A program made the position numbers and the translations under genes. 51,457 nucleotides of DNA, taken from a virus. Taxonomy: Duplodnaviria > Caudoviricetes. A model generated the notes under the pieces. It saw only the letters and a list, made by a program, of their open reading frames with translations, searched no databases and had not been told where the DNA came from. Below, in pieces: positions 1 through 51,457 of the stretch. Numbering within the stretch: position 1 is the first letter of the stretch; the number at the start of each line of letters is the position of its first letter. The DNA lies in IMG/VR virus record IMGVR_UViG_3300028586_000778, positions 1 through 51,457 of that record; one strand, written 5' to 3'.

Positions 1-378
1 CTATCGAGGGATGCTTTTGTTGGCGGCGTCGATTGCGGCGTCGAGGTTGCGCACGCGGTCAGCGTCAGGACGGCAATCAGCAGGCAGAGGTTTCGCATTG
101 CGCAGCTCCTTAGTGAGCGCCGTCATCTTCGGCGCCAGGGTGGATTGGATGCCGGCGAACTCGGCGGCGGCCTGACGGATGACCGCAGCGTCGGCCTGGA
201 CATCGGCGAGCGCGGCCTCGGTCAAGGTGGCGCGGTATTCAGTGTGGGCGCGACGCAGCTCGGCGATCTCCGCGTCGTGCTTCCAGGCGCTGGCGATCCA
301 GCCGCCGGTGGCGGCCAGCCCCACCAGGGCCAGAAGCGCGATCGCGGCGGCCGCCGCGCGGTACTCGATCGGGATCAT
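1..378 (-). CDS. Rz-like inner-membrane spanin
   Basis: N-terminal hydrophobic TM segment then coiled coil ending C-x-P-D; ATGA overlap with the endolysin stop; last gene of the lysis cassette. Confidence 0.7.
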   Translation of the reverse strand: MIPIEYRAAAAAIALLALVGLAATGGWIASAWKHDAEIAELRRAHTEYRATLTEAALADVQADAAVIRQAAAEFAGIQSTLAPKMTALTKELRNAKPLPADCRPDADRVRNLDAAIDAANKSIPR

Positions 379-1040
379 GGGATGGCCTTCATGGCAAGGG
401 CGGTGAGCGAGCAGCGCTCGACGTAGCCGATCGCGTCGCCGATCCTCTCGGTCTTGCGGCCGATGTTGACGCAGTCGGAAACGCCGTCGACGTCGTCAAG
501 GTCAGCGAAGCGATTCAGGTTGTTCACGTGCCAGAACCAGCCGGCGCCCAGGGCCGCGCCGACATCGGTCGACAGCCAGGCGCCCACCTTCTCGCGCGGC
601 AGGTCGAAGAAGTCGGCGCAGGCGTGGTGGTTGGTCGTGCCGGTCAGCTGCATCCAACCGGCGCCGCGCGTCCGCCAGCCATCACCGCTCTCCGGGCCGC
701 GGTTCCCCATCCGGTTTGCGTAGGCGATGTTGGCGATGGCCTGCTGGTCGGCAGAGTGCGCCGCGGTGCGCCCGTAGCGCTCGGCCTGCGCTAGCGTGAA
801 GCGCGTGAACGCCTTGGTGTTGAAGGTGGTCAGGATCGCGGCCGGCGTATAGTTCAGGTTCTCGCGCTTGCGCGTGAAGCCGCCGCTCTCGTGCGCCACC
901 TGAGCGAGGAAGTGCGCCAGGCGCCGGCGGGTGGTGATCTCGAAGCGGTCGACCGCGGGCTGCAGCGCGGCGGCGACGGCGGCGGCGTTCGCACCACACT
1001 GCGGCGCGACGCGGCGGATGATGTTGGCGGCCACCTTCAT
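375..1040 (-). CDS. Endolysin, glycoside hydrolase family 19
   Basis: Motifs AHFLAQVAHESGGF, ENLNY, YANRMGN, GDGWRTRGAGWMQLTG; start taken at MKVAAN (ATG 1040) overlapping the holin stop. Confidence 0.9.
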   Translation of the reverse strand: MKVAANIIRRVAPQCGANAAAVAAALQPAVDRFEITTRRRLAHFLAQVAHESGGFTRKRENLNYTPAAILTTFNTKAFTRFTLAQAERYGRTAAHSADQQAIANIAYANRMGNRGPESGDGWRTRGAGWMQLTGTTNHHACADFFDLPREKVGAWLSTDVGAALGAGWFWHVNNLNRFADLDDVDGVSDCVNIGRKTERIGDAIGYVERCSLTALAMKAIP

Positions 1041-1417
1041 TGGCCGCCTCGCACATCGCGCACCACGTCGGTGATGGTCGCCGCCCGGTTCTTCTCGATG
1101 TAGTTGAACAGCCAGCGCACGATGGCCCAGCCCGGCAGCCCGCAGGCGAACACCAGACCAAGCATCGCAATCAGCCCGATCGGCTTGTGCGCCCAGGACT
1201 CGAAGCCGAAGTGCTGGATCACGAAGGCGCCGCCGCCGATCGAGGAGACGACGGTCGAGATCAAGCCAACTGCCCATTCCTTCGGACTGCGCGGCGTCGT
1301 GATGCACATGACGACGATGGCCGCCAGGCCGGCGCCGATCGCGCCGATGCCGGCAAGGCCGCCGAGCAGCTTCCAGCCTACTGCGCCGGCGGCGGCGCCG
1401 GAAATTGGTTCACTCAT
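1037..1417 (-). CDS. Holin
   Basis: About 126 aa with three hydrophobic segments and a charged C-terminus, directly upstream of the endolysin; start MSEPIS (ORF extends to 1432). Confidence 0.75.
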   Translation of the reverse strand: MSEPISGAAAGAVGWKLLGGLAGIGAIGAGLAAIVVMCITTPRSPKEWAVGLISTVVSSIGGGAFVIQHFGFESWAHKPIGLIAMLGLVFACGLPGWAIVRWLFNYIEKNRAATITDVVRDVRGGQ

Positions 1418-1428
1418 GGATTGCGCCT

Positions 1429-1890
1429 TCATTTGGCAGGTGCTGCAGGAAAAGAAAAACCCGCCGAAGCGGGTTTCAGGAGGGTCAGTGCGCTGGCCAG
1501 CGTGCCGGGCGAGTATCGCCAGGGATCTGGAATGCCGAGCGCTGCGGCGACGGCTTCGGAGCAGAACCAGCGGCTGCGGCTGTGTGGTACCGGCGAGATC
1601 ACGAACTGCAGGTTACCAACCAGGTCGTAGCCGGCGCCGCGGTGCGCTTCGAACCAGGCGACGGCCGCTGGCTCGAGCGCTGGCGGCAGGTCGACCAGAT
1701 CCCAGCGCGCCGGGTCGAAGTCGATCAGCTTGGAGCGCACGCCGCCATCTTCGAACGACGACGACCAGGCGCCGCCGGTGGACAGCACCAATTCGACATG
1801 CGAATACCGCGATTTCGTCCACCACCGCACCACGCGGCTGTAGATGCCGACCAGGCCGGGGCGCGTGCCCTTGTAGAGCGCTGCTTTCAT
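1429..1890 (-). CDS. Permuted papain-like (NlpC/P60, YiiX-type) protein
   Basis: His-before-Cys arrangement YSHVEL...GYD...WFCSE. Confidence 0.65.
   Translation of the reverse strand: MKAALYKGTRPGLVGIYSRVVRWWTKSRYSHVELVLSTGGAWSSSFEDGGVRSKLIDFDPARWDLVDLPPALEPAAVAWFEAHRGAGYDLVGNLQFVISPVPHSRSRWFCSEAVAAALGIPDPWRYSPGTLASALTLLKPASAGFSFPAAPAK
1451..1478 (-). terminator. Intrinsic terminator inside the 3' end of the 1429-1890 CDS, upstream of the holin
   Basis: Minus strand GAAACCCGC-TTCG-GCGGGTTTTTCTTT. Confidence 0.7.
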
Positions 1891-1894
1891 GTGG

Positions 1895-2335
1895 TCACCA
1901 TTCGATTGCCGCGATCTCTTCCGGCGTGGTGGTGGCTGCCAGCCGCGCCTTCAGTTCCTGCGAGTGGTTGAAGTTCTCGGTGCCCTGGGTGGTCATCGAG
2001 GCGTACATGGCACGAAAGGCGTCGACGTCGGCCAACGGCAGCATCGTCTTGTCGGTGGCCTTCCAGCCGCCCGGCCAGCCGTCGGGGAAAACGCCGAACA
2101 GCGCGATGTGGTTGGCCACGCCGTCGATGTCAGAGCGGGACAGCGCATCGCATGCGATCTGCTTGCCCGCGTGCGGGAACGTTGAGAAGTTGGCCTCGGC
2201 GCGCCAGGTGTCGATCTGAGCGTTCTTTTCGATCCGCATGTCTGTGATGGAGACCTCCCCACCTGCCTGATCCTCCGGAGTAGCGCTGCGGTAGACAGTC
2301 TGCCCGTCTTTCCATTCTGCTATCATCTTGCTCAT
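1895..2335 (-). CDS. DUF4376-like tail fibre assembly protein
   Basis: WKATDKTM...ELKARLAAT..EEIAAIEW C-terminus typical of DUF4376; follows a fibre-like gene. Confidence 0.7.
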   Translation of the reverse strand: MSKMIAEWKDGQTVYRSATPEDQAGGEVSITDMRIEKNAQIDTWRAEANFSTFPHAGKQIACDALSRSDIDGVANHIALFGVFPDGWPGGWKATDKTMLPLADVDAFRAMYASMTTQGTENFNHSQELKARLAATTTPEEIAAIEW

Positions 2336-3351
2336 TTCCCGACTCCATAAATACGGACAGTTCCAGTAACGGAATACCCCGATCCGGCCGCGTGAATCCC
2401 AATGCCGGAATTTATTGCACCTTCATAATGATGGGCGCGACGCGCTTGGCCACGGATTGCCGAGGCGGTTGAAGTCAAACTAACGCCGTCGAAAGTAATG
2501 TTCTTAGACATATTTGCGGTTCTAACGCCGCGGACCGTGGCAAACCCACGGATGACACCATTGGAGGCGTCGGAAAGAGCAAGGCCCGTAACTGTGTTGG
2601 CAAGGGCGCCGCCTGCGTTCCCGGCGGCGTACGTCCCTGCCGATGGCACCTGACTGGTATAGAGCCGCAGAAGTGGCGGGAGATCGGCAGTGCTGAAAAT
2701 CTCTGGGATGTCAATCAGGTACGTGTCGTACAGATCCGAAAAGACGTCCGGGAAGGCAATCGCGGAAACCGGAATCGTTACGATTTGCTCGGCAATTAGC
2801 TGCGTAGCACCGCGCTGGCTTCCCGCGTCCCCGTTACGGTCGATGTAGACTGCCAGGGCGTCATCTTTCGCAAACGGACTTGCCGAGCTGCCTGCCCGGT
2901 GCACAAGCGTAAGGTTGCGATACCCCGAGCCGGATGCCACATTCAAAATATCGAATAGCATCCACTTAGTCGGGTCCGTTGCCTTGACCATGCGCACACC
3001 ACCCTTGACGATGCTGGACACGAGCGTGAGTGCATCGAAGACCCCCGACATATTCACACCGCTCATGGTGAGTGTATCCGCGCGCAGCACCGTAGCGGCA
3101 TTCTGAGTCGCGCTCGACAAGCGCAGCTTGCCGGGTCCGGGGTCGGCATCAGCGGTAGCGGTATCGAAAACGTACGGGAAGGCATAGGCGCCGCCGGACG
3201 CAAAGGCCGACATGGCGGCCTCGGTCGCATTTAGCTCTGCGGCGAACTTCGGCAGGTCGCGCATCAGGCCCGACATCTTGTTGTCGAAGTCCAGCTGGTC
3301 CTGCGACTGGTCCGGCATCTGGGCCGGGTCGAGCAATACAGAAATGGTCAT
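2332..3351 (-). CDS. Tail fibre / receptor-binding protein
   Basis: N-terminal PDQ..DFD.K attachment-like segment, ADPGPGKLRL motif, beta-rich C-terminal domain ending GTVRIYG; position in tail module. Confidence 0.6.
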   Translation of the reverse strand: MTISVLLDPAQMPDQSQDQLDFDNKMSGLMRDLPKFAAELNATEAAMSAFASGGAYAFPYVFDTATADADPGPGKLRLSSATQNAATVLRADTLTMSGVNMSGVFDALTLVSSIVKGGVRMVKATDPTKWMLFDILNVASGSGYRNLTLVHRAGSSASPFAKDDALAVYIDRNGDAGSQRGATQLIAEQIVTIPVSAIAFPDVFSDLYDTYLIDIPEIFSTADLPPLLRLYTSQVPSAGTYAAGNAGGALANTVTGLALSDASNGVIRGFATVRGVRTANMSKNITFDGVSLTSTASAIRGQARRAHHYEGAINSGIGIHAAGSGYSVTGTVRIYGVGK

Positions 3352-4391
3352 ACGGTCCCTTCAATTTGCATGGACATGTCCCAGCGGGTTTTGCCCTTCA
3401 CTACAGGCTTCAGGCTTGAGTACCGGCCGAAGGCGATCGCCAATCCATACTTCAGCGACCCGACCCACACGATGTTCTTCTGCCGGTAGGCGGCCATCAG
3501 CTCATACACCGCGTCGACCTGGTCAGCAGCGACCACGACATCCGCCGTGATGCGCTTCGCCCAGTTGCGCACCGTGGTCTTGCTGGTGCCGTCGAAGTTG
3601 AACGAGGTGTCGGAGAAATCCTTGATCTCGGCGCCGAGCGTCATCAGCGTCTTGCCCAAGTCCGCTGTCGGCCCGATCGCGCACATACCGCACTTCGGCA
3701 CGCCGCCAGGCTTGCGAATCGCGATGGTGACCAAGGCATTGGCGAACGGCGGCAGCTTCAGGCTCACCGCCCAGGTCTTGCGGCGGATCCGCTTGAAGCA
3801 CCAGTTGAAGAAGCTCGACGCTGAGGTCGACACCTTCAGCGACTGCTCCTCGCGGTAGACCAGCCCCCGGAACCGGTCGACCACCGACACCCTCACCTCG
3901 GCCGCATCGACGTTGCCGATGTAGAAGCCCTGGCTGATCACCTGCGGCGACACCACGATGATGATTTCCTCCGGGTTGGAGGTCTGGGTGTTGTTGTACT
4001 GGTCCAGCATCGCCCAGCAGTTGGTGGCGCCGCGCGGGGTCCATGCGGTGGTGTCCGCCAAGGCCTTGCCAACGTTGCCGGCGATGAGCGACTGGAACAC
4101 GTTGTGGCTCGCTGGGTCGTAGACCAGCGCATCCTTCGCGTAGGTCGTCGTCGCGCTGTAAAGCGGCTCGGCGATCGGCACGTTCGAATACACCAGGCCG
4201 GCGCCGGCGCCGAGAACCTCACCAGCATCGAGCAAGGCATACGGCGCCTTGCTCAGGTCGGCCGGGTCGTAGGTGACCCGCAAGGTATTGGGCGGCGCCA
4301 TCTGCTGCACGCCGTTCCGGTCGTAGTACGGTGCCGGATCGGCGCGCGTGCAGGTGACGTCGCCCAGGGCGACAGGTTCGATGATATCCAT
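3348..4391 (-). CDS. Tail tip / distal tail protein
   Basis: Directly after tape measure; contains a short carbohydrate-binding-like segment (YSATTTYAKDALV...W) and IKDFSD..FNFDG motif. Confidence 0.55.
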   Translation of the reverse strand: MDIIEPVALGDVTCTRADPAPYYDRNGVQQMAPPNTLRVTYDPADLSKAPYALLDAGEVLGAGAGLVYSNVPIAEPLYSATTTYAKDALVYDPASHNVFQSLIAGNVGKALADTTAWTPRGATNCWAMLDQYNNTQTSNPEEIIIVVSPQVISQGFYIGNVDAAEVRVSVVDRFRGLVYREEQSLKVSTSASSFFNWCFKRIRRKTWAVSLKLPPFANALVTIAIRKPGGVPKCGMCAIGPTADLGKTLMTLGAEIKDFSDTSFNFDGTSKTTVRNWAKRITADVVVAADQVDAVYELMAAYRQKNIVWVGSLKYGLAIAFGRYSSLKPVVKGKTRWDMSMQIEGTV

Positions 4392-4399
4392 CGGGTTCC

Positions 4400-7300
4400 T
4401 TATGCTGGTACCGGCACCACCTCGGTGACGACCGGCCTGCGGCCGTTCACGATGTCATCCAGGTGAGTGGCGGTGTTACTGGTGTGGGTTGCAACGGCAA
4501 GCAGGCCGTCCTGCAGGGCGCTGCGCAGTTCAGCGTTCTCGCGCTGCTGCGCCTCGATGACGCCCGCCAGGCGCGCCACCTCCTGCGCCAGCGCGTCGGC
4601 GTTGCCGCCGGGGCTGGCCAGCCGGCGCATCAGCTCGCGGTTGTCAGCCGCGGGGATGATCCGCTCGTCCTTGTGGATATAGGCCGGCATGTCGTACGGC
4701 ACCTGGTTGGTGCCCACGGCAAACCCGCGCAGCTTCTGGTATTCCTCGCTGTTCTTGGCCGACTTGATGAAGTCCGCGACTTCGGTCGCGTCCATCGTCG
4801 AGCCGTAGGCCTTGGCGAAGAAGTCCATCCCGGCGGCGTCCGGCGCCCGGCCGAGCACCTCCTGATACAGCTTGTTCAGGTTGGCCTCGGTCGAGCTGGC
4901 GATGCCGTTCACGATCTCTTCGATCGGCATGCCGCCGGCAGCAGCACCCTGCCAATACTCCATGCCCGCAGCTTCCGGCGCCCGGCCCAGGTGGGTCTGG
5001 TAGGCGTTGCTGATCGCCGCGCCGGCCGACACCACCGGGTTGGCGCGCGCCGCGGCGAGCGCACCCTGCAGCCCGCGAATCGCATCAGCGATCGTCAAGC
5101 CGGTGGTGCTGATCCCCTTCAGGATGTCGATCTGCTCTTGCTCGCGCTCGAGCATCACGCCCAGCTGCTTCGCCTGGTCCTCGACCGCCTTCAGGCTGCG
5201 CTCTTCCACCGTGAGCGCGCCATCCGTCAGCCGGGCCAGCTCGGCCAGGTCGCCCTGGGTGCCGAACAGGTCCCGCTGGTAGTCCTGGTAGGTAGCATAT
5301 CCGTCCGTCGAGGGGCCGTTGCCGATCTTGGCCAGCGCCTTCTGCAGCTTGTCCGCATCCGGCAATGGACCGCCGGCGCGCGCAATCGCCGCCGCCGCAC
5401 GCACTTCCGCCATCGCGCTCGCACGGTCCGCCTCCTGCTGTTCAGGGGTGCGAATACCGTTGAGCGAATTGCGCAGTGCATCCGACAGGCTCCGCAGCTT
5501 GCTGACCGCCTCGGTGCGCGCCTGGATGTCATCCTGCAGCGCGGCCTTCTGGCGGTCGACCACGCGTTGCAACACCGAGAACGCACCATCGACGCCGGAC
5601 AGCAAGCCGGAAGCCTGGTCCAGCACAGCTTGGCGCGCGGCCTCAGTCGCCTTCTGGGCCGCCTCGGCTGCGAGCCGAGCTGTTTCCGCCGCCGCGTCGC
5701 CTACCGATTTCAGGTAGTCGGACACGGTCTTGAACTGCGGCGCCAGCGCCAGCAGGCCGGCGTATTGCTTGGCGCCCTGCTCCGTCGCTAGCGCGCCGGA
5801 TGACACCAGGCCCTGCACTGCCGACTTGAACTGGTCGGCGGTGGTCAGGCCGGCGAAGCCCAGCGCCGCCAGGCCTTCCTGCAGCGGCTTCTGGATGATC
5901 GCTACCCGCTCCGCTTCGGAGAGGAAGTTGTCATTGAAGAAGGTCGTCTGCGTCGCCAGCGCGTCGATGCCGCCGACCAGCGTCAGCAGTCGCTCACGCG
6001 CCTCGATCGACTCGGTGCCGACAGCACGGAATGCCGTCAGCGACGTGGTGCCCATCGCCAGCAGGATCTGGTCGACCGCGGTGAAGTTGACCGCCAGGCG
6101 CTCCAGCGTCGCCGATGCGGCTTCGCCCTGCGCTTGAAACTTGCCGATTTCCGGCAGCAGCTCACCGGCGACCGTGTTGGCCACGCCGGTAAAGAACTCG
6201 GCGATCAGCTTCTGATTCGCTTCTTCGTCCTTGCCCAGCGCGATCTTGATGGCCTGAGCGCGGGTAGCGATGCTGTCGGCGTTGATGCCCAGCGCACGCG
6301 CGGCAGCCGACGACGACGCCTTGATCGCGTCGTAAGCCGACGTCAGACCTGCGGCGAACTCAGCGTCGACCGGGTTGCGATCGGTGCCCTTCTTGTCGCT
6401 GCGGAACCACCCGCCATCCTGCTTCCAGGTGGTATCGGTTGTGCCGGCGAAGCCGTCGGCGCCGAACATACCATTCAGCGTGGTGCCAGTGGATTCCTTG
6501 GCACCGCGACCAAACGCTCTGTTGAACAGGCCTCCGACGATCCCACCAACGGCAGCACCCAGCGGCCCCATGCCCATGCCGATGGCCGTACCCAGGTTCA
6601 CCGCGGTGTTCCCGGATCCTCCCAGCACCGAATAACCGCCCGAGATCGCCCGGCCACCGTACACGCCGGCGGAGACGCCGCCGATGAAGCTGGTTGCGCG
6701 CCCCACGCCCTGCGCCAGCGCGCCGGGCGCGCCGCTGCCCTGCGAGAGCCCGAGCTTGTCAAGCCCGACCTGCACACCGTTGGCCACCGACTTTTCGAAG
6801 TTGCCGCCGGTGCGGAACGAGTTATACAGGCTCGTGACGGTCTGGCTCAAGCTTGGCGCCGCGCTGGCGGCGCCGGCAGCTCCCGATGCAGCACCCGGGA
6901 ATAGACCGGCAATATCGCCGCTTACCGGGGCCAGCACGCCCTGTATCAGCGGACGAAGCACCAGCGTGCCGAACATGTTCTTGAGCGTGTCGACCAGGTT
7001 CTGGCCGAAGTCCTTCCCGCTTTCGAACCCGCGCAGCAGCGCATCGGTGAGCGACTGCTCGATCGATTCTGCGGCACGCTTCCACTCCTCGGCTGCCTTC
7101 TTGGCCGCATCGACCTGCTCCATCGCAGCGACCGCAGCCGCGTTGCGCTTCTTCGCGTCGATCAGCTTTTCCAGCGTTTCGATCTGGTCCAGCTGCAGGC
7201 CGAGCGTTGCGCGCTGTGTCAGCTGGGCTTCGAGTTCAGCAATCTCAAGCTGCTCGACCGCCGACTTGGTCATACCGTAGGTGCGCGCCAGCTCTTGGTT

Positions 7301-9865
7301 GCGCTTCGCTTCGTCCTCGGCATCCTGCACGCGCTTCGCGTACACCGCGCTCGTCGCCTCCAAGCCCTTGGAGTAGCCGTCCTGGAAGTCGCTCAACTCC
7401 TTCAATGCACGTAGGCGGTCTTCCTCTGCCTGCTTTGCGAAGGGCTGCTGCTTGATGTACGCCTCGACGGTCGCCGTGTACGCCGCCAGCGACTGCTTCC
7501 CGGCGCTGTAACCTGCGTACAGCTTCTGCAGGTTCTCCACGTAGTCGGCGTCGACGCCCAGGCTCTTGCCGTTGATGCGGTCGACCAGGTCGGCGTACTC
7601 TTTCGCCGCCTTGGCCTGATCGGTGATCGCTTTGGTTGCGGCCGGATCTGCGTACTTGGCGCGCACCAGCTTTTCCATCTCAGGCGGGATGGTGCCGAAC
7701 TGCTTTTTCAATTCCGCAAGCTCGGCCGCCAGGCGCTGAGCCGACGAACCGTTCTTCGCATACCAGTCGTCGAGTCGCTCGCCGCGCGTGCGGGCGGCTG
7801 CCGTGGCCACCTCGCCCTGCAGCGTCTTTACCCGGGCCAGTGCGGCTTCATACTTTCCGCCCAGCTCCACCTCTTCAAGCTGCAGCATCATCCGCTCGCG
7901 CGAGCCCTCTGCAGCTTCGGCCTGAGCCGCCTTATTCGCGGCAAGTGCAGCCTTGGCGCGCGCCAAGCCGTCCTTGTCGACTTCGCTGACGCCGCCCAGA
8001 TCCTTGATGCGCGGCTCGGTTGCCGCGAGGGCGTTTCGTTCACGCAGCTTGGCGATCTGCTCGTCGAGACGCGTGATCATTTCTGCCGTCGATTCCTCGG
8101 TCGACTGCTTCGCTTTGTCGTTCGCATCCTCGGCAGCGTTGCCCCATACGGCCCATGCGGTAGCCGCCAGGCCGAGCACCGTAATCACAGCGCCGACAGG
8201 GCCGCCGAGCAAAGCCAGTGCACCGCGCGCGGCGCCGACCGAAATTGACGCAGCCCGCGCCGCCGCCGCCTGCGCGGTCAGAGCTGCTGTATGCGCCGAG
8301 GCCGCCGCTGCAGCGCGCGCTTGCGCCGGGATCAGGCCGTTGGTCGTAATGGCAAGGGCAGCATTACCCTCCGACGCCAGCACGGCGGCACGCAGCTCGT
8401 TCACGCGAGCCGCAGCCGTCGCTGAAGCCGCAGCTGTCGCAGTCACGTTCGAGTTCGCGGTAGCAAGATTGGCAGCGGCCAGCGCGCGACTTGCGGCAAC
8501 GTTCTCGTATGCCTTCGTCGCCGCAACTCCCAGCATCGAACCCAGCTTCGCTGCCGCGAGCGTTGCAACGGCTCCGCCGGCCACGACCAAGTTGTCCGCC
8601 AGCAGGCCGATGCTGCCGGAAAGTAGCGACACTGCGCCATTAGATTGCGCGGCCGAGCCAACGAGCTCAAGTACATTGTTTTTCAGCACCGTCACGGCGC
8701 CGCCGATCGACTCGACCGACTTCGCCTCAGTGCGCAGCACGCCCAGCGCGCGAGGGAGTGCGTTCGCCAGGACGTCCGTGGTCAAGGCGCCTTGCTCAGC
8801 CATCGCCCGGAGGGCGCCAACTGGCACGCCGATGCCGTCCGCCAGCGCCTGCATAAGGCGCGGCGAAGCTTCGTTCACCGAGTTGAATTCGTCACCACGC
8901 AGCACGCCCGACGCGAAAGCTTGCGACAGCTGCAGGATCGCCGATCCAGCCTCTGCCGACGATGCGCCCGAGACTTTCAATGCAAGGCTCACAGTCTCGG
9001 TGATGTCCGCCACCTGGGACTGCGCGATACCGAGATCGCGTGTGCTCTTAATGATGCTCGCGTAGAGCGCCCCGGTAGCCGACAGGTCCGACTGCGCGTC
9101 CGCAGCGATCCGGCGCACAGCACCTTGCGCATTTGCGAACTCGCTCTGGCCGGTAGTCGCCAGCTTCAGCTGAGCGACGTATTTACCGTATTCATCCGAC
9201 AGCTGCACTACGGCAGCAATGCCGGCGCCGCTCGCGACGCTGGCCAACGCTGCGGCGAAGCCACTGATGGAGCTGCCTGCGTTGCCGGCTGCTTCTTCGG
9301 CAGCCTGCAGTTGCTCGATCAGCGGGCGCGCGTCATCCGCGACACCCAGCTGCTCGGCGCGAAGGGCAGCCAGCTGCGAAGCGGTTTTACCGATGCCGTC
9401 GGCCTGGGCGCGCAGCCCGGCGAGGAAGTTATTGCCCGCGTCGAGTTGCCGCTGGGCTGCCGCTGCTTGCTCCGTTTTCTTGGTGACCGCATCCAGCTGG
9501 TCAAGGTACGGACGCAGTGCGGCGACATTCAGCCCGCGCGAGTTGGCCAGCGCCTCGTAGTAGGCGGCACTGCCCTTCGCTCCGGCATTCATCGACGCGG
9601 TAGCGCGCTGGATCGACTCGGCCATGCTCTTGGTGGCGCGGTCGACCTGACCAGCTGCCGCGCCGGCACCTTCGCCCACGTTGCGTAGGCCGCTTGTGCC
9701 TGCCAGATTCTCGATCGACTTGCCGGTTTTCTGGGCGGTCGCGCCAAGGTTTTCAAGATTCTTGCCGGTGCGCGTGGTCGCTGCTTCGACCTGACGTAGA
9801 CCCGCCTCGACGCCGCTGGCGTCAGCGGTGACCTTGATTACCGCTTCATTGGTGATTTCGCTCAT
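4400..9865 (-). CDS. Tail tape measure protein with C-terminal DUF4214-like repeats
   Basis: 1821 aa Ala-rich helical protein; tape-measure motif LQLSQAFASGVLRGDEFNSVNE; follows G/GT chaperones; two LGRAP(D/E)AAGM.(Y/F)(W/F) repeats; GFAVGTNQVPYDMPAYIHKDERIIP. Confidence 0.92.
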   Translation of the reverse strand: MSEITNEAVIKVTADASGVEAGLRQVEAATTRTGKNLENLGATAQKTGKSIENLAGTSGLRNVGEGAGAAAGQVDRATKSMAESIQRATASMNAGAKGSAAYYEALANSRGLNVAALRPYLDQLDAVTKKTEQAAAAQRQLDAGNNFLAGLRAQADGIGKTASQLAALRAEQLGVADDARPLIEQLQAAEEAAGNAGSSISGFAAALASVASGAGIAAVVQLSDEYGKYVAQLKLATTGQSEFANAQGAVRRIAADAQSDLSATGALYASIIKSTRDLGIAQSQVADITETVSLALKVSGASSAEAGSAILQLSQAFASGVLRGDEFNSVNEASPRLMQALADGIGVPVGALRAMAEQGALTTDVLANALPRALGVLRTEAKSVESIGGAVTVLKNNVLELVGSAAQSNGAVSLLSGSIGLLADNLVVAGGAVATLAAAKLGSMLGVAATKAYENVAASRALAAANLATANSNVTATAAASATAAARVNELRAAVLASEGNAALAITTNGLIPAQARAAAAASAHTAALTAQAAAARAASISVGAARGALALLGGPVGAVITVLGLAATAWAVWGNAAEDANDKAKQSTEESTAEMITRLDEQIAKLRERNALAATEPRIKDLGGVSEVDKDGLARAKAALAANKAAQAEAAEGSRERMMLQLEEVELGGKYEAALARVKTLQGEVATAAARTRGERLDDWYAKNGSSAQRLAAELAELKKQFGTIPPEMEKLVRAKYADPAATKAITDQAKAAKEYADLVDRINGKSLGVDADYVENLQKLYAGYSAGKQSLAAYTATVEAYIKQQPFAKQAEEDRLRALKELSDFQDGYSKGLEATSAVYAKRVQDAEDEAKRNQELARTYGMTKSAVEQLEIAELEAQLTQRATLGLQLDQIETLEKLIDAKKRNAAAVAAMEQVDAAKKAAEEWKRAAESIEQSLTDALLRGFESGKDFGQNLVDTLKNMFGTLVLRPLIQGVLAPVSGDIAGLFPGAASGAAGAASAAPSLSQTVTSLYNSFRTGGNFEKSVANGVQVGLDKLGLSQGSGAPGALAQGVGRATSFIGGVSAGVYGGRAISGGYSVLGGSGNTAVNLGTAIGMGMGPLGAAVGGIVGGLFNRAFGRGAKESTGTTLNGMFGADGFAGTTDTTWKQDGGWFRSDKKGTDRNPVDAEFAAGLTSAYDAIKASSSAAARALGINADSIATRAQAIKIALGKDEEANQKLIAEFFTGVANTVAGELLPEIGKFQAQGEAASATLERLAVNFTAVDQILLAMGTTSLTAFRAVGTESIEARERLLTLVGGIDALATQTTFFNDNFLSEAERVAIIQKPLQEGLAALGFAGLTTADQFKSAVQGLVSSGALATEQGAKQYAGLLALAPQFKTVSDYLKSVGDAAAETARLAAEAAQKATEAARQAVLDQASGLLSGVDGAFSVLQRVVDRQKAALQDDIQARTEAVSKLRSLSDALRNSLNGIRTPEQQEADRASAMAEVRAAAAIARAGGPLPDADKLQKALAKIGNGPSTDGYATYQDYQRDLFGTQGDLAELARLTDGALTVEERSLKAVEDQAKQLGVMLEREQEQIDILKGISTTGLTIADAIRGLQGALAAARANPVVSAGAAISNAYQTHLGRAPEAAGMEYWQGAAAGGMPIEEIVNGIASSTEANLNKLYQEVLGRAPDAAGMDFFAKAYGSTMDATEVADFIKSAKNSEEYQKLRGFAVGTNQVPYDMPAYIHKDERIIPAADNRELMRRLASPGGNADALAQEVARLAGVIEAQQRENAELRSALQDGLLAVATHTSNTATHLDDIVNGRRPVVTEVVPVPA

Positions 9866-9876
9866 GCGCCGCCCAT

Positions 9877-9900
9877 AAAAAAACCGCCCGGCGGCGGTGC
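9877..9900 (-). terminator. Intrinsic terminator between chaperone GT and tape measure
   Basis: Minus strand ACCGCC-GCCG-GGCGGT-TTTTTT. Confidence 0.6.
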
Positions 9901-9901
9901 T

Positions 9902-10219
9902 TCAATCCTTGCCGCGCATCGCTTCGAGCGCAGCGTCCTCCATCACCTGGAGGTCTTCGTCCAACTGGTTGTATTCCTCGCGCGTCAGGCCCATCCGATC
10001 AATGCGGCTGTAGGCAACGAGAAAATTTAGCCCGATCGGGCCGCCCATCGGGGCGAGCACCCATTGCTTGCGCAGGCCATAGAACAACTCATAGGCCCGC
10101 ACGTTTTCAGGCCAGATTTCGACTGGATCCGCCGCCAAGTCCTCCAGCGTCAGGCCCGCCACCGCCAGTTCGGCTTCGGAGGGCTCTGGCGCATAGAGGG
10201 CCGAGGCGACGGCCTTTAG
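9902..10219 (-). CDS. Tail assembly chaperone T part (DUF1799-like), likely reached by -1 frameshift from G
   Basis: VEIWPEN...QW..APMGGPIGLNF...LQVMEDAAL motif; no own start; in the -1 frame of the G gene end. Confidence 0.8.
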   Translation of the reverse strand, partial: LKAVASALYAPEPSEAELAVAGLTLEDLAADPVEIWPENVRAYELFYGLRKQWVLAPMGGPIGLNFLVAYSRIDRMGLTREEYNQLDEDLQVMEDAALEAMRGKD

Positions 10220-10533
10220 TTTTTTGCGCGGGCGCCGGTGATCTCGGCGATGTACTTGTCGAGGATCGCGCGCGCTGCGCCCATGTAGCGCTGCACCAGC
10301 TTGCCGACCTGGTCCTTGCTGAAGGTCTCTTCCAGATCCCAGCCGGCCAGGATGTCCATCAGCGCGTCGACGTCTTCGGCGCCGGCCAGGTTCTCGACGA
10401 ACTCCTTGAAGTCGTCGCGGTTCATCCACTTGAAAGTGAATTCGACGTCGGCGGTCTTGCCGCCCGGGACTGGAATCGCAGCGACAGCGGTGAAGGTGGC
10501 GACGGCGGCCAGGGAGAGTTTTGCTTTTGCCAT
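10216..10533 (-). CDS. Tail assembly chaperone G
   Basis: 105 aa between tail tube and tape measure; ILAGWDLEETF motif; ends GARAKN. Confidence 0.85.
   Translation of the reverse strand: MAKAKLSLAAVATFTAVAAIPVPGGKTADVEFTFKWMNRDDFKEFVENLAGAEDVDALMDILAGWDLEETFSKDQVGKLVQRYMGAARAILDKYIAEITGARAKN
10219..10225 (-). other. Programmed -1 frameshift slippery site A AAA AAC
   Basis: Minus strand GCA AAA AAC TAA at the end of G; -1 slip opens KLKAVASAL of the T frame. Confidence 0.85.
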
Positions 10534-10637
10534 GATGGTTTTCTTTCAGATGATAGTGAGACAGGAAAAAGACCGCGAGGAGCGACCCCGCGGCAAAAGG
10601 CCAGCGCCGACCGTTCGACGCCGGCTGGCAACACGGT

Positions 10638-11270
10638 TTAGTAGCGGACGACCTTGTTCTGCAGCGAGAAGATCGACTTCACCGCCATGACGCTGCCCTT
10701 GGCCAGGCTCGGCGACTCGTTGAACGAGCAGTAGCCGGCGTACAGCAGCACGCCACCGCCCGGCAGCATGCCGCGCAGGCAGGTCAGCTTCACGCCGTCC
10801 GAAACCGCCTTCAGTGCAGCGTGGTGCGGCAGCGACTTGTCGTCGGCGGTGGTCAGGGTGACCGTGGTCGCGGTGAAGCCGTCCGGCAGCATGACCGGCA
10901 TGTTGGTGTCGAGCAGCGGCACTTCGACGTTCTTGCCGTCGCCGCCGGCGACGTCCGCACTCACCACGCCGGTGACTGGCACCCAGGTGGTGATCTTGCG
11001 AACGGTGCCAGTGCCGGCGCCGACCGGGAACAGTGAGGTGTCGGTGGTGTCCAGGCCTTCGAAGGTGAACGACGTGCCCGACGCGGCTTTCGCGCGGAAG
11101 ACACGGCCGGTTGCTTGGCTCCAGCCGCCGGTATATTCGAAGTAGTCACCGGCGGCGAGCGTGTTGGTTGCGGTCGCGACGGCTTCGGACGCATTGCTCA
11201 TTGCGGTGATGCTGATCGCGGTCGCAAAGACGGATGCGAGGGCGAACGCGATGTTGTTGGGCAGTTGCAT
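10638..11270 (-). CDS. Major tail tube protein
   Basis: MQLPN start; ITAMSNASEAVAT, FTFEGLDTTDT..FP.G.G.GTVRKIT.W motifs; position after tail terminator. Confidence 0.85.
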   Translation of the reverse strand: MQLPNNIAFALASVFATAISITAMSNASEAVATATNTLAAGDYFEYTGGWSQATGRVFRAKAASGTSFTFEGLDTTDTSLFPVGAGTGTVRKITTWVPVTGVVSADVAGGDGKNVEVPLLDTNMPVMLPDGFTATTVTLTTADDKSLPHHAALKAVSDGVKLTCLRGMLPGGGVLLYAGYCSFNESPSLAKGSVMAVKSIFSLQNKVVRY

Positions 11271-11325
11271 AAGGGCCTTCCAAAAGAAAAAGGCCCGTCT
11301 CCGGGCCAGTTGCGCCCGAACGGGC

Positions 11326-11360
11326 AAAAAAAAAGCCGCCCGGATTGCGCGGGCGGCTTG
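11326..11360 (-). terminator. Intrinsic terminator upstream of tail tube gene
   Basis: Minus strand AAGCCGCCCG-CGCAATC-CGGGCGGCTT followed by a long T run. Confidence 0.7.
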
Positions 11361-11381
11361 GAATGAAGGGGTGTTACTGAG

Positions 11382-11732
11382 TCAGCAGAAGATCATGAAG
11401 TCCTGCATGGTCCCGCGGTAGGTTGTGGCTTCGTCGTATCGGGCCACGCGGCCGGTCGCCACTTCGGGCTGGAGGTGCACTGCAGCGCGCAGCGCATCCT
11501 CGACCTGGGCGCCGAGGGCCGATGCGTCGACGCGCGTGTCCGCCCAGCAGTTCACCTGCATGCGGACCGGCTGCTTCTGAGGGCGGTCGCCACTCAGGTA
11601 ATTGACTGGATCTCCGCCGGCTGCCTGATACGTGATGTATGGGCGGGGCGTGTCAGGCTCCGCGATGTCGGGAAAGACTCGGCCTTCCGCCAGGTCCTGC
11701 AGCACGGCGAAGATCAGTTCCTCAGCGGTCAT
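11382..11732 (-). CDS. Tail terminator protein (DUF3168-like)
   Basis: RVFPD.A...TPRPYITYQ...RMQVNCWA motifs; synteny. Confidence 0.85.
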   Translation of the reverse strand: MTAEELIFAVLQDLAEGRVFPDIAEPDTPRPYITYQAAGGDPVNYLSGDRPQKQPVRMQVNCWADTRVDASALGAQVEDALRAAVHLQPEVATGRVARYDEATTYRGTMQDFMIFC

Positions 11733-12271
11733 TTCGAGTTCCTTGCAATCTGCTCAGCGAGCGTGCGCGTCATGACGTCGACTGCCGCCTGCTTCTTGCT
11801 ATCGTAAGCGGGACGCATGAAGGGATATGCCGGCACGGTGGCGGAGCCAAACTCCAGCTCTTCCGCTTTTTTTTGCCAGTATTTGGCCTCGCGAGCTCTA
11901 TGCGCCTTCCAGCCCACTACTCGTCCGGTCTTCGCACTCACGGTCTTGTTTTTCCTGACCTTGGCGTGTCCGCCCTCGACAAATTTCCAGTAGAACGCAT
12001 CGGCGCCGCCGAACCGCCCGCTGCGAACGGTCACCAAGTACACCTGGCGGATGGAGCCGTCAGACTCTTCCTCGACCCGCTTGACGATGATGCTTCGGTG
12101 GATGGTGAAAGTCTTCGCGTGCGCCAAGGCGTTCCGCTTCGCCTCCTCTCGGAAGAGCTCGGCGCCGGAGAACCCCGTGGCGCGCAATGTCTCCTCGCCG
12201 GTAGCAGCCTTGACCTGCTCGACGGTCTGCTGAACAGCTTCCGTGAGGCTTGATGCGTCAAAGTCGATCAT
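11729..12271 (-). CDS. HK97 gp10-like tail/neck protein
   Basis: AFYWKFVEGGH and PAYPFMRPAYD motifs; start MIDFDAS overlapping previous stop. Confidence 0.85.
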   Translation of the reverse strand: MIDFDASSLTEAVQQTVEQVKAATGEETLRATGFSGAELFREEAKRNALAHAKTFTIHRSIIVKRVEEESDGSIRQVYLVTVRSGRFGGADAFYWKFVEGGHAKVRKNKTVSAKTGRVVGWKAHRAREAKYWQKKAEELEFGSATVPAYPFMRPAYDSKKQAAVDVMTRTLAEQIARNSK

Positions 12272-12573
12272 TTGACGCTCTCGCAGACCAGGAACATGTA
12301 ATCGCGATCCTTCGAGTCCGGCAGCACCGCCTTGATGTCGTAATCGAGGCCTAGGTAGCGCGCGCCCATCGACGCATCGACGTCGGCGCGCTTCCGGATC
12401 CGGATCGAGCACTTCACGATCGACACATCGGCGTCCGCGCGCATCACTTCGGCGCCGGTCTGGAACAGCACGTCCGCCCACAGCGATCGCGCGACCTCCC
12501 AGCCCTTAGCGCGCTGGCCGGCTGCGTCTCGGCCGGCGCCGCGCTTGAGCAGTTGGATTCGGTGATTCAGCAT
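12268..12573 (-). CDS. Head closure (SPP1 gp16-like) protein
   Basis: LNHRIQL..RDAAGQ...W..LWADV...IRIR...YDIKAVLPD; synteny. Confidence 0.85.
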   Translation of the reverse strand: MLNHRIQLLKRGAGRDAAGQRAKGWEVARSLWADVLFQTGAEVMRADADVSIVKCSIRIRKRADVDASMGARYLGLDYDIKAVLPDSKDRDYMFLVCESVK

Positions 12574-13130
12574 CCGTGCACCACTTCCGGCCAGAGCAGC
12601 CGCTTCACATGTTCGCTTTTGGGCTGACCGCCGGTCTGGAAATGCTCGCTCAGACGCGCCACGATGAAGCCGGCGATGGCATCCGGCACCAAGCTCGGGT
12701 CCGTACCGTAGCCGCACGTGATCTGCACCTGGACGGCGTTGATCCGGCGCGCCGGCGTTGGCCAGGCGCGCCCGGGCGCCAAGACGATCTCTCCCGGCTC
12801 ACGCTCGCCATCGACCTGGTAGTCCTCCGGATGCAGTGTCTGCTGCACGCCGGCGGCGTCGATGAACTTGATGTGGTCGACCTGCAGCAGCGGCGGCCGG
12901 CGCAGTTCGAACTTTGTCGGGAAGGCGTCGAGCGTCAGGCGCCAGGTCTGTTGCATGATCGCGCGGTTGGTTTCACCCTCTGCTTCCGCGGTGTAGGTGC
13001 GCATCGCGCGTTGAATCTCGGCGTCGAGCGGCGAGGTGCCATCTTCTTCAACGTCGACCCGGGCCGCCACGCGCGCCTCATCCATCGAGACGGCGAGCGC
13101 CGTGGGCGGGGTGATCAGCTTCCAGCTCAT
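12567..13130 (-). CDS. Head-tail connector/adaptor (phiE125 gp8-like)
   Basis: ITPP..AVSMDEAR, RAIMQQTWRLTLDAFP, AVQVQITCGYG, VPDAI motifs. Confidence 0.85.
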   Translation of the reverse strand: MSWKLITPPTALAVSMDEARVAARVDVEEDGTSPLDAEIQRAMRTYTAEAEGETNRAIMQQTWRLTLDAFPTKFELRRPPLLQVDHIKFIDAAGVQQTLHPEDYQVDGEREPGEIVLAPGRAWPTPARRINAVQVQITCGYGTDPSLVPDAIAGFIVARLSEHFQTGGQPKSEHVKRLLWPEVVHGC

Positions 13131-13270
13131 CGGACGGTTCCTTGTGTTGCATCAGGCCGGACCGGTGCCTGATGGCTGCCGGCCGGCGCGCGCGCGTACT
13201 GCACGACCTGCTGCTGTTCCTTCTGCAGCACCTCGTTCGGCACGCGCGGCAGTTGCGATGCGTCGATCAT
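13127..13270 (-). CDS. Small hypothetical protein (47 aa)
   Basis: MIDASQLPRV...; overlaps both neighbours' stop/start codons. Confidence 0.5.
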   Translation of the reverse strand: MIDASQLPRVPNEVLQKEQQQVVQYARAPAGSHQAPVRPDATQGTVR

Positions 13271-16200
13271 CAGTTGTCCACCCTGTTGAAGTGAATGACT
13301 CGGAAAAACTTCTCGCCGTTGGTGCAGAGAAATGGCAGCGTGCAGTGGTTCAGCGGATCGGCAGAGGTGTCCATGCCACCGGCCTTGACCAGGATCAGCC
13401 CGCCCTGGGCGACCGGCTGCTCCAGCACCGTGACGCCGACCGGGATTGCCGCGAGCGCGGCGTTGATCTGCGTGTTGCTGTCGGCCAGGATGTGGGCGAC
13501 GTCCGCGACGAAGTAGCGCTTGTCGTCCGGATCCTTGCTGACCGCCCACACGCCCTGGAGCTTGGCGAACCAGATCGTGCGGTCGAGCTGCTCCCCGTTG
13601 GCCAGCGTGATGCGCAGGGTGCAATAGTTCTCCGCACCCGGCGCCTCGCTCAGCCCGCCGATCTTCACCGGGATCAGGGTGCCCTGAACAACTGGCTCTT
13701 CCAGCAGCGTCACCCCGGCAACCACCGCAACCACGGAAATGGCGACCGCCTTGCTCTCCGCCACATCGAAGGAAACGTCCGCCACACAGTAGAACTCGTC
13801 CAGCGGGTGCTTGTTGATCGTCCACCTGCTGTTTTCCTGGTAGGGGCCACCTGGAACCGCCGCAGCGTTCGGGCCGAAGACCACAACCCGCGTTCCGCCG
13901 GGGAACACGACCTTGCGGCCGGGCGCCACTTTCGATGCATCGAAGCTGTCCTGCGCCGGTGGCTGGTTGGCCTCCGTGGTGAAGCTCTTCGCTAGCGGCT
14001 CCGACCGGTTGCCGGCGGCGTCGTAGGCGCGCACGCGCACCTGATACGTCGTTGCCGCAGCCAATGCCGAAACGGCGAAGGACCGCGACAGCCCGGCGTT
14101 CACGTAGCTCGTGCCGCCGTTGATGCTGTACTCGTAACCGGCCACGCCGACATTGTCGGTCGCCGCCTGGAACGCCAGCGTCGCGCCGCTCGTGGTGATG
14201 CCGGTGATGCTGATCGTGCCGGCCATGACCGGCGCCGTCGTATCCGGCTCTGGCACCACGCCGGTATCTGGCTCGACAGCCATATCCGTCTCAGCCAGGA
14301 GGGGCAGAGGCTGCGCGGCGCTACCATAAATCGGGGTGCCGACAGCTGGCGCCGAGCCGGCCAGGTACTGCAGCGTCTCGACAGGCCGATCGCAGCGCAC
14401 GCGCAACAGGCTCGCATTGACGCGATCCACGCCGAGCACCGTGATCGGCTGCTTGTCGAAGCCGGCACCGGTAAAGCCGGTGGCCGACGCAGGCACGTTG
14501 AGGTCCGTCGAACCACGGTGTGTGACTCGCACCAGCACGTCGTTGCCGGATGCGGTCATGCCGCTGATGTACGGCGATCCCATCGGCACACCGTCGTAAA
14601 TCGTCGAGCCGGACTGGAAAGAGCTGCGCACGTTCAGCGCAGGGTACCCGGCTGCCGATGGCGACAGGTGGGTACCGTCGCTCGTCAGCATGAGGAAATC
14701 CAGCGTCTGCACGTGGATCACGAACGGATCCTTGCCCACGTCGCTTTCGGCCATTCGCACCATGTTCGATTGGGCATCGAACGCCGCCTTCGAGAGGACG
14801 CTAGTGCTGTACGCGGTGCGCCGGTTGTAGCCGACCAGCACGATCCATAGCTGCTGATTTCCAGCCAGGTCGCGCACGCGCTGGATAAGGGTGCGCAGGT
14901 TGGCCGCGTGCTGCTCTCGGCTCTGCACAAGACCCGTGGCGGCGTCGTTCGAACCTACCGTGATCACGCAGCTGGAGAATCCGCCTACGTCAGCCACATC
15001 GGCGACGAACATGGTCCAGCCGACATAGCCGAGGTTGAGCCAGTCCTTCAGCGTGCTGCCGCCTCGGCCCGAGTCGATCATCCCGAATGGGACACCTGAC
15101 TTTTCCGCGAGCGCGTTGGCGGCAATGATCGCGCCCCCATCTGTGCCGAACGGGCGCCACGCGACACCGTCGTAGTAAGACACGTCGTCGCGTGGAGTCA
15201 GGCCTGTGCCGGACGAACTCGTAAATCCTCGCTCAGCGCCGCTCGACCCGATCCAGGCTTGGATGTCACCTACACCAATGCGGTTGCTGCTGACATCGGT
15301 GCGCGCCAGCTCGACGCCGGCTTTCATGCTGCGCTCGATCAGGTGGTACATTCCGCCGGCCTGGACCTGCGGCGCGGCCTGCCACGTATTGGCGCCGATC
15401 GTGGCGTTCGTGTTCGCCCAGTCCTGGATGACGTCAACGCTGTTCGCGCCCAGGACGCGCTGTTCGATGCTGTCTGGCGTGGTGCCAGCGAAGGCGCCTG
15501 ACACCGCCACGGCAACGGCGGCGCTACCGATCACGCGCTGCACGATCCGATTTACCGGCAGCGTGTTCAGGGAAAGCGTACTGCCCGGCTGCGGCTCTGG
15601 TTGTGGCTCTGGCTCTGGTTCGGTTTCCGGGTCAGGATCAGGCGTCGTGCCGCCGCCGGTGAAGTTGTACGCAGGCTCGGCGCTGGTGGTTGGAGAGCCC
15701 GTCTTTGTGAACGGCAGCTTGTTCGGACCAACGTCGATGATATCGTCGGCAGTCGCCATGCGCACGTAGACCGCCGGAACCTTTTTCAGATCGGTGAGCA
15801 GGTCTTCGCCGTTGGCCATGCGTGCGACTTCATCCAAGGTGAAATTGGTGCGCAAGACAGCGGTACGGCTTTGAGACTGGTCGCTTCGACGGTTGGCGGC
15901 ACCGTCTGCGCGCGATCCAATCATGAAAACAGACCCGCTCAATTCCTTGATCAGAGCGGGACTCGTGCTCGAACCTTCCAGCACTACATTCGCGGCCGTA
16001 GCCACAACGCCAGCGACGATGGGGCAGCGGTAAAGATAGGCGGTCGTCCCGTCACACTGCACCAAGTATTGATGCTCACCTTGCGTCAGCTTTGTGGCAG
16101 CAACGATCGGTGCATTGGCCGTCGCCGTCACGGTGTCAGCGAACACCACGATGCGCCCTTGAAGACTCCCGATAGTTGAACCGGACGTATAGAAGGCGAT

Positions 16201-16392
16201 GTTCAGCGAACCAGCTGCACCGAAATTGCCGGTTGAAATAACGTATTGCGGCTGGTCGCCGGTCACGACGCCGTCGTAGCGAAGCGTGAACGGGATCGCC
16301 CATAGCTGCCCCTGCCCCGTCGGGAGCGTCAGCAGCGGGTTGGCCGGGGTCGAAAGAGACTGGTTGCCAGCGGCGCGATTATTCTTGATCAT
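13270..16392 (-). CDS. Multidomain protein: LamG-like N-terminus, Pro/Glu linker, SGNH (sialate O-acetylesterase-like) domain, Fn3 domain, two C-terminal adaptor-like repeats
   Basis: SGNH blocks GDIQAWIGSSG, GRGGS, GSND, DGTH; Fn3 ATDNVGVAGYEY...TTYQVRVRAYDAAGNRS; repeats KHPLDEFY..ADV and KDPDDKRY..ADV. Confidence 0.75.
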   Translation of the reverse strand: MIKNNRAAGNQSLSTPANPLLTLPTGQGQLWAIPFTLRYDGVVTGDQPQYVISTGNFGAAGSLNIAFYTSGSTIGSLQGRIVVFADTVTATANAPIVAATKLTQGEHQYLVQCDGTTAYLYRCPIVAGVVATAANVVLEGSSTSPALIKELSGSVFMIGSRADGAANRRSDQSQSRTAVLRTNFTLDEVARMANGEDLLTDLKKVPAVYVRMATADDIIDVGPNKLPFTKTGSPTTSAEPAYNFTGGGTTPDPDPETEPEPEPQPEPQPGSTLSLNTLPVNRIVQRVIGSAAVAVAVSGAFAGTTPDSIEQRVLGANSVDVIQDWANTNATIGANTWQAAPQVQAGGMYHLIERSMKAGVELARTDVSSNRIGVGDIQAWIGSSGAERGFTSSSGTGLTPRDDVSYYDGVAWRPFGTDGGAIIAANALAEKSGVPFGMIDSGRGGSTLKDWLNLGYVGWTMFVADVADVGGFSSCVITVGSNDAATGLVQSREQHAANLRTLIQRVRDLAGNQQLWIVLVGYNRRTAYSTSVLSKAAFDAQSNMVRMAESDVGKDPFVIHVQTLDFLMLTSDGTHLSPSAAGYPALNVRSSFQSGSTIYDGVPMGSPYISGMTASGNDVLVRVTHRGSTDLNVPASATGFTGAGFDKQPITVLGVDRVNASLLRVRCDRPVETLQYLAGSAPAVGTPIYGSAAQPLPLLAETDMAVEPDTGVVPEPDTTAPVMAGTISITGITTSGATLAFQAATDNVGVAGYEYSINGGTSYVNAGLSRSFAVSALAAATTYQVRVRAYDAAGNRSEPLAKSFTTEANQPPAQDSFDASKVAPGRKVVFPGGTRVVVFGPNAAAVPGGPYQENSRWTINKHPLDEFYCVADVSFDVAESKAVAISVVAVVAGVTLLEEPVVQGTLIPVKIGGLSEAPGAENYCTLRITLANGEQLDRTIWFAKLQGVWAVSKDPDDKRYFVADVAHILADSNTQINAALAAIPVGVTVLEQPVAQGGLILVKAGGMDTSADPLNHCTLPFLCTNGEKFFRVIHFNRVDN

Positions 16393-16474
16393 GGGCGGCC
16401 TACTGGTCAGGGGTTCAAAAGGCGCTCGCGCACGAACGCCAGCAGCTCCTCATCGGACTTGCCGACGGGCGCCG

Positions 16475-16729
16475 CTATAGCGAAATGGTTCTCATCCGGC
16501 CGTGCCGCTCAAGCATCACCGTGGTGATGCCGCGCTCGCGCAGCAGCTCGAGCGTCTTCTCCCACGTCTCGCGGTCGACGGTGCCGACGGCGCCGTGCAG
16601 GTAGACGGTTTTGTCGGTCAGGTGCGTCACCGTGACAATGGCCAGGTACGGACGCCGGTTTTCGTATCCGCCCGGCTGGTCGTAGGCACGGATTGCCGAC
16701 GTCTGCGGGGTCATCGTCAGGTGGATCAT
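16475..16729 (-). CDS. Hypothetical protein (84 aa)
   Basis: ORF in operon orientation with GGAG RBS; alpha/beta pattern, no family recognised. Confidence 0.6.
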   Translation of the reverse strand: MIHLTMTPQTSAIRAYDQPGGYENRRPYLAIVTVTHLTDKTVYLHGAVGTVDRETWEKTLELLRERGITTVMLERHGRMRTISL

Positions 16730-16794
16730 GCTGATCTCCGACTTCTGGTATTCGGGCTGCGCGCCAAGAGGCGACGCCGGGAGGGACGACCGGC

Positions 16795-16944
16795 TTACTT
16801 GGCCGTTTTGACGGACTTTTCTTCCGCCTTGACTTCCTTGACGACTCCACCTTCGATCAGGCGCTTGGCCTGCTCGGCATCGAAACCGGCGATATCGCCG
16901 GGGCTGTAGATTTTCCAGGGCTTGATGAATTCGACCGATTGCAT
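16795..16944 (-). CDS. Small capsid-adjacent protein (49 aa)
   Basis: Not in ORF track; MQSVEFIKPWKIYSPGDIAGFDAEQAKRLIEGGVVKEV...; AGGA RBS; YxPGD..F....A..LI..G pattern common after HK97-type capsid genes. Confidence 0.75.
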   Translation of the reverse strand: MQSVEFIKPWKIYSPGDIAGFDAEQAKRLIEGGVVKEVKAEEKSVKTAK

Positions 16945-17005
16945 GTTCAGTTCCTATTAGAGGGGTGAAGCCGACCCGCCGCAGCGGGCCGGTGCTCAGG
17001 CCGCG

Positions 17006-18337
17006 TTACGCGCCCCAGGTAACGCCGGTCAGGATCGCGATCGATTCCTGGTGGCGCGGGCCGAAGTCGTGTTTCGCGATGACGCGAACCAGGGTCTGGT
17101 CACGCTGGAAGGCACTGACCACGTTGCCCTGGTCGTCCTTGTAGGTCGCTTCCTTCGAGTAGTCGATCAGCAGTGTTTCGTCTTCGCCGATGAAGCAGTC
17201 GTTGAAGTCCACAAAGTACAGCTCCGACGCGTTCGAGCCGGCGCCCAGGTTGTTCGGGACCTGGGTGGTCTTGCCGATCGGGTAGCCCTTCAGGTTGCCA
17301 TCCTTCATCTCTGGATAGACCTTGTTGCCATTACCGTCACGCAGGCCTTCCAGGAAGCGGAAGGTACGCGGCGACATGATCCAGCCCGGCGCGCCCATGT
17401 TGGCGTTGACGCCTTCCAGGCACAGGATCAGCTTATTCAGATCGTTTTCGATCTTCTGCAGCGTGTCACCGGCCGAGGCGACGATCTTGAAGCCAGCCAG
17501 CGCCCAGGCCAGCAGGCCCTTCGGGGTATCGAGCGAGCCGTCGTCGCGGATGAATGCCTTGTCTTCGCGGGAGCTCATCGCTCCGGTCAGGTCGTCCACC
17601 ACGAGCTTGTCGACGTTCGGGCTGGTACCGGCATAGGCCAGCAGATCGTTCGAGATCGGGACCAGGCCGGTCAGCTTCTTGGCCGACAGCTTCAGGTTGT
17701 CGAAGGTCTGGCCAGTCGTCGGGATGTCGGTATCGCTGCCGATGTAGCCGACCACCGCGCCGCCTTTCAGGCGAGGCAGCGTGATGTTGCCATTGTTGAG
17801 CGGCAGCGAGCGCGCGCCCAGGCGGCGCACGACCGATTGCGGGCGCCACAGCTCGATCACTTCGCGGGCCATGTTCGATGGCACCAGGACGCCACCAGCG
17901 CCCGGGGTCAGGGTATTCAGTGCCATGGCCACTTCTTCGCCGAACTGGTTGTCCATGGCGAACTTGGCTGCGACCTGTTGATTGCCGCCGGCGACCACCA
18001 GCGCGCGGACCATGCGCGACATGCCGGCGCCTGGCAGCTCAGGGGCGCGTGGGCGAGCAGGCATGCTCGCTGGAGCAGCTGCTGCGGGCGGCGCGGCCGG
18101 CTGATGTACGGCACCCAGCGCGCGGTCGACCGGCACCGCAGCGGCGGCGGCGATGCTCTCGGCCGCTTCCATGCGGGTAATCTGCGCGGTCAGGTTGGCG
18201 AAGGCGGCCTGCAGGTCGGTGAATTCCTGCAACTGAGCAGCGGTGAGTTCGCCGCCGCCGGCTTCGATCAGGGCCAGAGCTTGGACGCTGGCGTTGACCT
18301 TGGCGCGTTCGCTGCGGAGTTCGTTGATGGTTGGCAT
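17006..18337 (-). CDS. Major capsid protein, HK97 fold
   Basis: Coiled-coil delta domain, GGVLVP, KLSAKKLTGLVPISNDLL, LRDGNGN, AFQRDQT motifs. Confidence 0.95.
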   Translation of the reverse strand: MPTINELRSERAKVNASVQALALIEAGGGELTAAQLQEFTDLQAAFANLTAQITRMEAAESIAAAAAVPVDRALGAVHQPAAPPAAAAPASMPARPRAPELPGAGMSRMVRALVVAGGNQQVAAKFAMDNQFGEEVAMALNTLTPGAGGVLVPSNMAREVIELWRPQSVVRRLGARSLPLNNGNITLPRLKGGAVVGYIGSDTDIPTTGQTFDNLKLSAKKLTGLVPISNDLLAYAGTSPNVDKLVVDDLTGAMSSREDKAFIRDDGSLDTPKGLLAWALAGFKIVASAGDTLQKIENDLNKLILCLEGVNANMGAPGWIMSPRTFRFLEGLRDGNGNKVYPEMKDGNLKGYPIGKTTQVPNNLGAGSNASELYFVDFNDCFIGEDETLLIDYSKEATYKDDQGNVVSAFQRDQTLVRVIAKHDFGPRHQESIAILTGVTWGA

Positions 18338-18356
18338 ATTGCCTCTCCTAGAGTGG

Positions 18357-18380
18357 AAAAAGCCGCCTCGAGGGCGGCTT
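18357..18380 (-). terminator. Intrinsic terminator between protease and capsid genes
   Basis: Minus strand AAGCCGCC-CTCGA-GGCGGCTTTTT. Confidence 0.6.
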
Positions 18381-18403
18381 GGTTGCTTGTCCCGCGAACG
18401 CGG

Positions 18404-19366
18404 TCAAATTTGGGATTGCATCGCCATCGCTTTCGCGCGGGCGCCGATGGATTGTTTCGTGCTGCGGGCGACGCGCGCCTCGCGCGCTTGGGTGGCAATG
18501 CGGTCAATGGCGGCCTGCGGAGTTTCGATACGATCGGCAAAGCCGATATCGACGCCCTGCTGCCCCATGAACACGCCAGCCTCGGTGCCGCGCACAGCGT
18601 CGGCGCTGGTTCCGCGGTACCGCGCGACAGCATCGACGAACTGGCCGTAGTAGCCCTGCACCATGTCGTTGAGGAACTTGAGCGATTGGTCGGACAGCGG
18701 CTCGTGCGGGCTCAGGTCGTTCTTGTGCGCGCCGGCGTAGACGGTGGTCACCTTGACGCCCATTTGCTCGTTGCGAGCCGAAACGTCCATGTGCTTGGCG
18801 ATTACGCCGACCGATCCGACGCCAGAGGTGCGCGACATCGACACGTTGCCGATCGCGGAGGCCAGCAGGTAGCCGGCCGAGTAGGCGCTGTAGTGGGTGA
18901 TCGCGCTCATCGGCTTCACGCCGCGGGCTTCGAACAGGAAGTCGGCCAGCTCGAAGGCTCCCACGGTGCTGCCGCCCGGGCTGTCGATGTCGAAAGCGAT
19001 CTGCTCGACGGCAGGATCCGCCAGCGCTGCGCTCACCTGGCCGCGCAGCTGCTCGTAGCTCGTCATGACCTCGCAGGGATTCATTTGCATGCTGCGACTC
19101 ACCAGCACGCCGTGGACCGGGATGATCGCGACTCCGGTGTCGGCGATCTGCTGGCGGCGCGCCGACTCGGCCCGCATTGCGGCAGTCTCATGTGCGCGGC
19201 CGTCGTCATCATCCATCATCTGCGGCTGCGCGCCGTTGACGCTCAGATTGACGATGTTCAGGCTCATCTGCTGGTTGGCCCAGGCTGCAGCCTGGTCCAG
19301 CATCGCCTCGGTCACCATCAGCGGCTGATTGAAGATCATGTCGGCGATGCGGAAACGGTTTTTCAT
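18404..19366 (-). CDS. Prohead protease, S49 family
   Basis: DIDSPGG, AYSAGYLLAS, VGSVGV, AGAHKND motifs; start MKNRFR overlaps portal stop. Confidence 0.92.
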   Translation of the reverse strand: MKNRFRIADMIFNQPLMVTEAMLDQAAAWANQQMSLNIVNLSVNGAQPQMMDDDDGRAHETAAMRAESARRQQIADTGVAIIPVHGVLVSRSMQMNPCEVMTSYEQLRGQVSAALADPAVEQIAFDIDSPGGSTVGAFELADFLFEARGVKPMSAITHYSAYSAGYLLASAIGNVSMSRTSGVGSVGVIAKHMDVSARNEQMGVKVTTVYAGAHKNDLSPHEPLSDQSLKFLNDMVQGYYGQFVDAVARYRGTSADAVRGTEAGVFMGQQGVDIGFADRIETPQAAIDRIATQAREARVARSTKQSIGARAKAMAMQSQI

Positions 19367-20607
19367 GCAAGGATTCCTTCGATTTCGGCGACCGCACGCG
19401 GGTCGGCCTTGGGCATCTGGTCCGGCAGCGGCTTGGCCGCATCGACCATATTCAGCGGCTGCAGGTAGGTGTCGCCACCCTTCACCGGCGGCAGGTTTTC
19501 CAGGCGCCGGATGTCGTTGACCGACAGCCAGCCCCATTGACGGGCGATCGCATACGATTCGTAGCGGGACTTCTGATCGCCGCGCAGCAGGCCGGAGACG
19601 TTGAATTCAATGTAGTACTCGTCGCGCTCATTCGGCAGCAGCAGGTCGCGCATCATGGCCTGCTCGTGGCGCTTGATCCATGGCAGAAGCGTGTAGATCA
19701 CGAACTGGATCGCCTGGTGCTCGATATTCGAGAACGTGGCCTTGTCCAGCTCGCCGATCATGTGCGGCGGCACCTTGTAGATTCGCGCAATATCCAGCGC
19801 CATCAGCTTGAGCGCCGGGATCAGCTCCGCGTCGACGTTCGTCATCGACAGCGGACGGAAAGTCATACCTTCCTGCAGCATGGCAACGCGCTTCGCGTTG
19901 CTACTGCCACCGTACATTTGCTGCCACTTGTCGGTGATCCGGTCGATTACCCCCTGGTCCTTGATGGGCGGTGCGCCGGCCGGGCGCTCGATCACGCCAG
20001 ACAGTGCCGTCCCATTCAGGAAAGACTTCCCGGCGTATTGCTGGATGGCCTGCGCGTAGCCAATGGAGTTCGCATGCAACATGATCGGCGATACGCCGAC
20101 ATAGCCGTTCAGGCTCCACCAACGCACGTGATGCACCATGCGCTGCGGGATTGGTTCCTGCCCGTCGATCCGATAATACGGACGAAGGTCAGATCCCTTC
20201 ATCACCTGCACGGAATCCGACGACACTGGATACAAGCCGGTCACCATGCCATCCGGATCGCGGCCGATGATGCTGTAGGAGTTCCCCCTGGTGCCGGCGG
20301 CCAGCTGACTGCCCTCCAGGAACTCGAGCGGCGTTTGCCATTCGTTGGGGGCGTGCGCCAAGATTCGATGCAGCGGGTGGTCACGCGCGACTTCGCGCTG
20401 CCCGTCTTCCGTGCGCCGGAAGATTTCGCGGGGCAGCTGGGCAATGCTCTCCGCGATCAGGGTGACGCAAGCCTGCACCGCGGTCAATGCCAGCGCCGAC
20501 TCTACGGTCACCAGTGGCCCGGCATCGGACCTTGCGCCGCCCAGGCCGGACAGCCAGCCACCGTTGCCGGTGGCGATCTGCGGGCTGAAAAACTGTTTGG
20601 CGAACAT
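19363..20607 (-). CDS. Portal protein, HK97 family
   Basis: AVQACVTLIAESIAQLP, PNEWQT, GVSPI, DIARIYKVPPHMIG, FSNIEHQ, LLRGD motifs. Confidence 0.95.
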   Translation of the reverse strand: MFAKQFFSPQIATGNGGWLSGLGGARSDAGPLVTVESALALTAVQACVTLIAESIAQLPREIFRRTEDGQREVARDHPLHRILAHAPNEWQTPLEFLEGSQLAAGTRGNSYSIIGRDPDGMVTGLYPVSSDSVQVMKGSDLRPYYRIDGQEPIPQRMVHHVRWWSLNGYVGVSPIMLHANSIGYAQAIQQYAGKSFLNGTALSGVIERPAGAPPIKDQGVIDRITDKWQQMYGGSSNAKRVAMLQEGMTFRPLSMTNVDAELIPALKLMALDIARIYKVPPHMIGELDKATFSNIEHQAIQFVIYTLLPWIKRHEQAMMRDLLLPNERDEYYIEFNVSGLLRGDQKSRYESYAIARQWGWLSVNDIRRLENLPPVKGGDTYLQPLNMVDAAKPLPDQMPKADPRAVAEIEGILA

Positions 20608-20610
20608 CCG

Positions 20611-20781
20611 TTACCCCTTGCCACCGCGCGCCAGGGCGCGTGCGACGATGTACGACCAAGCCAGCAGGCCGGCGCCAGCGACGATGAAGCCCGCAGGCAG
20701 AAAGATCATGCCGGCGCCGATCGTGACCGATGCCAGGCCGAGAACGCCGGCGACGAGGGTCGCCCAATCAATGAAGCTCAT
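20611..20781 (-). CDS. Small membrane protein (56 aa) between terL and portal
   Basis: Not in ORF track; MSFIDWATLVAGVLGLASVTIGAGMIFLPAGFIVAGAGLLAWSY; ATGA overlap with terL. Confidence 0.75.
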   Translation of the reverse strand: MSFIDWATLVAGVLGLASVTIGAGMIFLPAGFIVAGAGLLAWSYIVARALARGGKG

Positions 20782-22469
20782 ATCGTTACGCCCTCGTCGT
20801 AAATTGAAGTGGTCTGCGCCGGCTCGGGATTCAGCGCCATCAGCTGAACGGCATTGAACAGCGCCATAAGCGGGTCGATCTTTCCGGTGCCGGATGCCTG
20901 CTTGGTGATCAAGGCGGCATTCCCTCGCGGCTCAATTTTGGCGTTGCCGACACACCATGCCATGAGGTCCTGATCGCCATGCAGTAGCACGCCCTCAGCC
21001 AGCTTCCGCTCGGTGACACTGATTGCGCCGATGAGCTTCCAGCCTTGCGAGATGCCGAAGCACTTCTTTTCGTCGATCTCGGCATCGACCAGCGCCTGGA
21101 ACATGACCTTGTGAGTCTTTTCCGGATCCAGTCCGACGGAGGCGAGCAGGCCTGACTCGTTGACCTCCTTGACGACTGCTGCTACTTGCGCGACGTCGCC
21201 CGGCAGTTCCTGGATGATCACCAAGTCGCCCTGCGCTTCAAAATCCTGGTAGCGGCTCTCTTCGCTTTTGCGGCGCTCGATCGCGATCGGGTGCGCCCAG
21301 GCGCGCGTCCAAGCGAGCCACTTACCTGTTCCGCGTTCGCGACCGACGAACGCCAGTCCCAGCAAGTCGTCCAGGCCGCCGCCGTCAATGCCAGCTGTGA
21401 CCACTTCGCATCGCGCGAGCAATTCGTGGAGCGTGATGCCGGGCACCTTGGCTTGGCGCTCCCAGAAATCGGCACCGGCCCAGCGGTCGGCCCGCAGATT
21501 CAGGCCGATTTCGACATTGCCGTGCTTTGACAGGAAACCGCGCAGGGACGCCTCACCCTCAATCTCGGCCTTCATAAATTCGCGCTCGAGGAACGCGCTG
21601 TCGACGGAGTACCCGTAGTTCGGGTTCACCATCGGGAGGTTTTCGAGCTTAAGGTGCTGCTTCGCCTTCACCATCTCTGGCGGGTGCTCGTAGATGATCG
21701 GGACGAACTGCGGATCGTGAATCTTGCCGTCCCGGACATCGCGGGCGTATTGCAATTTCTCTTTGAAGATGCCGGCAGGGGGCTCGTCGCTCTGGGTGGT
21801 CACCCAGATAACGAAGCCTTCTGGGCGAGATGCCAAGCCGCCAAGCGCCTCGCGAAACATATCCTTCGCATTTGACTGCTTGCCGAACAGCCACAATTCT
21901 TCGACAAGGGTCCCAACCGACTTTTTGCCGGCGACTGTCGCGCTATCAGTAGCGATCACCCTGAGGGTCGAATTCTTCTCGCGGTGCGTCAGCTTTTTGA
22001 CGTGCTCTTGCACGTGGATCAGATCGAGCAGCTCGCTGTAGTCGTCTTCATCCAAGTAGTTCACCATGTCCCGGGCAGGGTTGTAGCTGTTGTCAGCCAC
22101 TTCCTTGGTAGGGGCGAGGATGGTGAACTCGGCCGACTGGCGCCAGTTCCGAATCAGGCAAGTCAGCATGATCGAGGCCGCCAAGCCGGACTTGAAGTTC
22201 TTCTTCGGCAGCATGACAAACCACTCTTTGATCAGCCGGCGGCCACTCGAAGCGTCGTATGCACCGAAAACCGAGGCGGCCAGGTCGAAGACCCACTGCC
22301 CGGAGGCGTCGCCAATTCGCGGGCTGCCTGGCGCGTCGACGATGCGCAACTCGCGCATCACCTCAAGATTTGCTTCCGCCTCTTCTGGAAAGATTGGCGG
22401 CGGGATGATCGATTGGCCCGAGCGAAGTCGATCTGCCCAGTCGGGGCAGGCAGTTGTCCATTCCGGCAT
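20778..22469 (-). CDS. terL: Terminase large subunit
   Basis: Walker A variant LPKKNFKSG, Walker B TLVEELW, nuclease GIDGGGLDD, KIDPLMAL. Confidence 0.95.
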   Translation of the reverse strand: MPEWTTACPDWADRLRSGQSIIPPPIFPEEAEANLEVMRELRIVDAPGSPRIGDASGQWVFDLAASVFGAYDASSGRRLIKEWFVMLPKKNFKSGLAASIMLTCLIRNWRQSAEFTILAPTKEVADNSYNPARDMVNYLDEDDYSELLDLIHVQEHVKKLTHREKNSTLRVIATDSATVAGKKSVGTLVEELWLFGKQSNAKDMFREALGGLASRPEGFVIWVTTQSDEPPAGIFKEKLQYARDVRDGKIHDPQFVPIIYEHPPEMVKAKQHLKLENLPMVNPNYGYSVDSAFLEREFMKAEIEGEASLRGFLSKHGNVEIGLNLRADRWAGADFWERQAKVPGITLHELLARCEVVTAGIDGGGLDDLLGLAFVGRERGTGKWLAWTRAWAHPIAIERRKSEESRYQDFEAQGDLVIIQELPGDVAQVAAVVKEVNESGLLASVGLDPEKTHKVMFQALVDAEIDEKKCFGISQGWKLIGAISVTERKLAEGVLLHGDQDLMAWCVGNAKIEPRGNAALITKQASGTGKIDPLMALFNAVQLMALNPEPAQTTSIYDEGVTI

Positions 22470-22939
22470 CAGACTCTCTTACCGCTGTTTGCGACCAGCT
22501 TTGGCGGCTCGGATGAGCCAAACTTGCCGGCGCCGGCCTTGCGCGCGGCGTCCTGTTTCTGGTCTTTCTTCCCGCCCTCGCCCAGCTTGGTATGCGTGAA
22601 CGGCATGAGCGCTTTGGCGGCATCAAGCCGCAGCTTCGGATCGAGGGCACCGTCGTTCATCGCAGCCAGAAGGAAGGCCTTGGGATCGGAGTGCATCAGC
22701 GCCGAGCTGATGTCGAAAGTCGGAATAGGTGCAGGCGGCGGCAGGGCTGCTTTGTCAGCGACCGGCGCTTCCTTTTTGTTCGCTGCGAGGTGAGCGGCGA
22801 CGTCCTTGTCTTTAACAAGTCGGGCACCAGCTTGCGCTGCGGTAGCCGCGCTGTAGCCAGCGCGAATTGCCGCCTCCTTATTCGAGAACCCGGCCAAAAC
22901 GGCATCGGCGAAGGCTCGCTTTTTGCCTGTTAAAGCCAT
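22469..22939 (-). CDS. terS: Terminase small subunit
   Basis: LTGKKRAF...AAIRAGYS...AAQAGARL HTH; GGAGG RBS; upstream of terL. Confidence 0.9.
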   Translation of the reverse strand: MALTGKKRAFADAVLAGFSNKEAAIRAGYSAATAAQAGARLVKDKDVAAHLAANKKEAPVADKAALPPPAPIPTFDISSALMHSDPKAFLLAAMNDGALDPKLRLDAAKALMPFTHTKLGEGGKKDQKQDAARKAGAGKFGSSEPPKLVANSGKRV

Positions 22940-22949
22940 TAACAATTTC

Positions 22950-23035
22950 CTCCAGGGGGACTTTTTTCTGCGCGTGAGTTGCTAGTCGGTGTCCGAGGCC
23001 TGACGACCCCAGACTTCGACCACCCCCTCCCCTTC
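22950..23035 (-). other. Putative cos packaging-site region
   Basis: Non-coding gap upstream of terS with G-run GGGGAGGGGGTGGTCGAAGTCTGG...ACACCG...CGCAGAAAAAA, the usual position and look of cos in HNH-terS-terL phages; exact nick site not determinable. Confidence 0.5.
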
Positions 23036-23055
23036 GGGCGGCGACGCGGCCAGGA

Positions 23056-23313
23056 TCAGGCTGGGACGGATGGGTCGGCGGGCCGGGCCTGGTGATCGAC
23101 GACGATCGTGCAGGTCGCCCGGTATTCGGTGCCCGTGCTGCCCATGTTGCTGCTCAGGTAGAGCTGGTCGACTCGCACGGCGCGCCGGTCAACGGTTACG
23201 CCAGCCGCCTTCGCAACAGCGTCGAGCACCAACGCTTCGAGCTGCTTTCCGTCCAGCACGGCATGGTGGATGGTCTGGTCCTGGCGCCGGGTATTGACCT
23301 TGATCGTTTCCAT
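23056..23313 (-). CDS. Hypothetical protein (85 aa)
   Basis: ORF abutting the HNH stop, GGAGG RBS. Confidence 0.6.
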   Translation of the reverse strand: METIKVNTRRQDQTIHHAVLDGKQLEALVLDAVAKAAGVTVDRRAVRVDQLYLSSNMGSTGTEYRATCTIVVDHQARPADPSVPA

Positions 23314-23634
23314 TCAGCCTCCTCGCGCGCGGGCCGCTGCCTCTCGCGCCGTCTTGGCGTCGTGGCACGGGACACAGAGCACTTCCTTATTGCTGTCGTC
23401 GTCACTGCCGCCCTTCCAGAGCGGGACGATGTGGTCGACCGGGCCACCGAGGGCTGTCTTACCCTGACGCTTGCACTCTTGGCACAGACCGCAGTCACGC
23501 GCTCGGATCCGCTCGCGGTCACGCACGCCCGCCGAGCCGCGCACGCGCTCGACAGTGTCGGGGCGCTGAGTGGGCAGCATGGTGACGCGGGATGCTGCGG
23601 TCGCCAGACTGGACTTCAGTTGTTGTAGCTTCAT
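23314..23634 (-). CDS. HNH endonuclease (HK97 gp74-like terminase cofactor)
   Basis: RD..LCQEC...VDHIVPL.KGGSD..SN..LC.PCHD.KT; near terS. Confidence 0.9.
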   Translation of the reverse strand: MKLQQLKSSLATAASRVTMLPTQRPDTVERVRGSAGVRDRERIRARDCGLCQECKRQGKTALGGPVDHIVPLWKGGSDDDSNKEVLCVPCHDAKTAREAAARARGG

Positions 23635-23981
23635 TCGTCCGCCAGCAATTCAGGCGGAATGCGGAAGTAGCGGGCGATCTGCTCAGTATTGAACGTTTGC
23701 CACTCAGCCATCGGCGCTGCCTGCTCATGCTCGACAGGCTGGAACAGATCCTTTAGCGCTGGCGGCGCGTAGCTTGGAACGTCACGTACGAGCTGCGGCA
23801 GCGACACGCCGGCGGCGCCGTAGCCTTTCGCACGCAGAATGCCGTGGACGTCTTCACCCTGGGCAAGGCGCTCGGCGATCTGGTTTAAACGTGGCAGATC
23901 GACAGCTTGCGCAGGTGCAGCACCAGGGCCAAAGCATGCGCGCAGTATCTCGGCGCGGTAGATGCGAGCCATGTTGTTCAT
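23631..23981 (-). CDS. Hypothetical protein with portal-like C-terminal peptide
   Basis: Start MNNMARIY; ends EQIARYFRIPPELLADE; ATGA overlap with HNH gene. Confidence 0.55.
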   Translation of the reverse strand: MNNMARIYRAEILRACFGPGAAPAQAVDLPRLNQIAERLAQGEDVHGILRAKGYGAAGVSLPQLVRDVPSYAPPALKDLFQPVEHEQAAPMAEWQTFNTEQIARYFRIPPELLADE

Positions 23982-24071
23982 GCCTGCCCCCGCGCCTTGT
24001 CGATCGCTGCCTGCACGATCAGCTTTTCGATTCGGCGCCGCAGCCATGCGGCTTCTTGCTCGACGCTCACG

Positions 24072-24284
24072 CTACTTCTCTCCGAAGCCGGGCACATCGC
24101 GCGCCGACTCAACCCAGAACGAAGCCAGCCAAACGATGACCAGTAACACCGCCAAGGTCCAGAGCACGCCGAACGCCCAGCCAGGCGCCTGCAGACGATC
24201 GAGCAGCAGCCAGAAGAGAATGGCCAAGCCGAGCGGCGAACGCGTTGGGAGCGACGACGATTTGATGACGTTCTTGCGGTTCAT
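24072..24284 (-). CDS. Small membrane protein (70 aa)
   Basis: MNRKNVIKSS start with GAGGTG RBS; two hydrophobic segments. Confidence 0.6.
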   Translation of the reverse strand: MNRKNVIKSSSLPTRSPLGLAILFWLLLDRLQAPGWAFGVLWTLAVLLVIVWLASFWVESARDVPGFGEK

Positions 24285-24363
24285 GGACACCTCAAATAGA
24301 AAAGCCGCCGGCGCATTGCTACGACAGGCGGCGAAACCCGGTTGATCCGGGTGAGGGAGACAC

Positions 24364-24439
24364 TGGAGCGGGCAGCCGGGTTCGAACCGGCGACAACGAA
24401 CTTGGAAGGATCGCGCTCTACCAGCTGAGCTATGCCCGC
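24364..24439 (-). tRNA. tRNA-Gly (anticodon TCC)
   Basis: GCGGGCA acceptor stem, D arm GCTC/GAGC, loop CT-TCC-AA, T arm GCCGG-TTCGAAC-CCGGC, U discriminator, encoded CCA, 76 nt; one U-U mismatch in the anticodon stem. Confidence 0.93.
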
Positions 24440-24444
24440 AATCC

Positions 24445-24485
24445 ATATAGCTTTTCTTTGACAAAAGCTATATTCAAGCTATAAT
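24445..24485 (+). promoter_or_regulatory. Sigma70 promoter and operator of the TA operon
   Basis: TTGACA (24458-24463), 16 bp, TATAAT (24480-24485); inverted repeat ATATAGCTTTT/AAAAGCTATAT (24445-24455, 24463-24473) straddles the -35. Confidence 0.85.
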
Positions 24486-24492
24486 ACTACTT

Positions 24493-24747
24493 ATGAACTC
24501 GATCAACTGGACCCCGAAAGCAGCCAAGCAACTCCGCAAACTGGACAAGCAGGCACAAGCCCCGATCCGCGATGCGGTGACGAAGCTGGAGACGATGCCA
24601 AGCTGCCAGAATGTCAAAGCCCTGACGAACCACTCAAGCGGCTATAGACTCAGGGTTGGCAACTATAGGGTGTTGTTCGATTGGGATGGTCAGATCAAGA
24701 TTGTCGAAATCAACGAAGTGAGCAAACGCGATGAACGCACCTACTAA
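24493..24747 (+). CDS. higB: RelE/HigB-family toxin
   Basis: WTPKAAKQLRKL...VKAL...YRLRVGNYRVLF...V.KRDERTY; toxin-first order. Confidence 0.9.
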   Translation: MNSINWTPKAAKQLRKLDKQAQAPIRDAVTKLETMPSCQNVKALTNHSSGYRLRVGNYRVLFDWDGQIKIVEINEVSKRDERTY

Positions 24748-25051
24748 TATCCAGATCATCAACGGGCCGGACGGGAAACCGGCCTTTGTCGTCATCCCGT
24801 ATGACGAATACAAAAAGTCCCGCGCCGAAGGCATGATCCCTCACGAGGTGGTGAGCGCCACCGTCGACGGTGCCACGCCTGTGCGCGCCTGGCGCGAGCA
24901 CCTGCGTCTGACTCAAGCCGAGGTGGCCGAGCGCCTCGGCATTGCCCAGTCGTCCTATGCGAAGCAAGAGGCCAGCGATTCGTTGCGCCGCTCGAGCATC
25001 GAGAAGATCGCCGCCGCGCTGGGCATCACGTTCGAGCAGCTGGACATCTGA
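24731..25051 (+). CDS. higA: XRE-HTH antitoxin
   Basis: GKPAFVVIPYDEY N-terminus; PVRAWREHLRLTQAEVAERLGIAQSSYAKQE HTH; overlaps toxin. Confidence 0.88.
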   Translation: MNAPTNIQIINGPDGKPAFVVIPYDEYKKSRAEGMIPHEVVSATVDGATPVRAWREHLRLTQAEVAERLGIAQSSYAKQEASDSLRRSSIEKIAAALGITFEQLDI

Positions 25052-25052
25052 C

Positions 25053-25191
25053 TTACTTCCGGCGCGCTGCGTTCAGCTCGGCCGTCTTCTCCACCGCGGA
25101 TCTTCTGCGTGGGGTGCGTTTCCACGTTTGCGAAGCGTTCGCGGTCGAAGGTCTTCCAGGAGCCGTTGCTCCAGCGTGCTTGATAACGCAT
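25053..25191 (-). pseudogene. Frameshifted small late gene
   Basis: MRYQARWSNGSWKTFD...HPTQK continues as SAVEKTAELNAARRK-stop in the adjacent frame if one base near 25101 is removed. Confidence 0.4.
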
Positions 25192-25282
25192 TGGGATTCC
25201 TGACTTGCAGTGTAAGTTGCCCGGCCTCGAACGAGGCAGGGCTGGTCGGCCCCAGGTCTATCTGACAAGTGGGCCGTAAACG

Positions 25283-25314
25283 AAAAAGGCCCACCGAGAT
25301 GGCGAGCCTTTTTT
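25283..25314 (-). terminator. tR'-like terminator downstream of late promoter (possibly bidirectional)
   Basis: Minus strand AGGCTCGCC-ATCTC-GGTGGGCCT-TTTT; T run also on the plus strand. Confidence 0.7.
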
Positions 25315-25418
25315 CTAGACGAGCGCCGGCTTTACTGCTGGCTGGACTGCTCGACTGCCTCGGGTGACGTTGGCGCCGAAGCGCGCATTACGTGGATCGA
25401 GGGATATGTAAGGCTTGA

Positions 25419-25447
25419 AGTTTACGACTGATGAGCAGCCAACGCAA
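25419..25447 (-). promoter_or_regulatory. Late promoter (pR'-like)
   Basis: TTGCGT, 17 bp, TAAACT on minus strand just past the Q operon, about 100 nt before a terminator. Confidence 0.65.
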
Positions 25448-25452
25448 CTGAT

Positions 25453-25740
25453 TTATTTGCGAGAGCTTGCTGCCCTATAGCCACCAATCAATCGAGCGAT
25501 AACGCCCTCATCCTTCAAGCCGGTGGAAACGTAGACATAATAGTCCCTGCCTGACTCATGCAATTTCTGCCGCTGATAGGTCTCCACGGGATACTGCTCC
25601 TCGGTAGCCTTGGCCACTACACTAAGTGGTGGCTCGCTAAGAATCGGGAACTGATGTACCGGGGGTGGTGGGCAGTCCTTCAGCAGAATTCTCTTTCCGT
25701 CAAACGCCCCTCCGATGCATAAATACTCGTGTTGGCTCAC
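25453..25740 (-). CDS. Hypothetical protein (95 aa)
   Basis: LCIGGAFDGKR N-terminal motif; GTGA overlap with Q; lower GC. Confidence 0.65.
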   Translation of the reverse strand: MSQHEYLCIGGAFDGKRILLKDCPPPPVHQFPILSEPPLSVVAKATEEQYPVETYQRQKLHESGRDYYVYVSTGLKDEGVIARLIGGYRAASSRK

Positions 25741-26279
25741 GCTGCTCTCCTCAACTTTGCGCTGGCCCGCGCAGAATGCGACTGGAACATCCCTTCCAGT
25801 TCGCTGACCATGTCAACAATTTTCTCACGTTCGATGGCGCCGCCCTGGATCGGCTCGCGGCCGGTGCCGTTGCAATGCGTGCACGCACGGCTCTCGACGA
25901 TCTTCGTGCCGTGGCAGCACTCGCACTCGCCGCCCAGCCAGTGGGCCAGGCTGACGCGGGCGATCTTGGCATAGATGGCATAGGCCGCCTTGATGTCCCA
26001 TTCGTGCTTGATGTTGATCCACTTCCGGTCGAAGCCCTTGCGCGCCACCTCTCCCGTCCAAATGCGCAGAAGCACGGCCAGCTCGCGCGCTGCGCTTTCG
26101 ACCGGCTGGCGCGGCACGCCAGCGATATGGGCGCGCAACAGCATGGTGCCGAACAGCTCGCCCGATCCACCCGACAGGTCGGCCAGCGCCGCGGCGACGA
26201 GCGGCTCCGTCTGGTGGTGCTGGTCGTCGTCCTGCAGGTTGGAAGTGCTCAGTGCGTTGAGATAGCGCTCGGCGAACAT
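25737..26279 (-). CDS. Antitermination protein Q-like
   Basis: Zn-finger CECCHGT...CTHCNGTG; position between early operon and late promoter. Confidence 0.7.
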   Translation of the reverse strand: MFAERYLNALSTSNLQDDDQHHQTEPLVAAALADLSGGSGELFGTMLLRAHIAGVPRQPVESAARELAVLLRIWTGEVARKGFDRKWINIKHEWDIKAAYAIYAKIARVSLAHWLGGECECCHGTKIVESRACTHCNGTGREPIQGGAIEREKIVDMVSELEGMFQSHSARASAKLRRAA

Positions 26280-26602
26280 AGGTTTCTCCGTGGAATTCCT
26301 ACGAGATTACCATTGCGCTTGAAAGGCTGAGTTGCGCCCGAGATTTTCCAAATGGCAATTTCAACTACGCGGTTTGCATGCCTGTGTTGAAGATACAACA
26401 TTAATCCAGTTCTTTTGTCAGGCCGCTTTTTCTATTTGCGCCGCCGTAGCAGTGTTGTTACTTTATATCTACCGATGTGGTTTTTGGTCTTGATCGTCGT
26501 TCGTTAATTTAACAGTTAGGTCAGTTGCGTCTAATGACTCAAAAACCAAGCGGTATTTTTTTAAAAAAAAATTCGCAAGACCAATCAATTTGGAGGGAAA
26601 TC

Positions 26603-27109
26603 ATGACTCGACTTATATATGGGGCAGCTGGAGCGCTTTGCATAACGTTCGCAAACCTATCAGGTGCGCAGGAAGTATGCTTTAAGGATGCGAAAACCAA
26701 TTTCGAAACATGGAAGGCCCAAAATTCTAAAGTACTGAACGATCTCGCCGCGCAATACAACGCTTCCAAGGACCCTTCGAAAGAGATGGTCACCTATGCT
26801 GGCATGCGAATGCCAGTAGCAGCGGCGATAATGATTGAGGGCGAAAAGTATGGCCGCGAGGCTGACGGCAAAGTGGAGGTTGAGGTAAATGCCGCAAAGA
26901 AATGTTCAGGCCAAACTACTATTCCCCGTGGAGTATATGATCTCGCCAGGGAGTGGATGGGAGTTACAACAATTCTGCCTGAACAAGCTACCCGTATAGA
27001 TTTCGAAGAACTGCGCCGTGGGAATATTGCCGGGGGCGAGAACAGCGTCATCCGCGAGACAGGAAGGGCGATCGATAAAGTTGTGAATCCATTCCGCTGG
27101 AAGTGGTAG
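26603..27109 (+). CDS. Secreted/periplasmic moron protein (168 aa)
   Basis: GGAGG RBS, signal-peptide-like MTRLIYGAAGALCITFANLSGA-QEVC; AT-rich; opposite strand to flanks. Confidence 0.7.
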   Translation: MTRLIYGAAGALCITFANLSGAQEVCFKDAKTNFETWKAQNSKVLNDLAAQYNASKDPSKEMVTYAGMRMPVAAAIMIEGEKYGREADGKVEVEVNAAKKCSGQTTIPRGVYDLAREWMGVTTILPEQATRIDFEELRRGNIAGGENSVIRETGRAIDKVVNPFRWKW

Positions 27110-27352
27110 GGCTTTTTTACCCAGCGCTCCTTGCGCTACTCAAGTAGCCAAGCAGGCGTCTTCGGCGTCTCGATCTCTCTGCCCATCCCGATACAGAGCG
27201 TGTAGTGCCATTTATATGCTGTCTCGACGTCGACTGTAGCGATTGCTAAGAGGTATGCGGATCGCATCAAATTGTTAACACCTCTTGTAGCATGGAAATC
27301 CGGCTCAAGATTGGGTCAAGCATAGCAACCCCAACACTGGAGCCTGCCTTTC

Positions 27353-28165
27353 ATGGATGACGCAACCTGCAACGAAGATGGTCATAATTACAATGCGATC
27401 GAGTTTTCTCGCTTGCCCGCGCCTGAGCTTGAGCGCAAGCGCCGGCAACTAACATGTACTGAGTGCCGCCAACCTGCATTCTTCCGCAAGGAATCTCGTG
27501 ATGGCCGCGGCGCTCATTTTGGCGCTCGCCCCCACGCCGAAGGTTGCTCTCGTGCTGTTGAGGATCGCGATATCCGCCTTCCCGGTATCGGCCTCGGTCA
27601 GGACGAGCTGGCGAACTTCAACAACAGGATCGTTGTCGACTTGGATTACGGCGCAGCAGAAGCCCCTGTGCACTTTGATCCTGCGCCTGGAGCACCTCGG
27701 CGCCCACGCGGCGGCGCTCACTTCGGCGGAGATGGCACAGGCGTCGCCAATATGCACCGGCGCTTGCGACCGCTGCTCCGTCTGCTCGTCGAAGCGCCTA
27801 ACTTCCGATATTCCGACGCGATCATTGCGCTGGATGACCAGCCAGAGATGGCAGTCCGGGATTTCTTTGTTCATTTCGATGATGCTGATGACCGAAGCAA
27901 CAATTTTTTCAGGGGATTCTGGGGGCAGCTCACGGATGCCGGGGAGGGAATGCAGGGTGCACTCTGGCTAAACAGCGGCGGTCGCGCAGACATGAGTATC
28001 GGCCTCCCGGCGGAATTCCGTAATGATGTCATGGAGCGATTTAATATTGCGAACAAGGAAGAGTTGGCAGGCTCGTATATCTTAGTTCTCGGGACAATGA
28101 GAATTTCTCAAAACGGGAAGATCTTCTGCATGATCGATAGCCCAGCCGTGGTTGCAATCCTTTGA
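27353..28165 (+). CDS. Moron protein with CoiA-like N-terminal Zn ribbon (270 aa)
   Basis: LTCTEC...AHF...HAEGC; GGAG RBS; opposite strand to flanks. Confidence 0.7.
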   Translation: MDDATCNEDGHNYNAIEFSRLPAPELERKRRQLTCTECRQPAFFRKESRDGRGAHFGARPHAEGCSRAVEDRDIRLPGIGLGQDELANFNNRIVVDLDYGAAEAPVHFDPAPGAPRRPRGGAHFGGDGTGVANMHRRLRPLLRLLVEAPNFRYSDAIIALDDQPEMAVRDFFVHFDDADDRSNNFFRGFWGQLTDAGEGMQGALWLNSGGRADMSIGLPAEFRNDVMERFNIANKEELAGSYILVLGTMRISQNGKIFCMIDSPAVVAIL

Positions 28166-28173
28166 TCCTCGTC

Positions 28174-28203
28174 GGGTGCAGGTGTCGCTATTGACCTGCA
28201 CCC
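28174..28203. terminator. Hairpin between convergent genes
   Basis: GGGTGCAGGT-N10-ACCTGCACCC perfect 10-bp stem; no good U tract. Confidence 0.45.
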
Positions 28204-28207
28204 AAAC

Positions 28208-28582
28208 CTAGAATTCCTCGATTTCCCATCCGCCTCCATTTTTCTTTGGCTTGACTTTAACCGCTACGAAATTCATTGGATACAGATCGGCCGCGATCTT
28301 GATCTTTGCGCGGGCGTCGTCGTGCCAAAAACCTTTCACCTCGTGCATCTCAAGCGCACCACCGGCCAGCATGACAGCGAAGTCCGGGGTATAGAAGGTA
28401 TTGTCGGCCAGCCGCAGCTTGATACCTTCGAACTTGAACCAGGCCACCTCGCCGGCATAGCGCCGGGCGTCCAGCGTTGCGGCATAGGCGGCTTCGGTCT
28501 TGTTCATGGTGCCGGTCTTGAGCCGGCCCAGTGCCTGGAGCGCGCGCGTTGATTTTGACTGTTTCGTTATCTGACTGCTCAT
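28208..28582 (-). CDS. PD-(D/E)XK endonuclease (DUF1064-like, putative resolvase)
   Basis: MNKTEAAYA...FYTPDF...HEVKG.W...ARAKIK. Confidence 0.8.
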   Translation of the reverse strand: MSSQITKQSKSTRALQALGRLKTGTMNKTEAAYAATLDARRYAGEVAWFKFEGIKLRLADNTFYTPDFAVMLAGGALEMHEVKGFWHDDARAKIKIAADLYPMNFVAVKVKPKKNGGGWEIEEF

Positions 28583-28583
28583 T

Positions 28584-28841
28584 TCATTCCTTCAATTTAG
28601 ATTGTGTTTCTTTGTTTTTCTGGTCCAGCGTGCGGCGCTTCTCGATCCAGTCCTCACGGTCAGCCAAGTTTGGCGCCAGCGTGTACCGGTCGCACGCCTG
28701 CCTGCTCCATGGCAGGAATGGCTTAATTTCGTCGACGCGCCCGCTGCCGCGCCCTGCGCAGCGCCCCAGGCCCACCTTCGCGTGCTCCGGGTATTCCTTC
28801 ATCTTAAAGTGGCCACAAAGGGCGCAGATTTCGTCGCTCAC
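28584..28841 (-). CDS. Cys-rich hypothetical protein
   Basis: CALCGHF...GRC...AC; GTGA coupling to the upstream gene. Confidence 0.65.
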   Translation of the reverse strand: MSDEICALCGHFKMKEYPEHAKVGLGRCAGRGSGRVDEIKPFLPWSRQACDRYTLAPNLADREDWIEKRRTLDQKNKETQSKLKE

Positions 28842-29527
28842 ACTGCCCTCGCCGGCGGCGGCTCGCGGCGCACCAGGTCTTTCAGCGATCCTATTCCCTC
28901 GGGCTTGGACGCGCGCTGCTCAGGCTGGGCGAGCGCCTGCGGCACGACCATGGGGCGGATCGGCACCACGGTGGCCGACAGCGCGAGAGCAGGATCCAAA
29001 GCGGCCTCGATGCGGGCCTTGAACTGGCTCATGTACTCGCCGGACCGTGGCGACAGCCCCAGCTCGGCGCCTTTTGCCAGGATCGTCGCGTCGCTCGCCC
29101 ACCAGGCACTGCCGGCGCCGACTGGCTTCTTCTGCACCTCGGGCGGGGTCCAGTCGGCCGCATAGCGCTCACTAGGCCCGAAGAAGGTGGCGGACTGCAA
29201 GATGTACATCGGCTCGATCTTCATGGCTTTCACGAAGGCGGCGTACGCCCGCGCGCCGGCGAGCATCTCCGCCACTGTGGCGCCGGCGCCGAGCCGCGCG
29301 GCCCAGGCCTTGTACGCCGCCTTCTTACTGTCGCCCGGGCGCGCGGGGTAGACCTCCCAGACCGCTTCGAAGTCTGCCGGGTAGTCATTGCGCTTCACCT
29401 TGACTGGCGCGGCGCCGTCGGCGCGCAGGCGCTCCAGCTCGTCCAGCAGCTCGACCACAGTCGACGACTTGAGGTGCACAGTCGGGTTGGCGGCGGCCAG
29501 GCCGCGCAACGGGGAGTAGTCACGCAT
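28838..29527 (-). CDS. Replication protein, C-terminal replisome-organiser-type domain only
   Basis: FEAVWEVYP.R...SKKAAYKAW...SATFFGP..RY, then WWASD..ILAKG.ELGL; only about 45 aa precede the domain. Confidence 0.65.
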   Translation of the reverse strand: MRDYSPLRGLAAANPTVHLKSSTVVELLDELERLRADGAAPVKVKRNDYPADFEAVWEVYPARPGDSKKAAYKAWAARLGAGATVAEMLAGARAYAAFVKAMKIEPMYILQSATFFGPSERYAADWTPPEVQKKPVGAGSAWWASDATILAKGAELGLSPRSGEYMSQFKARIEAALDPALALSATVVPIRPMVVPQALAQPEQRASKPEGIGSLKDLVRREPPPARAV

Positions 29528-29963
29528 GGGCACCCTCCCCGCTTAGCGCCATTTGCTGGGCGTACTGGGGCGCTTTACGCGCGGTGGATACTGCGCCCCA
29601 CCATTGACCCACTTTGGTAAATCGTGCCGATGACTTCGGGCGTGGTTCTTCGTAGGATTGGTTAACAAATTCTCGGAAGACTTGGTCATGAACACCTTTA
29701 CTCCGCATGAATACGTCAACCCCTGGGACGAAGGCGATTACCGGGTGTACGGTCTCGCCATGCTGGCTCCCGATAACTTGTATTGGCCGGCCTACGTGGT
29801 CGAGCGAGTGAATGGAATACCCGACGCGCCGCGCGAGGCAATCGGCCTGCAAGAGGTGCGAATCGAGCCTTGCGGCACGCCCGAGCTTGCCAGCTTGATG
29901 GGCGTGTCGTTCGGTGTGCAGCGCGTGCGCACCGGCGATCGCCTGGAATGTTGAGTTCAGCAT
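29520..29963 (-). CDS. Hypothetical ORF spanning an antisense moron
   Basis: Start overlaps antirepressor stop, stop overlaps replication gene start; may be a linker ORF. Confidence 0.35.
   Translation of the reverse strand: MLNSTFQAIAGAHALHTERHAHQAGKLGRAARLDSHLLQADCLARRVGYSIHSLDHVGRPIQVIGSQHGETVHPVIAFVPGVDVFMRSKGVHDQVFREFVNQSYEEPRPKSSARFTKVGQWWGAVSTARKAPQYAQQMALSGEGAHA
29688..29954 (+). CDS. Hypothetical moron protein (88 aa)
   Basis: MNTFTPHEY..., GGAAG RBS, protein-like composition, AT-richer upstream with TAGGAT. Confidence 0.55.
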   Translation: MNTFTPHEYVNPWDEGDYRVYGLAMLAPDNLYWPAYVVERVNGIPDAPREAIGLQEVRIEPCGTPELASLMGVSFGVQRVRTGDRLEC

Positions 29964-30685
29964 GGCGCCACCTCAGCGCGGGCGCGCTGGCGCAGCGCCA
30001 CTTGGTGCTTTGCCCATTCGCCCGCGATCCAGGTCACTCCCTTGGGTGTGAAGCGAGCCGAGTTGAACGCGTGGTTGTTCTGGGCGGTGCCGGCCTTGAC
30101 GCAGAAGCGGCCGGCGGCCTGGTGCTGGGCGTGCGGCGTCAGCGCGCCGTTCAGCCGGTACATGATCTTCTGGTCGAGCAGGAACTCGCGGAATGCTCCC
30201 TCGTTCGCGCCCAGCAGTTTGGCCACCTCCCTGAATCCCTTCGTGCCGGTCGAGTCGGCGTAGCGCTCGACAAACTCCACGGCCGGCGCGGCGGCGGCGA
30301 GCTGGGCGGCTTGGGCGTCGATCAGATCCTGCTGCTCGGCCGCAAGGCGCAGCGCCGCGGCGAATGACTGCGGTACCGCCGGCGCCGCGCTAGCCTCCAG
30401 TTCTTGCCACCGGTCGACCAGGCGCGCAGTGAATTCGGGCGACAGCTGCGCCACGATCACGTACGAGTCGCGCTTGCCGATGCGGTACTGGCGGATCGAC
30501 TTCGGGCCCGGGCCATCGTTCGGGACTTCCTCAAATTGAGGAAGTGCAATTGTCCCGCGCGCCAGCAGGCTTTCGATCGTGCGCACAACGTTGTCGTGCC
30601 GCTTCTCGACCAGGTCGGCGATCTCTCGGCTCGACATCGTGACGTCGGCGCCGCCGGTGGTTTGCAGTGTGAGCATGCTTCCCAT
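29957..30685 (-). CDS. Antirepressor, Rha + KilAC (ANT) domains
   Basis: TMSSREIADLVEKRHDNV...VAQLSPEFTARLVDRWQELE; PQSFAAALRLAAE; AAPAVEFVERY...FREVAKLL...RFTPKG..W. Confidence 0.9.
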   Translation of the reverse strand: MGSMLTLQTTGGADVTMSSREIADLVEKRHDNVVRTIESLLARGTIALPQFEEVPNDGPGPKSIRQYRIGKRDSYVIVAQLSPEFTARLVDRWQELEASAAPAVPQSFAAALRLAAEQQDLIDAQAAQLAAAAPAVEFVERYADSTGTKGFREVAKLLGANEGAFREFLLDQKIMYRLNGALTPHAQHQAAGRFCVKAGTAQNNHAFNSARFTPKGVTWIAGEWAKHQVALRQRARAEVAPC

Positions 30686-30714
30686 GTTTTTTCCTTTCTA
30701 TCGTTGGCGCCGCG

Positions 30715-31200
30715 TCAGGCGGCATCCTTGTAGACGTGACCGTCATCCACCCGCCGGCGCACCAGCTGCAGCGCGGCTACCGTCTCGGCGCGAGTTGCGA
30801 CCTGCATCTGGGCGTCGTGGATCGTCAGCGCGGCCTCGATGTCGCGCATAGCATCTCCGTCCAAGCGGAAGTTGCCGGACTTGGCACTGCGCACCTTGGC
30901 CCGGAACGCGCCGTCCAGCGCGCGGATGATGGCCCGCTCGTGCTCGCCGCCGATTTCGGCTTCTGCCATGGCCATGGCGATGTTCAGCGCCGTGACCACG
31001 CATGACCAGGCCTCCTCGGTAGCGGCGCCGGTGCGCAGCTGCTCGAGGCTGAGCCAGTACGCCAGTCCCAGGTCAGACAGCTGGTCGCTGGCCAGCGGCG
31101 CGGCGTCCTGGCCGCGCGCCACGCACTTGGCGATCGCGGTCAGGCCGCCGGCCTGCGCCATTGGGCGCGGGCGGTACTTCTTGTTGCGCGGCTTTTTCAT
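30715..31200 (-). CDS. Conserved phage hypothetical protein
   Basis: MKKPRNKKYRPR start; LTIHDAQM motif; ATGA overlap. Confidence 0.7.
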   Translation of the reverse strand: MKKPRNKKYRPRPMAQAGGLTAIAKCVARGQDAAPLASDQLSDLGLAYWLSLEQLRTGAATEEAWSCVVTALNIAMAMAEAEIGGEHERAIIRALDGAFRAKVRSAKSGNFRLDGDAMRDIEAALTIHDAQMQVATRAETVAALQLVRRRVDDGHVYKDAA

Positions 31201-31580
31201 GCTGCCGCCGCGATACCGAGGCGTTCGCACTCGGCGCGGTAGTCGAGCCACGTCTCAACAGGTACGCCGTCACGGATGACGCGATTGCCGTGCTTGTCGA
31301 GCTTCGGCCCACGGACCATCAGCACGGTATCGCGCACGTGCGCTGGGTCCGCTGCAATCCAGTCAAGGCAGAATTGCGGCGCGTCCAGCTCAGGGCTGAT
31401 CTTCACGCGGCGCGTGATCTCATTGAACAGCTGATCCGCCAAGGTATCGCGGCGCACGGCCCATTCAGCTGGCGTCAAATTCTTGCGCGTTTCCAAGTCG
31501 ATCGTTGGGACTTTCTTTGCCGCCGCGGCTTGGCATACGGTGCGGCTGATACCGAATACACAAAATGCGCCCATAGTCAT
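31197..31580 (-). CDS. Hypothetical protein
   Basis: MTMGAFCVFG..., GGAG RBS, overlaps both neighbours. Confidence 0.6.
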   Translation of the reverse strand: MTMGAFCVFGISRTVCQAAAAKKVPTIDLETRKNLTPAEWAVRRDTLADQLFNEITRRVKISPELDAPQFCLDWIAADPAHVRDTVLMVRGPKLDKHGNRVIRDGVPVETWLDYRAECERLGIAAAA

Positions 31581-32119
31581 AACTCCGGAGTAATTTCGTT
31601 CAGCCCGACGGCTTCGCCGGGCGCAGTAATTTGGCTTTTGATCACGGCCATGCACTCGGCCAGCAGCTCCATCTGTGTGCCGTAGCGCGCCTGGAACGTC
31701 GCCTTCATGCCGTGCACGCTGATGCGCCCGAGCAGGTCCGTGTCGTCCTGCTGGTGGTGCGGGCCGCACAGGGGAAGCACCAGGAAGTGCGCACCGGGCT
31801 TCGTCCGTCCGTCGATGTGGTGGATGCTCACGACCGGCTCGCGGCGGCCGTCCTTGAGGCAAGCAATGCAGCCCAGGCTCGCAATCGCGTCCATGAAGCG
31901 CGCTTCGTCTGCGGTCGGCGGGCGACCTTTCATGCCCCGCGACCTCATCGGCTTCGGCAGCTTGGCCGGCTTCGGCTCACGGGCGCGGGCCTGCGCCTGG
32001 GCCGCGGCAACGCGCAGCAGGCCGGCGCCGGAGGTCGGAGTCTTGAAGCCGGTGCCGCGCGCCATCGGCGTCTTGCGCTGCAGCGGCTTGCCCCGGCTGA
32101 GGGGTGAGCGGCGCATCAT
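31577..32119 (-). CDS. Ref-like (recombination enhancement) HNH nuclease
   Basis: IASLGCIAC...SIHHIDGRTKPGAH..VLPLCGPHHQ...F..RYGTQ.ELL; basic N-terminus. Confidence 0.85.
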   Translation of the reverse strand: MMRRSPLSRGKPLQRKTPMARGTGFKTPTSGAGLLRVAAAQAQARAREPKPAKLPKPMRSRGMKGRPPTADEARFMDAIASLGCIACLKDGRREPVVSIHHIDGRTKPGAHFLVLPLCGPHHQQDDTDLLGRISVHGMKATFQARYGTQMELLAECMAVIKSQITAPGEAVGLNEITPEL

Positions 32120-32133
32120 GCTAAGATTTCCCA

Positions 32134-32784
32134 ATGAAAACGAAACCCACTCACTTTCGTCGCTACTGGACGCTTTATGCCCTGGGCGGCGGGGCGATCG
32201 CTGTTCTTGCTACCGCGCGCCTGTTCGTTCCCCCAGCAAAATTTGATTGGCCTGCGTGGGTTCAGGCAGTTGGCTCGATCGCCGCAGTTATAGCCTCGGG
32301 CTTGATCGCCACGATCCAGGCCGATCGCCAGTTCTACGATTCGCACCGCCTTCAAAAGTTGGAGCGCGCTAGACAAGCTCTTCGCCTTGCAGTCGCAGTT
32401 ACCACCGTCACTGAAAAAGCCGTAGTGCAGGTGATGTTCGTTATTCGTTGGTTTAACTGGGAACGGGAAAACATTCATCTGATCGGTAGCGGAGAAAAGT
32501 CTTTTGACCGTAGTCTGCTTGAGCAGATCAAGAACGATTTGCTCTCTGTGCCAATGCACGAGCTCCCGTCTGGCAGCCTCATGTATAGCCTGATGTCGAT
32601 GCACTCCATTACCCGGCTCTTGAAGGAAAACGTCGAGAAAGCTCTTAATGGGCACCGCCGAATGGACGCGACCGCATTCGAAAGCTTCTTTGCGATGCTT
32701 GACAATGCGCATATGCAAATGTGCCTGCATTTCACAGACATGGACCGCATCACACGTTTGATTCATGCTGATTGCGAGATTTGA
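32134..32784 (+). CDS. Membrane-anchored moron protein (216 aa)
   Basis: Two N-terminal TM segments with DWPAWVQAVGSIAAV; lower GC; extended -10 TGCTAAGAT 6 nt upstream. Confidence 0.7.
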   Translation: MKTKPTHFRRYWTLYALGGGAIAVLATARLFVPPAKFDWPAWVQAVGSIAAVIASGLIATIQADRQFYDSHRLQKLERARQALRLAVAVTTVTEKAVVQVMFVIRWFNWERENIHLIGSGEKSFDRSLLEQIKNDLLSVPMHELPSGSLMYSLMSMHSITRLLKENVEKALNGHRRMDATAFESFFAMLDNAHMQMCLHFTDMDRITRLIHADCEI

Positions 32785-32795
32785 TGCCATGACAT

Positions 32796-33209
32796 TCATG
32801 CCTTCGTGTGAAATGAAGCGGCGGTCCGTACCGACCACGCCGGAATGTCCTGGCGCAGGCCGCGCGGGTTGGGCATGTGCTTCTTGCTCAGCGCCGGGCG
32901 CGTGAACACGCTCACCGGCTCGCGCATCGCTGCCACCTGCCCAGCTGGGCGGACCTTCTCGCCCTCCAACTGGTCGTAGTGCACGCGGGCGAAGTTGCTG
33001 ATGCTGATCTTGCCGTCGTCCTGCTGAACGAGCCAGCCGCTGCGGATCCCGCGCTGCAGGGTGTCTTCTTGGTGTCCGGCCTTGTGGCCCATGTCGACCA
33101 CCGCGAACAGCGCGTGCGGGCTCATCGGGCCGTGCATGTGCAGGTATTCGCCGGCGGCGTAGGAGGCAGTGCCACGCTTGGCGCGGCCGGTGTTGTTATT
33201 GCTGGCCAT
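32796..33209 (-). CDS. Hypothetical protein (possible winged helix)
   Basis: GGAGG RBS; YL..HGPMS...TLQRGIRSGWL pattern. Confidence 0.6.
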   Translation of the reverse strand: MASNNNTGRAKRGTASYAAGEYLHMHGPMSPHALFAVVDMGHKAGHQEDTLQRGIRSGWLVQQDDGKISISNFARVHYDQLEGEKVRPAGQVAAMREPVSVFTRPALSKKHMPNPRGLRQDIPAWSVRTAASFHTKA

Positions 33210-33269
33210 GGTCGGCCCTCCGAATGGTGAATTGGGCGACGCAGCGCGGCGCGGAGTGGCGGATGTAGG

Positions 33270-35645
33270 TCATGCGGCCCTCCCGGCGATCTGACGCTCG
33301 TGCGCGAAGTTCGCGCGGATCAGCGCCTCGGACAGCGGCGGGCAGACGCTGTTGCCGCACATGCGCACCTGGGCCGACTTCGTCAGCGGGATGCGCGGGA
33401 GCGCCAGCGGATCGCCATCGACCTGCTCGCCACCCACGAACAGCAGCTCCGGATCTGGAATCTCGTCGATGACGTAGTCCGCCGGGAAGCCCTGCGCGCG
33501 GTACAGTTCGTGCGGCGCCAGCATGCGCAGGCCGATGTCCACGATCTCATAGTCCTGGCCCTGGATGGTCACCAGGCCGAAGCGGTCGCGGCTGGTCACG
33601 GTCGCCAGGGGCGTGCCAGGCGTCTGGTCCTGATCGGTGCCGTAGTAGGCGAGCAGGAACGCACGCACCTCGCCGTGATGCTGACCGCCAGCGCTGATGG
33701 TGGCCAGCGGCTCGTCAGTAGCGGCTGCCGTGCTGGTGCCACGCAGCTTAACCAAGCTGCTGGCAACGAGCGCCGACTTGCCTCCGCCGCCGGCGGTGAC
33801 GGTGCCGAGCGGCGCGTCGGCGGCGTGGCCGATGCTCTTGCCCATGTCGCGCTGGATGTGTGCAGTCACGATGCCCAGCGCGTGCGCTGCGCCGGCCGGA
33901 TTCTCTTTCGGGCCAGCGGTGATGGTCGGCACTGGCTCGGCCAGGTCGCTGCCCGTCGAGCCAGTGCGGAACTTCGTCAGGTGGGCCGTGACCAGGCTGT
34001 GGTGGTCCGTGCTGGTGACGGTGCCGATCGGCTCTTGCAGCTCCGATCCGACCACGCCGGTATAGTGCTTCGCCAGGAACGCGGTCGCGATCGCAGTGTC
34101 ACCCTTGGCCGTGATCGTGGCTGTCGGTTCGGCGGCGCCACGCGGGCGGCTGTCGCCGGCGCGGCCGCCAACCCCGACCAGCGCGGCGGAGACCATGCTG
34201 AAGTGCCCACCCTTGACCTGGGCGCAAATCGTGCGCAGCGGCGCGTCGGCCGGCATCACGCGCTGATTGCTCGCATTGGCATGCTCGTTGAGGAACGCGG
34301 TGACCAGGGCAGCTTTCGTCGATCCGACCACGGTACCGAGCGGCTTCTCGATGTCCAGCGCGCGCGGCGCCTGGGCGGCGGTCCGCACCAGGTCATCTTC
34401 ATGTCCGCACGCAGTGCACCCGCAGGTCGGCTCAACGTCGAACTCAGCCGAGCAGTGGCGGCAGTGCCAGGTGGCCTTGCGTTCGCCGTACCCGGTCTGC
34501 ACCATGGTGGCGACGGTCAGCGCCTGGTTGCCAGCAGACGTCACTGTTGGCAGTGGGCTATCGGCATCGGCGCCGGAATGGCCGGTCGTGTTGGTCATAA
34601 CGAATGGGCGCAAGGTCGCGCTGGCCAGTGCCTTCTCGCCGCGCTGGGCGCCGGTGATCGTGCGGAATGGCTCGTGCACGGATTCGCTGCGGTCGCCGCC
34701 CTGGTGCGTAACCGGGACGATGCTCGGCACGACCACGGCGCGGTGGTTCTCGGTTGTCAGGGTGCCGAATGGCTGATTCGCCGTAACCGGCTTGCCGGCG
34801 TAGATCGGGCCACCCTGCCCCACGATGAACGGATCCGCCGCGTGGACCACGTAACGCATGATGCCCTTGGCAATCCGGCGCAGCGTGGCCTCGGCCAGCG
34901 GGCGCTTGCGGTTGAAGATGCTCGGGCACGGCAGCGACCAGTCGATGCACTCCGCCGCGGTGCGGTACGGCTGCAGCTTGCCTGCGCGGACGCCCGGCGA
35001 GTCCGGCGCGCCGTTGGTCGGCACTGGCCACTTGATCGGCAAGCCGTCGCGGCGCGCCACCAGGAAGAAGCGCTTGCGGATCGTCGGCGTGTTGTAGTCG
35101 CTGGCGCGCAGCTCGCGATGTTCGACCTTGTAGCCCTGGGCCTCCAGCTGGCGCACGAACGATTCGAACGTCTTGCCGCGGCGCGCCGGGTCCGGCTTCC
35201 AGTGGCCGTGCTCGTCCTGGATCAGCGGGCCCCACGTTTTGAACTCCTCGACGTTCTCGAGCATGATCACGCGCGGCTTACACTTCGCCGCCCAGCGCAG
35301 CGTCACCCAGGCCAGACCGCGAATCTTCTTCTCGACCGGCTTGCCGCCTTTGGCCTTGCTGAAGTGCTTGCAGTCGGGCGACAGCCACACTAGGGCCACC
35401 GGCTGGTTGCCGGTTACCTCGATCGGGTCGATGTCCCAGACGCTCTCGCACAGGTGCTTCGTGTGCGGGTGGTTAATAGCGTGCATGGCCAGCGCCTCGG
35501 GATCGTGGTTAATCGCGATGTCGACCGGGCGGCCGAACGCTTCTTCCAGGCCGGTGCTGGTGCCGCCGCCGCCGCCGCCGGCGAAATTGTCGATGATGAG
35601 CTCGTGGCCGAGGTCGAGCTGCATGGTGATGAGGTCGCGCTTCAT
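33270..35645 (-). CDS. DNA cytosine-5 methyltransferase, large phage type
   Basis: Motif I DNFAGGGGGG, IV SPDCKHFS, VI LENVEEF, VIII TIRKRFFLVAR, IX RML..ELYRAQGFP, X QVRMCGNSV; start MKRD. Confidence 0.93.
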   Translation of the reverse strand: MKRDLITMQLDLGHELIIDNFAGGGGGGTSTGLEEAFGRPVDIAINHDPEALAMHAINHPHTKHLCESVWDIDPIEVTGNQPVALVWLSPDCKHFSKAKGGKPVEKKIRGLAWVTLRWAAKCKPRVIMLENVEEFKTWGPLIQDEHGHWKPDPARRGKTFESFVRQLEAQGYKVEHRELRASDYNTPTIRKRFFLVARRDGLPIKWPVPTNGAPDSPGVRAGKLQPYRTAAECIDWSLPCPSIFNRKRPLAEATLRRIAKGIMRYVVHAADPFIVGQGGPIYAGKPVTANQPFGTLTTENHRAVVVPSIVPVTHQGGDRSESVHEPFRTITGAQRGEKALASATLRPFVMTNTTGHSGADADSPLPTVTSAGNQALTVATMVQTGYGERKATWHCRHCSAEFDVEPTCGCTACGHEDDLVRTAAQAPRALDIEKPLGTVVGSTKAALVTAFLNEHANASNQRVMPADAPLRTICAQVKGGHFSMVSAALVGVGGRAGDSRPRGAAEPTATITAKGDTAIATAFLAKHYTGVVGSELQEPIGTVTSTDHHSLVTAHLTKFRTGSTGSDLAEPVPTITAGPKENPAGAAHALGIVTAHIQRDMGKSIGHAADAPLGTVTAGGGGKSALVASSLVKLRGTSTAAATDEPLATISAGGQHHGEVRAFLLAYYGTDQDQTPGTPLATVTSRDRFGLVTIQGQDYEIVDIGLRMLAPHELYRAQGFPADYVIDEIPDPELLFVGGEQVDGDPLALPRIPLTKSAQVRMCGNSVCPPLSEALIRANFAHERQIAGRAA

Positions 35646-36091
35646 GCCCGTACCTCCGCCGCGCGGGCGCCGAACAGGGCCGCAACCAGCGGATCGCGCG
35701 CCACCGGTGCCGAGTGCAGCCGCACCGAGTAGTGCTCGTCGTCCTGCATGAGGTGGATGTGGCGGCCCGGGCCCAGCGTGGTGACGTCTGCCGCGCGTTT
35801 CGGCACGCCGGTCGGGCGCGACACCGGTGCCGCGGCGAGCTGCTTCAGGTAGGCCTGCGCCTGCTCCGCTGTGATCGCCAGGTAGCACATCAGGCCTTCG
35901 GCGCCGCGCGCCGAGGTAACGCGCTCGCCCAGGTCGGCCAGGTACTTGCGCACGCCCGACGGGCCCATTTCGAGCAGGTTGCCGATCGCGGCGCGCGACA
36001 GCGGGCCGACCAGCAGCGCGGCGATGAGGCGGCGCGTCTTCTCGATGCGCTCCGCGGTCTGGCCAGGGGTGACGTAGCGGGCGCGGGTCAT
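35642..36091 (-). CDS. Hypothetical HTH protein
   Basis: GPLSRAAIGNLLEMGPSGVRKYLADL HTH-like; RDPLVAALFG C-terminal motif. Confidence 0.65.
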   Translation of the reverse strand: MTRARYVTPGQTAERIEKTRRLIAALLVGPLSRAAIGNLLEMGPSGVRKYLADLGERVTSARGAEGLMCYLAITAEQAQAYLKQLAAAPVSRPTGVPKRAADVTTLGPGRHIHLMQDDEHYSVRLHSAPVARDPLVAALFGARAAEVRA

Positions 36092-36810
36092 GCTGGCACC
36101 TCGTCAGCTTTGGCCGGCGCGGCAGCGGCCGTCATCGAGGCCAAGTCGTCCCCTTGAGCCAGTGCAGCAACCCAGGTCGGCGCGGCTGAGAGTCGCTCAT
36201 CGTCGCGCATGGACATCAGCACACCAATGAAGTCAGGTGCGCAGTTGATACGGAAAACGGCGTTCGAGCCGGTGATGTCCTTGTTGGTGAAGAAGGTCAT
36301 CCCGACGGTTCCGAGGCGACGCTTGTTGAACACCTTGCCAGCGGCTGCAGCTGCCTTCTGCGCCAGTTCGACCACAGGCGCGCCGAACATGCCAGGAAGC
36401 CCAGGCTCGAGCAGCTCCGCCTTCGGGATGACACGCTCATAGCGCGGATAGTTGGCTTCAATGTCTGGGCGGCCCGCCTGGATGTAAATGTCCGACTTGC
36501 CGTTCTCCACGACGGCCAGGCGGTCGCCAATCATCACCAGCTCGCGGCCACCGTCAAGTCCGGCTGCGCAGGCCTGCTGCATGCGCGAGTCGAACCGAAG
36601 AATCACCTCGTGCTCGCAGGTCGCGTCACGGTCGTAAATGGCCCCAAGCGCGTGGCCGTTTGTAGCGCAGATCACTGCGCCGCCGTCCTTGTGCGGCCGG
36701 ACGTTGATGGCGTTGAGGTAGTAACGGATGTCGGCTTTTGCGATGAATGGCGCGATGAGCGGCAACAGCTTGGCCGTCAGGCGCAAGTTGGCATGCTTGT
36801 TGGCGGTCAT
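36088..36810 (-). CDS. DNA polymerase III beta-clamp-like protein (two-domain size)
   Basis: DIRYYLNAI, ATNGH.L, I(E)ANYPRYERVIP, GVLMSMR match beta-clamp domain II/III motifs. Confidence 0.75.
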   Translation of the reverse strand: MTANKHANLRLTAKLLPLIAPFIAKADIRYYLNAINVRPHKDGGAVICATNGHALGAIYDRDATCEHEVILRFDSRMQQACAAGLDGGRELVMIGDRLAVVENGKSDIYIQAGRPDIEANYPRYERVIPKAELLEPGLPGMFGAPVVELAQKAAAAAGKVFNKRRLGTVGMTFFTNKDITGSNAVFRINCAPDFIGVLMSMRDDERLSAAPTWVAALAQGDDLASMTAAAAPAKADEVPA

Positions 36811-37058
36811 GCGGCACCGCCAATCACGGCGCGCGCGGCCGCATCCAGGTCGAGGTCGGTGAGAACGTGGCGGCGGGTTTCGGTGATGTAGACGGCGTCG
36901 CCGGTGCGCAGCCAGCTGTTCTCGATCACCAACTCGTTGAGCGATGCGGCGTCTGATTCCGGCTGATTCACCGAGTAGGCCAGCACAGCAGTGACAGCTG
37001 CGGGCGAAGACTGATCTTCACCGGTGTGCATCGCCGGCGGATTCGATTGTGCTAACAT
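36807..37058 (-). CDS. Hypothetical protein
   Basis: GAGG RBS, MLAQS start, ATGA overlap downstream. Confidence 0.5.
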   Translation of the reverse strand: MLAQSNPPAMHTGEDQSSPAAVTAVLAYSVNQPESDAASLNELVIENSWLRTGDAVYITETRRHVLTDLDLDAAARAVIGGAA

Positions 37059-37088
37059 TTGGTTTCCTCTCAAGGATTCGTTTCACTA

Positions 37089-37113
37089 AGCCCGGCTGCA
37101 ACCGGGCTTTTTC
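37089..37113 (+). terminator. Intrinsic terminator facing antisense to the early operon
   Basis: AAGCCCGG-CTGCAA-CCGGGCTTTTT on plus strand. Confidence 0.55.
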
Positions 37114-37294
37114 ATTTCTGCTGCTCAGCGAGCATTCGCTCGTATTTCTCGCGGCTCATCACGTGGCCGGGTTCGACTGGCGCCGGCGGCGCGGCGTCTT
37201 CTGCATCGGGTTGATCCATCTACTCTCCTTATGTGATCCGGCTCAGACCTGCGAACTGGTGCCGGGGTATCGTGGTATTCGTGGGGAGCGGGCT

Positions 37295-37495
37295 TTACTT
37301 CGCCAGCTCGCGGATTTCCCGGACTGGCACGCCCAGGTACTCATGAATCGCCAGGATCACGCCCGACGTCAGCCGCTTCCCGCCGCGCAGCTTGCTGATC
37401 TGGCTCGGCTGGATTTCCAGCTCGTCGGCCAGCGCCGAGTCGCTCTTGATGTCGAAGCGCCGGCGCAGTTCGTCGAGCAGGGTTGCGTTGCACAT
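37295..37495 (-). CDS. Small XRE-type HTH protein
   Basis: KSDSALADELEIQPSQISKLRGG...ILAIHE; AGGAGAAGGA RBS. Confidence 0.75.
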   Translation of the reverse strand: MCNATLLDELRRRFDIKSDSALADELEIQPSQISKLRGGKRLTSGVILAIHEYLGVPVREIRELAK

Positions 37496-37550
37496 CTGGT
37501 CCTTCTCCTGATGAATTGGTGGCGGCGCCATCCCGCCGCCTGGGTGCTGC

Positions 37551-38159
37551 CTACGTCGACTGGGAGCTCGCGCGGGCCTGGGCCAGCGCCTGGCGAGCGG
37601 TGATCTTGGCCATCAGGTCGGCGCCGGCCGCAGCGTATGCCTCCTCGGCCTCGACCAACTCACGGTGCGCGGCCAGCAGCTCGGCATCGGTCGCGTCCGG
37701 CCACACCGTGAGGAGCGCCATCTTTGCCTCGGAGCCCTCTTTCGTGATCGAGCGGAGGTGCTTGATCGCGTCGAAGCCCACAGCCGGCGCCTGGTCGATC
37801 GGGCGCACCTCAATGCCGAGTGGGCACAGGATCTGGTTCAGCACGCCGACGCGGTACTCCATCGGCAGCGCGGCCAGCAGCGTCGGGACCATGTTGGCTG
37901 GCAGCTTTGGCTCGTGCTCGTCGTCGCCGCCCAGCCAGCGGTACAGCTTCTGCGCGGCGCTCTTGGCGCGGGTGTAGGCGTCCTTGCTGGTGGAGTCAAA
38001 AGTGATGCCGGTGGCGACATCAGCGCCGATGCGCTCGTGGGCCTCGGTCACGTGGATGGCCAACGTCTCGCGGCTCATCTGGCCGCTGTCGCGGCGCCAC
38101 GCCTCGATGGCGCCGCGCAAAACGTCAACTAACGAGAAATTTTGAGGACACATCTTCAT
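37551..38159 (-). CDS. CII-position regulatory protein
   Basis: Directly downstream of cro; AQKLYRWL...LPANMVPTLLAALP...KEGSEA. Confidence 0.6.
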   Translation of the reverse strand: MKMCPQNFSLVDVLRGAIEAWRRDSGQMSRETLAIHVTEAHERIGADVATGITFDSTSKDAYTRAKSAAQKLYRWLGGDDEHEPKLPANMVPTLLAALPMEYRVGVLNQILCPLGIEVRPIDQAPAVGFDAIKHLRSITKEGSEAKMALLTVWPDATDAELLAAHRELVEAEEAYAAAGADLMAKITARQALAQARASSQST

Positions 38160-38247
38160 GACTTTTTCCGAATAGAAAGCTAATCTGACAACACTGAACA
38201 AGAACAAGAGGCCCGGCTATGCAGCACACTGCTCACTTCGAAACCGA

Positions 38248-38562
38248 CTACCCTGCACGCACAAACGGTCTTGGCAGATCGGCTGCGGAGGTCATCACGT
38301 TTTCGCGCGATGGCGGGTTGCGACCAGCGCGGCCAAGTTCTGGCTTGGGATCGCTTGCCCGACGCGCTGGCACTGGCTCAGACAAGCCGAGCGCGACAAA
38401 CACTTCCGGTCGCGCGAGCCGCAAGAATTTCAGCTGAGCTTTCGGGATGCCTAACTTGCGCCACTCGGATACCGACGGCGGCTGGATCTCGCAAAGTCGA
38501 GCTACTTCTGACGTCCCGCCCAGGGCGTCGATGATTTCGTTGGGCGTGAGTTCTCGTTCCAT
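38248..38562 (-). CDS. cro: Cro-like repressor
   Basis: IIDALGGTSEVARLCEIQPPSVSEWRKLGIP HTH; divergent from cI. Confidence 0.85.
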   Translation of the reverse strand: MERELTPNEIIDALGGTSEVARLCEIQPPSVSEWRKLGIPKAQLKFLRLARPEVFVALGLSEPVPARRASDPKPELGRAGRNPPSRENVMTSAADLPRPFVRAG

Positions 38563-38568
38563 GGGCTT

Positions 38569-38643
38569 ATTTTAGGCATGCCTAAATTATTAGGCAAGCG
38601 TTTTTAGGCTTACCTCATCAAAAAAAGATTAGGATTACCTAAT
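38569..38643. promoter_or_regulatory. OR region: three operators, PR and PRM
   Basis: TTTAGGCATGCCTAAA (38571-38586), TTTAGGCTTACCTCAT (38603-38618), ATTAGGATTACCTAAT (38628-38643); minus-strand PR TTGCCT-17-TAAAAT (38597-38569); candidate PRM -10 TAGGAT (38630-38635). Confidence 0.85.
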
Positions 38644-39357
38644 ATGGAACAATGGAAATTACGACTTGCCGAAGCCCGCGCGGCCAAAGGCCTGAGCAAG
38701 AGCGATTTCGCGAAAGCGGTTCGCATCTCGCCGCCCACTGCTACGGATTGGGAGAAGAGCGTCGCCGACGGCGGCATCAAAGAAATTTCGGGCATCCGCC
38801 TCACGCGGGTCTGCGAGGTGCTGGGAGTCGACCCGACGTGGCTTTTGCATGGCAAAGGTTCTGGGCCGGCGCGCGTGCCCTCCCCGGATCGAATCGAAGA
38901 GCAGAAGCCGGTCCAGGGAGCAGAGCCTGACAGCGACGCATTCGTGCACATTCCGAAGGTGCGCCTGCTTGTCTCCGCAGGCGTGAGCGGTTTCGGAGTT
39001 GAGCCAGAGCCCTACGACGGCTCGACCGCGACCGTGCCGGCCGATTGGCTGCGCCGACGCCAGCTGCGCGCCGAGCACCTTATCGCGATCCGCGTGCGTG
39101 GGCGCAGCATGGAGCCAACCTTTAATGAGGGCGATACCGTCTTCATTAACAAAAAAGACATCGAGCCATCCGACGGCGCTGTTTTCGTCGTCAACTATGA
39201 GGGCGAGGACGTAATCAAACGTCTCTCGCGCGATGCTGGCGACTGGTGGCTCATGTCGGACAACTCGAATCAGCAACAATTCCACCGGAAGCTTTGTAAG
39301 GGTGCCGACTGCATCATTATTGGCCGCGTGGTCCGTAGCGAGCGAGAGCACTTCTAG
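38644..39357 (+). CDS. cI: CI repressor (XRE HTH + S24 peptidase)
   Basis: RLAEAR..KGLSKSDFAKAV HTH; SAG cleavage site; VRGRSMEP catalytic Ser; VIKRL Lys; IIGRVV. Confidence 0.93.
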   Translation: MEQWKLRLAEARAAKGLSKSDFAKAVRISPPTATDWEKSVADGGIKEISGIRLTRVCEVLGVDPTWLLHGKGSGPARVPSPDRIEEQKPVQGAEPDSDAFVHIPKVRLLVSAGVSGFGVEPEPYDGSTATVPADWLRRRQLRAEHLIAIRVRGRSMEPTFNEGDTVFINKKDIEPSDGAVFVVNYEGEDVIKRLSRDAGDWWLMSDNSNQQQFHRKLCKGADCIIIGRVVRSEREHF

Positions 39358-39647
39358 TGCTATGCGCCGTGATGGACCTCTGCTGCGTTCGCGTAGCAGT
39401 GGTGAAGGTCGACCACGCGCGCTTGCTCGAGCCGTTCGCTACCAGGACGGTGCGCGATCTGCAGCCGCGGTTCGGGATCCTGCCGATCCTGCTGGTTTCG
39501 TTCAGCGATGCCGGCCTATTGGATGCCCGGGGGTTTTCAGAATTCCCGACGGGCCCATACTTGACGGAGCTGATCGAGTGGAACGAGGCCGAGCCTGTCG
39601 TATGGTCACCGCTCCCCGAACTCATCGAGCCGGAGTTGCCATTCTAG
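39357..39647 (+). CDS. Hypothetical protein (96 aa)
   Basis: Start overlaps cI stop. Confidence 0.5.
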   Translation: MLCAVMDLCCVRVAVVKVDHARLLEPFATRTVRDLQPRFGILPILLVSFSDAGLLDARGFSEFPTGPYLTELIEWNEAEPVVWSPLPELIEPELPF

Positions 39648-39740
39648 ACGCGTGATTATTGGCTAGATTTCAACACGTGCTGCACAGCTATACTCGCGCG
39701 AGCGAAACGGCACGCTTAGATGCCGATGATCACCAATATA

Positions 39741-40418
39741 ATGAAATACTTGGGTACCGTTTTAATTGCTGGCGTGCTGCTTTCAGCCTGCGCACCAGAC
39801 TCCTCCTTGTCCGCAGCGAAGGTTGAGCTAGCCGAAGCAAACAAGAAAATTACAGCTCTTGAGAAAGAGCTTGCCGATGCGAGAGCAGCTGCTGCTGGGC
39901 CCACGATGGATAAGGATCGCCCCGCTAAACTCGACGGTAGCGCGGACACGCCACTCGAACCGAAATCGGAGCCTACTGGCCAGCAGTGGCAGTATGACGT
40001 TAGCGAAGATCCGATGTCTGGCGCCAAACGCTACACAGCGTCCGTCCGGAGCTCGAACACTGTTTCCTTTGGCTTTCCCTACTCCGGCACTCAGCGCGGA
40101 ACCTTAACCCTCAGGACAAAAGGCAAAGAAAAGGACGTGCTGTTCTATATTGAGCAGGGCCAAATCCTTTGCCCATCCTACCAAGGCTGCAGCGTCATGG
40201 TTCGATTCGACGAAGAGAAGCCGGTTCGATTCGCTGCCAGGGGGCCAGCAGACCACAGCTCCGAAACAATATTCCTTTCTGACGAAGGAAGATTCATTGG
40301 CAAGCTGAAGAAGGCGAATCGCGTGCGACTGGCTGTCGAGATTTACCAAAACGGCGCACCAGCCTTTGAGTTCGACGTCAGTGGCTTTGACCAGGACAAG
40401 TTCCAACCGAAGCAATAG
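39741..40418 (+). CDS. Lipoprotein
   Basis: MKYLGTVLIAGVLLSA-C lipobox; coiled coil; WQY...DPMS, FGFPYSG, VRFDE, FEFDVSG. Confidence 0.8.
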   Translation: MKYLGTVLIAGVLLSACAPDSSLSAAKVELAEANKKITALEKELADARAAAAGPTMDKDRPAKLDGSADTPLEPKSEPTGQQWQYDVSEDPMSGAKRYTASVRSSNTVSFGFPYSGTQRGTLTLRTKGKEKDVLFYIEQGQILCPSYQGCSVMVRFDEEKPVRFAARGPADHSSETIFLSDEGRFIGKLKKANRVRLAVEIYQNGAPAFEFDVSGFDQDKFQPKQ

Positions 40419-40423
40419 CTGCC

Positions 40424-40903
40424 ATGAACAGTGCGAAGACCACCCTCCTTGCCATCGCAATTTTTTCCGCGCTTGCCGGCGCGCTCTTCCTCTGGAAGTA
40501 CAGCGAGTGGATCGCTATACCAAAGGCTCGAGAGCCAATGGTCAGCCTGCTGAAGGATCCCGCCAGCGCCCAGACCCGCAACGAGCGCATCACGAAGGTC
40601 GGCGTGCTTTGCGGAGAAGTGAACGCCAAGAACAGCATGGGCGGCTACGTCGGCTTCAAGAAGTTCATTTCGTATGGCCCGGAAAACAACTTCATCGAAG
40701 GCACTGGACGGCTAGGTGAGTCTACTACCGAGGATCTCATCGAACGACTCAAACGCAAGAACGCTCGGCTAAAGGCGTACATCAGTATTCGGGATAGCGG
40801 AACGGACATCACCCCACCGTCCGACTCTCGATTGGATGAATTGATCGAAGAAGAAATGTTCCTCGAGCGCTGGCAGCAGGCTTGCGGGCCGAAAGCAACC
40901 TGA
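40424..40903 (+). CDS. Membrane-anchored periplasmic protein
   Basis: N-terminal TM; LKDPASAQ and CGEVNAKNSMGGYVGFKKF motif. Confidence 0.75.
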   Translation: MNSAKTTLLAIAIFSALAGALFLWKYSEWIAIPKAREPMVSLLKDPASAQTRNERITKVGVLCGEVNAKNSMGGYVGFKKFISYGPENNFIEGTGRLGESTTEDLIERLKRKNARLKAYISIRDSGTDITPPSDSRLDELIEEEMFLERWQQACGPKAT

Positions 40904-41118
40904 TGGCAAACGCGAGACTAGCCAAGCTGGAGGGCGGCTACACCGTGCTCATCAAGGACCGCCTGCAGGCGAACGAGGAGACCGACCCGGCCAAGTGGGC
41001 GCTCTGGAAAATCATCTGGGACTGCAGCTCGCTCGAAGAGCTGGCGCGTCGCGCGCCGGATCCGGTCAACACGTCCCGGACCGGCCGGCGCATCACCTGG
41101 CGTACTGAGGTGCGGTAG
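40903..41118 (+). CDS. Hypothetical protein (71 aa)
   Basis: TGATG overlap with previous stop; MANARLAKLEGGY. Confidence 0.5.
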   Translation: MANARLAKLEGGYTVLIKDRLQANEETDPAKWALWKIIWDCSSLEELARRAPDPVNTSRTGRRITWRTEVR

Positions 41119-41208
41119 GCACTGAAGGAAGGATGAATTGCGAAGACGCCAAGGCCGCAGCATCCTGAAGAATACTCGAGCCCGATCTGATGGAGCATAG
41201 AGGATAGA

Positions 41209-42150
41209 ATGGAAGTCGTGGACATTGAACGGAAATTGTCAGAACTGCGCACGAGCGTGGTGGTGCAGGAAATTGACGGTGCGGCCGAATCAGCGGCCGA
41301 TTTCCGCGCGATGATCGATGCTATGGAGTCTTTGCTGACCGAGGTAAAGCTAGAAGCCCCTAATCCAATCGCGCTCGATACGCTGTATAGAGAAATGCAG
41401 CACCACTGGACGAAGGTGATCAACCGAGCGATCGGCGAGTGGAATGAAGGCAAGCCCGCAACGTCTTTAGGAACCCCGCAAAGCCTCCAGGCATCAAGAG
41501 CAATCGTGGATGAACTTGGAGCTAAGATAGTAGAAATTGCCAATCGCCGAACTGCTGAAATAAAAGCGGCAGCTCACTCGCGATCTCAGCTATCTTACTC
41601 AGCAGAGCAGAAGCCGTTTTCCGTGTCGGCACAAGAGCCGTCGGCACAGTATTTATCCAACGCGCCGACGCCTACGCTGGAACTTGCGGATATAGACATC
41701 ACTAAAATTGTGACTGAGGTCACGAGACAGTTAGGCACTGCTATTGAGTCACATCCTGAGAGCAAGTCGGATTACCTTCCAGTCTTGGAACAATTGGTCC
41801 GGCTCAGCTTGCACTTGATCACATCGAAATCGAGCGACGGTGGCGAACCGCCTCGTGGCCCGGTTGACACGGCAGGGAAACGGCTTGATGATGACGGTAT
41901 GGAAGCCCGGATAGCAAATTTAGAGAAGTTCGCCGAAGAGAGCCGCAAGGATTTGCGCTCTATTGACGTGCGCCTCGGCAAGGTAGAGACCTTGGTTGAC
42001 GGTATTTCAAAAAATATGGCCACGAAGGCCGATATCGCTGAAGTAAAGGGCGGGGTAGCGCAGATGGAAACCACCATACTAAAATGGTTTATCGGCACTG
42101 CTATCGCGCTGGCTAGCGTGGCATTTGCTGCAGCTAAATATCTTAGCTAG
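41209..42150 (+). CDS. Hypothetical protein with C-terminal coiled coil and TM anchor
   Basis: GAGG RBS; lower GC; GGEPP linker then MEARIANLE...MATKADI...ILKWFIGTAIALA. Confidence 0.7.
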   Translation: MEVVDIERKLSELRTSVVVQEIDGAAESAADFRAMIDAMESLLTEVKLEAPNPIALDTLYREMQHHWTKVINRAIGEWNEGKPATSLGTPQSLQASRAIVDELGAKIVEIANRRTAEIKAAAHSRSQLSYSAEQKPFSVSAQEPSAQYLSNAPTPTLELADIDITKIVTEVTRQLGTAIESHPESKSDYLPVLEQLVRLSLHLITSKSSDGGEPPRGPVDTAGKRLDDDGMEARIANLEKFAEESRKDLRSIDVRLGKVETLVDGISKNMATKADIAEVKGGVAQMETTILKWFIGTAIALASVAFAAAKYLS

Positions 42151-42176
42151 ATGCCCGAAAACCTTTTATAAGCGCC

Positions 42177-42200
42177 AGCCCCGTGTTCGGGGCTTTTTTT
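42177..42200 (+). terminator. Intrinsic terminator ending the cI-side cluster
   Basis: AGCCCCG-TGTT-CGGGGCT-TTTTTT. Confidence 0.8.
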
Positions 42201-42559
42201 ACGCCCCGCGTGAAGAATTGGCACGGAAGCGCCGCGCTTTGCGAAGCACGAAACCACAGACTACCTTAGCCGTCAACGAGATGTCGGCGCACGGCGATGC
42301 TCGTTGTGGGATAGCAAAGGGCACTTTCGCCTGAGTGCGAGCGGCCTTTTCGTCAGCTACTCGGCGCGCCACCTCAGCACAGGCCGTCAATTGCTCGAGC
42401 AGATCATCGTCGATCTCAATTGTGCTGTAACGCTTGGGCCAGCCAGCCTGCAGCGGGTACGGAATGCCCAGCAGTGCGGCCTCGCCTCGCGTCAGCGCCT
42501 TCGCCTTCGTTCCCCTGCGCCAGGTAGCCCGACAGGGTCATTTTTTTCGCCATTCGCGG

Positions 42560-42954
42560 CCTTTTTTTCTTTTCGCACCTTGTATAGGTACTAACAACAC
42601 CGAATAGAGGTACTGCTTCTTCTGTATCTGCTCATCCTCTAACTTCAACCCCAGTCTGGGTTTCGTACTATCGGGGGCTGGGACGAAGACTCAGCTTTCC
42701 TGTCGAATGCGGAGCCTTTACGTATTAGATCGGTACGCCGTCTACTACGACTCGTCAGCCTTTCCGGTCCGCAGGTGCTAACTTCGCTGCCCGCGTGCGT
42801 ATCTCAGACCATTCCCACAGTACGCCTATCCCCTCACCCCTGCCGGCGGTTCCCGACGAGTGAAGCGGCTGATGCCGTCAGCTCGGTTCTTACGCGTGGA
42901 GCCGGCGGTTTTCCCTCCCTGCCCCATGCCTGCAATCAGCCGAACCCGGCCAAT
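42560..42954 (-). ncRNA. Putative structured non-coding RNA (about 400 nt), family not recognised
   Basis: No minus-strand ORF in the track; own promoter at 42961-42990; several stems and repeats; 3' end uncertain. Confidence 0.5.
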
Positions 42955-42960
42955 GCCCAG

Positions 42961-43027
42961 ATTGTACCTAAATATTTAGGCATACCTCAATATTTTTCTT
43001 GATTTGTTTTTAGGGATGCCTAATAAT
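42961..43027. promoter_or_regulatory. OL region: operators plus divergent promoters
   Basis: TTTAGGCATACCTCAA (42975-42990), TTTAGGGATGCCTAAT (43009-43024), half-site ACCTAAA (42966-42972); rightward TTGATT-17-AATAAT (42999-43027); leftward TTGAGG-18-TACAAT (42990-42961). Confidence 0.8.
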
Positions 43028-43081
43028 GATCTTAACGACAGCGCGCTCAGCAATCCCCGAGCCGCGGAACTGGAGAGCTAC

Positions 43082-43567
43082 ATGAGCAAACAGTGGGACC
43101 ACGAATACATCAGCCAAGCGATCGACGAAGAGATCGAGCTGGCGCGCCTGGACAAGAACCTGCGGGGCAAGAAGCCGAGCACCGTCTGGTTCGACGCGCC
43201 GGTGCACCAAGCGAAGCCGCGCGGCGCATTTGTTGGGATGTATGGCGGTCTGCACTCGGTCGACCTGCCGCGCTACCGCCGCGACCCGCGCGACGCTGGC
43301 GACCTGGCTATCCGCCGCGGCGTGAGCGTGAAGCACGACCACGACGACTGCAGCGTGTCAGCGTACGGCGGCAGCAGCCGACGCGCGGTGACCGAGTTCT
43401 ACGGCATGCACCCGGATCCGGCCGCCGCAACGATGGCCGCTATCACCCGCGCAGCGATCCAACTGCTGACCGAGCAGCGCGACGAGCGCGCGGCACTCAA
43501 CCCAACCCGCTCGAAGACGAGCCGCCGACCCAGCGTTAGGGCGACCCGCAAACAGGAAAGCGCCTGA
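43082..43567 (+). CDS. NinX/ABA-sandwich-like protein
   Basis: GGAGAG RBS; PRYRRDPRDAGDL...AAITRAAI motif; first gene of the PL operon. Confidence 0.6.
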   Translation: MSKQWDHEYISQAIDEEIELARLDKNLRGKKPSTVWFDAPVHQAKPRGAFVGMYGGLHSVDLPRYRRDPRDAGDLAIRRGVSVKHDHDDCSVSAYGGSSRRAVTEFYGMHPDPAAATMAAITRAAIQLLTEQRDERAALNPTRSKTSRRPSVRATRKQESA

Positions 43568-43799
43568 TGCTCACCGCAATCACCGCCTGCCGTTGCCTCT
43601 ACTGGCTTCCGCCAGTGCCGTATGCCGACGGTCACCGAGAGGCGGCAGGTTCGATCAACAGGCCTGGCCAGCTCGAATACGGCTAGCTCCTGCGCTTGGC
43701 GGGCGGCATCCCGTCAAGCGCGAACCCGAAACACCCCACGCCCGGCATGACCGGGCTTTGGCACTGAAAGCACCCAACAACTACGCCCAGGAGATCGCC

Positions 43800-43937
43800 A
43801 TGCGCTTCCGCATCACTATCTGCACCGCCGCCGGCGCGGCGCCCAGCACCTACACCGCCATCGGCGATCGCGACGCGCTGATCGACGCCGCATACGAAGC
43901 CGGCGCCTTGGGCGTGACCCTGATCCTCGATCGCTGA
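43800..43937 (+). CDS. Small hypothetical protein (45 aa)
   Basis: AGGAG RBS; MRFRITI...YTAIG...AYEAGALGVT. Confidence 0.6.
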   Translation: MRFRITICTAAGAAPSTYTAIGDRDALIDAAYEAGALGVTLILDR

Positions 43938-43974
43938 CCCGGCGCCGCGCGCCTCACCACCACAAGGACACACG

Positions 43975-44874
43975 ATGTTTTTCAAGAACCTCCAGATTTA
44001 CCGCCTCCCTGCCCCGTGGTCGATGACCGCGGAGCGCCTGGCCGAATACCTCGCGCACCAGGCCTTCGCGCCGGCGTCGAGCAACGAACTGCTGCGCCAA
44101 GGCTGGGCCGCCCCGCGCGGCGCCGGCGAGCCGCTGGTGCACGCCGTGAACGACCAGTTCCTACTGAAGCTGACCACCGAGAAGAAGATCCTGCCGGCGA
44201 AGGTAGTTGCCCAAGTTGCAGCGGCGCGTGCCGACGAGCTGGAGGAGCAGCAAGGATTCCGGCCGGGCAAGAAGGCCATGAAAGATCTGAAGGAGCGCGT
44301 CGCCGACGAGTTGCTGCCGCGCGCGCTATCGGTGTCGGGCTCCACGTGGGTGTGGATCGACCCGAAGAACGGCTGGCTGGTGGTCGACGCGGCAAGCGCC
44401 GGCAAAGCGGACGACGTCGTGAAGCTGCTGCTGAAGGCGGTCGACAAGATGCCGCTGGAATCGCTGCGCGTGCAGCGCTCGCCGGTGGCTGTGATGACGG
44501 GCTGGCTGGAAGCGGACGAAGCGCCGTACGGCTTCACCATCGACCAAGACGCAACCCTGCGCGCCAGCGGCGAGAGCCGGGCCCAGGTCGGCTACAAGTC
44601 CCACACGCTCGAGCCGGACGACGTGCGCCGCCACATTGCGGCCGGCAAGCAGTGCACGCGCCTGGCCATGACCTGGAACGACCGGATCAGCTTCGTGCTG
44701 ACCGACTCGTTGGCCGTCAAGGGCATCAAGCCACTGGCCGTCATCCGTGAGGGCGAAGTGGCCGCCCAGAGCGACGTCGAGCGCTTCGACAGCGACTTTG
44801 CCCTGATGGCCGGCGAGCTGGCCAAGCTGCTGACCGACCTAGTCGAAGCCCTGGGCGGCGAGGCGCGCTCATGA
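43975..44874 (+). CDS. rdgC: Recombination-associated protein RdgC
   Basis: MFFKNLQIYRL, EKKILPA, ELLPRA, GKQCTRLAMTWNDRISFVL, FDSDFALM..EL...L.EALGGE. Confidence 0.95.
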   Translation: MFFKNLQIYRLPAPWSMTAERLAEYLAHQAFAPASSNELLRQGWAAPRGAGEPLVHAVNDQFLLKLTTEKKILPAKVVAQVAAARADELEEQQGFRPGKKAMKDLKERVADELLPRALSVSGSTWVWIDPKNGWLVVDAASAGKADDVVKLLLKAVDKMPLESLRVQRSPVAVMTGWLEADEAPYGFTIDQDATLRASGESRAQVGYKSHTLEPDDVRRHIAAGKQCTRLAMTWNDRISFVLTDSLAVKGIKPLAVIREGEVAAQSDVERFDSDFALMAGELAKLLTDLVEALGGEARS

Positions 44875-45044
44875 CCAGGCGGCGCACACGGCGCGCGCTC
44901 GGCGCCGGCGGCGAGAGCCTGACGGACCAGGACCGCCAGGCGGTCCGCGCGTACCGAGGCAACCGCGGCTCCACGCGCTACTACCGCGACCTGAAAACGA
45001 TCGACGACAAGACCCCATCCACCCATACGGACGAAAAAAAATGA
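44871..45044 (+). CDS. Small basic hypothetical protein (57 aa)
   Basis: ATGA overlaps at both ends; MTRRRTRRALG. Confidence 0.5.
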   Translation: MTRRRTRRALGAGGESLTDQDRQAVRAYRGNRGSTRYYRDLKTIDDKTPSTHTDEKK

Positions 45045-45706
45045 CAACGACCACCAGCACGACAACTGCAGCGCCCGCGCCGGTCCTGCAGCGGCGCGCC
45101 AACGATAACCCGGCCGGCTTTTCGCCGGACTGGCGCGATGCCGAGCCAGGCTTGGCTCGCATGAGCGACGTCATGATCGACATTGAGACGCTTGGCACGA
45201 AGCCAGGCGCGGCAATCCTAAGCATCGGCGCCGTGATGTTCGGCATGGATGGTCTAGGCGAGACGTTCTACGCGCCGATCGACCTGGAGTCGTGCGCAGC
45301 GGCCGGCCTGACGATCAATCCGGCGACCGTGCGCTGGTGGATGCAACAGAGTGACGAAGCGCGAGCAGCGGCTATTCCTCCCGATGCGGCGCCGCTGCGC
45401 CAAGTGCTCATGGCGTTCCAGGCATGGTTTGTCTCGCAGGGCGCGAAGTACCCGTGGTGCCACGGTGCGACGTTCGACGTGCCGATTCTCGATGCGGCCT
45501 ACCATTCGTGCTGCCTCGCTTCGCCGTGGAAGTTCTCCGCCGTGCGCGACACGCGAACTCTTTACGACCTCGCCGGCATAAAGGTCGACCGCCGTACCGG
45601 CGTGCACCACCATGCGCTGGACGATGCAATCGCCCAGGCCCAGGCCGCCGCGCGCGCGCTGCGCAATGTCCAGGTGCATAAGACCGTGAACGAGGCGCAA
45701 TCGTGA
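45041..45706 (+). CDS. 3'-5' exonuclease, DEDDh (Rv2179c/ExoVIII-like)
   Basis: VMIDIETLG...ILSIGAV, T.RWW..QS, W.HGATFD.PIL, RDTRT, HHALDDA..QA. Confidence 0.9.
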   Translation: MTTTTSTTTAAPAPVLQRRANDNPAGFSPDWRDAEPGLARMSDVMIDIETLGTKPGAAILSIGAVMFGMDGLGETFYAPIDLESCAAAGLTINPATVRWWMQQSDEARAAAIPPDAAPLRQVLMAFQAWFVSQGAKYPWCHGATFDVPILDAAYHSCCLASPWKFSAVRDTRTLYDLAGIKVDRRTGVHHHALDDAIAQAQAAARALRNVQVHKTVNEAQS

Positions 45707-45800
45707 GCGAGCACCAGCTGCGCGCCATCAAGTGCAAGACCTTTGCCGTGGTCGCTTATGTCGCCGCGTGCGCCGCGGCCATCGTCACCGGGCTGCCGCA

Positions 45801-45929
45801 ATGATCCGCCGCATCGCCCAGGCACTAGTGTTCGTGCTGGCCTTCCTGATCATCGTGGCCGAAGTGCAGCGCGCCGAAGACGCGGACTCAGCGCGCGCGG
45901 CGGCGGCCTTCTACGGAGCGCGGCCGTGA
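45801..45929 (+). CDS. Small membrane protein (42 aa)
   Basis: MIRRIAQALVFVLAFLIIVAEV; overlapping start/stop chain. Confidence 0.5.
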   Translation: MIRRIAQALVFVLAFLIIVAEVQRAEDADSARAAAAFYGARP

Positions 45930-46111
45930 CCTTCGAAGAACTGCGGGTCACCTACCAATGCCCGGAACAGATGGCGCGCGACCTGTTCGCGCAGCTGGCC
46001 GCCTGCCAGGCGCTGCACACGATGGAGCAAGCCTTGCGCGCCAAGGCCGAAAACAAACTGGCGGCGGCTGCCGCGCCGCGCCGCACATACCGACAAGACG
46101 AGGAGAAATGA
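45926..46111 (+). CDS. Small hypothetical protein (61 aa)
   Basis: GTGA overlap; TFEELRVTYQCPEQMAR. Confidence 0.5.
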   Translation: MTFEELRVTYQCPEQMARDLFAQLAACQALHTMEQALRAKAENKLAAAAAPRRTYRQDEEK

Positions 46112-47115
46112 TGGACCGCCAAGCCAACAGCCCTGTTTCGATGGACGACGTCGCGCGCTACTTTAATGCGCCGGCCGCCCCATCGGCGCTCACCAACGCC
46201 GAAATGATCGCAGTGCTAACCGAGGTGCGCTCCTGGGCGCGCGACCTGCCGATCCCAACGCCAGGCGCGATTTCGGCAATGCAGAAGGTGCGCACGGTCC
46301 GCGATGCACTCGCAGCCGCCCCTGTCGCGGCACAAGCCGGTCAGGTAGCGCCGGCCCAGCCGCTGGCCATGGTCAGCCCGGACGAGCTGCCCGACATCCA
46401 GGCAGGCCGCGGCGCCGTGCCGGTGCGCGGTAACCAGTGGCGCGACGACCAGGCCGTTCCGATTTACGCAGCTGCGGTAGCCGGTCAGGTAGCAGTGCCG
46501 GAAGACGTCCGCAAGGCTCTGCAAACCATCGCGCGCTGGGATCTGCCAGCTACCGGCAAGACCTGGCCGAGCGGCGGCGCGGTTTCGTATGAAGCCGAAT
46601 ACGGCAGCAACGGTGCACGCGACTACATGCGCCAGGTCGCGCTCAACGCGCTGGCCGCGCTTGATGTGCCGCCAGCAGTAGCACAGCAGGCGGCAGCACA
46701 AGCGCAGTCCGCGCCTGCCGAGTCGCTCGAATGCTGGTCGCACAACGAAGAGGATTTCAACGCTCGGTCGCTGGACGAACTGATCCATGACCACGATCTG
46801 CAGCCTGGTGCGACCGTGTGGGTCGGCGAGGCTGTGCATCCGGAGCCGAAGAGCCTGTTCAATACCGATTGGCTGATCGAGAGCATGGGCGAGGCCGCCT
46901 ATGACATCGGCGGCGAGCATGCCGGCGAGGACTATCCGAACGTGAGCGACGAACAGGTGGCCGAGCTGGAGGCGCTGATCGTAGGCTGGATTGCGAAGTG
47001 CGCGCCGCCCAACTTCTGGACCGTCAAGAACGTACGCGCCCACGTCCTGACTGCTGAAGATTGCGGCGCCCAGGCATCTACACCAGACGTGCGCCAGGAA
47101 GGCGGCCCATCGTGA
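46108..47115 (+). CDS. Mosaic phage early protein
   Basis: GAGGAG RBS; modules separated by Ala/Pro/Gln linkers; C-terminal WS.NEEDF...VWVGE...AYDIGGEHA.EDYP. Confidence 0.7.
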   Translation: MMDRQANSPVSMDDVARYFNAPAAPSALTNAEMIAVLTEVRSWARDLPIPTPGAISAMQKVRTVRDALAAAPVAAQAGQVAPAQPLAMVSPDELPDIQAGRGAVPVRGNQWRDDQAVPIYAAAVAGQVAVPEDVRKALQTIARWDLPATGKTWPSGGAVSYEAEYGSNGARDYMRQVALNALAALDVPPAVAQQAAAQAQSAPAESLECWSHNEEDFNARSLDELIHDHDLQPGATVWVGEAVHPEPKSLFNTDWLIESMGEAAYDIGGEHAGEDYPNVSDEQVAELEALIVGWIAKCAPPNFWTVKNVRAHVLTAEDCGAQASTPDVRQEGGPS

Positions 47116-47477
47116 GCGACTGCTACATCGTTAGCCTGAAGCACACGAACCGCGAGCACGCCTACATCACGTTCTGGCGACCCGCGGACAAGGGCTACGC
47201 TTGGCCGCTGTCGTGGGCAGGCAAGTACGACGAGCAGACCGTTCTGGCCGCGGGCGATTACTACCACCGTGGCGACGACACTCTGGCCGTGCCGTGCGTG
47301 CTGGTCGACGCGCTGGCGGTGCCGCCGACGAAAGGCACCATCGACAACGACGCTGGGCCGGTCCTGCTGAACAACAAGACGAATTGGAAGTGCATCCTGG
47401 AGTTGGCCCTGCCGGACCCGCTGCACAAGCCGCAACCACAGTACCCAGGCGCGCGCCGCCGGAAGGAATCGAAATGA
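47112..47477 (+). CDS. Conserved phage hypothetical protein
   Basis: YIVSLKHT...YITFWRP..KGYAWPLSWAGKY; GTGA overlap. Confidence 0.7.
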   Translation: MSDCYIVSLKHTNREHAYITFWRPADKGYAWPLSWAGKYDEQTVLAAGDYYHRGDDTLAVPCVLVDALAVPPTKGTIDNDAGPVLLNNKTNWKCILELALPDPLHKPQPQYPGARRRKESK

Positions 47478-48805
47478 GCAATCCAACTGAACTGCCGGAC
47501 CTGGACACCGACAACGTGAAGACTTGGCCGGAGCGCATCTGGCTCCAGCACGGCTGCGACGAAGTGCCGAACTACGCCGAGACGCGCGGCGTCGAAGACG
47601 GCATCACTTGGTGCGAGGACAATACCGCCGCCGAGGACATCGAGTACGTGCGTGCCGATCTTGCTCGCTGCGCCCAGCCAGAGGGCGGCGGTGACCTCGA
47701 CGGCGACAACCTGATGCGGCGCTACAGCAAGCACGTGCAGGCGCTGATCGACGTCGGCAAGGGCAAGATGCGCCATGCGACTGCACTCGGCGGCCTGTTC
47801 GGTGAGATCGCGCGCCACGTGTCAGGCGCCAAGCCAGAGGGCGAAGCGCCGCAAGCCGAGGCGATTGAGCTGGCCGGTGTTCGCGAGCAGATCGAGGAAG
47901 GCTCGGGCTTTTGGAGTGCCTGCTCAGGCTGCTACGAGACCGAAGACGGCCACGCAGTCGGCCACTATCCCCACAGCGAAACGCTGGGATGCACGCTTGG
48001 CGGTGGCTGCAGTGAATGTGGCGGCATCGGTGCGATCTGGGATAACAACGACTACGAGGCCATTGGGAAAGCATGGGAGGCAGAGGAAGTCGCCACTTTG
48101 TCGCCTCTTTGTGGCGCCCAGCATGCAGAGAGCGGAGCCGTCAGTCGTGAAGCGTTTGATGCTGCCGTATCTCTCGCCGCTGAAACGATCGACGCACGAA
48201 ATGAGGAGATTGCCAATCTGCGCGCAGCCATCGCCGCTCAGTCCCAAGGCGCACAGGTGGCTGGCTACTTCGTGTTCGAACACGGGTGCTGGGCTGCGAC
48301 CAGCAGTGATGATCCGCGCGCCGTCAAGCTGTACCGCGCCGCTCTTGCTGCGAAGGCCGAAGCGCCGGCACCGCGCGTGATCGGAGGCCAGCGTTGGTCG
48401 AAAGAGGCCGAGATGACAGAAGGATGGAGCGCCGCCCAGCAAGCCGCAGCACCTGGCGCGCTGCTGGCCATCTTGCGCGACGTGCACGACACGCTGGCCA
48501 GCGAAAGCGACAGCGACATCGACCACTTCGAGGACGACGAGGAAGAACGCGAAGGCGCGCCTGTGCAGTACGCCGCACGCAAGGTCATGGAGGTCATGGA
48601 CATGCTCAAGGCCGGAACTAGCGCCCCCGGCACACCGGAAGCGCCGGACGAGTTAGAGCCGATGTGCGAAGGATGCGACAACGCCGCCACGGTGCACGCC
48701 GATGGTACGACGGGCCTGTGCCAAGAATGCGTGGCTGACGATCAGCGCGCCGCCCAGCTCGACGGCGGCCAGGGAGAGGGAGACGGTCATGCCGATCAAG
48801 CCTGA
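47474..48805 (+). CDS. Mosaic phage early protein with Zn-ribbon modules
   Basis: PERIWLQ...ITWCED...EYVRADL; CSGC...GCSECGGIG; CEGC...LCQEC. Confidence 0.7.
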   Translation: MSNPTELPDLDTDNVKTWPERIWLQHGCDEVPNYAETRGVEDGITWCEDNTAAEDIEYVRADLARCAQPEGGGDLDGDNLMRRYSKHVQALIDVGKGKMRHATALGGLFGEIARHVSGAKPEGEAPQAEAIELAGVREQIEEGSGFWSACSGCYETEDGHAVGHYPHSETLGCTLGGGCSECGGIGAIWDNNDYEAIGKAWEAEEVATLSPLCGAQHAESGAVSREAFDAAVSLAAETIDARNEEIANLRAAIAAQSQGAQVAGYFVFEHGCWAATSSDDPRAVKLYRAALAAKAEAPAPRVIGGQRWSKEAEMTEGWSAAQQAAAPGALLAILRDVHDTLASESDSDIDHFEDDEEEREGAPVQYAARKVMEVMDMLKAGTSAPGTPEAPDELEPMCEGCDNAATVHADGTTGLCQECVADDQRAAQLDGGQGEGDGHADQA

Positions 48806-49220
48806 GAACCGGAAGCGCTACCCGGCGAACTGGCCCGAGATCCGTGAAGCGATCCTGGTGCGCGCCGGCAACTGCTGCGAACAGTGCAAGGTCGCCAACG
48901 GAAAGGTGATCGCGCGCGGCGCCGGGCCGTTCGCTGGAACCTACCAGGACGACGAGGCCAACGTGTTCGACGCGGAGACCGGCGAGCACATCGCCCAGGT
49001 GCGCATGAGCGAGTACCAGGTGAAGAACATGGTCACGATCGTGCTCACCATCGCGCACCTCGACCACCAGCCGGAGAATTGCGACGAAGAGAACCTGCGC
49101 GCCTGGTGCCAGATGCACCACCTGCGCCACGATGCGAAGCACCACGCCGAGACCGCGCGCACTACGCGCCGCGAGCGGCTGGCCGTAGGCGATCTTTTTG
49201 AAGGAGCCGACCATGGCTGA
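48789..49220 (+). CDS. HNH-like protein
   Basis: MPI.PEN..RYP.NW, RAGNCCEQC, VLTIAHLDH.PENC...NLRAWCQ.HHL.HD. Confidence 0.8.
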   Translation: MPIKPENRKRYPANWPEIREAILVRAGNCCEQCKVANGKVIARGAGPFAGTYQDDEANVFDAETGEHIAQVRMSEYQVKNMVTIVLTIAHLDHQPENCDEENLRAWCQMHHLRHDAKHHAETARTTRRERLAVGDLFEGADHG

Positions 49221-49716
49221 CACCTCCCCTTACCTCGCATGGTGGACGTCGATCGAGACGGACCTGCGCAAGTCGCTGCTGGTCGGCGCGCGCCAAGACC
49301 CTGAACGCCTTCACAATCTGCTGCGAACTGCGTTCGAGGCTGGCCAGTCCAGCGCCACCCCGCCATCGCCCAGCACCGCGCCCGAGGTGAGCGATGACAG
49401 CAATCCGCTTTACCGTGTGCTGTGCATTGCCCTCGGCACGCTCGCGCTGCACGACCACAAAGAGGCTGAGCGGCTGGGCAAGATGGGGCGCTCTGCCCTT
49501 GCTTCTCGCCCTGCTGAGGTGGACGACGAAGGGCTGCCGCCGCTGCCCCTGGAGGCCGCCCGCGCGTTCAAGGGTCAGGTCGCGTTCTTCGTGAAGTGGT
49601 CGGAAACGGGCAAGGCGTTGCGCGGCGAACTTCTGCTATTCACCGCCGAGCAGTACCGCCAGGGCCAGCGCGATGCGGTGGCGGCGGATCGGGCGCGGCG
49701 CGGGGATCGATCATGA
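49213..49716 (+). CDS. Hypothetical protein
   Basis: AAGGAG RBS; LPPLP...FTAEQYRQGQRDAVAADR C-terminus. Confidence 0.6.
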   Translation: MADTSPYLAWWTSIETDLRKSLLVGARQDPERLHNLLRTAFEAGQSSATPPSPSTAPEVSDDSNPLYRVLCIALGTLALHDHKEAERLGKMGRSALASRPAEVDDEGLPPLPLEAARAFKGQVAFFVKWSETGKALRGELLLFTAEQYRQGQRDAVAADRARRGDRS

Positions 49717-49967
49717 CCTGCCGCCACATCATCACCCAGAGCCGCGTTGGCGAGGATGGATCGTGGTGCGTCGGCTGCGGCGAGAAGATCTACGACGTCG
49801 ACGAACGCGAGTGCAAGGACTGCCTGTACCACAGCCGGCTGCCCGGTGGCAGCATCTGCCGGAAGCACCTGATGGTCGTAGTTCCAGGGATGCACGTGAC
49901 CTTCCGGATCGCCGACGGGTCATGCTTTACGCCGGCGCTGCTGGTGACGGATGGGAGTGGCACTTGA
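49713..49967 (+). CDS. Cys-rich hypothetical protein
   Basis: C.H...WCVGCG...CKDC...C...CF; ATGA overlap. Confidence 0.6.
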   Translation: MTCRHIITQSRVGEDGSWCVGCGEKIYDVDERECKDCLYHSRLPGGSICRKHLMVVVPGMHVTFRIADGSCFTPALLVTDGSGT

Positions 49968-50170
49968 ACCTGGACGAGATCACGCACACCGCGCGGCACC
50001 AGCACCAGTGCGCCGGCTGCGGCCTGACCGTGCACACCGGCGAGCGGTACGTGCGCGCCCAGGTGCCGGGCGGCGGGCGCTCGGCAAAGGCGGCATTCCA
50101 CGGCAAGTGCTACGCCGGCCTGGTGGCCAGCGCCAGCACGCTGGAAGAAAGAAGAACGAAGGAGCAATGA
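49964..50170 (+). CDS. Small Zn-finger-like protein
   Basis: TAR.QHQCAGCG...GERY...FHGKC; TTG start overlapping previous stop. Confidence 0.55.
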   Translation: MNLDEITHTARHQHQCAGCGLTVHTGERYVRAQVPGGGRSAKAAFHGKCYAGLVASASTLEERRTKEQ

Positions 50171-50397
50171 TGGATCAGATGTTTCTCGACGACGACGAGC
50201 TGCGCAGCATGACGAAGCGCGTGCAGAGGGCGGCGCAAGCGAAGATGCTACGCTCGATGGGGATCGCGTTCAAGCAGCGCGCCGACGGCACTCTGGCGGT
50301 GCTGCGCGCGCACGTAGAAAAGGAATTTGGCGCTGGCAAGGAGCGGCAGTCGAAGGTGAAGGAATTTGTACCGAACTGGAGCGGGCTGAATGCCTAG
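50167..50397 (+). CDS. Excisionase-like protein (DUF4224)
   Basis: FLDDDELRSMT...AQ..ML..MGI.F..RADG...VLR...PNW; upstream of integrase. Confidence 0.8.
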   Translation: MMDQMFLDDDELRSMTKRVQRAAQAKMLRSMGIAFKQRADGTLAVLRAHVEKEFGAGKERQSKVKEFVPNWSGLNA

Positions 50398-51457
50398 AAA
50401 GCGCAACAAGGAGAATGTCGGGCTGCCAGCACGGTGGAAGATCGAGCACGGCGCGGTCTACTACCAGGTGCCGGTCGGACTGGAGGATCGGTGGGACGGG
50501 AAGAAGAAGTTCCGGCTCGGCGCCACCCTACCCGAGGCCTACAAAGAGTGGGCGAAGCGCCTGGAGTCGGTCGACCCGGCAAAGTCTATCGGCGCCCTAC
50601 TCGACCGGTACGCACTAGAGGTCGTGCCAAAGAAGGCCGCGCGCACGCAGGTGGAGAACCAGCGCGCCATTCGTTCGCTACGGGCAGTTTTCGGCGACGC
50701 GCCACTCACCTGGATCCGGCCACAGCACGTCTACCAATACGCGGACAAGCGGAAGGCAACGCCGGTCGCTGCGAACCGTGCGATCGACGTGCTGTCGCAT
50801 GCCTTCACGATGGCAGTGATGTGGGGCGACATCGACCGGCACCCGTTCAAGGGCGAGGTGCGGCTCGCCGGCGAGAAGCCGAGGGATCGGTACGTAGAGG
50901 ACTGGGAGCTGCTCGAGTGCCTGTCGCTCGACAGCAAGCACACGAAAGGGAGTGTGCTGGTGCTCCAGGCATACATTCGACTGAAGCTGCTGACGGGACT
51001 GCGGCGCGGCGACCTGCTGCGGCTGACGAGCGCCGACCTGCGCGAGGATGGCATCCACGTAACGCCGAACAAAACGCAAGGCAGCACCGGCAAGCGACTG
51101 ATCATCGAGTGGTCGCCGGAACTGCAGGATGCTGTGGCTGCCGCCAAGGCGGTCCGGCCGGTAGACATTTCACGCTGGCTGTTCTGCACCCGGAAAGGCG
51201 AAGGCTACATCAACGAGGCAAAGGGCACGGCGAGTGGCTGGGACTCCATGTGGCAGCGCTTTATGGAGCGCATCCTGGCCGAAACTAACGTGAAGGAGCG
51301 ATTCACCGAGCACGACCTGCGCGCCAAGTGCGCGAGCGATGCCGAGACGTTGGAGCATGCCCGCGCGCTGTTGGCGCACGCTGATAGCCAGCTCACGCAA
51401 CGGGTGTATCGGCGCCGGCCGGAGAGAGTGAAGCCGGGAAAACTGGCATTTGAATAG
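50390..51457 (+). CDS. int: Tyrosine integrase
   Basis: Catalytic set TGLRRGD (R), PNKT (K), HDLR, LLAH, VYRR (Y). Confidence 0.95.
   Translation: MPRKRNKENVGLPARWKIEHGAVYYQVPVGLEDRWDGKKKFRLGATLPEAYKEWAKRLESVDPAKSIGALLDRYALEVVPKKAARTQVENQRAIRSLRAVFGDAPLTWIRPQHVYQYADKRKATPVAANRAIDVLSHAFTMAVMWGDIDRHPFKGEVRLAGEKPRDRYVEDWELLECLSLDSKHTKGSVLVLQAYIRLKLLTGLRRGDLLRLTSADLREDGIHVTPNKTQGSTGKRLIIEWSPELQDAVAAAKAVRPVDISRWLFCTRKGEGYINEAKGTASGWDSMWQRFMERILAETNVKERFTEHDLRAKCASDAETLEHARALLAHADSQLTQRVYRRRPERVKPGKLAFE

Follow-up and report, generated by a model that had tools for sequence, protein, structure and literature searches.

A pseudoknotted RNA of the RF02932 family as a candidate replication origin in a lambdoid provirus

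The stretch of viral DNA analysed here, referred to as the window, is a whole provirus record of 51,457 nucleotides with lambdoid gene order, and on the minus strand, below a leftward promoter overlapped by an operator, it carries a segment (42867-42661) predicted to encode a multi-pseudoknot RNA of about 200 nt, which probably has an origin role of some kind. We consider such a role likely because, in related phages, the RNA either has replication genes next to it or occurs where the initiator lacks its origin-binding half. The reading we prefer, with a probability of roughly 0.6, is that the element is an RNA-dependent phage origin acting in cis, at which the DNA would be opened as an RNA-DNA hybrid that replaces the origin-binding half of the initiator.

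The RNA locus and its promoter

Along the window, the late genes are followed by an early leftward operon with cro-like and CII-like genes at its head, a CI-like repressor gene, accessory genes, a terminator, the RNA locus and a rightward operon containing RdgC-like, exonuclease, excisionase and integrase genes (Table 1). Gene orientation switches at the RNA locus, the same place at which the cumulative GC skew would turn. Elsewhere in the window, a RelE-like toxin and HTH antitoxin pair (24493-25051, plus strand) adjoins a tRNA gene (24439-24367), and two plus-strand genes of 194 and 270 codons, both missed by the codon model, lie within the otherwise minus-strand early-late region (26525-28165) and are possible morons.

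Table 1. Positions of the features discussed in the text, in window coordinates unless a locus is named.
Feature	Position	Strand	Remarks
Leftward sigma-70-like promoter, TTGAGG-18-TACAAT	42990-42961	-	consensus scan
Operator over -35/spacer of leftward promoter	42976-42989		one mismatch; half-site next to it, 42970-42961
Second operator palindrome, OR-type motif	43010-43023		overlaps rightward promoter-like site 42999-43027
5′ leader	42887-42955	-	clade-specific; hairpin 42950-42939; also ahead of the type B element
GCTGA/TCAGC hairpin	42868-42886	-	hardly varies within Massilia-type clade; not found in distant copies
RF02932 core (P1, P2, three pseudoknots)	42750-42867	-	covariation
P2	42825-42822/42800-42797	-	
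3-bp pseudoknot	42842-42840/42820-42818	-	
Loop-loop pseudoknot	about 42810-42807/42770-42767	-	
H-type pseudoknot S1/S2	within RF02932 core	-	
3′ domain past the Rfam model	42661-42753	-	
Hairpin P5	42753-42721	-	beyond the Rfam model
Conserved URAAGG	42720-42715	-	
Hairpin P6	after URAAGG, to about 42688	-	
Second copy of 3′ part of P5	42676-42661	-	able to pair with 5′ arm of P5
Purine/G-skewed tail	42554-42660	-	AGTACCT at 42614-42608 and 42592-42586; A-run plus AAGG ahead of next gene
Gene of ~120 codons, without known family	42199-42553	-	frameshift near 42515 in the window; kin have an intact copy
Terminator-like hairpin	42177-42194	+	end of convergent cI-accessory operon; terminator scan
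CI-like repressor gene	38644-39357		
OR operators	38572-38642		
cro-like gene	38562-38248	-	
O-like/DnaD-like initiator gene, 229 residues	28838-29527	-	~35-residue peptide plus C-terminal domain
Type B element	L282:2376-2640 and 22 more loci (L281-L303)		~250 nt; diverged in L182, L442, L418, L419
Type C element	L429 about 3360-3670, L393, L432, L452 and about 40 more		~300 nt

The original prediction placed a second promoter on the minus strand, under an operator, and both are present: the consensus scan found three promoter-like sites in 3.5 kb, against 0.5 expected by chance, and a palindrome with its neighbouring half-site overlaps the leftward promoter. The operator palindrome, TTAGG-N4-CCTAA, matches six times in the window, where 0.15 matches are expected; three of these are at OR, two at the RNA locus and one within cro. 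The last of these, at 38441-38454, is an operator-like site with one mismatch. The best -10 hexamer stands at the same distance from the RNA in 11 of the 19 loci of type A and in 19 of the 21 of type B, and the operators differ between loci. In distant phages, the RNA lies within the early operon, without a visible promoter of its own. As predicted, the minus strand has no U-tract terminator between 42960 and 42338; on the plus strand, a consensus scan of 42200-42990, which weak promoters would escape, found neither promoter nor terminator.

Identity and extent of the RNA

The original prediction could match the RNA to no named family. A covariance-model search of Rfam overturned this, the minus-strand segment 42867-42750 giving a full-length alignment with model positions 1-120 of RF02932, 'Betaproteobacteria-1 RNA', at 84.1 bits (gathering cut-off 49.4), and the core of the RNA is therefore an already catalogued family. 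The same search of the window segment returned no other family, and no plasmid RNA among them; the only type that Rfam gives for RF02932 is sRNA. Together with the covariation described below, the position-conserved promoter and the operators, the match upholds the claim of a conserved, covarying non-coding RNA below an operator-overlapped promoter.

The unit is shorter than the ~400 nt first proposed. Deep conservation covers only about 42867-42661, some 200 nt, which is all that distant copies keep, and the conserved structure reaches ~90 nt beyond the end of the Rfam model. Within the window's clade (15 close kin), the core is 94% identical, the 3′ domain 84%, the tail 76% and the 5′ leader 54%. 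The stems listed at the outset all exist in the sequence, and two of them, GCGTA/TACGC and GCTGA/TCAGC, are 99% and 100% paired in these kin, but three others are weaker (CCCAG/CTGGG 79%, CTTC/GAAG 82% and TAGAGG/CCTCTA 72% paired, with 0-2 two-sided changes); GCCG/CGGC is 85% paired, with 10 two-sided changes. The direct repeat GGGA(A)CCGCCGGC is not kept in the 15 kin, its upstream copy being freely variable, while both copies of the repeated AGTACCT persist in 14 of the 15. As a whole, the segment folds only modestly better than its shuffles (z -2.3).

Homologues were collected by pattern scans, which gave 24 and 26 viral loci (overlapping sets), three genome loci and 56 metagenome loci; removal of near-copies left 56 loci, of which 54 were aligned. 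Three pattern matches (L043, L093, L107) were due to chance and were dropped. Twenty of the first 24 viral loci were scanned against Rfam, and all 20 scored above the RF02932 cut-off. The copies collected come mostly from phage records. The nearest named carriers of the window's RNA are two Massilia genomes, and nine of the 151 genomes in the family around one of them carry it. With the segment as query, blastn found no match in phages or among 72,556 plasmids. Among 23 listed sequencing runs, none shared half of the segment's words. Four of the runs, all consisting of contigs, were compared with the segment directly; X12, probably a DNA run, contributed a contig of 245 nt that falls within the element. 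One RF02932 copy (L031 locus L030) stands in a record titled as a Saccharibacteria bin, a distant phylum, with phage-like gene context, and may belong to a mis-binned phage contig. A coding reading of the element was rejected, because the spacing of its anchors varies by single bases among homologues.

Structure and covariation

Mutual information across the 54 homologues recovered S1, P2, the loop-loop pseudoknot, the 3-bp pseudoknot and S2, as well as P5, which lies past the Rfam model, and all three pseudoknots show compensatory changes. The 27 named pairs are paired in 87.9% of cases, compared with 69% in shuffled and 31-39% in slid controls, and have 335 two-sided changes compared with 127, values to be read with the proviso that the structure was derived from the alignment used to test it, and that the search patterns had set S2 and part of S1 in advance. 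The invariant S2 pairs consequently prove nothing. P5 has two-sided changes at all five of its pairs. One position of S1 (columns 143-156) alternates between U.G and C.A, an isosteric swap typical of RNA helices.

These data bear on the polymer that folds. A structure formed in single-stranded DNA, as a minus-strand priming or helicase-loading signal, would fit the replication context described below equally well, and G-T pairs are possible in DNA. However, a position-conserved promoter points into the element, and G-U cells exceed A-C cells by 109 to 25 of 1242 (61 to 25 once the one pair set by the search pattern is removed), an excess which, like the U.G/C.A swap, fixes the strand better than the polymer; we consider a DNA signal extremely unlikely.

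The 3′ domain contains an internal repeat, formed by two copies of the 3′ part of P5, and the two copies covary (6.1 nt matched within a locus compared with 4.4 nt across loci, p<1e-4, n=36, these being the copies left after thinning of 52 that could be parsed). Pairing of the 5′ arm of P5 is specific for each of the two copies (p 0.007 and 0.014; n=31, after removal of four rows with bad anchors). In the window's clade, the repeat comprises 5 nt only (CCGAT, plus a gapped TACG). Switching within the RNA alone can suffice to explain the repeat. A twin-hairpin model, in which the segment past P6 pairs with either repeat copy, was discarded for lack of specificity (p 0.48 and 0.20). The repeat copies differ from each other with a G>A/U>C bias (12 compared with 3), but this bias, compatible with wobble against an RNA template, was set aside, as most cases fell at one shared position.

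The tail and the following gene

The tail is G-skewed in 31 of 36 copies, mildly so (mean 0.24). The earlier statement that no minus-strand ORF is met until 42390 is literally true, but the real gene starts at 42553 and is frameshifted in the window, whose copy is two bases shorter near 42515 than that of intact kin; the ORF at 42390-42199 is the tail of this gene, which in kin is intact, with 115-135 codons. The A-run at 42573-42560, first taken for the 3′ end of the RNA, stands just ahead of the gene and, because the gene starts at 42553, we infer that it is also the ribosome-binding region. Searches with the gene product returned neither a Pfam or PHROG family nor a longer homologue. At L174:6741 leftwards (G196), an HNH-like domain (identified by eye from its motif) is fused to a homologue of the product's N-terminal part, and the conserved C-terminal tail is in the next ORF, an arrangement that suggests that the 120-codon gene arose by deletion.

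This gene lies 3′ of the RNA in all close kin and also 3′ of the type B element, and distant look-alikes follow the RNA in L101 and L116, as would be expected if the RNA were a riboswitch-like cis-regulatory leader. We regard that function as highly improbable: most distant copies have other genes downstream, the window keeps the RNA intact but has a broken gene, the start codon lies 110 nt away from the structure, and the sole candidate anti-stem, the pairing of CAGUAC with P2, had to be abandoned as a general feature (5.9 within loci compared with 6.0 across).

Gene context in distant phages

At least 19 of the 43 copies from outside Massilia have a PHROG-supported replication gene among their near neighbours, namely a primase gene just upstream in nine, a helicase or primase-helicase gene in two, and the gene for an O-like initiator with the C-terminal domain only in eight; the scan covered about half of 140 neighbour ORFs, picked by eye. 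The other 24 copies, many on short contigs, have no supported replication neighbour. In the cultured Acidovorax phage AP1, ParB-like, helicase and primase genes precede an unannotated gap in which RF02932 scores 93 bits. A complete record of 31.8 kb (G165) has, in order, a cro-like gene (weak match), the RNA, two small ORFs, ninB and ninG, and no initiator, primase or helicase was found in it. The lambdoid slot between cro and ninB/ninG normally holds O and P. In one relative (G160, L127:16933-17913), a BstA abortive-infection gene is immediately 3′ of the RNA slot.

The RNA also follows a cro-like gene, early in the rightward operon, in several distant phages, a position that would suit a nascent-RNA antiterminator of the put kind, or another transcriptional regulator of early operons; put sites are described, in the relevant section of PMC12360218, as promoter-proximal RNAs that act on RNA polymerase. 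Against such a regulator, to which we give little credence, the RNA is present in one copy per phage and often stands straight behind a primase gene, far from the promoter; in the window, where it does lie close to a promoter, it is followed by only one short, broken gene, and regulation of this kind does not predict a link with initiator truncation. Some copies lie beside terminase/portal or tRNA genes (L038, L465), and these, like the triple-pseudoknot core, the invariant loop bases and the Rfam type sRNA, would be in keeping with a ribozyme or a trans-acting sRNA without an origin role, the replication context being simply where early operons have room. This, too, seems improbable to us, as the slot is shared, in a mutually exclusive manner, with two further element types (B and C, below), the RNA is skewed towards truncated initiators, and the window segment matched no second Rfam family.

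The truncated initiator

The initiator encoded in the window aligns with initiator profiles over their C-terminal part alone, has 34 residues ahead of the domain, and is recognized by the PHROG 'DnaD-like helicase loader' (E 3e-16). None of 22 N-terminal queries detected an origin-binding domain in this protein, and a scan of 56 + 18 ORFs of the window revealed no P-like loader, DnaB or primase. Structural alignment of the domain with 2zc2 (VIA-align) gave Z 3.9 and an rmsd of 2.7 over 60 residues, tied with unrelated rows, and Foldseek returned no match at E<=0.001. The window and 14 other RNA-bearing phages have the C-terminal domain only, G165 has no initiator that could be found, and three phages keep a full-length protein. 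AT-rich stretches occur in none of 13 truncated compared with 14 of 18 full-length initiator genes, a measure that favours longer genes; the lowest 50-nt GC content in the window's initiator gene is 0.52, with no AT-rich stretch. Counts of iterons or repeats did not separate truncated from full-length genes. A coding reading upstream of the minimal initiators was rejected, because in-frame stops lie just 5′ of those ORFs. A helical N-terminal peptide of ~35 residues is common to truncated initiators of three C-terminal types (window 29527-29420; L128:7719, L241:11360, L251, L266, L137), and may resemble Ead/Ea22-type N-termini.

The same gene-context data would apply if the nascent or free RNA were a scaffold that binds and tethers the truncated initiator or the helicase, replacing the DNA-binding domain without a lasting hybrid. 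The invariant loop bases and the covarying U.G/C.A pair indicate a compact tertiary fold, and the shared N-terminal peptide could bind RNA. On the other hand, the protein partners differ (at least two C-terminal domain types, primase or helicase, and in G165 none that could be found), and in distant truncated initiators the domain is preceded by only 1-13 residues; we judge a scaffold unlikely.

Co-occurrence with truncated initiators and sibling elements

RF02932 is absent from all 13 records that encode close kin of the truncated initiator, an absence that at first counted against the origin idea. Seven of them carry instead another element, type B, and the remaining six are fragments or stop before the slot. 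Type B occupies the same slot as the RF02932-type RNA, with a like promoter and leader before it and the 42553-type gene after it, and contains a hairpin flanked by a covarying repeat of its own, GGG(A/G/C)U. It has no match in Rfam, and blastn with type B and L073 queries found no match in phages. A further conserved element, type C, precedes truncated initiators in other phages, often with a cro-like gene before it, and contains a long-range covarying helix identified by eye; it has no Rfam match and was never found beside RF02932. More ORF-poor stretches, each in one or two loci, lie 5′ of truncated initiators in L328 (about 3200-3500) and L424 (about 3100-3400).

In order to assess the association in phages chosen blind to the RNA, we took 40 phages by their RdgC gene alone and examined the early regions of 37. 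Type A or B RNA was present, in the same slot, in all six phages with a truncated initiator and in three of the 31 with a full-length one (G200, G210 and G218; Fisher p 3.6e-5). Since the six truncated phages form one clade on the RdgC tree (two changes), this p-value rests on no more than one or two events. When records selected by motif or by initiator are included, 15 of 16 truncated phages have the RNA, and the record of the last stops before the slot.

A second set comprised 160 loci picked by the initiator domain, 91 truncated, 56 full-length and 13 too near an end to be classed. RF02932-type RNA was found in 13 of the 91 truncated loci and in none of the 56 full-length ones (by sequence groups, 7 of 22 compared with 0 of 18, p 0.011), although all 13 positives came from one domain search, which gave no full-length controls; in the other search, the RNA was found in neither 21 truncated nor 56 full-length loci. 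With models of slot elements seeded from truncated loci, type C was detected in 40 more of the truncated loci and two minor types in five, and no locus had two types. The guess of a replication origin in the original prediction gains comparative support from the replication-gene neighbours and from this association with truncated initiators, but the three full-length carriers, and the 33 of 91 truncated loci in which no such element was detected within 4 kb, tell against it.

Discussion

If the preferred reading, an RNA-dependent origin acting in cis, is correct, CI would hold the leftward promoter off in the lysogen and induction would release it. The core would fold during transcription, while the 3′ part stays hybridized to the template over the purine-rich tail. 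The 5′ arm of P5 might then swap from its own partner to the downstream copy, or perhaps to the identical displaced DNA strand, and so keep the bubble open, and a replisome would be loaded on the exposed strand by the truncated initiator, by the helicase and primase of other phages or, where no phage gene was found, by host restart proteins. The 3′ end of the RNA may or may not be used as a primer. We put at slightly below even odds a broader proposal, that many lambdoid and related phages dropped the iteron-binding half of the initiator and start from a folded RNA, with RF02932 as one of at least three interchangeable, mutually exclusive families that would open DNA by strand exchange, the covarying repeat capturing the displaced strand.

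There are precedents for such a mechanism. At the ColE1 origin and at T4 oriF, as set out in the relevant part of PMC4412123, the transcript opens the origin as a persistent hybrid, either priming synthesis or exposing the displaced strand to helicase and primase, and ColE1 and MRB are termed the only RNA-initiated plasmid families in the corresponding part of PMC3035462. The window RNA would resemble ColE1 RNA II in being a promoter-driven structured RNA with a proposed persistent hybrid and no origin-binding Rep (PMC4412123, PMC3035462, sections on these origins), and its internal repeat could act like the rG/dC interaction. It differs in having no sequence or Rfam match to RNA I or RNA II and, in the consensus scan, no promoter for an antisense RNA I on the plus strand of the element; moreover, control in the phage is apparently by CI, and a truncated initiator or a helicase or primase is usually kept. 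The phage RNA may therefore work like a ColE1-type origin, but would not be a member of the ColE1 family.

The MRB plasmid origins are likewise Rep-free and RNA-dependent, with a transcript of ~250-500 nt, according to the part of PMC3035462 that treats them. They belong to Vibrionaceae plasmids and have an antisense RNA I, whereas the window is a prophage, with no match in the plasmid collection. T4 is a lytic phage with its own replisome. Its oriF and oriG, in the relevant section of PMC4412123, are phage origins made up of a promoter and a downstream hybrid-forming region, as proposed here, but are described there as promoter plus unwinding element, with no conserved folded RNA. The lambda O/P iteron origin shares with the RNA the early-operon slot occupied in distant phages, and O has the same kind of C-terminal initiator domain. 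Activation of the lambda origin depends on transcription and is repressed by CI. In contrast to lambda, the truncated initiators lack the N-terminal origin-binding domain and the AT-rich stretch within the gene, and no P-like loader was found in the window.

The Betaproteobacteria-1 motif was reportedly described in the supplement of one earlier paper. We found no paper on the function of the RF02932 RNA, although the supplement of the motif's presumed source may hold remarks on gene context; the main text of PMC5737381 does not mention Betaproteobacteria. The window RNA matches the full RF02932 model and differs from the family as catalogued by ~90 nt of extra structure and by its association with replication modules, and, as far as the literature searched goes, the extension at its 3′ end, its siblings and the link with initiator truncation seem not to have been described.

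Even if the origin role should fail, the longer model, the three pseudoknots and the siblings that share the slot are new structural facts. If it is true, the origin role would provide an orphan Rfam family with a function and would account for replication in phages without a recognizable origin-binding protein; it would also carry RNA-driven initiation beyond two plasmid families, into temperate phages, and provide compact origins that can be switched by a repressor. Were the strand-exchange reading also true, these RNAs would form a third RNA-based class of replicon after ColE1 and MRB, and the first under the control of CI.
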